Source: Candidatus Limiplasma sp. (GTDB taxonomy: Bacteria; Bacillota; Clostridia; Christensenellales; Aristaeellaceae). From it: a DNA stretch of 24,000 nt. Shown one piece after another: positions 1 through 24,000 of the stretch (the first letter of the stretch is position 1; each line of letters begins with the position of its first letter). The position numbers and the translations under genes are program-made. The stretch is from contig JAYFPK010000012.1 of NCBI GenBank assembly GCA_034927815.1, positions 20,227 through 44,226 on the forward strand. Direction: 5' to 3'. The notes under the pieces are model-generated. The model was not told where the DNA came from and did not search any database. It worked only from the letters and a program-made list of their open reading frames with translations.

Positions 1-1050
1 AAGGCGGTGGACGCCGCCATCCGGGCCGGGGCCTGTATCATCAACATCCCCGACACCGTGGGGTACGCCATGCCCACCGAAATGGCGGAGCTGATGAAGT
101 ATTTGCAAAAGAACGTGGAAAACATCGACAGCGTGACGCTCTCCGTCCACTGCCACAACGATTTAGGGCTGGGGGTCGCCAACTCCCTGGCCGCGGTGGG
201 GGCCGGGGCCACCCAGGTGGAGTGCACCATCAACGGCATCGGCGAGCGGGCGGGCAACGCCGCCCTGGAAGAGCTGGTGATGGCCATGCACACCCGCAAG
301 GACCTGTATCCCTTTGAGTGCGGCGTGGATACCACCCGCATCTCCCCCATGAGCCGCCTGGTATACAACATCCTGGGGGTCAACGCCCCCATGAACAAGG
401 CGGTGGTGGGGCAAAACGCCTTCGCCCATGAGGCGGGCATCCACCAGCACGGCGTCATGGCCAACCGCTCCACCTATGAAATCATGACGCCCGAATCCAT
501 CGGCCTGATGCAAAACCGCATGGTGCTGGGCAAGCACAGCGGCCGCCACGCCGTGGAGGAGCGGCTCAACGCGCTGGGCTACCAACTGGGCAAGGAGGAA
601 TTGGACCAGCTCTTCGCCAGGTTCAAGGACCTGTGCGACCGCAAGAAGGTCATCAGCGATTATGACCTGGATGCCCTGGCCGTACACCGCCTCAGCGATA
701 CCGGGGCAGGCACAGGCTACCGACTGGAGCGCTTTACCGTCAACAGCGGCAACTATGTCACCTCCAACGCCGTGGTAAGCGTCCTGCACGACGGGGAGCG
801 CACCGAGGAAGTGGCCTTGGGGGACGGCCCCATTGACGCCGCCTTCAACGCCGTGGACAAACTGATTCCCGCCCCGCCCCACTCCCTGGAGGATTACGTC
901 ATCCAGACCATCTCCGAAGGCAAGGACGCCCCGGGCGAGGCCATGGTGAAGATTCGCTGCGGCGAGAAGGGAGTCACCGGACGGGGCCTGTCCACCGACG
1001 TGGTGGAGGCCAGCATCCTGGCCTACATCAACGGCATGAACAAACTGTAG
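1..1050 (+). CDS. leuA: 2-isopropylmalate synthase, C-terminal ~350 aa (5' end lies upstream of the window)
   Basis: Frame 1 is open from base 1 to the stop at 1048-1050. It contains HCHNDLGLGVANSLAA, GIGERAGNAALEE and HEAGIHQHG (HMGL-like TIM-barrel core), followed by a LeuA-type C-terminal regulatory domain. It is the first gene of a leu operon run. Confidence 0.9.
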   Translation, partial: KAVDAAIRAGACIINIPDTVGYAMPTEMAELMKYLQKNVENIDSVTLSVHCHNDLGLGVANSLAAVGAGATQVECTINGIGERAGNAALEELVMAMHTRKDLYPFECGVDTTRISPMSRLVYNILGVNAPMNKAVVGQNAFAHEAGIHQHGVMANRSTYEIMTPESIGLMQNRMVLGKHSGRHAVEERLNALGYQLGKEELDQLFARFKDLCDRKKVISDYDLDALAVHRLSDTGAGTGYRLERFTVNSGNYVTSNAVVSVLHDGERTEEVALGDGPIDAAFNAVDKLIPAPPHSLEDYVIQTISEGKDAPGEAMVKIRCGEKGVTGRGLSTDVVEASILAYINGMNKL

Positions 1051-1065
1051 CGAAAGAGGTAGCGC

Positions 1066-2646
1066 ATGAGGAAGCTTGAGATCTTCGACAGCACGCTCAG
1101 GGACGGGGCTCAGGGGGAAGGCATCTCCTTCTCCGTCAGCGACAAGCTCAGCATCGTCAAAGCCCTGGACGAATTCGGGGTGGACTATATCGAGGCGGGC
1201 AATCCCGGCTCCAACCCCAAGGACATCGAATTCTTCCAGCGGGTGAGGGGACTGACGCTGAAAAACGCCCGCCTGTGCGCCTTTGGCAGCACCTGCCGCA
1301 AGGAGACAAAGGCGGAGGAGGATCAGAACATCCTCTCCTTGCTGACGGCGGATACCCCCTGCGTATCCATCTTCGGCAAGTCCTGGGATGTGCACGTGCT
1401 GCAGGTGCTGGGCACCACCCTTGCGGAAAACCTGCGCCTGGTTTCGGACAGCGTAGGGTTCTTCAAGGACCATGGCAAAGAGGTGATCTTCGACGCGGAG
1501 CACTTCTTTGACGGCTACCGGGAGAATGCCGCGTACGCCCTGGAGGTTCTTTCCGCCGCCCATCAGGCGGGGGCGGATGTGCTGTGCCTGTGCGACACCA
1601 ACGGCGGCATGCTCCCGGACGGCATCCAGGAGATCGTGGAGAAGGTCTGCTCCCTCTTTCCCGGTACCCGCATCGGCATCCACTGCCACAACGACACAGG
1701 CTGCGCGGTAGCCTCCTCGTTGCTGGCCGTCCGGGCTGGGGCCGTACAGGTACAGGGCACCTTTACCGGCATCGGGGAGCGCTGCGGCAACGCGGATTTA
1801 AGCGTCATCATCCCCGGCCTTCGCCTGAAAATGGGGCTTGAGTGCAAGGGCGACCTGGGCAACCTCCGCCATACCGCCATCCGGCTGTCGGAGCTGTGCA
1901 ATATGTCCCTGTACGCGGGCAAGCCCTATGTGGGGGCCAGCGCCTTTGCCCACAAGGGCGGCATGCACATCGACGGCGTCAGCAAGCTCTCCCGCTCCTT
2001 TGAGCACGTGCCTCCGGACAGCGTGGGCAACGAGCGCCGGTTCCTCATGAGCGAGGTATCCGGCCGCACCACGGTGCTGGCAAAGCTCTCCTCCATCGCC
2101 CCGGGCCTTCGCAAGGAATCCCCGGAGGTGGCGGAGATCGTGGCCGAAATCAAGGAGCTGGAGCACCAGGGCTTCCAGTTCGAGGCGGCGGACGCCAGCT
2201 TTGAGCTGATGGTCATCCGCACCCTGCGGCGCTTTACCCCCCATTTCTCCTTGGGCATGTACCGCATCAGCGGCGAGTATCCTTCTCCGGACGGGGACAA
2301 GAGCGCTTCCGCCATGCTTTCCATTCAGGTGGACGGCCAGCAGGAGACCACCGCCGCCATGGGAAACGGCCCCGTGCACGCCCTGGACACGGCCCTGCGC
2401 AAGGCCCTGTCCGTGTTCTATCCGGAACTGAACAAGGTGCGCCTCATCGACTACAAGGTGCGGGTACTCACCGGCCGGGCGGCCACCGCCTCCAGCGTCA
2501 GGGTGTTGATCGAGTCCAGCGACGGGGAAAGCACCTGGACCACCGTAGGCGTATCCACCGACATCATCGCCGCCAGCTGGCAGGCGCTGTCGGATTCCAT
2601 CGAATACATTTTACACCAAAAGGAGGCTGCCGCCCTATGTCCATGA
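1066..2646 (+). CDS. cimA: (R)-citramalate synthase (CimA-type LeuA paralogue)
   Basis: 526 aa. The N-terminus [45 protein letters not shown], plus [36 protein letters not shown] and the C-terminal [33 protein letters not shown], match from memory the citramalate-synthase subfamily (e.g. Geobacter CimA) rather than LeuA. An AAGAGG RBS lies upstream. Confidence 0.85.
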
Positions 2647-3911
2647 CCATGACCCAGAAGATACTGGCCGCCCACTGCGGCAAGGATGTCCTCAGGCCGG
2701 GGGATATGATCCTGGCCGATACCGACCTGGTGCTGGGGAACGATATCACCGCCCCCGTAGCCATCAACGAGTTTCAAAAGGCCGGGTGCGGCGGCGTGTT
2801 CGACCCGGGGAAGATCGCCTTGGTCATGGACCACTTCACCCCCAACAAGGACATCAAGGCGGCGGAGCAAACCAAGCGGGTCCGGGAATTCGCCGGGGAA
2901 AAGTCCATCGAGAACTTCTTTGACGTAGGGGAAATGGGCGTGGAGCACGCCTTGCTGCCGGAGAGGGGCATGGTCACCGCCGGGGACCTTGTGATCGGCG
3001 CGGACAGCCATACCTGTACCTACGGCGCGCTGGGGGCGTTTTCCACGGGGGTGGGCTCCACCGATATGGCGGCGGCCATGGCCTACGGCAAGGTGTGGCT
3101 GCGGGTGCCCGCCGCCATCTCCGTGGTGCTTACCGGCAAGCTTCGCCAGTACGTTTCCGGCAAGGACGTGATTTTGCACCTCATCCACGAGATCGGCGTG
3201 GACGGCGCACTGTATGAATCCCTGGAGTTTTCGGGGGAGGGCGTGCAATCCCTCTCCATGGACGACCGGCTGTGCATCTGCAACATGGCCATTGAGGCCG
3301 GGGGCAAGAACGGCATCTTCCCTGTGGACGAAAAAACCCTTTCCTATTTGAGGGAGCATGGGGCCAAGGAGCCCAAGGTGTACGCCGCAGACCCGGACGC
3401 CGTCTATGAGCGGACGGTGCGCATCGATCTTTCCCAGCTGACCTCCGTGGTGGCCTTCCCCCACCTGCCGGAAAACGGCAAAGCCTTCGATGAAATCGGC
3501 GAAGTGCCCATCCATCAGGTGGTGGTGGGCTCGTGCACCAACGGAAGGCTGTCGGATTTGCGGGAGGCCGCGGAAATCTTGAAGGGCCGCAAGGTGCACA
3601 AAGGCGTGCGGGCCCTCATCATCCCCGCCACGCAGAAGATTTGGCTGGACGCCATGAAGGAAGGGCTGCTGGAGATTTTCATCGACGCGGGCTGCGCCGT
3701 ATCCACCCCCACCTGCGGCCCGTGCCTGGGAGGCCACATGGGCATCCTGGCCCGGGGCGAGCGCTGCGTATCCACCACCAACCGCAACTTTGTGGGCCGC
3801 ATGGGCGATCCTCAAAGCGAGGTATACCTTGCCAGCCCGGCGGTGGCGGCGGCCTCGGCGGTGACCGGGAAGCTCACCTCGCCGGAGAGCCTGAAAGGAG
3901 CAGCAAAATGA
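2637..3911 (+). CDS. leuC: 3-isopropylmalate / citramalate dehydratase large subunit
   Basis: 424 aa. Aconitase-family motifs are [26 protein letters not shown] and [11 protein letters not shown] (Fe-S cysteines). An AAGGAGG RBS lies about 10 nt upstream. It overlaps the cimA stop by 10 nt. Confidence 0.93.
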
Positions 3912-4393
3912 TTTTACATGGAAACGCCCTGTGCTACGGCGACAACGTGGACACCGACGTCATCATCCCCGCCCGGTATCTGAACACCTCCGACCCCAAG
4001 GAGCTGGCCGCCCACTGCATGGAGGACATCGACCCGGACTTCCTGAAAAAGGCAAAGCCCGGCGACGTGATCGCCGCCGGACGGAATTTCGGTTGCGGCT
4101 CCTCCCGGGAGCACGCGCCCCTGGCGATCCAAACGGCGGGCATCTCCTGCGTGATTGCCAAGAGCTTCGCCCGCATCTTCTACCGCAACGCCATCAACAT
4201 CGGCTTGCCCATCATCGTCTGCGACGGGAATTTTCGGGAGGGAAACGAGCTGGAAGTGGATTTGGCCCAGGGCCTCATCCTCAACAAAACCACCGGAAAG
4301 AAGCACTCCTTCCCGCCCTTCCCCGCCTTTTTGCAGAAGATCATCGAGGCCGGCGGGCTGATGAACGCCATGGCCGGAGGGGAGATTGCATGA
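3908..4393 (+). CDS. leuD: 3-isopropylmalate dehydratase small subunit
   Basis: The internal ATG at 3908 forms an ATGA overlap with the leuC stop. The 161-aa product [25 protein letters not shown]...[14 protein letters not shown]...[15 protein letters not shown] has the aconitase swivel-domain signature. The upstream part of ORF 3533-4393 is a shadow of leuC. Confidence 0.92.
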
Positions 4394-5457
4394 CCTACCG
4401 CATCGTATTGATACCCGGCGACGGTATCGGCCCGGAAATCGTGGAGGGGGCCGTGGCGGTGCTAAAGGCCGTGGGCGACAAATTCGGCCATGCCTTTCAG
4501 TTTGAAACAGCCCTGGCCGGGGGCGTGGCCTTGGACAAATTTGGCGTGCCCCTGCCGGAGGAGACTTTGGAAAAATGCCTGCAAAGCGACAGCGTGCTTC
4601 TGGGCGCTGTGGGCGGCCCCAAGTGGGACACGCTGCCGGGCCACCTGCGGCCCGAACGGGCGCTGCTGGGCATCCGCAAGGGGCTGAACCTGTTTGCCAA
4701 CCTGCGTCCGGCAAGGCTCTTGCCCATGCTGGCCTCCGCGTCTCCCCTGCGCTCGGATATCGCGGCCCGGGGCGTGGATCTGCTCATTGTGCGGGAGCTC
4801 ACCGGGGGCATGTATTTCGGCCCCAGGGGCCGGGGCCAGGGGGACATGGGTGAAAACGCCTATGATACGGAAATTTACAGCCGGGGCGAAATCCTGCGCA
4901 TTGGCCGCGTGGCCTTTGAGGCCGCCCGCAAGCGCCGCAAAAGCCTGTGCAGCGTTGACAAGGCCAACGTGCTGGAAAGCTCCCGGCTCTGGCGGGAAAC
5001 CATGCACGGACTCGCCAAGGAGTACCCGGACGTGGCTTATTCGGACATGCTGGTGGACAACGCCGCCATGCAGCTGATCCAGAATCCGGCCCAGTTCGAT
5101 GTGATCGTCACCAGCAACCTCTTTGGGGACATCCTCTCCGACGAGGCGTCCCAGCTGACCGGCTCCATCGGCCTTCTGGCTTCCGCCTCTTTGGGGGAGG
5201 GAACGCGGGGCATGTACGAGCCCATTCACGGCTCCGCCCCGGACATTGCGGGGCAAGGAATCGCCAACCCCATCGCCACCATCCTGTCCGCCGCCATGAT
5301 GCTGAACCTCTCCTTTGGCCTCGCGCAGGAAGCCAAGGCTGTGGAAGCCGCCGTGGAACGGGTGCTGGCCCAGGGCCTGCGCACCAAGGATATCGCGGCG
5401 GGCGGCGGTTTCGTTTTGGGGGCGGAGATGACAAACAGGATCGTGGCGGAAATTTAA
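4390..5457 (+). CDS. leuB: 3-isopropylmalate dehydrogenase
   Basis: The ATG at 4390 forms an ATGA overlap with the leuD stop. The product begins [18 protein letters not shown] and contains [19 protein letters not shown] and [15 protein letters not shown] (isocitrate/isopropylmalate dehydrogenase signature). Confidence 0.93.
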
Positions 5458-5524
5458 GCGGAGGCGCTTGCTTCGGCAACGGGCTTCGTCATCACGCCAT
5501 CACACACCATTGGGTACAGGCAAA

Positions 5525-5550
5525 GGGGCCTTCCTAGAAATAGGAAGGCC
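5525..5550. repeat. Palindromic hairpin repeat, copy 1 (GGCCTTCCTA-GAAA-TAGGAAGGCC)
   Basis: A perfect 10-bp stem with a GAAA loop. The 26-nt string GGGGCCTTCCTAGAAATAGGAAGGCC is identical to 5660-5685. It is preceded by CAAA, so on the minus strand it reads hairpin+CCCCTTTG. Confidence 0.8.
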
Positions 5551-5659
5551 TCAGACCGTTGATAAAGGGCCTTTTCTGCAAAATGTGCCTCGGGGAATCC
5601 TTTGTTTATAAAGGTTTGAAGAATACAATTTTCGCAGAAACAGCGTTTTTCAGCAATCT

Positions 5660-5687
5660 GGGGCCTTCCTAGAAATAGGAAGGCCCC
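5660..5687. repeat. Palindromic hairpin repeat, copy 2 (12-bp stem, GAAA loop, followed by TTTGTGT)
   Basis: GGGGCCTTCCTA-GAAA-TAGGAAGGCCCC is a perfect 12-bp stem. The short T-rich tail on the plus strand gives it a weak intrinsic-terminator look. Confidence 0.8.
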
Positions 5688-6278
5688 TTTGTGTATGCAA
5701 AAACCATAACAGCCTTGGATTGGGAGCGGGCAACGCAGCGCCGTTGGGAAAGGGTGGACTTGCCCTACCCTCCTTGCAAACCCACGATTCTACACCCATG
5801 CCCTGTCTGCCCCGCCGCGTCATTTTCCCCGCTCTCCCCCAGCGCAGCTTCAAAACCGAAAATCCCCGCAGCCTGGCAAAACCAGCAATGCCCCGCCCTT
5901 TGCTTTTGCGCCAGCCGCCCCGGCCGCTGCGGCATGCGCCGGCCTTTTCAAAAGCACCGTCTTCCCCTCTCCGGCAACGGTTTCTTTGGAGGCTGGGGAC
6001 TGTCCCAAGTCGGCGCAGAGGGGCGCGGGCATCCGCTTGGCCCCTGTTCCTCCTGGGAATGGCCTGCTGTGCGGTCCCATCCCCAAGAGCCCTCTGTTTG
6101 AGCCGTTCCCTCCGGCGCGGATGTTAACGTTTTCTGGCGAAAAATAACCGCTTTCGCAAGCGGGCCGGCTGGCGAAAACCTGAAAAGCTTTTCGGCCCGT
6201 TCCTGATAACGCCTATGCCGCCTGCCCTCCAGCCGCCCCGCCCTCCGTAGTGATCGGCTCGAAAAACCAATTTGTATA

Positions 6279-6307
6279 TTGATTTTTTTGGGGTATTTTG
6301 GTATCCT
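6279..6307 (+). promoter_or_regulatory. Candidate sigma-A promoter of the agr-like operon
   Basis: TTGATT (6279-6284), a 17-nt spacer, then TATCCT (6302-6307) preceded by TGg (extended -10). It sits in the only strongly AT-rich stretch upstream of 6354. A second TGGTATC(AT) motif lies at 6323-6331. Assignment is by eye only. Confidence 0.3.
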
Positions 6308-6353
6308 TACCTTCATTCATAGTGGTATCATGGATAGGGGGAGGAGGGCCAAA

Positions 6354-6926
6354 ATGATAGTAGAAATCATTGTGGTGTGCCTCCTTGCGAAGCTAAAACG
6401 GTTTCAGCTCCACTATCTTTTTCGCACATGGACGTTTTACCCCATTTTGCTGATCCAGTGCGCGCTGGTGGTGTTTCAGGCCTCTCTGTTCTTCCGGCAA
6501 TATGTTTTTGTGCGGTTTATCCCCTATACGGAAATGGCCGTCATCCTCTCCTTCCTTTTTGCCCTGTTTGCGTTCCGGCTATATACGCCGGCCATCATTG
6601 GCTCCGCATCCATCGGGGTGGGAACGCTGCTCAACAAGTTGGTGATTGCCCAAAACGCCGGTACAATGCCCGTATATCCCACCCTTTCCTACCTGACAGG
6701 CTATGTCACCCCTGAGATGGTAGCCTCTTTGGATAGCCTTCATTCCCTTGGCGGCCCGGAGACAAAGCTCAAGTTCCTTTCGGACTATATCGATTATGGG
6801 TATTGTATTTTAAGCCCCGGCGACGTTTTGATTCACCTGTTTGCCTGTATTATGCTATATGCGCTGATTAAGGCGGTGAATGCCCGCTACGGGAACCACT
6901 CCGGTAATCAATATCAGGAGGTATGA
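6354..6926 (+). CDS. Polytopic membrane protein, DUF5317-like
   Basis: ATG at 6354 is preferred over the track start 6279 because a GGAGGAG RBS lies at 6341-6347. The 190-aa product has 4-5 hydrophobic helices. The motifs IAQNAGTMPV and ILSPGDVLIHLF resemble, from memory, the NGGxMPV / SxGDxxx signature of DUF5317. The RBS of the next gene lies inside its 3' end. Confidence 0.75.
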   Translation: MIVEIIVVCLLAKLKRFQLHYLFRTWTFYPILLIQCALVVFQASLFFRQYVFVRFIPYTEMAVILSFLFALFAFRLYTPAIIGSASIGVGTLLNKLVIAQNAGTMPVYPTLSYLTGYVTPEMVASLDSLHSLGGPETKLKFLSDYIDYGYCILSPGDVLIHLFACIMLYALIKAVNARYGNHSGNQYQEV

Positions 6927-6929
6927 AAT

Positions 6930-7451
6930 ATGGGTGTCACGGCGGTTTCCAGCGAGATGTTGCTTGCAAAAGGCGTACCTGAGGCGTTCTTGGTTGCACT
7001 GGGGATTCATATTCTAACGGAAACCAAGGTTGAGTGGAAAAAATACCTGTTGATGAGCTTTCTGTTTATTCTGATTCCTTATTTGCTTCGGCGGCTCCCC
7101 ATCTCTTCCGGCATCAATACCGTGCTTTCTTTATTCGGACTTATCTTTGTGTTCCAGCTCCTGTACCACTCCGGCCTGCAGAAAATCGTCCGGGCGATGA
7201 TATCCCCCATTATCATCCTGATCCTGATTTCGGTTTCCGAAATGCTCAATTTGCTGATACTGGCGATGATCTACGGGTTTGAGGCAGCCAATATGATGTT
7301 CAAAACGCCCAACGGGTGGGCGCAATGCCTCTACACCTGGCCGTCCACGGTTTTTCTTGCGCTGTTGTTATTGGCCGCACACCATGTCATTAAGTCCATG
7401 AGGAAGAGGAAAGCTCAAAATGGAAAAGACTATGAGGAGATTGGCGGGTAA
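6930..7451 (+). CDS. Small polytopic membrane protein (~5 TM), unknown function
   Basis: AGGAGG at 6916-6921 lies 8 nt before the ATG. The 173-aa product is almost entirely hydrophobic helices with a basic C-terminal tail (KSMRKRKAQNGKDYEE). It starts 3 nt after the upstream stop and overlaps the agrB start by 32 nt. I recognise no family. Confidence 0.7.
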   Translation: MGVTAVSSEMLLAKGVPEAFLVALGIHILTETKVEWKKYLLMSFLFILIPYLLRRLPISSGINTVLSLFGLIFVFQLLYHSGLQKIVRAMISPIIILILISVSEMLNLLILAMIYGFEAANMMFKTPNGWAQCLYTWPSTVFLALLLLAAHHVIKSMRKRKAQNGKDYEEIGG

Positions 7452-8067
7452 AATCGCCCTCTCGCTTGGCTACGATTCCGAAAAGGAAGCCGTTATCGCA
7501 TATGGCCTATTCGCAATCACGCAAATCACCGTCACAATTGTGCTGGCTTTGCTTTTTGGCTTCATGGTGGGCGCGCCGGCGGAAGCGATGATCGTGTGCT
7601 TCTCGGTCAGTATCTACCGCAAATACAGCGGCGGCGCCCACGCCCATGACGCCGAGTTTTGCACTGTCATCAGCGTCATCTACTGTACCTTGGCAGCGTG
7701 GCTTTCAAAACAGTTGATTCCCCTTTACCATCCCTTTGCCATGCTTGGGGCCATCATCCTGGTCTATGCCCTTGTTTTTTGGATCACTTACCGGTATGCG
7801 CCGGTTGATTCCCCCAACAAGCCTATCAAGAGCGAGCAAAAAATCAAACGGATGCGCAAGGGCAGTTTTACCATCGTTTCGGCGTATATGGCTGTGCAGC
7901 TGTTTTTCTATTTTGGAAGCAATCAATGGCCGGCATTTCGTTCCTACGGCATCAGCCTTTTGCTGGGCATTAGCTGGCAGGCCTTTACGCTTACACCGCT
8001 AGGTGCCATTCTGCTGGACAAGCTGAATGTATTGCCTAAATACGCAAGAAAGGAGGTCTCCAAATGA
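7420..8067 (+). CDS. agrB: AgrB-family membrane endopeptidase (AIP-precursor processing/cyclisation)
   Basis: 215 aa with about 6 TM helices. YRKYSGGAHAHDAEFC places His and Cys 7 residues apart, as in the catalytic H77/C84 of S. aureus AgrB. RYAPVDSPNKPIK parallels staphylococcal VYAPAATKKKPIP. Its stop overlaps the start of an AgrD-like ORF (ATGA). Confidence 0.88.
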   Translation: MEKTMRRLAGKIALSLGYDSEKEAVIAYGLFAITQITVTIVLALLFGFMVGAPAEAMIVCFSVSIYRKYSGGAHAHDAEFCTVISVIYCTLAAWLSKQLIPLYHPFAMLGAIILVYALVFWITYRYAPVDSPNKPIKSEQKIKRMRKGSFTIVSAYMAVQLFFYFGSNQWPAFRSYGISLLLGISWQAFTLTPLGAILLDKLNVLPKYARKEVSK

Positions 8068-8186
8068 AAAAATTCTACGGTCTGGTTGCCGCTGTCAGTA
8101 CCCTCGTAGCGGCTCTGGTCGCTTCCTCGGCGTGCTTCCTGTTCTTCTATCAGCCCGAGGAGCCCGCTTCTCTCAGAAATGAGTAA
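8064..8186 (+). CDS. agrD: AgrD-type autoinducing peptide precursor (40 aa); predicted thiolactone core CFLFF
   Basis: Not in the supplied ORF track. AGGAGG at 8051-8056 lies 7 nt before the ATG at 8064. The translation is MKKFYGLVAAVSTLVAALVASSACFLFFYQPEEPASLRNE. It has an amphipathic/hydrophobic leader, a single Cys followed by four hydrophobic residues, then a QPEEP..LRNE acidic recognition tail, and it sits directly after agrB. Confidence 0.85.
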   Translation: MKKFYGLVAAVSTLVAALVASSACFLFFYQPEEPASLRNE

Positions 8187-8192
8187 GAAGCA

Positions 8193-8217
8193 ATGGGAGG
8201 CATTCCGTGCCTCCCAT
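8193..8217 (+). terminator. Hairpin after agrD (possible partial terminator/attenuator)
   Basis: ATGGGAGGCA-ttccg-TGCCTCCCAT is a perfect 10-bp stem lying 7 nt after the agrD stop. The tail CTTACGCG is only weakly T-rich. Confidence 0.4.
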
Positions 8218-8260
8218 CTTACGCGAATCCATGTAATTGCAAGGCGTATGGAGGTATGAC

Positions 8261-9928
8261 GTGGATAATGATAACAGCGCGAAAATAAAACAAATACTGA
8301 ATATCATTAAAGTGTCATCTCTGGCCTTTCCTGCAATTGCATTTTTACAGTATTACGCGCAGATCCCCAATCAAAACCTGTCCCTTGAGTCCCTGAAGCA
8401 GCAAATGATTGTTACTTTCGTTTTGCTGGCAATTCTGATGATCTATACGGTATGGATCTTTCTGCAAGCAAGAATTGACAATAAGACGGTTATCAAACGG
8501 TTGATCGACCCGATTATTTCGATGTCCATCGTCCTGCTTTCCGTGATTTTAACCGGCTCTTACCAAAGCAACTATAAGTTTCTGTTTATCTTCGTTATCC
8601 TGTTTACAAGCATTGAATGTGACCGCCGCACCAGCCTGACGGTAGCGCTTTTGTCAGCGCTGATCATTTTAGGCATTGATCTGTTTGCTTCCCCACGCAT
8701 TGAAATCAACGCCCATTTTGAAGACGATATTGTACTCGCCTTTGTGTTTGTGATCATCTCCTGGACAGTCAGCTACTACGATGAGATCCGTAAAAAGCAC
8801 ATCGCCTATTTAAAGGACCTTGCCAACATCGACGGGCTGACCGGGCTTTACAACCACCGGTATTTTTACGACTACCTGTCTGCCGAAATCGCAAGCTGCG
8901 CCAAAAAGGGCCTCCCCCTTTCCCTGCTGTTCATCGATATCGACAACTTCAAATACTATAACGATATGTACGGCCACCAAAAGGGCGACGATGTGCTGCG
9001 CTCCATTGCGCTGATCATGAAGGCCGCTTTCCCCAAGGACACCTTCATCGCGCGCTACGGCGGCGAGGAATTTGCCGCCGTGCTCAGCGGCTACAGCGAA
9101 GACCAAGCCGTTACCGAGGCGGAAAAGCTCCGCCGCGCGGTGCAGGAATACCCCTTTGACAGCCAGGAGGGCCTGCCCGCAGGCAACCTGACCGTCTCCG
9201 TCGGTCTGTCGTCCTACCCGCTCAAGGGCAAAACCGACGCGGAACTGATCAAGGGCGCGGACGACGCCTGCTACCGGGCGAAGTTCCTGTGTAAAAACCG
9301 CGTGGAAGCATACTCCTCCATTCTGGACGAGTTCCATTTCACCCCTGAGGTGATCACGCAGATCAAGACGCTGATCGCCGTGATCAACGCCAAGGACAAG
9401 TACACCTACCGGCATGTGGAGCGCGTGGTATTCTACTGCAACCTTCTGGCGAACCAGCTCATGCTCAGCGAGGAGGAAAGGCGGAACCTGGTGTATTCCG
9501 CTTACCTGCACGATATTGGCAAAATCAACATCTCGGAAGACATTTTGGTCAAGACCGAGCCGCTGACTCCGGAGGAATGGTCCATATTGCAGAACCACCC
9601 GCAATATGCCGTGGACATCATCCGCAACAACGACGCTCTGGATGAAGTGAAGCCCATCATCCTCCAGCATCACGAGCGGTATGACGGAAAGGGGTATCCC
9701 CTGGGGCTGAAAGGCGAAGAAATCCACTATCTGGCGCGGCTGCTGACCGTGGTGGACGCTTTCGACGGCATGACTTCCCTGCGGCCGTACCAGAAAACCA
9801 AAACCTACGCCCAGGCCATCGATGAGCTAACCCGGTGCAGCGGTACGCAGTTTGACCCCGATGCCGTGAAAGCCTTTATCCGCTGCATTGAGGAGCGAAA
9901 CAGCGACCGGGTGCCATGCATTCCGTAA
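8261..9928 (+). CDS. Membrane-bound GGDEF + HD-GYP protein (6-TM sensor module; putative bifunctional c-di-GMP synthase/phosphodiesterase)
   Basis: The frame is open from 8237 (TTG). GTG at 8261 is preferred because GGAGG at 8250-8254 lies 6 nt upstream. There are six hydrophobic helices in the first ~180 aa. The GGDEF domain follows (GLYNHRYF, FIDIDNFKYYND, ARYGGEEFAAVL) with no RxxD I-site upstream. The HD-GYP domain comes next (YLHDIGKI, HHERYDGKGYPLGL, VVDAFDGMTSLRPYQ). Confidence 0.9.
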   Translation: MDNDNSAKIKQILNIIKVSSLAFPAIAFLQYYAQIPNQNLSLESLKQQMIVTFVLLAILMIYTVWIFLQARIDNKTVIKRLIDPIISMSIVLLSVILTGSYQSNYKFLFIFVILFTSIECDRRTSLTVALLSALIILGIDLFASPRIEINAHFEDDIVLAFVFVIISWTVSYYDEIRKKHIAYLKDLANIDGLTGLYNHRYFYDYLSAEIASCAKKGLPLSLLFIDIDNFKYYNDMYGHQKGDDVLRSIALIMKAAFPKDTFIARYGGEEFAAVLSGYSEDQAVTEAEKLRRAVQEYPFDSQEGLPAGNLTVSVGLSSYPLKGKTDAELIKGADDACYRAKFLCKNRVEAYSSILDEFHFTPEVITQIKTLIAVINAKDKYTYRHVERVVFYCNLLANQLMLSEEERRNLVYSAYLHDIGKINISEDILVKTEPLTPEEWSILQNHPQYAVDIIRNNDALDEVKPIILQHHERYDGKGYPLGLKGEEIHYLARLLTVVDAFDGMTSLRPYQKTKTYAQAIDELTRCSGTQFDPDAVKAFIRCIEERNSDRVPCIP

Positions 9929-10132
9929 TGGGGCATACTGTAACGCCATTGATCTTTTCTTGCCATATGGCTTTCTCCATCCCCTTGTACAAATATCCCG
10001 CCCGCTTTTGCATGGGGCTGGACCCTTCCAAAGCGGTGCGGCGCATTTTCCCTGTTCTAAAGGCGCCGGAATGGGTATAGTGTCCCTATGACCGGTATTT
10101 TCGGCTGTGATGGAGAAAGGGGGACATTGAGA

Positions 10133-11593
10133 ATGTTCCGAAAGCTGTACAGCGAGGGCAAGATTTTTTCGAACCTGTATGACGGGCAATGGGTCGAAGC
10201 CTCGTCCAATGCGCTCATAGACATTATTTCCCCGGTGGACGGTTCCTTGGTGGGAAAGGTGCCCGCCATGACCCGGGAGGATGTGGACCGGGCCGTGGCA
10301 AATACCAAGGAGAATCTGCCCCTCTGGGCGGAAACGCCCATTTACGAACGGGCCCTGGTATTTTATAGGGCTGCGGACCTGCTGGAGCAAAACGCCCAGG
10401 AGATCGGCAGCGTTTTGACCATGGAAATTGCCAAGGATGAAAAATCCGCGGTGTACGAGGTCAGGCGGACGGCGGACTTTTTGCGCTATACCGCCGACGT
10501 GGGCAAAAGCCTGTCGGGGGAGGCCGTCAGCGGCGATCATTTCCCCGGAGGCAGCAAAAATAAAATCTCCTATGTCAACCGGGTGCCTTTGGGCACGGTA
10601 TTGGCGATTTCCCCCTTCAACTACCCCGTCAACCTGTCCGTGTCCAAGGTGGCCCCGGCGCTGATCGGCGGCAATACCGTGCTGCTGAAGCCGGCCACCC
10701 AGGGCACCATCAGCGCGCTGCACCTGGCCCGGGTCTTCCAGGAGGCTGGGCTGCCCAGAGGCGTTCTGAACACGGTCTCGGGCCGGGGCAGCGATATTGG
10801 CGACTATATCGTCACCCACCCCGGGGTGGATTTCATCAATTTCACCGGCAGCACCGAGGTGGGACGGCATATCTCCAAGCTGGCCAATATGGTGCCCCTG
10901 ATGCTGGAATTGGGCGGCAAGGACGCCGCCATCGTCCTTCCCGACGCAAACCTGGATTTTGCGGCGGAAAATATCGTTTCCGGAGCCTACTCCTATTCCG
11001 GCCAGCGCTGCACGGCTGTCAAGCGCATTCTGGCGGAGGGGGCGGTGGCGGACCGGCTGATCCCCAAGCTGCTGTCCCGCATTGAGAAATTAAAGGTAGG
11101 CGATCCCCGGGAGAACGCGGTGATCGTGCCCTTGATCAACCCCAAGGCCGCCGATTTTGTGATGTCCCTCATCCAAGACGCCCTGGACAAAGGGGCGAAG
11201 CTCCTAACCGGCGGAGGGCGGCAAGGCTCTCTGATTGAGCCCACGCTGATAGACCATGTTACCACGGACATGCGCCTGGCTTGGGAGGAGCCCTTCGGCC
11301 CGGTGCTGCCGATTCTGCGGGTGAAGGATACCCAGGAGGCCATCGATATTGCCAACCGCTCGGAATATGGGCTGCAATCTTCGGTGTTCACCAACAATAT
11401 TCACGACGCGTTTTTCGTAGCCAACCGGCTCGAGGTGGGCACAGTGCAAATCAACAACAAAACGGAACGCGGTCCCGACCACTTCCCCTTCCTGGGGGTC
11501 AAGGCCTCGGGCATGGGCACCCAGGGCGTAAAGTATTCCATTGAGGCCATGACACGGCCCAAGGCTGTGGTGTTCAACCTGGACGCGCAATAG
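10133..11593 (+). CDS. gapN: Non-phosphorylating NADP-dependent glyceraldehyde-3-phosphate dehydrogenase
   Basis: ATG at 10133 is preceded by GGAGAAAGGGGGA. The product is collinear from memory with Streptococcus GapN. Shared motifs are AISPFNYPVNL, FINFTGST, MLELGGKDAAIV, YSGQRCTAVKR (catalytic Cys), WEEPFGPVLPI, and EVGTVQINNKTERGPDHFPFLG followed by SGMGTQGVKYSIEAM. Confidence 0.9.
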   Translation: MFRKLYSEGKIFSNLYDGQWVEASSNALIDIISPVDGSLVGKVPAMTREDVDRAVANTKENLPLWAETPIYERALVFYRAADLLEQNAQEIGSVLTMEIAKDEKSAVYEVRRTADFLRYTADVGKSLSGEAVSGDHFPGGSKNKISYVNRVPLGTVLAISPFNYPVNLSVSKVAPALIGGNTVLLKPATQGTISALHLARVFQEAGLPRGVLNTVSGRGSDIGDYIVTHPGVDFINFTGSTEVGRHISKLANMVPLMLELGGKDAAIVLPDANLDFAAENIVSGAYSYSGQRCTAVKRILAEGAVADRLIPKLLSRIEKLKVGDPRENAVIVPLINPKAADFVMSLIQDALDKGAKLLTGGGRQGSLIEPTLIDHVTTDMRLAWEEPFGPVLPILRVKDTQEAIDIANRSEYGLQSSVFTNNIHDAFFVANRLEVGTVQINNKTERGPDHFPFLGVKASGMGTQGVKYSIEAMTRPKAVVFNLDAQ

Positions 11594-11834
11594 CGCCGCC
11601 GCCAAAGGCCCAGGCTCCAATGCCCCGCCCCGCAGTTTTCCTGCGGCCATAGATTGCATGGGAAGGGCTGCGGCCAAGGAGGCCGCCCCCTGGGCGCAAT
11701 GGGGTGCAGCGCCCGCCGGTATCCCAGAGAGGGCCTTGGGGGTCCATTTGGGGCCCATCCCTGAATCCCATGGCGATATCTGCCCCGCTCCCGCCATTCT
11801 TTGCAGCCTTCCGGGGTTTATCACGGCCCGCATT

Positions 11835-11882
11835 CCAAAGGCCCGCGCCAAGCTGCTTTTCCAGCTTGGCGCGGGCCTTTGG
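11835..11882. terminator. Perfect 21-bp-stem inverted repeat between convergent gapN and copZ
   Basis: CCAAAGGCCCGCGCCAAGCTG-cttttc-CAGCTTGGCGCGGGCCTTTGG. No U-tract follows on either strand, so a terminator role is inferred only from its position between convergent operons. Confidence 0.4.
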
Positions 11883-11938
11883 TGAGTGCCGCCTCTTGCA
11901 AAGCGGGAACCGTAAAGTTCCCCTTGCTCCTCCAGGCG

Positions 11939-12145
11939 TCAGGCCACGTCGTAGCCCTGTTCCTGGATTTCAGCCTTGATCGCATCCAGAGCGCTTTGCG
12001 CGGGGTCGTGCTCCACGGTAACCGTGCCCGCCTTCAGGTCCACGCTCACGCCGCCGATGCCCGGCAAGGCGCTTACCGCCTTGGTGACTGCCTTTACACA
12101 GTGCTCGCAGGACATGCCGTCCACCTTGAGGATCGCTTTCTCCAT
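11939..12145 (-). CDS. copZ: Copper chaperone, HMA domain
   Basis: 68 aa: MEKAILKVDGMSCEHCVKAV... with the GMxCxxC metal-binding motif on a ferredoxin-like fold. AGGAGG RBS. It is the last gene of the copA operon. Confidence 0.9.
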   Translation of the reverse strand: MEKAILKVDGMSCEHCVKAVTKAVSALPGIGGVSVDLKAGTVTVEHDPAQSALDAIKAEIQEQGYDVA

Positions 12146-12159
12146 CAGGAATGCCTCCT

Positions 12160-12900
12160 TTATTGCAAGTCAAAGGGTTTCAGGAATTTCCACACCTGGG
12201 CGGCCTTGCCGTCCTCCTCCATGGAAACCTGGGCGTATGCCCAGCCCTGTACCTTTTCAGGGTCAACCCCCGCCGCGATCAGCGGCTCGGGGTTCAGCAC
12301 GAACACGATGTCCTTATCCTGGTTGGAGTTGTCGTAGCCGCTGGTTTTCATATCGTTGGCCCATTCAAACATGTTGCCGCCGCCCAGCTTCACGCCATAG
12401 TGGTCCAAAGAGGTATGGTAGTTGATAAAGTCCCGGTACTTGCCCACAATCTGCTCGTACGCCGCCAGCGCCGTGGGGCTGCCGGTGTAGGTCAGCTTGT
12501 CGTTGCCCAGCTTCGTGCCTACCGTCAGCCTCTGGCTTCCCAGGCCGCCCGTGGCCTCTCCTTCCGAAAAGGCATAAGCGCCGGGCAGCTTCTGCGGGTC
12601 CAACCCCGCGTCAAGGAAGGGCTGCGCGTCCACTTCCAGCATCACGTCGTACACAGGGGATTGGCTGTAATCTCCGCTCCAAATGAAGCGCGCCGAATCG
12701 TCCGGCGCCATGAGCGCCCAGCCCGCGTTCGCTTCATCCGCGGCAACCCTGTCGGGAATGGTTTTCAGCACCTCCTCAAAGGAGGCGATGGACTGCTGAC
12801 CTACCACGTCCAGGGACTTTATCCCCGAGCAGGCGGTGAGTACCGCCCCCAGGGCCAGGGCTGCGGCACCCGCCGCGATCCGTTTAAAGGTATTTTTCAT
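12160..12900 (-). CDS. Lipoprotein of unknown function embedded in the copA-copZ operon
   Basis: The signal peptide has a lipobox (AALALGAVLTAC|SG). The 246-aa product is acidic. An internal two-fold repeat contains P(F/L)(L/I)xAG(L/V)DP(Q/E)K(L/V)xG. It lies 16 nt after copA and 14 nt before copZ. I recognise no family. Confidence 0.75.
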   Translation of the reverse strand: MKNTFKRIAAGAAALALGAVLTACSGIKSLDVVGQQSIASFEEVLKTIPDRVAADEANAGWALMAPDDSARFIWSGDYSQSPVYDVMLEVDAQPFLDAGLDPQKLPGAYAFSEGEATGGLGSQRLTVGTKLGNDKLTYTGSPTALAAYEQIVGKYRDFINYHTSLDHYGVKLGGGNMFEWANDMKTSGYDNSNQDKDIVFVLNPEPLIAAGVDPEKVQGWAYAQVSMEEDGKAAQVWKFLKPFDLQ

Positions 12901-12916
12901 AATGCACCGTCCTTTC

Positions 12917-15394
12917 TTAGCGGCTGGCCTTAAACCTTTTCAGCCGCAGGGCGTTGGTCAACACGGATACCGAGCTGAGGCTCATGGCCGCGGCCGCAAA
13001 CATCGGGTTGAGAAGGGGTCCGTTAAAGAGCAGGTGGAGGATGCCCGCGGCGATGGGAATCCCGATTACGTTGTACCCAAAGGCCCAAAAGAGGTTCTGC
13101 TTAATGTTGCGGATGGTGCTGTTGGAAAGCTGGATCGCGGTAGGAACGTCCATCAGGTCGCTGCGCATCAGCACGATGTCCGCGCTCTCCATGGCCACAT
13201 CGGTGCCGGAGCCTATGGCGATGCCGACGTCCGCCTGGGCCAGGGCCGGCGCGTCGTTGATGCCGTCCCCCACCATGGCGACCTTGCGGCCTTCGGCCTG
13301 CAGCTTCTTCACCTCGTTGGACTTATCCTGGGGCAGCACCTCGGCCAACACACGGTCGATGCCCACCTGCTTGGCAATGGCGGCGGCGGTCTTTTGGTTG
13401 TCCCCGGTAATCATCGCCACCTCAATGCCCATTTTGTGAAGCCTTTCCACCGCCGCCTTGCTGGAGGCCTTCATCACGTCGGCCACAGCCACAATGCCCG
13501 CCAGCTGCCCATCCATGGCGACGTACATCGGCGTCTTGCCCTCCTGGGCCAGCCGGTCGCTGGCTTCCTCCATCCCCGCCAGGGAAATCTCCCGCTCCTC
13601 CATCAGCTTGCGGTTCCCCGCCAGAACGCCGCGGCCGCCGATCCGCGCCTCAATGCCGCGCCCGGTGATGGATTCAAAGCCGTCCACCTTCAGCAACTCC
13701 AGCCCCTTGGCCTGGGCCCCCGCCACGATTGCCTGCCCCAGGGGATGCTCGGAGCCTTTCTCGGCGGAAGCGGTCATTTGCAAAAGCCCGTCGGAGGGGG
13801 AGCCGTCCACGGTCAAAACATCCGTAACGGTAGGCTTGCCCTCGGTAATCGTGCCGGTCTTGTCAAACACGATGGTCTGTATCTTGTGAGCCGTTTCCAG
13901 CGCCTCGCCGCCCTTGATCAAAATCCCGTTTTCCGCGCCCTTGCCGGTTCCCACCATAATGGCGGTGGGGGTCGCCAGCCCCAGCGCGCAGGGGCACGCG
14001 ATTACCAGCACGGAGATGAAGATCGTCAGCGCAAACTTGATATCCCCACCCGTTCCAAAGAACCACGCCACACCGGCCACAAGGGCGATCAGGCAGACAA
14101 CCGGCACAAACACGCCGGAAACCTTGTCGGCCATGGCAGCGATGGGCGCTTTGCTGCCCTGGGCATCCTCCACCAGCTTGATGATCTGGGCCAGCGCCGT
14201 GTCCGCGCCGATTTTATCCGCCCGGAACTGGATGACGCCGGTGGTGTTGATCGTCGCCGCATACACGGAGCTGCCCGCTTTCTTATCCACCGGCATGCTC
14301 TCCCCGGTGAGCATGGATTCGTCGATGGAGGTATGCCCCTCCAGAACCGTGCCGTCCACCGGAATCTTCGCTCCGGGCTTCACCACGATCACGTCGCCGA
14401 TTTCCACCTCTTCAATGGGGATTTCCTTTTCCACGCCGTTTTGCAGAATGATCGCCGTTTTTGGCGCCAGCCCCATCAGCTTCTTGATGGCCTCGCTGGT
14501 TTTGCCCTTTGACACAGCCTCCAGGGTTTTGCCCAGCAAAATCAGGGTGATAATGACCCCCGCCGTTTCAAAGTAGAGGGCCTCCACCGCCATGAAACGC
14601 CCTTGGGCGATTTGCCATGTATTGTAGATGCTGTACAGCACGGCGGCAGTGGTGCCGATGGCGATGAGCGAGTCCATGTTGGGGCTCCTCTGCCAAAGGG
14701 CCTTGAAGCCGACGGTGTAAAACCTGTATCCCACGGCGATGACGGGGATGACCAGCGCCAGCTGCAGTAGCGCGTAAATCAGGGGGTAGTTCATGGGATC
14801 AAGGGATTTGGGGTAGGGCAGCCTGATCCCGTAGTGGGTCAGCATGGGTACCATGGCGATGTACAGCAGCGGCAAGGAGAACACCGCGGAGATGATGAAC
14901 TTCGTCCACAGCGTTTTGATCTCCTTTTGCTTGCGCGCCCGGTCCTCGTCGGCGGCGTCCGCCTTTTTGATCTCCAGCGCCTTGTATCCCGCCTTCTCAA
15001 TGGCCTCCCGGATATCGGAAAGGCGGACCTGCTGCGGGAAGTACGCCACCGTGGCCTTTTCGGTGGCGAAGTTCACCGAAGCGCTTTCCACGCCCTCCAG
15101 CTTCCTGATGGCCTTCTCCACCCGCTGCGCGCAGGCCGCGCAGGTCATGCCGCCGATGGGGATGGCGACGTTCTGGCTGTCTGCCTTTTCCACCACCTGA
15201 TAGCCGATTTTGGCTACGGCATCCTTGATATCGGCAAGCCGGAGCGCCGCGCCGTCATATTCCACGAACAGCTTCTCGCTGGCGAGGTTCACATTGGCCT
15301 GGGCAATGCCGGGAAGCTTGCGCACGACCTTCTCGATCCGTTGGGCGCAAGCCGCACAGGTCATGCCGCGTATGCTCAATACTTGGTTTTCCAT
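12917..15394 (-). CDS. copA: Copper-translocating P1B-type ATPase with two N-terminal HMA domains
   Basis: 825 aa. Two [10 protein letters not shown](I/V)EK motifs, plus TGESMPV, the transmembrane CPC motif ([11 protein letters not shown]), DKTGTIT, MITGDN and [13 protein letters not shown]. Confidence 0.95.
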
Positions 15395-15484
15395 GTAGGG
15401 AGTCTCCTTTCCGTCTAGGTGTGCGGCGGCCTGTTGGCTTTCTGAACGCCGGTCACAATATCATTTTAGACTCAATTAATCTTT

Positions 15485-15517
15485 TTGCAAGTATGCACTT
15501 TATTGTAATATAGTATC
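15485..15517. promoter_or_regulatory. 33-bp repeat copy 1 in the copA upstream region (shared palindromic -35 TTGCAA; candidate operator)
   Basis: TTGCAAGTATGCACTTTATTGTAATATAGTATC matches 15718-15750 at 28 of 33 positions, with an identical 18-mer TTATTGTAATATAGTATC. On the minus strand, TTGCAA-16 nt-TAAAAT (15463-15468) is a plausible copA promoter. Confidence 0.5.
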
Positions 15518-15717
15518 CAAAAAGAAACTATAAGAGCTCACAACAGGTACGGCTCCCGCCGGGTACGCTCCCATGCTTGCTGCCATGCCGGAGGCAGCCT
15601 CCTTCCAAAAGCATTTCCGCACTTTGCCTATGCTCTCCCGCCTCTTGTCCGCCGGGGAAGGGCAGCTCTTGACGGGCGGTCCAGCCCATGCTATCATTAG
15701 CATAGCAATTTTAATAA

Positions 15718-15750
15718 TTGCTAGTATATGCGTTATTGTAATATAGTATC
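15718..15750 (+). promoter_or_regulatory. 33-bp repeat copy 2: promoter/operator of the HxlR-family gene
   Basis: TTGCTA (15718-15723), an 18-nt spacer, then TATAGT (15742-15747), followed by GGAGG at 15766-15770 and the ATG at 15778. It lies exactly 233 bp from copy 1 in the same orientation. Confidence 0.5.
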
Positions 15751-15777
15751 GAAACAGATCCTAAAGGAGGATCATGC

Positions 15778-16149
15778 ATGGACTGTTGCAACACCACTTA
15801 TCACTGCCCCGTTGACACCACGATCAACATGATTGGCGGGAAGTACAAATCCCTCATCCTATGGCACCTGATCAGCGGCACGCTGCGCTTTGGGGAGCTT
15901 CGCAGGCTGATCCCCCAGGCTACGCCCAAGATGCTGACCCAGCAGCTTCGGGAGCTGGAGGAAAATAACCTGATCGCTCGCACCGTGTACCCCGTGGTAC
16001 CGCCAAAGGTGGAATACGCCCTGACCGATTTGGGGCGAAGCATCCGCCCCATCCTTTCGGCCATGTATGACTGGGGGGCGGACTACCTGACGCAAAGCGG
16101 GATTCAGGTCAACTGCTCCATGTCCGCCCCCATGCCGCCAAACGGTTAA
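15778..16149 (+). CDS. HxlR-family winged-helix transcriptional regulator with Cys-rich N-terminus
   Basis: 123 aa. CPVDTTINMIGGKYKSLILWHL...RFGELRR..P..TPKMLTQQLRELEENNLI.R.VYP.VPPKVEYALT.LG is the classic HxlR/YodB/HypR pattern. The N-terminus is MDCCNTTYHC (Cys3, Cys4, His9, Cys10). Confidence 0.88.
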   Translation: MDCCNTTYHCPVDTTINMIGGKYKSLILWHLISGTLRFGELRRLIPQATPKMLTQQLRELEENNLIARTVYPVVPPKVEYALTDLGRSIRPILSAMYDWGADYLTQSGIQVNCSMSAPMPPNG

Positions 16150-16745
16150 TAACTTCTTTTCCAGTTGGCAAACACCTTTGTGGATTCCAGCAGGAAATCA
16201 TAGGAGATCGTGATGGCTTCCTCCGTCACGGTCTTATCTTTTGCAAAAATCGGCCATGGGTTGCACCCCCGGGATTGCACCTCCACCTGGCTCGTTTTGA
16301 AACGGTTCCCGCAGTTCTGGCAGACCAGCAGATCGCCTTGCTGCTTGTAATAGCCTCTGCCGGAGTCATAGCATATTTCGCAGGTGTTGAAGGCTGTGCG
16401 GATGGTGCCGTCCGCCACTTTGACCGCCAAAACCTCCATGGGCGTCCCGTCCACCGTCAAAGGATAGAAGCTGGCGGTTTCGGAAATATCCGCCACTTGG
16501 ATCGTGAGGCTTTCCCCCTTTGTGATCTCCCGGGGGCCCTCCGTAGCGTTCACCGCCGGACTGCCGCCCATTGCCGGATTGCTGTTGAGTACCGCGCCGC
16601 TGCTGTCCGCAATGCCGCTTCCCAAAATGGTCCCGCCGCCGCCTTGCGCCAAGAGGATCGCGGTGATGGCCGCCGCCACGGTCAGCGCCACCGCCGGGAA
16701 CACCCATTTTTGCTTTTTCTTTTTTGTGCCGCCATACTTTGCCAT
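16146..16745 (-). CDS. DUF2318-type membrane-anchored Cys4 protein
   Basis: 199 aa with a basic N-terminus plus one TM helix (WVFPAVALTVAAAITAILLA) and a Gly/Ser-rich linker. The domain FYPLTVDG..RTAFNTCEICYDSGRGYYKQQGDLLVCQNCGNRF...GCNPWP has two CxxC pairs typical (from memory) of DUF2318. Confidence 0.8.
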   Translation of the reverse strand: MAKYGGTKKKKQKWVFPAVALTVAAAITAILLAQGGGGTILGSGIADSSGAVLNSNPAMGGSPAVNATEGPREITKGESLTIQVADISETASFYPLTVDGTPMEVLAVKVADGTIRTAFNTCEICYDSGRGYYKQQGDLLVCQNCGNRFKTSQVEVQSRGCNPWPIFAKDKTVTEEAITISYDFLLESTKVFANWKRSY

Positions 16746-16791
16746 GGTTTGTTTCCCCCTTGCCTCATTTGGTTCTTGCCCGTCCCTTCGT

Positions 16792-16807
16792 CATGCCGGC
16801 CGGCATG
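16792..16807. repeat. Perfect 16-bp palindrome CATGCCGGCCGGCATG upstream of the DUF2318 gene
   Basis: It is self-complementary over all 16 bp. It lies 47-62 nt upstream of the DUF2318 start codon (16745, minus strand), inside the 238-bp gap between the two minus-strand genes. Confidence 0.6.
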
Positions 16808-16983
16808 GGACAGGCGCGTGTTTTTCCTTGTGTCAGGGCCCCGGTTCTTGTTTCTGTCTCCCAGGAGGAGCGCCGCCGCCAGGCGTCGCAGCAATTCCTA
16901 TGAGCGCCGCGATCCCGGGAAAGCCCATTGAAGATGTCAGGGCTTTTCGCAAAAGGGCGATACCCCCTTGCCCTCTATGCCGC

Positions 16984-19038
16984 TTACTGGCAGCAGGAGC
17001 CGCCGCCCGCCCCTTGCTCGAAGGTGTTCGCAGGCCAGATCAGGGTTTCAAACGCGCCCGCTTCCGCTTTGATTGCCTCAATGTCCGCTGTTTCAACGTC
17101 GTCCACCACCTTCATGTATCCATAAAAGGCGTTATCACCGGTGGAGAAATCAAAATCCACGTCCGGGTAGAAGTACAGCGGGTTATTCCCGGCCAGCAAA
17201 TCAAGCTGGGCGGCGTATTCGGGAATCAGGACCTGGGCTGCGTCCAAGGTGTCAGCAGCTTGGTTGACAACGTTCCATTTGACCCCCAATCCCGCCTTCA
17301 CCACCACAACGGCGGGGCGAAAGCCCGTATCCGTCAATTCAACCGTTACCTCCTGAAAGGCGTCGCCATAGTCGTCCGTCTTTTCCTGGGCTATGGCCAC
17401 CTCTCCGGTGGGGATGGCGTAGCCTGCGGGAATGGGCGTAAGAACCCCGTCCCCTTGGAGGAAAGCCCCCACAATGCCCCCTCCGGCGGTGGAAGCATTC
17501 TCGCTGCCGGCAGCCCCGGGCGCTCCGTCCTCCGTCACGGCGATGGTTCCGTGAATCATGCCCATCCAGCAGCTATACCGGACGTTCCCAACTTTTGTGG
17601 GGGTGAATTCGATGACGTTTTCCCCGGTTTTGAAGGAATACTCAATCCCGTACTCCTGAATAAAGATCCGGTTGTTGCAGCCGTTGATGCTTCCCTTGGG
17701 CGCGTCGATGATCCACTTCACAGGAATCCCGGCCTGAACGGTGATGCTGGGATACCGGCTGGGAGACAGGGTGCTGTTGATGATCTGCTTCCCATCCGCC
17801 ATTGCGATGCCACTTTCGGCAGCGGAATTGCCCGTTGTTCCTCCCACAACATTCCCCCATTGGTTCCAAAACAACAGCGCCAACACCGTGACGCCCAAAG
17901 CGGCGGCGGTGGAAGCCGTTTTGTGGGAAGGCTTGCGAAAGGGAAGGCTGGACACCACGCCCACCGCGCAAAGAGCGAGAATGACCAGGAGCAGCAGGTC
18001 AGGGGGCAAAAATCCCGACAGGCTTCCGCCCTGGGAGAGCATCGCCAGCCCCAGCACGACCACCAGCACCGCGCCCACGCTCATCACCTTCCGGGTAAAC
18101 TTCTGGCCCAAGGCCGACACGATGGAGCCAAGGCCCAGCATGAGCGGCACCGTTCCCAGGCTGAACAGGAACATGGAAAGCGCCCCCGCCAGGGGGTTCC
18201 CCGAGGCCAGCGCCACGATCTGCATCGACTGCAAGGGCCCACAGGGCATCAGTCCGTTGAGAAGCCCCACAAACAACGGGCTTTTGCTTCTGGCCTTCTC
18301 CGCCCCAACCTTCCCGGCGAGAATCCTGGGCATCCTGGGGTTGAGCTTGCGCAGCCAGGGGAACAATCCCAGCATGTTGATTCCCATGATGACCATGAAC
18401 ACCCCGGCCACCAGCTTGAGGATTCCCTGCACCATGGCGGGCAAGCCCACCTCCGAGCCGCCGCCGAACAGCATCCCGGCAAAGCCCAGGATGAAACCGA
18501 TGACGGTGTAGGAAATCACCCGCCCAAGGTTGTACAAAAAAGCGGGCCTGAGGGCGGCGAAGCGGCCCGTCTTTTCGGCGGGAGCTTCCCCTTTGGGGAT
18601 GCACTGGGAGAGGTTGATGCCGCCGCACATCGCAATGCAATGCACGGAGGTAATCAGCCCGATGACGAAGAGCATCCCATAGCCCATTTTGGTGTCGGCC
18701 AGCTGGCTGGGCACCAGCAGGTTCAAAACCCCGAAATGCTGCAAAAGCATATACAGCGAAACGATGATTGCCAAAACCCCGAGTACGCGGCCAAGGTTGG
18801 ACGCCTGCCGCCCGTTCCCCTTCACAACCCGGTAATCCAAGCTTTCAATGGCTTCAACGATGTTTTGCGGCGAAATGGTATGGGCGTCATAAGCCACCAC
18901 GGCGGTTCCCGTGCTGTAGCTCACCGCCGCGCTCTTCACACCGGCGGTATTGCGGAGCTTTCGCTCAATCCTTTTCTGACAGCTTACGCAGGTCATCCCC
19001 TCGATGCGCAGCTCCTTGGTCATTACGCCAGATTCCAT
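16984..19038 (-). CDS. Fusion protein: HMA domain + ~9-TM DsbD_2/TauE-SafE-like core + two cupredoxin-like extracytoplasmic domains, C-terminal CCQ
   Basis: The start is taken at the ATG at 19038, since AGGAGG lies ~10 nt upstream. The track's longer 19251 start has no RBS and a junk-like N-terminus. HMA motif: LRIEGMTCVSCQKRIE. TM motifs: SVHCIAMCGG and NGLMPCGPLQ. The first beta-rich domain carries GCNNRIF...YSCWMGMIHG. A second related domain follows, and the protein ends GGGSCCQ. Confidence 0.85.
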   Translation of the reverse strand: MESGVMTKELRIEGMTCVSCQKRIERKLRNTAGVKSAAVSYSTGTAVVAYDAHTISPQNIVEAIESLDYRVVKGNGRQASNLGRVLGVLAIIVSLYMLLQHFGVLNLLVPSQLADTKMGYGMLFVIGLITSVHCIAMCGGINLSQCIPKGEAPAEKTGRFAALRPAFLYNLGRVISYTVIGFILGFAGMLFGGGSEVGLPAMVQGILKLVAGVFMVIMGINMLGLFPWLRKLNPRMPRILAGKVGAEKARSKSPLFVGLLNGLMPCGPLQSMQIVALASGNPLAGALSMFLFSLGTVPLMLGLGSIVSALGQKFTRKVMSVGAVLVVVLGLAMLSQGGSLSGFLPPDLLLLVILALCAVGVVSSLPFRKPSHKTASTAAALGVTVLALLFWNQWGNVVGGTTGNSAAESGIAMADGKQIINSTLSPSRYPSITVQAGIPVKWIIDAPKGSINGCNNRIFIQEYGIEYSFKTGENVIEFTPTKVGNVRYSCWMGMIHGTIAVTEDGAPGAAGSENASTAGGGIVGAFLQGDGVLTPIPAGYAIPTGEVAIAQEKTDDYGDAFQEVTVELTDTGFRPAVVVVKAGLGVKWNVVNQAADTLDAAQVLIPEYAAQLDLLAGNNPLYFYPDVDFDFSTGDNAFYGYMKVVDDVETADIEAIKAEAGAFETLIWPANTFEQGAGGGSCCQ

Positions 19039-19294
19039 AGGGCGGCGTCCTCCTTTCGTTTTCTGCAGCCCAGTGTAGCGGAGCGATGTGTAGAAATTAT
19101 GCGGATCAGAAAATTTCCGCGGTATTTTTCCGGGGAAGCATCCTGTTCTTTCCAATATTTCATTGTACCTCCCCATGCCGCCCGCCAAGTGATGGGTAAA
19201 AACAATGGCAAGCCGGAGGGGGAGAAGCGTTGCGCCGCCATGGATTCGCACCAGGCAAGCATCCGGGGATGGGCCGGACCGCGGGGCTCAGACG

Positions 19295-19329
19295 AAGGCG
19301 GCCCCCCGGCTTCGCCGGGGGGCCGCCTT
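19295..19329. terminator. Very stable GC hairpin (16-bp stem, 3-nt loop)
   Basis: AAGGCGGCCCCCCGGC-ttc-GCCGGGGGGCCGCCTT. It lies ~210 nt downstream of the minus-strand gene ending at 19542 and ~260 nt upstream of the HMA-fusion start. There is no U-tract. Confidence 0.35.
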
Positions 19330-19541
19330 ACGCCTTCCAGGTGCATAGACTGGCCGCGTCTACATGCTACTGGAGCCATTGCCCCTGCTTTGGAGGCCCT
19401 GCCGCCGGGAGGCGGGCATAGGCAAGGCCGCCGTACTTCGTTGCCGGAGTTCACAGCCCTCTAGCTGCCGCCAGCTTACCCGGCGGGTTATCAGGCTCCA
19501 GGGCGCAGTCAAAACTTACCAAAAAGCTTGCGGCATCCTTC

Positions 19542-20465
19542 TTAATCGCCCCGGTCGCCTCTGACCACAGCCTCCGGGACGCCCTCATAGAACAAAGCCA
19601 GCCATTTCCGTTCGCTTTCCCGATAGTCCGCTTCATCGGCAAAGGGCGTGCGCACCTCATCCATCAAAACCGTTTCCGTACCCGTGGAATCATAGCTGGT
19701 CACCTGGATGCGGATGTTTTCCCAGTTGCTCTGCTCGTCATACAGCACCGACGCCCGCCGGTACAGCATAGGCCGGCCATCCCCGCCGATGCGGTACAGC
19801 TCGCGGATGCCGGTGATGGCGCTGTCATGAATATAATTGCTGATGAACCCCTGCTCCGGGTAAAGCATATAGGAGGACAGGCCGTCCAGCACCGGCTCGT
19901 AGTGATACTGCCCGTCGGCAGGGCTATACAGGAAATGGGTGCCGAACACATTGGACGCTCCTTGTGAGCGCAGCGCCGTCAAATCAGGATAGCCGTCAAA
20001 ATTCAAGTCCTGTATTGTGACCAGGGGCACCAGGCCTTCCCGGTATTCCACGGAGGGAAAGAGCAAATCCTCAAAGACGTGATCCGGGCGGTCCTTGTCC
20101 GTGATGTGGATCCGGTACACCTGGTCGTCTTCCCACTGCGGCACCTTCAGGGAAGTCAAATACACGTCCACCTGAAGATTGGGCATGTTCCCGCTGCCTC
20201 CGCTGACGGAAAAGACAGGGGTTGCTCCTTGGGCGCAGTAAGGGCAAGGCCCTTTCATTTGTTTCCGCGCATCGTCCGGCAAGGGCTGGAGCGGCAGATA
20301 CTTGGCGTGTACCCCGGCGCAGTTTGGATCGATATGGGCGTAGTTTCCGCCCTCCGGATTGTAATACCAACGGGGCGTATGGGGGTCCGGCGCGCTTTGC
20401 CCAAGCGCGGGCCAGCATGCCCAACAGAGCACGCACGCAAGAAAAACAGCTCCAAACCTTCTCAT
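19542..20465 (-). CDS. Secreted protein of unknown function
   Basis: ATG at 20465 has GGAGGA 7 nt upstream. Signal peptide: MRRFGAVFLACVLCWACWPALGQSAP. The N-terminal motif is WYYNPEGGNYAHIDPNCAGV...GPCPYCAQ, and a DLNFDGYPDL Ca-binding-like loop is present. The upstream 77 codons of the track ORF overlap the DUF503 gene and are Gly/Arg junk. Confidence 0.7.
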   Translation of the reverse strand: MRRFGAVFLACVLCWACWPALGQSAPDPHTPRWYYNPEGGNYAHIDPNCAGVHAKYLPLQPLPDDARKQMKGPCPYCAQGATPVFSVSGGSGNMPNLQVDVYLTSLKVPQWEDDQVYRIHITDKDRPDHVFEDLLFPSVEYREGLVPLVTIQDLNFDGYPDLTALRSQGASNVFGTHFLYSPADGQYHYEPVLDGLSSYMLYPEQGFISNYIHDSAITGIRELYRIGGDGRPMLYRRASVLYDEQSNWENIRIQVTSYDSTGTETVLMDEVRTPFADEADYRESERKWLALFYEGVPEAVVRGDRGD

Positions 20466-20488
20466 ATTGCATTCCTCCCCTGACCTTC

Positions 20489-20767
20489 TCACTGAAATCG
20501 CTCCACCTCCATCAACTGCGCCTCGGCGTTTTGCTCCAGATGGCGGATCACGGCATCCAGCATCTCCCGGGCATGATACCCCTTGCCCGAGACCACCGCC
20601 ACGCCGATGGTAAGCATCTCCCACACATCCTGGGTATCCACCTCCGCAATGGCGGCGTTGAATTTGCGCTTTGCTCCGTCGATGAGGCTGCGGCATACCT
20701 GGCGCTTTTCCTTTAACGAGCGGGCATCCGGTATGTGAAACCGCAGTTGCGCAGACAAAACCACCAT
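20489..20767 (-). CDS. DUF503 (YlxP-like) protein
   Basis: 92 aa. MVVLSAQLRFHIPDARSLKEKRQVCRSLIDGAKRKFNAAIAEVDTQDVWEMLTIGVAVVS matches the DUF503 pattern from memory (SLKEKR...FN.s.AEv..qD.w). GGAGG RBS. Confidence 0.8.
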   Translation of the reverse strand: MVVLSAQLRFHIPDARSLKEKRQVCRSLIDGAKRKFNAAIAEVDTQDVWEMLTIGVAVVSGKGYHAREMLDAVIRHLEQNAEAQLMEVERFQ

Positions 20768-20796
20768 GCGCCTTTTCCTCCCTCTCTCATTCTATT

Positions 20797-20826
20797 CCCG
20801 GCTGCTTCCCCAAAGAATCAGCCGGG
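20797..20826 (-). terminator. Hairpin downstream of the alpha-glucosidase gene
   Basis: CCCGGCTG-14 nt-CAGCCGGG is an 8-bp stem in the 95-bp gap between 20863 and 20767. The tail is weak. Confidence 0.3.
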
Positions 20827-20862
20827 CGGCCAAAGGTGCGCGCAAATCCGGCCATGGGCAGG

Positions 20863-22671
20863 TCATATCCGGTAAATCCGCCCCTCATAAGGCTTGAGCT
20901 CCGGGCCGCGGCCACCGCAGGTGGACAGCGCCAGCTCCCCTTTGGGAAGCTCCCGCCGCCTTTGGGGCCGGTCCGTGAGGTTGCAGAGGATGTGGAAGCG
21001 GGAGGCCCCGCTCTGCCGGAGATAATCAAAGGCGTCCTTGCGCCCGGGCTCCAGGAAGTCCACCTTGCCGCCCCGCAGGGCTTCCTCCCCCCGGCGCAGG
21101 GCAATCAGGCCCTGGGCAAAGCGCCACACCGATCCCTCCCGGGCTTTCTGCCTGTCTACCTCCCCCCAGTCCACCATGGCCCGGGCATGGTCCCGGGAAC
21201 CCGCCGCCACCCTGGCAAATGCCTCCTCCGGGAACATGGTTTGCTGTAATTCCCGCAGCTTGTTGATGCTTTCAATATCGTCCAGGTCCCGGGGCGAGGC
21301 AATGGGGATATTGCCCGCGCCGATCTCCGCGCCCTGGTACAAGAAGGGCGTGCCCGGCAAGGTGCATTGAAGGGTCAGCAGCAGTTTCGCCAGGCTTTCC
21401 CGGTGCTTTCCGGTGGGGTCAATCTTGGAAACCATCCGGGGATTGTCGTGGTTGTCAAAGAAGATGGCGTTTGGCCCCTGATACTGGGCGCTCCACAGCA
21501 TCAAGTGGCGCTTGAGGTGGAAGGGATCATAGCGGTAGATGTCAAAGCGGGCCTTCCCCGGCGTCTCCAGGATGTCAAAGTTGAAGATCATGTCCAACTC
21601 CCCCCGGCTGGGAGCGGTGAGGAGCTCCCCCATCTTCATGCCGATGCCCGGGGCCTCCCCTACGGAAAAAGCGCCGTGGGGCTGGAAGGCCTCCCGGTGA
21701 AGCTGGGAGAGGTACTCGTGCAGATGGGGGCCGTAGAAGTAGTGCTCCACGCCGGTGAAGCCCATGAGCTTTCCCACCAGAGGATCACCCTGGGGCAGGC
21801 CCGGCGCTTTGGAAATATAGTTGATCACATCCAGGCGGAACCCGTCCACGCCCTTGTCCAGCCAGCGGTTCACCATTTCGCAGATCCGGCTCCGCAGCCG
21901 GGGGTGATCCCAGTTCAGGTCCATCTGCTTGGGGGAGAACAGGTGCAGCCCCCACAGGCCCTGCTGCTCAAACCTCCTCCAGGCGCTCCCCGAGAAAAAG
22001 GAGGTCCAGTTGTTGGGCGGCTCCTCCCCCTCCCGGAAGAAATAGAAATCCCGCTCCGGGGCGTCTAGGTCCCCCAGGGCCGCCTGAAACCACGCGTGCT
22101 CATCCGAGGTGTGGTTCACCACCAAGTCCATAATCAGCCGCATGCCCCGGTCATGCACCGCGGCCAGCAGCGCGTCAAAGTCCTCCATGGTTCCGTACCG
22201 GGGGTCGATCTTCTCATAATCCCGGATGTCATAGCCGTTGTCGTCGTCCGGGGAATCGTAGATGGGAGACAGCCACAGGGCGTCCACCCCCAGGGCCTTG
22301 AGATCATCCAGCCGGGAAAGGATCCCCTTCAAATCGCCATCATGCTTGCTCCTTGGCCCGGGCTCCCCGTGGCAGAAGCTCCGGGGGTAGATCTGGTAGA
22401 ACACCGCGTCCCGCCACCAGGCCGGGGCCTTTTCCTCCCGCCCCAGCCGGGCCGTTTCCCGGTTCAGCAGCTCCAGGAGCATGGCGGTGAAGCCGTCCCC
22501 CAGCTTCTTGCCCGCCAAGCGCCGGATGGCGCTGAGCTTCATGCCCCCCAGCAGCGGCCCGGTGAGCCAGCCCTCGCTGATTCCCAGCTGCATGGCCACC
22601 TTCGCCAGCACGTCATGCCCCACCGGATGCTCATAAACCTCCCGCAAAGTGGAATGCAGCCCGTATTTCAT
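20863..22671 (-). CDS. GH13 alpha-glucosidase / oligo-1,6-glucosidase-like enzyme with ~80-aa N-terminal extension
   Basis: ATG at 22671 forms an ATGA overlap with the transporter stop. The GH13 conserved regions are WWRDAVFYQIYPRSF, DLVVNHTSDEH, GFRLDVINYI, VGEAPG and FFDNHDNPR. The N-terminal MKYGLHSTLREVYEHPVGHDVLAKV... precedes the usual start of the catalytic domain. Confidence 0.88.
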   Translation of the reverse strand: MKYGLHSTLREVYEHPVGHDVLAKVAMQLGISEGWLTGPLLGGMKLSAIRRLAGKKLGDGFTAMLLELLNRETARLGREEKAPAWWRDAVFYQIYPRSFCHGEPGPRSKHDGDLKGILSRLDDLKALGVDALWLSPIYDSPDDDNGYDIRDYEKIDPRYGTMEDFDALLAAVHDRGMRLIMDLVVNHTSDEHAWFQAALGDLDAPERDFYFFREGEEPPNNWTSFFSGSAWRRFEQQGLWGLHLFSPKQMDLNWDHPRLRSRICEMVNRWLDKGVDGFRLDVINYISKAPGLPQGDPLVGKLMGFTGVEHYFYGPHLHEYLSQLHREAFQPHGAFSVGEAPGIGMKMGELLTAPSRGELDMIFNFDILETPGKARFDIYRYDPFHLKRHLMLWSAQYQGPNAIFFDNHDNPRMVSKIDPTGKHRESLAKLLLTLQCTLPGTPFLYQGAEIGAGNIPIASPRDLDDIESINKLRELQQTMFPEEAFARVAAGSRDHARAMVDWGEVDRQKAREGSVWRFAQGLIALRRGEEALRGGKVDFLEPGRKDAFDYLRQSGASRFHILCNLTDRPQRRRELPKGELALSTCGGRGPELKPYEGRIYRI

Positions 22672-24000
22672 AACGCCGCCTCCCCGATTTCCCCCTTCTC
22701 CCGGAGCTTGCGGAGAATCTCCGCATGGGTCTTTTCGTCGATCCTGTACTTCCACCGGTAGATCAAATAGCTGATGCCAATCAGCGCCAGGGGCAGAATC
22801 ATCATAGCCAGCTTCATCATCAGCAGGCCCTGGGGCGTCACGTCCGCCTTGCCGGTGGCCTCCTTGATGCCCGAGAGAATGACCACCACGCTCACCACCG
22901 CGGAGCCCACGGCCCCGCCGATCTTGTTGATGAAGGGCTGGACCGAGAAGGTGATGGAATCGTTACGCCTGCCCAGCTTCAGGTGGCCGTAATCCACGGA
23001 GTCCGCCAGGAACATCAGCATCATGAGCTGGATAAAGGCCTGGCCCACAAACAGCGATACCCCGGCGATGCCGATGAAGAGCATCGTATCCGTGGGGGCA
23101 AAGAAGAAGACCACATAGCCTACCAGCACCAGCGCCATGGCAACGGTGTAGAGGGTCTTGCGCTTGGCGAACTTGCTAAGGAAGGGAAAGGCGACCAGCG
23201 CCGCGATCTGGGACACACCCAAAATCAAGGCGAAGATGGAGTACATGCCCTCGTCCCCGTAGGCGTATTTGAAAAAGTATTGCCCAAAGCTGGTGGTAAT
23301 GTTGTAGCCGATCATGAACAGCGCCAGGGAGATGGCCGTCACCACCAGCTGGTCATTGCGGAAGAGCACCGTCACCAGCTCCCGAAGCTTGGTGGGTTCC
23401 CGGCTTTGAGACAGCTTGGGGTCCTCCCGGACAAAAAACAGGGTGATGAGCTGCCCCACCCACATGATGGCAACCACCATGATGGCGAAAAGCTGGTAGC
23501 CTTTTTGGTGGGAACCCAGCATATCGCCAAAGGTCTGGGTAAGCCCGGTGATGGCCACCACCACGAAGAACAAGCCCACATTGGCGCAGATGCGGGCCAC
23601 GGAGCCGATGCGCTCCCGCTCCTTTTGCTCCAGGCTCAAGGTGGGCAGCATGGACCAGTAGGAAATATCGTTGGTGGTAAAGGCCATTCCCCACAGCAAA
23701 TAGAGAATGCCAAACTGCGCCACAAAACCGCTGCCCTGGAGGCCAAAATCCGTGAAGATCAAGATGGTGAAAATGCCGGAGGTAGCAGCCCCAAAGGCGA
23801 TCCAGGGCTTGAAGCGCCCCCACCGGGAGCGGGTATTATCCACGATCAGGCCCATAAAGGGATCATTCACCGCGTCAAAGACCCGCAGCCCCAGCATAAT
23901 GCCGGTGATCCACCACAGCGAGCCGGTATCCACCTGGATCACGTCGGTCAGGTAGAAAAGAATGAACATGCTGATGAGAGAGTACACCATGTCGCGGCCG
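22668..24000 (-). CDS. Glycoside-pentoside-hexuronide (GPH):cation symporter, MelB-like (N-terminus beyond the window edge)
   Basis: The frame stays open to the window end. FYLTDV...RVFDAVNDPFMGLIVDNTRSRWGRFKPW is the GPH-family signature. About 12 TM helices. It lies directly upstream of, and is coupled to, the alpha-glucosidase gene. Confidence 0.88.
   Translation of the reverse strand, partial: GRDMVYSLISMFILFYLTDVIQVDTGSLWWITGIMLGLRVFDAVNDPFMGLIVDNTRSRWGRFKPWIAFGAATSGIFTILIFTDFGLQGSGFVAQFGILYLLWGMAFTTNDISYWSMLPTLSLEQKERERIGSVARICANVGLFFVVVAITGLTQTFGDMLGSHQKGYQLFAIMVVAIMWVGQLITLFFVREDPKLSQSREPTKLRELVTVLFRNDQLVVTAISLALFMIGYNITTSFGQYFFKYAYGDEGMYSIFALILGVSQIAALVAFPFLSKFAKRKTLYTVAMALVLVGYVVFFFAPTDTMLFIGIAGVSLFVGQAFIQLMMLMFLADSVDYGHLKLGRRNDSITFSVQPFINKIGGAVGSAVVSVVVILSGIKEATGKADVTPQGLLMMKLAMMILPLALIGISYLIYRWKYRIDEKTHAEILRKLREKGEIGEAAL

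Follow-up and report, generated by a model that had tools for sequence, protein, structure and literature searches.

The locus analysed here is a complete agr cassette of the C. perfringens type, in which agrD, encoding the precursor of an autoinducing peptide, is followed by a fifth gene for a c-di-GMP membrane enzyme that looks like an overlooked receptor of the peptide. The first-pass annotation of the window (the whole stretch of 24,000 nucleotides) had recognised agrD and missed both the cassette and the candidate receptor among its neighbouring genes. This context is of greater interest than the agrD call itself, which adds one further allele (CFLFF) to a large hypervariable family already recognised by annotation pipelines. 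The best overall explanation, to which we give a probability of about 0.6, is that agrD is functional, that the signal is produced as described below and that it is received by the cassette's own products.

In C. perfringens and many other Clostridia, agrBD is present without AgrC/AgrA, and how the peptide is sensed there has been debated since 2009. We put at about even odds the broader proposal that the C. perfringens-type cassette encodes its own receptor: a six-transmembrane (6-TM) domain and TM173, a small membrane protein of the CPE1562 family, would jointly recognise the cyclic pentapeptide within the membrane and directly switch the fused diguanylate cyclase/HD-GYP phosphodiesterase, whose place is taken in sister lineages by an orphan PAS-histidine kinase. 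If true, peptide quorum sensing would be wired straight to c-di-GMP, on which the decision for biofilm or for motility typically depends, with no two-component phosphorelay. Functions would also be given to CPE1562 and CPE1560, unassigned or unmentioned in the C. perfringens literature searched. The direct link from peptide to c-di-GMP is predicted from comparative evidence; this evidence nominates two conserved and genetically tractable candidates, i.e. the CPE1560-like sensor enzymes and their CPE1562-like partners. Among Clostridia of the gut and of bioreactors, the hypervariable rings of the peptides would mark out many groups, each with its own private communication.

A candidate receptor next to agrD

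The gene order DUF5317 – TM173 – AgrB – AgrD – 6TM-GGDEF-HD-GYP is conserved across Clostridia, its equivalent in C. perfringens being CPE1563-CPE1562-agrB-agrD-CPE1560. From TM173 to the sensor this order is kept in every sufficiently long locus while the flanking genes differ (Ca. Limiplasma, Clostridium, Proteiniclasticum, Zhenhengia, a Peptococcaceae MAG, an Acutalibacteraceae MAG and C. perfringens), and in the loci compared the gene next after agrD always encodes the GGDEF/HD-GYP protein or a sensor. The window and the C. perfringens locus have the same HMM architecture and are linked by tblastn too.

In the window the gene following agrD (8261..9928, + strand) encodes a 555-aa membrane protein, homologous to CPE1560, with a 6-TM, a GGDEF and an HD-GYP domain. 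Its frame is open from 8237 and the likely start is the GTG at 8261, after a GGAGG at 8250-8254. The catalytic domains match Pfam GGDEF and HD_5 (140.6 and 131.4 bits respectively) and retain the full motifs GGEEF (aa 267), HDIGK (aa 417) and HHERYDGKGYP (aa 470); GGEEF and HHExxDGxGYP are likewise intact in C. perfringens and most relatives. No RxxD inhibitory site was found beside GGEEF. Among solved structures the closest relatives are WspR, an active cyclase, and PmGH (4mcw), an active HD-GYP protein. The protein has, in its sequence, the attributes of a bifunctional GGDEF/HD-GYP c-di-GMP enzyme, and both activities are predicted.

The putative sensor domain covers residues 1-190 (8261..8830, + strand), and the AF2 model of the whole protein has six TM helices (pLDDT 88.4). 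This domain is rare, with matches in only 97 clusters among 1.84 billion proteins, and structure comparison returned no solved relative for it. Its long matches are fused to GGDEF(+HD-GYP) or to PAS-HisKA-HATPase_c, the latter replacing GGDEF-HD-GYP in 17 of the 43 long relatives; in three loci (L063, L067 and L068) it is the kinase-fused form that occupies the slot after agrD.

A GC-rich stem-loop, likely a terminator or attenuator according to the terminator scan, lies between agrD and the candidate receptor gene (8192..8218, + strand). It starts 5 nt after the agrD stop (-31.4 kcal/mol, z = -3.4), and strong hairpins of differing sequence are present at the same spot in about 30 loci, including C. 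perfringens; co-expression of the two genes is thus not assured. Near the cassette, the promoter scan gave no site of sigma-70 consensus on the + strand. The Rfam search gave no RNA family within the window, hence no c-di-GMP riboswitch nearby.

The relation between the ring of the peptide and the other products of the cassette was assayed on 67 non-redundant loci (316 within-clade pairs), with permutation within clades and control for the divergence of the catalytic domain. Mantel-type tests are open to inflation by shared ancestry or recombination blocks and phylogeny is corrected here solely through the catalytic-domain control; read within this limit, the divergence of the ring is associated with that of the sensor domain (partial r 0.33-0.49), of TM173 (0.26-0.53) and of the C-terminal third of AgrB (0.35), all with p<=0.003. 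It does not predict the divergence of AgrB residues 71-140 (0.09) or of the C-terminal half of DUF5317 (0.05), and the N-terminal half of DUF5317 tracks the ring weakly. For the sensor and TM173 a set of 15 loci agrees with this larger test. The family-wide partial Mantel tests gave a different picture: a first one on 25 loci yielded r=0.11 (p=0.07) for the sensor and r=0.26 (p=0.0004) for TM173, while one on 44 loci gave no association of the sensor domain with the ring (partial r 0.02) and only a weak one for TM173. The ring-sensor association thus appears only within clades, and the within-clade tests were adopted because over large distances identity across whole domains is too coarse a measure. 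The ring-associated columns of the sensor (44, 51, 138, 139 and 155) map to TM2, TM5 and TM6 of the AF2 model, in each case to the half predicted to be the outer one. As judged from these alignments, the sensor beside agrD co-diversifies with the peptide ring.

The conserved gene order, the exchange of the output of the 6-TM domain for a kinase, the pairing of TM173 with kinases, the covariation with the ring and the intact catalytic motifs lead us to favour, by a small margin of confidence, the 6-TM domain plus TM173 as the cognate receptor encoded by the cassette. The very hydrophobic peptide would then be sensed in the membrane by these two partners, shifting the balance between c-di-GMP synthesis and breakdown, and no AgrC/AgrA pair would be involved.

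The main alternative is that agrBD works as described but that the receptor of its peptide is a VirS-like histidine kinase encoded elsewhere in the genome, unlinked to the cassette, the GGDEF/HD-GYP protein and TM173 sensing something else (e.g. the membrane state) or serving peptide production or export. In C. perfringens the receptor has indeed been assigned to the unlinked kinase VirS, which binds the peptide and sets specificity, on the basis of pull-down, receptor swaps and loop-peptide inhibition (PMC7492741). The hairpin that separates agrD from the downstream gene and the negative family-wide Mantel test for the sensor domain are also in keeping with this alternative. Nevertheless, it leaves unaccounted for the synteny kept across orders despite differing flanks and the replacement of the output domain by a kinase in that slot. 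The TM173-sensor pairs in loci lacking agrBD speak against a role of TM173 in biosynthesis alone, and within clades the ring covaries with both the sensor and TM173 whereas AgrB residues 71-140, lying between, show no such covariation. Moreover, the authors of the VirS work themselves allow for further receptors (Li & McClane 2020), and a band of about 75 kDa in their pull-down is unexplained. We therefore regard sensing by a VirS-like kinase in place of the cassette's own receptor as doubtful; the two readings are not mutually exclusive. A paper on agr-dependent, VirS-independent regulation of epsilon-toxin is flagged as retracted and was given no weight.

The reviews from 2021 and 2025 do not mention a c-di-GMP link for C. 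perfringens agr. Our literature search retrieved no paper tying agrBD to the neighbouring GGDEF/HD-GYP gene and none mentioning DUF5317, and an earlier mention of either may exist in Ohtani 2009 or in Wuster & Babu 2008.

AgrB and the two upstream membrane proteins

The gene agrB (7420..8067, + strand) encodes the membrane cysteine endopeptidase/cyclase that processes AgrD; its product matches Pfam PF04647 with 130 bits for a cut-off of 23. The SGGAH motif places the catalytic histidine at His74, and Cys81 follows seven residues on, the same spacing as in the catalytic dyad of S. aureus AgrB, H77/C84.

In most loci, as in C. perfringens, the cassette begins with the gene for the DUF5317 membrane protein, a homologue of CPE1563 (6354..6926, + strand; Pfam PF17248, 76.6 bits). 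In the window its frame is open from a TTG at 6279, and the likely start is the ATG at 6354, giving 190 aa, the length annotated in two identical loci (L005 and L006). It is followed by TM173 (6930..7451, + strand), a 173-aa polytopic membrane protein homologous to CPE1562, which matches no Pfam or NCBIfam family and is a constant neighbour upstream of agrB wherever the locus is long enough. Its invariant features are a Pro-Glu, an Arg, a Leu-Pro, a Gly and a membrane-embedded Glu. A single-sequence structure model of TM173 (pLDDT 62, pTM 0.30) was left unused. Pairwise hhalign comparisons among TM173, DUF5317, the sensor domain and AgrB revealed no relationship (probability <1%), so that TM173 is not a detached part of either AgrB or the sensor.

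We propose that TM173 acts with the sensor, as its partner or as a subunit conferring specificity. TM173 and/or DUF5317 could instead be maturation or export factors, e.g. the leader peptidase or an exporter, by analogy with MroQ, a membrane peptidase of S. aureus, rather than parts of a receptor. The invariant residues of TM173 and the weak tracking of the ring by the N-terminal half of DUF5317 would fit such a role, as would the complementation of a C. perfringens agrB mutant, which needed a construct carrying both upstream genes (PMC2706048), but this last result may merely reflect the upstream position of the promoter. For TM173 the distribution of its homologues points the other way: they lie directly upstream of sensor-histidine-kinase genes in three loci that lack agrB, agrD and DUF5317 (L064-L066), and the protein is duplicated with kinases and not with agrBD, L068 carrying four TM173 paralogues alongside three kinases. 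Taken as a whole the maturation role appears unlikely; for DUF5317 specifically it keeps its full standing.

The predicted peptide and the coding evidence for agrD

The agrD gene (8064..8186, + strand) encodes a 40-aa precursor, MKKFYGLVAAVSTLVAALVASSACFLFFYQPEEPASLRNE. It is made of a leader (residues 1-23), a five-residue ring (C24-F28) and an AgrB-recognition tail (Y29-E40, YQPEEPASLRNE), so that the layout proposed in the first-pass annotation, a hydrophobic leader, one Cys, four residues and a tail, holds. That annotation had compared the peptide with the C. perfringens AgrD, and the sequence it gave was accurate: the matching database protein reads VIATTVATSACLWFTHQPEEPKSLRDE, and CLWFT is the published ring (PMC6534674; PMC12312760). 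With this sequence correct, the alignment sets the register, Y29 standing in place of the perfringens His, and the predicted macrocycle of the window peptide is very probably CFLFF (Cys24-Phe-Leu-Phe-Phe28, codons 8133..8147, + strand). Both peptides belong to the "SAC-xxFx-YQPEEP" subfamily. Neither Cys24 nor the QPEEP motif varies in either of the two family alignments; within the ring the Cys and Phe27 are invariant while positions 2, 3 and 5 are hypervariable. The 143 family members have 104 distinct rings between them, in line with the earlier suggestion that CFLFF represents a specificity group different from that of CLWFT.

Family knowledge suggests that AgrB, through His74 and Cys81, would cut off the tail Y29-E40 and link the carbonyl of Phe28 to the thiol of Cys24, the primary product being a five-residue CFLFF thiolactone. 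Cleavage of the leader would fall immediately N-terminal to Cys24, at the invariant site of small residues S-S-A|C, as in C. perfringens. A Ser-Ala directly precedes the ring Cys in 141/141 family members, and this invariance suggests that the product is, with fair probability, a tail-less pentapeptide. The computed monoisotopic mass of cyclic CFLFF is 657.2985 ([M+H]+ = 658.3058). Many clostridial peptides are found without N-terminal extension; in these the thiolactone is short-lived, with a half-life near 5 min, and an isobaric homodetic cyclopeptide is formed from it (PMC8251862). By this published chemistry the free N-terminal Cys of the window peptide would allow rearrangement within minutes to the head-to-tail form, and the label "CFLFF thiolactone" used in the first-pass annotation may therefore describe only the primary product. 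Which isomer is active is disputed, the homodetic form being favoured in R. cellulolyticum (PMC8251862) and the labile thiolactone in Listeria (review).

The mature signal might instead retain one to three leader residues (A, SA or SSA) as an N-terminal tail and remain a stable thiolactone, as in staphylococci, whose peptides have 2-4 tail residues (PMC8251862). An 8-mer with a three-residue tail is also active in one C. perfringens strain, but in this species the 5-mer is regarded as the native signal, the natural material being similar in mass (PMC7492741; reviews). Given also the -3/-1 small-residue site found invariably right before the Cys, and the clostridial peptides without extension cited above, we consider a tailed thiolactone improbable.

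That the frame encodes an AgrD at all is almost certain, from the family model, the homologues, the codon pattern and the alignment with C. perfringens AgrD. The ATG at 8064-8066 is preceded by a consensus Shine-Dalgarno AGGAGG (8051..8056, + strand) with a 7-nt spacer (tctccaa), and overlaps the agrB stop (TGA, 8065-8067) as ATGA; agrD would thus be translated from its own site and coupled to agrB. Both elements had been described previously, as had the translation, which is exactly as noted, and the absence of this ORF from the first ORF track is explained by the size cut-off of the latter. GGAGG-like motifs are also found 5' of agrD in orthologous loci. An alignment to an AgrD HMM had been suggested as a check: the product matches NCBIfam TIGR04223 (quorum_AgrD) over residues 2-39 with 52 bits (E=5.2e-14), for a curated cut-off of 19 bits. 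The Pfam AgrD model does not match the peptide, which is not counted against family membership because this model is presumably built on distant (staphylococcal) AgrDs. The profile search gave 1,409 matches at E<=0.01; 36 close homologues share 75-98% identity with the window AgrD, and some of its relatives bear the NCBI name "cyclic lactone autoinducer peptide". Gene callers annotate agrD in identical contigs.

A broken frame or a lost Cys in orthologous loci had been named as grounds for rejection. The frame and the Cys are unbroken in all of the genome loci with the tail type of the window (49/49), and the agrB-agrD arrangement is identical in 49 genome loci. Pairwise comparison of 15 loci gave 512 synonymous versus 119 non-synonymous differences in the tail codons, and 37 versus 205 in the codons of positions 25, 26 and 28. 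The leader, Cys24, Phe27 and the tail are thus under purifying selection while ring positions 2, 3 and 5 diversify. A chance open frame, unexpressed, as might be suspected from its shortness, from the abundance of spurious ORFs in such GC-rich DNA (60% GC) and from the silence of the Pfam model, is effectively refuted by the NCBIfam match, the strong ribosome-binding site, the overlap with agrB and the conservation as coding sequence, rich in synonymous change, in all orthologous loci.

Comparison with known systems

The closest known system is that of C. perfringens. Its agr locus likewise encodes DUF5317, a small membrane protein, AgrB, AgrD and a membrane protein with GGDEF and HD-GYP domains (563 aa), its AgrD has the same layout (...SAC-ring-[Y/H]QPEEPxSLRxE), and both loci have a hairpin after agrD and no adjacent AgrC/AgrA. 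The two AgrDs differ by the ring (CFLFF versus CLWFT), by the residue that follows it (Tyr versus His) and by their length (40 versus 44 aa). In strain 13 the first four genes, from DUF5317 to agrD, are co-transcribed according to RT-PCR (PMC2706048); in the C. perfringens literature searched (this paper among the sources) the fifth gene is not counted as belonging to the system, while both upstream genes are given as of unknown function. The hosts differ as well, that of the window belonging to a high-GC uncultured lineage of Clostridia whose relatives are labelled Ca. Limiplasma or Oscillospiraceae.

With the agrBDCA system of S. aureus the locus shares an AgrB of the His/Cys peptidase-cyclase type and an AgrD made of leader, ring and tail with a five-residue Cys ring. 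In S. aureus, agrB-agrD-agrC form a hypervariable block in which the ring co-diversifies with the C-terminal part of AgrB and with the membrane sensor encoded just downstream; the joint diversification of ring, sensor and AgrB C-terminal third seen here resembles this block. The scanned ORFs of the 24-kb window comprise no kinase and no LytTR gene, and within this window the locus is not a canonical agrBDCA: AgrC (an HPK10 kinase) and AgrA (a LytTR regulator) are absent, the sensor is fused to c-di-GMP enzymes, two extra membrane proteins are encoded upstream and the product is probably tail-less. In C. autoethanogenum the agr loci have yet another arrangement, agrD-agrC-agrB.

For the chemistry of the signal the nearest parallel is Rc-AIP1 of R. 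cellulolyticum (Molloy et al. 2021, PMC8251862), in which, as predicted here, a free N-terminal Cys permits an S-to-N acyl shift giving an isobaric head-to-tail cyclopeptide. The AgrD subfamily and the locus type of Rc-AIP1 are different.

For the mode of sensing, the window sensor is a weak match (E=0.004, below the Pfam threshold) to the PilS-like 6TM sensor domains (PF25323); among the 43 long proteins scanned, 4 gave a match at E<1e-5. PilS senses a hydrophobic peptide segment of pilin within the membrane; the shared idea is the intramembrane sensing of a hydrophobic ligand, while ligand and output differ. For the output, in the DSF-RpfC/RpfG system of Xanthomonas a cell-density signal also changes c-di-GMP via an HD-GYP domain. 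There the signal is a fatty acid, and a sensor kinase phosphorylates a separate HD-GYP response regulator, whereas in the cassette described here, if our reading holds, a peptide would act without phosphorelay on one membrane protein carrying both GGDEF and HD-GYP domains.

The agrD gene and its predicted signal

The 40-codon ORF at 8064-8186 (plus strand) runs from ATG to TAA and encodes MKKFYGLVAAVSTLVAALVASSACFLFFYQPEEPASLRNE. An AGGAGG ribosome-binding site (8051-8056, plus strand) lies 7 bases before the ATG, and the start overlaps the TGA stop of agrB in an ATGA; on re-reading the sequence, the site, spacing, overlap and product agreed exactly with the first-pass annotation, which had read this ORF as an AgrD precursor. 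The family HMM it had proposed as a check confirms that identity: the product scores 52 bits (E=5e-14) with NCBIfam TIGR04223 ("AgrD family cyclic lactone autoinducer peptide"), above the model's cut-off of 19 bits. A word-indexed search returned 36 proteins at 75-98% identity, among them several from Candidatus Limiplasma or Clostridiales MAGs that are named "cyclic lactone autoinducer peptide", and 1,409 proteins match at E<=0.01 a profile built on diverse AgrD members.

The AgrD alignment shows little or no change in the leader, Ser-Ala-Cys24, Phe27, Tyr29 and QPEEP-x-SL, and free variation at ring positions 2, 3 and 5, with 104 distinct rings among 143 sequences. Across 15 loci, pairwise codon differences are 512 synonymous versus 119 non-synonymous in the tail, 37 versus 205 at ring positions 25, 26 and 28, and 14 versus 0 at Phe27; Cys24 does not change. 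This pattern marks a translated gene whose processing scaffold is conserved and whose signal diversifies. The frame and the Cys, on whose persistence in orthologous loci the precursor reading had been made to depend, are kept in 49/49 genome loci of this AgrD type. The ORF is more than chance and, as far as its sequence can tell, shows every testable feature of AgrD membership. It adds one new allele to a known family, relatives in which are already annotated by the NCBI pipeline, and the finding as first written is correct but routine.

The C. perfringens AgrD sequence given in the first-pass annotation was also right: searching with a query of that pattern brought up the C. perfringens cluster, one NCBI entry of which reads VIATTVATSACLWFTHQPEEPKSLRDE (full-length members have 44 aa), and the published ring is CLWFT (PMC6534674; PMC12312760). 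By alignment to this AgrD and its CLWFT, the window ring C24-F28 is CFLFF. The computed monoisotopic mass of cyclic CFLFF is 657.2985, and its [M+H]+ 658.3058. Type I signal peptidase favours small residues at -1 and -3, here S-S-A|C, and "SA" stands right before the Cys in 141/141 AgrD members. Since the 5-mer is in addition viewed in the literature as the native C. perfringens signal, a tail-less product is our best guess for the window AgrD. When the N-terminal Cys is free, clostridial thiolactones rearrange to homodetic cyclopeptides with a half-life of ~5 min, and the active signal of R. cellulolyticum is the rearranged form (Molloy et al., PMC8251862); for Listeria, work cited in PMC12828898 reports the labile thiolactone as the active form. 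Given this rearrangement, the proposed "CFLFF thiolactone" stands as to its ring and is narrowed as to its chemistry: the thiolactone is likely the primary product, and the form that persists may be the isobaric lactam.

The same CFLFF ring is predicted in an AgrD of another subfamily (tail YQPEVP...) at two comparison loci (L055:7977-8114 and L056:7965-8126), which lack the DUF5317/TM173/sensor cassette; either convergence or potential cross-talk would account for it. For C. botulinum AgrD1, reviews give ACYW[CVYQP] as the signal (PMC12312760 / PMC3673130). Read in the SAC-xxxx-YQP register, its ring would be CYWCV, followed by YQP, and the published assignment may be off by four residues; a CYWCM ring is present in the family ring census.

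A five-gene cassette

On the plus strand, agrD is preceded by genes for a DUF5317 membrane protein (6354-6926) and for TM173, a 173-aa membrane protein without family (6930-7451), and by agrB (7420-8067; Pfam AgrB, 130 bits). AgrB has a His74/Cys81 pair with the spacing of the S. aureus AgrB catalytic dyad. The next gene (8261-9928) encodes the candidate sensor (below, the sensor), 555 aa in which six TM helices lead into GGDEF and HD-GYP domains, whose motifs GGEEF, HDIGK and HHERYDGKGYP are all intact. The mechanical ORF starts at TTG 8237; GTG 8261, which follows a GGAGG (8250-8254), is the better start and agrees with the gene calls (555 aa) made on L005 and L006, whose contigs are identical.

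Between agrD and the sensor gene lies a strong hairpin (8192-8218, plus strand; -31.4 kcal/mol, z=-3.4). Hairpins of differing sequence occur directly 3' of agrD in ~30 loci and are followed by T-runs in low-GC genomes, C. perfringens among them. They look like a terminator or attenuator, which would leave a surplus of precursor mRNA, a common trait of genes for peptide precursors, and may uncouple expression of agrD from that of the candidate receptor gene. Upstream, the ~900 bp between leuB and the DUF5317 gene (5460-6353) carry a terminator-like hairpin (5660-5687) and no convincing ORF, Rfam match or consensus promoter; presumably they hold the promoter/regulatory region of the cassette.

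Contigs bearing close AgrD relatives have the same five genes and quite different flanking genes. One genome per species was scanned, which gave 52 loci; with family HMMs, TM173-AgrB-AgrD-sensor was found in every locus of this AgrD type on a long enough contig, DUF5317 being absent only in L053 and L058 and relocated in L043. The hosts are Ca. Limiplasma-like MAGs, Clostridium species, Proteiniclasticum, Zhenhengia, a Peptococcaceae MAG and an Acutalibacteraceae MAG; in Anaerocolumna (L052) and Haloimpatiens (L058), whose contigs are cut short, the agrD-sensor portion is still present. GC over the cassette (6000-9000) is 46-52% versus 60-64% in the flanks, a dip to which membrane-protein composition may contribute, and the bordering genes are unrelated in different genomes (L001, L004, L005). 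Both features would fit a horizontally mobile module.

The other window genes concern leucine biosynthesis, aldehyde dehydrogenase, copper homeostasis, amylase and a sugar symporter. Two successive LeuA-like genes (HMGL-like + LeuA_dimer; 7-2646), the first cut by the window edge and the second perhaps a citramalate or homocitrate-type synthase, precede leuC, leuD and leuB. A 246-aa ORF between copZ and copA (12160-12900, minus strand) has no Pfam or NCBIfam match, and the sole match of a 384-aa ORF (19542-20696, minus strand) is a weak one to an XAC2610-related domain.

A candidate two-part receptor

We infer that the cassette carries its own receptor, made of the sensor and TM173, which would turn the cyclic pentapeptide directly into c-di-GMP turnover or, in sister lineages, into kinase activity; we give this reading about an even chance. 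It draws on the modularity of the sensor, on a different output in the same slot, on TM173 travelling with the sensor, on co-diversification with the ring and on the location of the covarying columns. For C. perfringens, VirS has direct experimental support as a receptor (PMC7492741), and the cassette sensor may serve in addition to another receptor and not as the sole one. The same authors regard further receptors as possible and report an unidentified ~75 kDa band in a peptide pull-down; the CPE1560-type protein, which occupies the sensor position, is ~63-65 kDa, so any connection is speculative.

The 182-aa TM domain of the sensor has only 97 relatives among 1.84 billion proteins (50%-identity clusters, E<1e-3), and a search for solved structural relatives found none. 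Among 43 long proteins scanned for fused domains (the window protein and 42 relatives), 26 carry GGDEF, 17-18 HD-GYP too, and 17 HisKA/HATPase_c, often with PAS. One cassette (L063) reads DUF5317-TM173-AgrB-AgrD(...SSACVWSAYQPEEPKCLREE)-[6TM]-PAS-HisKA-HATPase_c, and in L067 a sensor-kinase comes next after AgrD.

A TM173 homologue (HMM E=1e-40) also lies directly upstream of a 6TM-PAS-histidine kinase at L064:4509-6860, L065:3653-6004 and L066:129-2480, with no agrB, agrD or DUF5317 near the pair and no response regulator adjacent; such a pair could be an "orphan receptor" eavesdropping on the peptides of others. At L068:1887-10793 (GCA_054814125.1) the order is TM173a, sensor-kinase 1, TM173b, sensor-kinase 2, TM173c, TM173d, AgrB, AgrD (...SASACSFAFYQPKEPKSLRKD), sensor-kinase 3. 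With only one agrBD for four TM173 paralogues and three kinases of the 6TM-PAS-histidine type, this array suggests several receptors, possibly for foreign peptides.

Ring Hamming distance was compared with protein-block distance by partial correlation, controlling for catalytic-domain distance. Over 15 close loci, partial r is 0.66 for the sensor, 0.63 for TM173, 0.34 for AgrB and 0.15 for DUF5317. Broken down into blocks, ring association holds for the AgrB C-terminal third (0.55) and for every sensor and TM173 block (0.49-0.61), is weak for the second GGDEF block (0.34, p=0.013) and is absent from AgrB 1-70 (0.21) and from the first GGDEF block (residues 197-280; 0.14). With 56 metagenome loci added, the set comprised 67 non-redundant loci from six clades, and labels were permuted within clades only. 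Over the 316 within-clade pairs, partial r is 0.53, 0.51 and 0.26 for the three TM173 blocks (p<=0.003), 0.49, 0.33 and 0.36 for those of the sensor TM domain (p 0.0003), 0.35 for AgrB 141-215 (p 0.0003) and 0.29 for DUF5317 1-95 (p 0.002); AgrB 71-140 (0.09) and DUF5317 96-190 (0.05) are not significant. These Mantel-type tests correct only partly for phylogeny, with few ring types per clade, and the family-wide test of ring association was negative for the sensor. TM173 is ring-associated although a non-associated agrB stretch lies between it and agrD, which speaks against simple hitch-hiking. Sensor columns 44, 51, 138, 139 and 155 track ring type and sit in the predicted outer halves of TM2, TM5 and TM6, in a topology placed N-in because loop charges follow the positive-inside distribution.

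Comparison with known agr systems

No AgrC/AgrA-type kinase or regulator was found in the 24-kb window, and the locus therefore belongs with the agr-like cassettes of the C. perfringens type and not with canonical agrBDCA. The AgrB C-terminus, ring and sensor make up a single contiguous hypervariable stretch, as agrB-agrD-agrC do in S. aureus. A literature search covering subscription journals in part returned no paper linking agrBD with a neighbouring GGDEF/HD-GYP gene. Reviews describe the two upstream C. perfringens genes as of unknown function and agrBD as not flanked by a two-component system. In strain 13, CPE1563 through agrD are co-transcribed, and complementation required a construct with all four genes (PMC2706048). 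If the two-part receptor reading is true, CPE1562 and CPE1560 gain functions and agr-like quorum sensing a new output type, and for this reason it would interest specialists in clostridial signalling; the cassette context renders an old question directly testable. The C. perfringens agr-like locus, which encodes DUF5317 (188 aa), a 153-aa protein, AgrB (214 aa), AgrD (44 aa) and GGDEF+HD_5 (563 aa), by position CPE1563, CPE1562, CPE1561, agrD and CPE1560, is identical in architecture to the window cassette.

What the first reader, a model, noticed from the sequence alone, without database searches (positions are those of the whole stretch)
16146..19038. HMA + DsbD_2/TauE-like + double cupredoxin fusion ending in CCQ, partnered with a DUF2318 Cys4 protein
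The 684-aa protein joins four parts. First, a cytoplasmic GMTCVSC metal-binding domain. Second, a ~9-TM core with intramembrane HCIAMCGG and MPCGP motifs, reminiscent of the CcdA/DsbD thiol-relay or of MerT-like metal paths. Third, two extracytoplasmic beta-rich cupredoxin-like domains, the first carrying GCNN...YSCWMGMIHG. Fourth, a terminal vicinal cysteine pair (GGGSCCQ). The next gene encodes a membrane-anchored, outward-facing DUF2318 domain with two CxxC pairs. From memory, DUF2318 is seen in Ftr1/P19-type iron-uptake clusters. Both genes lie beside the cop operon and the Cys-rich regulator. To my knowledge the function of this architecture is not established. A transmembrane thiol/electron or metal relay feeding extracytoplasmic Cu/Fe redox or sequestration sites is an inference.
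Basis: partly seen in the sequence, partly recalled or inferred. Interest (0 to 1): 0.65.

Follow-up and report, generated by a model that had tools for sequence, protein, structure and literature searches.

The report
Uncharacterised copper relay membrane protein pair
Two adjacent genes in a copper-resistance cluster encode a membrane protein that probably passes copper ions across the membrane to copper-binding domains outside the cell, plus a cysteine-rich surface partner; the pair is common in anaerobic gut bacteria but has never been tested in the laboratory.

Summary
Gene A (16984-19038, minus strand, 684 aa) has five parts:
- a cytoplasmic HMA domain;
- nine membrane helices around a DsbD_2 core with invariant HCxxMCGG and MPCGP motifs;
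- an outside domain that matches the pneumococcal Cu(I) chaperone CupA, with all four copper ligands kept;
- a second cupredoxin-like domain without ligands;
- a flexible CC/CH tail, conserved in 114 of 120 homologues.

Gene B (16146-16745) is an exported DUF2318/FtrD-like protein with five invariant cysteines.

The pair belongs to a conserved cluster: A, B, an HxlR-type regulator, CopA, a lipoprotein and CopZ. Where sequence allows a test, B follows A in 48 of 66 species-level loci, and A accompanies B in 45 of 46 loci. A relative carries CsoR operators, and a 2016 in-silico study placed both families in the CsoR copper regulon.

The best reading is a Cu(I) relay, probably outward, along a cysteine-then-methionine path to outside acceptors. 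A DsbD-like electron relay and copper import remain possible. The suggested iron link is not supported here.

The family is widespread but has no experimental characterisation, so I rate it a new variant of known copper-handling systems, of moderate to high interest.

The parts
16984..19038 (-). Gene A: 684-aa fusion of HMA, a DsbD_2 permease, a CupA-like domain, a cupredoxin-like domain and a CC tail (stop codon 16984-16986)
   Evidence: ORF. Pfam hits. More than 7,900 database proteins match at E <= 1e-5 and the 120 listed share the architecture. Alignment A1. AlphaFold2 model.
18832..19011 (-). Cytoplasmic HMA domain (residues 10-69) with GMTCVSC
   Evidence: PF00403, E 1.6e-13. C17 and C20 are invariant. 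Foldseek match to CopZ 6ff2, TM 0.95.
18736..18795 (-). Extra helix TM1 (about residues 82-101), which takes the chain from the cytoplasm to the outside before the 6-helix core
   Evidence: AlphaFold2 helix 82-101. The DsbD_2 profile starts only at residue 123.
18046..18672 (-). DsbD_2 (UreH-like) six-helix core, TM2-TM7 (residues 123-331). It holds H133, C134, M137 and C138 in TM2, C146 at the cytoplasmic face, M264 and C266 in TM5, and further conserved Met residues.
   Evidence: PF13386, 162-165 bits. Invariant columns H133, C134, M137, C138, M264, P265, C266, M122, M222, M289, M300 and M333; nearly invariant C146, M215, M218, M272 and M319.
17845..18003 (-). Optional helical hairpin TM8-TM9 (about residues 346-398)
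   Evidence: AlphaFold2 helices 346-363 and 370-398. The hairpin is missing as a pair in many homologues, so the C-terminus stays on the same side.
17533..17805 (-). Extracytoplasmic CupA-like binuclear Cu(I) domain (about residues 412-502) with ligands C454, C490, M492 and M494
   Evidence: phmmer match to CupA 2mry/4f2e (E 3e-6) and CopA-MBD 4f2f (E 3e-5), with all four ligands aligned. Foldseek TM 0.81 and 0.78. Ligands invariant.
17044..17436 (-). Second cupredoxin-like beta-sandwich (about residues 535-665) with no conserved metal ligands
   Evidence: High pLDDT, all-beta. Weak Cupredoxin_1 hit at 561-597. Two-domain multicopper oxidase and NirK Foldseek hits. The invariant residues are Pro, Gly, Phe, Trp and Tyr only. 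The domain is absent in the forms of about 500 aa.
16987..17043 (-). Flexible Gly-rich C-terminal tail ending GGGSCCQ
   Evidence: pLDDT below 50. CC or CH occurs in the last 6 residues of 114 of 120 homologues, including the short forms.
19072..19101 (-). Conserved promoter or operator element upstream of A: CATAATTTCTACACATC, 7 nt, then TACACT
   Evidence: A TTCTACAAAT-like motif sits at a fixed 52-64 nt before the start codon in 35 of 131 A loci (45 of 131 have it anywhere within 250 nt), across several phyla.
16146..16745 (-). Gene B: 199-aa membrane-anchored, outward-facing DUF2318/FtrD-like protein
   Evidence: ORF. Pfam. Alignment A2. Synteny.
16170..16481 (-). DUF2318 domain (residues 89-192) with C122, C125, C142, C145 and C161
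   Evidence: PF10080, E 1.2e-24. The five Cys are invariant and the motif is present in 120 of 120 homologues. The AlphaFold2 domain has pLDDT above 90 and weak Rieske-fold matches.
15778..16149 (+). Context: HxlR-type regulator with a conserved N-terminal Cys, CPV and C-terminal C(C)SM
   Evidence: PF01638, E 1.4e-34. Orthologues lie between B and copA in 21 loci.
12917..15394 (-). Context: Cu(I)-exporting P1B ATPase CopA with two HMA domains
   Evidence: Pfam. TIGR01511, 637 bits against a cut-off of 397.
12160..12900 (-). Context: conserved lipoprotein of unknown family (X246) downstream of copA
   Evidence: Lipobox LTAC. No Pfam or NCBIfam family. Follows CopA in 22-23 loci.
11939..12145 (-). 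Context: CopZ copper chaperone (68 aa, MSCEHC)
   Evidence: ORF. HMA, E 2.6e-19.

Best explanation
Genes A and B form a copper-stress module that carries Cu(I) across and away from the cytoplasmic membrane.

Proposed path (inferred):
1. The cytoplasmic HMA domain of A takes Cu(I), directly or from CopZ.
2. It passes Cu(I) to a ladder of soft ligands inside the DsbD_2/UreH-type six-helix core. The ladder starts at C146 on the cytoplasmic face, continues to C138, C134 and H133 in TM2 and C266 and M264 in TM5 at mid-membrane, and ends in conserved methionines in the outer half.
3. On the outside, the metal is picked up by the mobile C-terminal CC tail and by the CupA-type binuclear Cu(I) site (C454, C490, M492, M494).
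4. B, an exported Cys5 protein that is a lipoprotein in most relatives, is a downstream acceptor or sink.
5. The second beta-sandwich has no ligands. It is probably a spacer or docking domain.

Shown here: the domain identities, ligand conservation, topology logic, synteny with copA and copZ, and CsoR operators in a relative.

Inferred only: that metal rather than electrons moves, that the direction is outward, and that B binds Cu(I).
For: Copper context:
- The order A, B, (HxlR), CopA, lipoprotein, CopZ in the window is repeated in many species.
- Over 80 species-level loci, CopA is nearby in 41-44, CopZ-like genes in 20, and heavy-metal-type two-component systems in about 30.
- Locus L112 has two canonical CsoR boxes over the promoter of its A homologue.
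- PMC4938975 independently placed COG2836 (HMA + DsbD_2) and the DUF2318 family in the CsoR regulon of gut Firmicutes.

Partnership of A and B:
- B is present in 48 of 66 A loci that have enough downstream sequence, and lies directly downstream on the same strand in 42.
- Starting from B, 45 of 46 loci with enough upstream sequence hold an A homologue.
- B therefore depends on A more than A depends on B, as expected for a client or acceptor.

Metal chemistry:
- All four CupA Cu(I) ligands align and are invariant, and the fold matches.
- The membrane cysteines are flanked by invariant His and Met, and 11 Met residues are conserved in the helices. This is typical of Cu(I) paths and not needed for disulfide exchange.
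- A CC or CH tail occurs in 114 of 120 homologues.
- Metal-binding modules are multiplied in relatives: up to 4 CupA-like repeats in P0007 and 3-4 DUF2318 repeats in P0339, P0360 and P0375. This suits stoichiometric metal binding.

Topology:
- The model has nine helices.
- Loop charges give 21 Lys+Arg on the predicted inside and 1 outside (and direct reading).
- TM8-9 are gained or lost only as a pair.
- The DsbD core normally has both ends outside (established knowledge of DsbD/CcdA).
- B homologues carry lipoboxes in 85 of 117 cases and a twin-arginine motif in only 1. B is therefore exported unfolded and must acquire any metal outside the cell.

Family function:
- NCBI names some homologues 'UreH domain-containing', and UreH proteins are secondary Ni transporters (PMC2667541).
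- No thioredoxin-like partner occurs among 612 neighbouring proteins.
Against: - No experiment exists for any member of this family.
- The core descends from thiol-disulfide electron carriers and keeps cysteines in the same two helices. B's predicted fold resembles Rieske ferredoxins, although weakly: E about 1e-2, TM about 0.5. An electron relay is therefore credible.
- UreH relatives import metal rather than export it.
- In this window, A's promoter lacks the repeated operator found in the hxlR-copA intergenic region. It has a different conserved element whose regulator is unknown. Copper induction of this particular copy is therefore not shown.
- CopA already exports Cu(I), so the need for a second path is unexplained.
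- The whole-protein model is only moderately confident (pLDDT 69.5).
Confidence: 0.45

Rival explanations
1. DsbD-like electron relay. The membrane cysteines shuttle reducing equivalents from the cytoplasm to the outside. There they keep the cysteines of the CupA-like site, the CC tail and B reduced, or they drive Cu(II)-to-Cu(I) reduction or repair of copper-oxidised thiols, as ScsB does in Salmonella.
For: - The DsbD_2 profile match is strong, and some homologues also hit PF02683 DsbD.
- Cysteines sit in core helices 1 and 4, as in DsbD/CcdA (established knowledge).
- B has two CxxC pairs and a weak Rieske-like fold.
- CupA reduces Cu(II) in vitro (PMC5646241, cited via PMC7558416).
- In C. 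jejuni, the DUF2318 protein FetA works alongside thioredoxins.
Against: - No thioredoxin-fold donor or acceptor is found in 80 neighbourhoods.
- The cytoplasmic entry domain is an HMA metal-binding fold, not a thioredoxin partner.
- Invariant His and Met residues beside the cysteines, and many conserved Met residues, have no role in disulfide exchange.
- The hosts are strict anaerobes, where external thiols stay reduced (titles).
- The window protein itself has no PF02683 hit.
Confidence: 0.2
2. Copper (or silver) capture and import. The outside CupA-like domain, the CC tail and B trap Cu(I) at the cell surface. The permease brings it in to the HMA domain, which hands it to CopZ and CopA. This would resemble MerP-MerT feeding MerA, or YcnJ-type uptake.
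For: - UreH relatives are uptake permeases.
- The architecture mirrors MerP/MerT. The NCBIfam MerTP_fusion model is hit, but only through the HMA domain.
- Multiplied outside binding domains would suit capture.
Against: - CsoR-type derepression at high copper in relatives, and co-location with efflux genes, argue against net uptake.
- Strict anaerobes have few copper enzymes to supply (own knowledge).
- The MerTP score is far below its cut-off: 56 bits against 180.
Confidence: 0.12
3. The pair serves another metal or iron handling, for example Fe(II)/Fe(III) redox as in Ftr/P19 systems, or Hg, Ni or Cd.
For: - DUF2318 is required for FetMP/P19 iron uptake in C. jejuni.
- Pfam names the domain 'iron-sulfur containing'.
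- HMA domains also bind Hg, Cd and Zn.
Against: - No Ftr1, P19 or EfeUOB genes occur in the window or among the recurrent neighbours.
- The neighbours are CopA (Cu-type, TIGR01511) and CopZ.
- The CxMxM plus Cys site is a Cu(I) site.
- B lacks a Tat signal, so an Fe-S cluster is unlikely.
Confidence: 0.08

Closest known systems
CupA and the cupredoxin-type N-terminal domain of CopA, Streptococcus pneumoniae (PDB 4f2e, 4f2f)
   Same: The fold is the same (TM 0.81 and 0.78) and so are the four Cu(I) ligands: Cys...Cys-x-Met-x-Met, even the following His-Gly. Both are membrane-tethered and encoded next to copA.
   Different: - CupA is a single-helix-anchored cytoplasmic chaperone that feeds a CopA with a matching cupredoxin domain.
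- Here the domain is fused behind an odd number of helices and is predicted to face outward.
- The neighbouring CopA has ordinary HMA domains.
DsbD / CcdA / ScsB thiol-disulfide electron transporters
   Same: The membrane core is related (Pfam DsbD_2). Essential-looking cysteines sit in core helices 1 and 4, and both core ends face outward. ScsB is linked to copper tolerance.
   Different: - Core helix 1 carries an extra Cys plus His and Met (HCxxMC).
- The cytoplasmic partner is an HMA metal domain.
- There is no thioredoxin-like domain or neighbour.
- The window protein has no PF02683 hit.
UreH-type secondary nickel permeases
   Same: They share the PF13386-type core. NCBI names some homologues 'UreH domain-containing'. 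Metal transport is experimentally supported for some UreH proteins (PMC2667541).
   Different: UreH proteins are stand-alone importers next to urease, hydrogenase or SodN genes. They have no HMA domain, CupA-like domain or CC tail, and no copper context.
MerP-MerT / MerTP mercury uptake relay
   Same: An HMA domain combined with membrane cysteines passes a thiophilic metal across the membrane by ligand exchange.
   Different: The membrane fold is unrelated. In the mer system the HMA domain is outside and the direction is inward. The NCBIfam MerTP model is matched only through the HMA domain and far below its cut-off.
FetA (CJJ81176_1651) of the C. jejuni FetMP-FetABCDEF / P19 iron-uptake cluster
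   Same: It has an outward-facing DUF2318 domain with CxxC...CxxC...C. It is needed for function but its biochemistry is unknown.
   Different: - FetA is an 8-helix protein with a YHS domain, set in an iron-regulated cluster with Ftr1-like FetM, P19, an ABC transporter and thioredoxins.
- B is a small stand-alone (lipo)protein in copper clusters.
- The 2018 statement that DUF2318 'almost always' maps to Fet clusters does not hold for this subfamily.
YcnJ (CopC-CopD fusion) of Bacillus subtilis and CopL surface lipoproteins (own knowledge)
   Same: These are Gram-positive copper systems that join an outward beta-sandwich or lipoprotein Cu-binding module to the membrane.
   Different: The folds and ligand sets differ. 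YcnJ is induced by copper limitation and acts in uptake. Neither system has a cytoplasmic HMA domain or a cysteine-lined core.

Membership tests
HMA (PF00403) metal-binding domain | Profile score above the Pfam gathering threshold | tested here: met
   51.3 bits against 24.8.
HMA (PF00403) metal-binding domain | GMxCxxC metal-binding loop on a ferredoxin-like fold | tested here: met
   GMTCVSC is invariant. Foldseek match to CopZ 6ff2, TM 0.95, rmsd 0.8.
DsbD_2 / UreH-like membrane domain (PF13386) | Profile score above the gathering threshold over the full model | tested here: met
   162-165 bits against 24.9, covering profile positions 2-198 of 199.
DsbD/CcdA thiol-disulfide electron transporter | Cysteines in core helices 1 and 4 | tested here: met
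   C134 and C138 (TM2, core helix 1) and C266 (TM5, core helix 4) are invariant.
DsbD/CcdA thiol-disulfide electron transporter | Thioredoxin-fold donor or acceptor, either fused (DsbD alpha/gamma domains) or encoded nearby (ResA, CcmG, ScsC) | tested here: not met
   No such domain in A. Only 2 of 612 neighbouring proteins carry WCxxC, and both are large unrelated enzymes.
DsbD/CcdA thiol-disulfide electron transporter | Match to the DsbD profile PF02683 | tested here: not met
   No hit for the window protein even at E <= 10. Some homologues have a precomputed hit.
DsbD/CcdA thiol-disulfide electron transporter | Redox cycling of the membrane cysteines | not testable with these tools
   Needs thiol trapping in vivo.
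CupA-type cupredoxin Cu(I) chaperone | Cupredoxin-like beta-barrel fold | tested here: met
   Foldseek match to 4f2e, TM 0.81, rmsd 2.1. phmmer E 3e-6.
CupA-type cupredoxin Cu(I) chaperone | Binuclear site ligands: Cys74, Cys111, Met113 and Met115 in CupA | tested here: met
   They align to C454, C490, M492 and M494, all invariant.
CupA-type cupredoxin Cu(I) chaperone | Cytoplasmic location and a partner CopA with a matching cupredoxin metal-binding domain | tested here: not met
   The domain follows 9 (or 7) helices after a cytoplasmic HMA domain, and loop charges are 21 inside against 1 outside. The neighbouring CopA has two HMA domains.
Type-1 blue copper cupredoxin | His-Cys-His-Met copper ligands | tested here: not met
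   Domain 1 has Cys, Cys, Met and Met. Domain 2 has no conserved Cys, His or Met. The Cupredoxin_1 score is 24.6, below the cut-off of 27.
DUF2318 / FtrD-like (PF10080) | Profile score above threshold and the CxxC...CxxC...C pattern | tested here: met
   86.8 bits against 26.3. Five invariant Cys. The pattern is present in 120 of 120 homologues.
FetMP/P19 or FtrABCD iron-uptake system | Co-location with an Ftr1-type permease and a P19 protein | tested here: not met
   None found among the window ORFs scanned, nor among the recurrent neighbour families of 80 loci.
Rieske [2Fe-2S] protein | CxH...CxxH ligands, a confident fold match, and Tat export when located outside the cell | tested here: not met
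   The ligands are CxxC/CxxC. The fold match is weak: E about 1e-2, TM about 0.5. A twin-arginine motif occurs in 1 of 117 homologues.
MerT/MerP (MerTP fusion) | NCBIfam NF033556 above its cut-off across the MerT part | tested here: not met
   56 bits against 180, and only the HMA part (profile positions 118-185) matches.
CsoR copper regulon member | CsoR operator (TACCC-N-GGGTA) in the promoter | tested here: not met
   Absent upstream of A in the window. Convincing boxes were found only in L112; L002 and L073 gave weak regex hits about 175-180 nt upstream. Published for the family as a whole (PMC4938975).

The most novel reading that the evidence does not exclude
The DsbD_2/UreH fold would be a further class of bacterial Cu(I) translocator, alongside P1B ATPases and RND pumps. 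It would move the ion by ligand exchange along a cysteine-then-methionine ladder and hand it to outward CupA-type and DUF2318 acceptors.

DUF2318 would then be a general extracytoplasmic copper-handling domain rather than an iron-sulfur domain. This would recast FetA of the P19/FetMP iron-uptake systems as the component that loads or manages the copper that P19 needs.
Probability: 0.25. Interest if true: 0.8.

Novelty: new variant of a known kind. Interest (0 to 1): 0.6.

Why it matters
Copper is used against bacteria by host immune cells, in animal feed and on surfaces. Gut anaerobes meet it as the more toxic Cu(I). In those organisms only CopA, CopZ and CsoR are understood.

This pair appears in hundreds of species, including Lachnospiraceae, Oscillospiraceae, termite-gut Treponema and Coriobacteriales. 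It is consistently wired into copper clusters, yet it is annotated only as 'sulfite exporter TauE/SafE' or 'DUF2318'.

If it is a cysteine- and methionine-lined Cu(I) path with outside acceptors, three things follow:
- It adds a new transporter type to copper homeostasis.
- It shows the CupA site working on the outer face of the membrane.
- It gives a testable function to DUF2318, a domain that is also essential in the P19 iron-uptake systems of pathogens such as Campylobacter and Yersinia.

Tried and rejected
- **Fe-S protein reading of B (the Pfam name).** Rejected as the main reading. The family is exported through lipoprotein or Sec signals, with a twin-arginine motif in only 1 of 117 members. 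The Rieske match is weak.
- **Shared operator between A's promoter and the hxlR-copA region.** None found in the window. The GGTACTATA-type site recurs only between hxlR and copA in relatives.
- **CsoR boxes upstream of A.** Absent in the window. Convincing boxes were found only in L112.
- **Fusion of HMA, DsbD_2 and DUF2318 in one protein.** This is implied by the domain list for COG2836 in PMC4938975. I did not find it among the 80 genome loci or the 150 best DUF2318 representatives, so it remains unverified.
- **Solved structure for the membrane part.** No PDB sequence relative, and none among the top 50 Foldseek hits.
- **Crude hydropathy count of helices.** It missed the Pro/Gly-kinked TM5 and gave unreliable numbers. 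I used the AlphaFold2 helices instead.
- **Literature searches.** Searches for COG2836, PF13386, PF10080, Cupredoxin_1, TauE plus copper, and HxlR plus copper found no experimental work on this system.
- **The 70-aa ORF between A and B (16682..16894).** Judged spurious, because it overlaps B's start and has a low-complexity basic sequence.

Full report
**1. What is there**

On the minus strand, ORF 16984..19038 encodes a 684-aa protein (A) and ORF 16146..16745 a 199-aa protein (B). A's start at ATG 19038 fits the N-termini of all aligned homologues. The longer GTG-initiated reading to 19251 adds an unconserved extension.

Pfam gives these hits for A:
- HMA at residues 10-69, E 1.6e-13;
- DsbD_2 at residues 123-331, E 1.5e-47;
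- a sub-threshold Cupredoxin_1 hit at residues 561-597.

For B it gives PF10080 at residues 89-192 (E 1.2e-24). This family is the former DUF2318, now called 'FtrD-like'.

The surrounding genes, all on the minus strand except the regulator, are:
- an HxlR-type regulator (15778..16149, plus strand);
- CopA (12917..15394), which passes the copper-ATPase model TIGR01511;
- a lipoprotein with no family assignment (12160..12900);
- CopZ (11939..12145).

**2. Anatomy of A**

An alignment of 36 homologues shows these motifs to be invariant:
- the HMA loop GMTCxxC;
- S-x-H-C-x-A-M-C-G-G-I-N-L-S-Q in TM2;
- G-x-M-P-C-G-P-L-Q in TM5;
- G-C-N and Y-x-C-W-M-G-M in the first beta domain.

C146, at the cytoplasmic end of TM2, is nearly invariant. 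Eleven methionines in the helices are invariant or nearly so.

The AlphaFold2 model (mean pLDDT 69.5) has nine membrane helices followed by two beta-sandwich domains and a disordered tail. The DsbD_2 profile covers only TM2-TM7. TM1 is therefore an added helix, and TM8-9 are a hairpin that many homologues lack as a pair.

Three arguments place the C-terminal domains outside the cell:
- Loop charges are very lopsided: 21 Lys+Arg on the predicted inner loops and 1 on the outer ones (plus reading of the sequence).
- The parity of helices is kept (7 or 9).
- The DsbD/CcdA core is known to have both ends outside. This fits an N-terminal cytoplasmic HMA domain followed by one extra helix.

**3. The first beta domain is CupA-like**

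A sequence search of the PDB hits the S. pneumoniae Cu(I) chaperone CupA (2mry/4f2e, E 3e-6) and the cupredoxin-type metal-binding domain of its CopA (4f2f, E 3e-5). In the alignment, CupA's Cys74, Cys111, Met113 and Met115 fall on C454, C490, M492 and M494 of A. Foldseek gives TM 0.81 and 0.78 to these structures.

CupA binds two Cu(I) ions at a bis-thiolate site and a Met-rich site, and it acts in the cytoplasm (PMC7558416). Here the same site is predicted to be on the outer face.

**4. The second domain and the tail**

The second beta-sandwich is confidently modelled (block pLDDT mostly 71-94 over residues 540-669). It gives a weak Cupredoxin_1 hit. Together with domain 1 it matches two-domain multicopper oxidases and NirK.

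Its invariant residues are only Pro, Gly, Phe, Trp and Tyr, so it is a cupredoxin-like fold without a metal site. It is absent from the homologues of about 500 aa. In forms of about 800 aa it is followed by a second CupA-like domain, and one protein has four CupA-like repeats.

The Gly-rich tail ends in CC or CH in 114 of 120 homologues, including the short forms. From my own knowledge, this resembles the HCH tail of CTR1 and the vicinal cysteines of MerA. Both are mobile metal-carrying arms.

**5. Anatomy of B**

All 31 aligned relatives keep R-T-A-F-N-T-C-x-x-C-Y ... C-Q-N-C-G ... G-C-N-P-x-P, which gives five invariant cysteines. The CxxC...CxxC...GC pattern is present in 120 of 120 homologues.

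Most relatives have a lipobox (85 of 117). Only one has a twin-arginine-like motif. The window copy has lost the lipobox Cys but keeps an N-terminal anchor.

The domain is modelled with pLDDT above 90. It gives weak but consistent matches to Rieske-type ferredoxin domains (E about 1e-2, TM about 0.5). The spacing between the two cysteine knuckles is like that of Rieske proteins, but the ligands are CxxC/CxxC.

Because the protein is exported unfolded through the Sec or lipoprotein route, a pre-assembled Fe-S cluster is unlikely. Any metal must be picked up outside the cell.

A profile search of 1.84 billion representative proteins finds 1,306 clusters. Among the 150 best hits, nearly all are stand-alone proteins of about 100-290 aa, and a few carry three or four tandem DUF2318 domains.

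**6. Linkage of A and B and the copper context**

The best 80 loci were analysed.
- B lies in 55 of them. Among the 66 loci with at least 1.2 kb downstream of A, 48 have B, and 42 have it directly downstream on the same strand.
- Starting instead from B in metagenomes, 45 of 46 loci with at least 2.2 kb upstream carry an A homologue.
- B is therefore almost never found without A, while A can occur without B.

Recurrent neighbours of A across the 80 loci:

| Neighbour | Loci |
|---|---|
| CopA | 41-44 |
| OmpR-type response regulator | 31 |
| Histidine kinase resembling heavy-metal sensors | 29 |
| The same HxlR-type regulator | 21 |
| The same unassigned lipoprotein | 22-23 |
| CopZ-like proteins | 20 |

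The window's gene order (A, B, HxlR divergent, CopA, lipoprotein, CopZ) is reproduced in Lacrimispora, Oscillospiraceae, Peptococcaceae and a Synergistaceae MAG. No thioredoxin-like protein is among 612 neighbours.

The hosts are anaerobes: Lachnospiraceae, Oscillospiraceae, termite-gut Treponema, Coriobacteriales, Synergistaceae and Dehalococcoidia.

**7. Regulation**

In human-gut locus L112, the A homologue sits behind TTGACA-17-TATAAT overlapped by two canonical CsoR boxes. This agrees with the metagenomic CsoR meta-regulon study, which listed COG2836 (HMA + DsbD_2) and the DUF2318 family as CsoR targets (PMC4938975).

In the window there is no CsoR box. Instead, A is preceded by a different element: CATAATTTCTACACATC, 7 nt, then TACACT. 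A TTCTACAAAT-like motif sits at a fixed 52-64 nt from the start codon in 35 of 131 A loci (45 of 131 have it anywhere within 250 nt), across several phyla. Its regulator is unknown.

The hxlR-copA intergenic region carries two exact 18-bp copies of TTATTGTAATATAGTATC. Related sites occur at the same place in relatives, but this site is not upstream of A. Copper control of this particular A-B copy is therefore inferred from synteny and relatives, not shown.

**8. How it most likely works**

The best-supported reading is a Cu(I) relay:
1. The cytoplasmic HMA domain takes up the ion.
2. It passes the ion to C146, then to the mid-membrane cluster of C138, C134, H133, C266 and M264.
3. The ion moves past the conserved methionines of the outer half.
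4. It reaches the mobile CC tail and the CupA-type site.
5. B acts as acceptor or sink.

The reasons for favouring metal over electrons are:
- the His and Met residues that flank the membrane cysteines, and the many conserved Met residues;
- the HMA entry domain;
- the absence of any thioredoxin-fold partner;
- the fact that UreH relatives of this core are metal permeases (for the naming; PMC2667541);
- the multiplication of the outside binding modules in relatives.

The reasons for favouring outward transport are the CsoR-type control in relatives and the constant company of efflux genes.

Neither the moving species nor the direction has been demonstrated. I put this reading at about 0.45.

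**9. Rivals**

- **DsbD-like electron relay (0.2).** It would keep the outside thiols reduced or reduce Cu(II). It is supported by the ancestry of the core, the CxxC pairs and weak Rieske-like fold of B, and the thioredoxins that accompany DUF2318 in the Fet system.
- **Capture and import in the manner of MerP/MerT or UreH (0.12).** It is hard to square with derepression at high copper.
- **An iron or other-metal role (0.08).** It lacks any supporting neighbour.

**10. Comparison with what is known, and novelty**

The parts are known: HMA, the DsbD_2/UreH core, the CupA site and DUF2318. The combination is not characterised, and three aspects depart from precedent:
- a CupA-type site on the outer face;
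- a DsbD-derived core apparently adapted to a soft metal;
- DUF2318 in a copper context rather than an iron one. The 2018 report that DUF2318 genes almost always map to Fet/P19 clusters (PMC6083913) does not hold for this large subfamily.

The window's copy is a typical member of a very common family, with more than 7,900 database proteins matching at E <= 1e-5. That family was already linked to copper in silico, so this is not a one-off oddity. I found no experimental work.

I classify it as a new variant of known copper-handling systems, with interest 0.6.

Noticed in passing
window 15778-16149 (+), with orthologues in L001-L016, L026, L039, L072, L073 and L078: The HxlR-type regulator between B and copA has a conserved set of cysteines: a variable N-terminal C/CC/CxC, the family's CPV, and a C-terminal (C)CSM motif. 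It always sits divergent to copA. It may be a copper-sensing HxlR subfamily. I found no literature on one.
   Followed up: partly
window 15500-15517 and 15733-15750 (+), inside direct repeats of about 33 bp that lie 233 bp apart: Two exact copies of TTATTGTAATATAGTATC lie in the hxlR-copA intergenic region (none expected by chance). Each overlaps promoter-like hexamers. Related GGTACTATAnnACAA sites occur in the same intergenic region in at least 12 other species. This is probably the regulator's operator. A GC-rich stretch of about 200 bp lies between the two copies.
   Followed up: partly
window 19072-19101 (-), and the equivalent position in 35 of 131 related loci: A conserved element precedes gene A: CAYAAYTTCTACA(A/C)ATC, then about 7-8 nt, then (TGn)TAnnnT. 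Its TTCTACAAAT core sits at a fixed 52-64 nt before the start codon across Bacillota, Coriobacteriales and Synergistaceae. In Lacrimispora it reads as a direct repeat, CTACA-N6-CTACA, which would suit an OmpR-type response regulator. The regulator is unknown.
   Followed up: partly
window 12160-12900 (-): A 246-aa lipoprotein (lipobox LTAC) with no Pfam or NCBIfam family directly follows copA here and in 22-23 other species. It is another uncharacterised, probably extracytoplasmic, member of the copper cluster.
   Followed up: partly
window 16746-16983 (-): The gap between A and B is unusually long (238 nt). It contains hairpin-capable stretches, for example AAAGCCC...GGGCTTT, and a weak hairpin plus T-run just after A's stop codon. 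This could be attenuation or an internal promoter for B.
   Followed up: no
window 19542-20696 (-): The ORF upstream of A probably starts at an internal Met (MRRFGAVFLAC...), which gives a signal peptide. It has Cys pairs (PNCAG...GPCPYCAQG) and no family assignment apart from a faint PliI-like hit. A GC-rich hairpin at about 19286-19316 separates it from A's promoter.
   Followed up: no
window 6279-9928 (+): A lower-GC stretch (46-52% against about 60% elsewhere) encodes a DUF5317 protein, an unassigned 173-aa ORF, an AgrB homologue and a GGDEF plus HD-GYP protein. This looks like an agr-type quorum-sensing island. An AgrD-like peptide gene was not looked for.
   Followed up: no
P0339, P0360 and P0375 (DUF2318 representatives); P0007 (A homologue): Some relatives carry 3-4 tandem DUF2318 domains. 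One A homologue carries four CupA-like repeats. The outside metal-binding modules therefore expand in parallel.
   Followed up: partly
L021 and L025: In two Ruminococcus/Faecalimonas MAGs the order is B, CopA-like ATPase, response regulator, histidine kinase, A. B is therefore adjacent to the ATPase rather than to A, which hints that B may also work with CopA.
   Followed up: no
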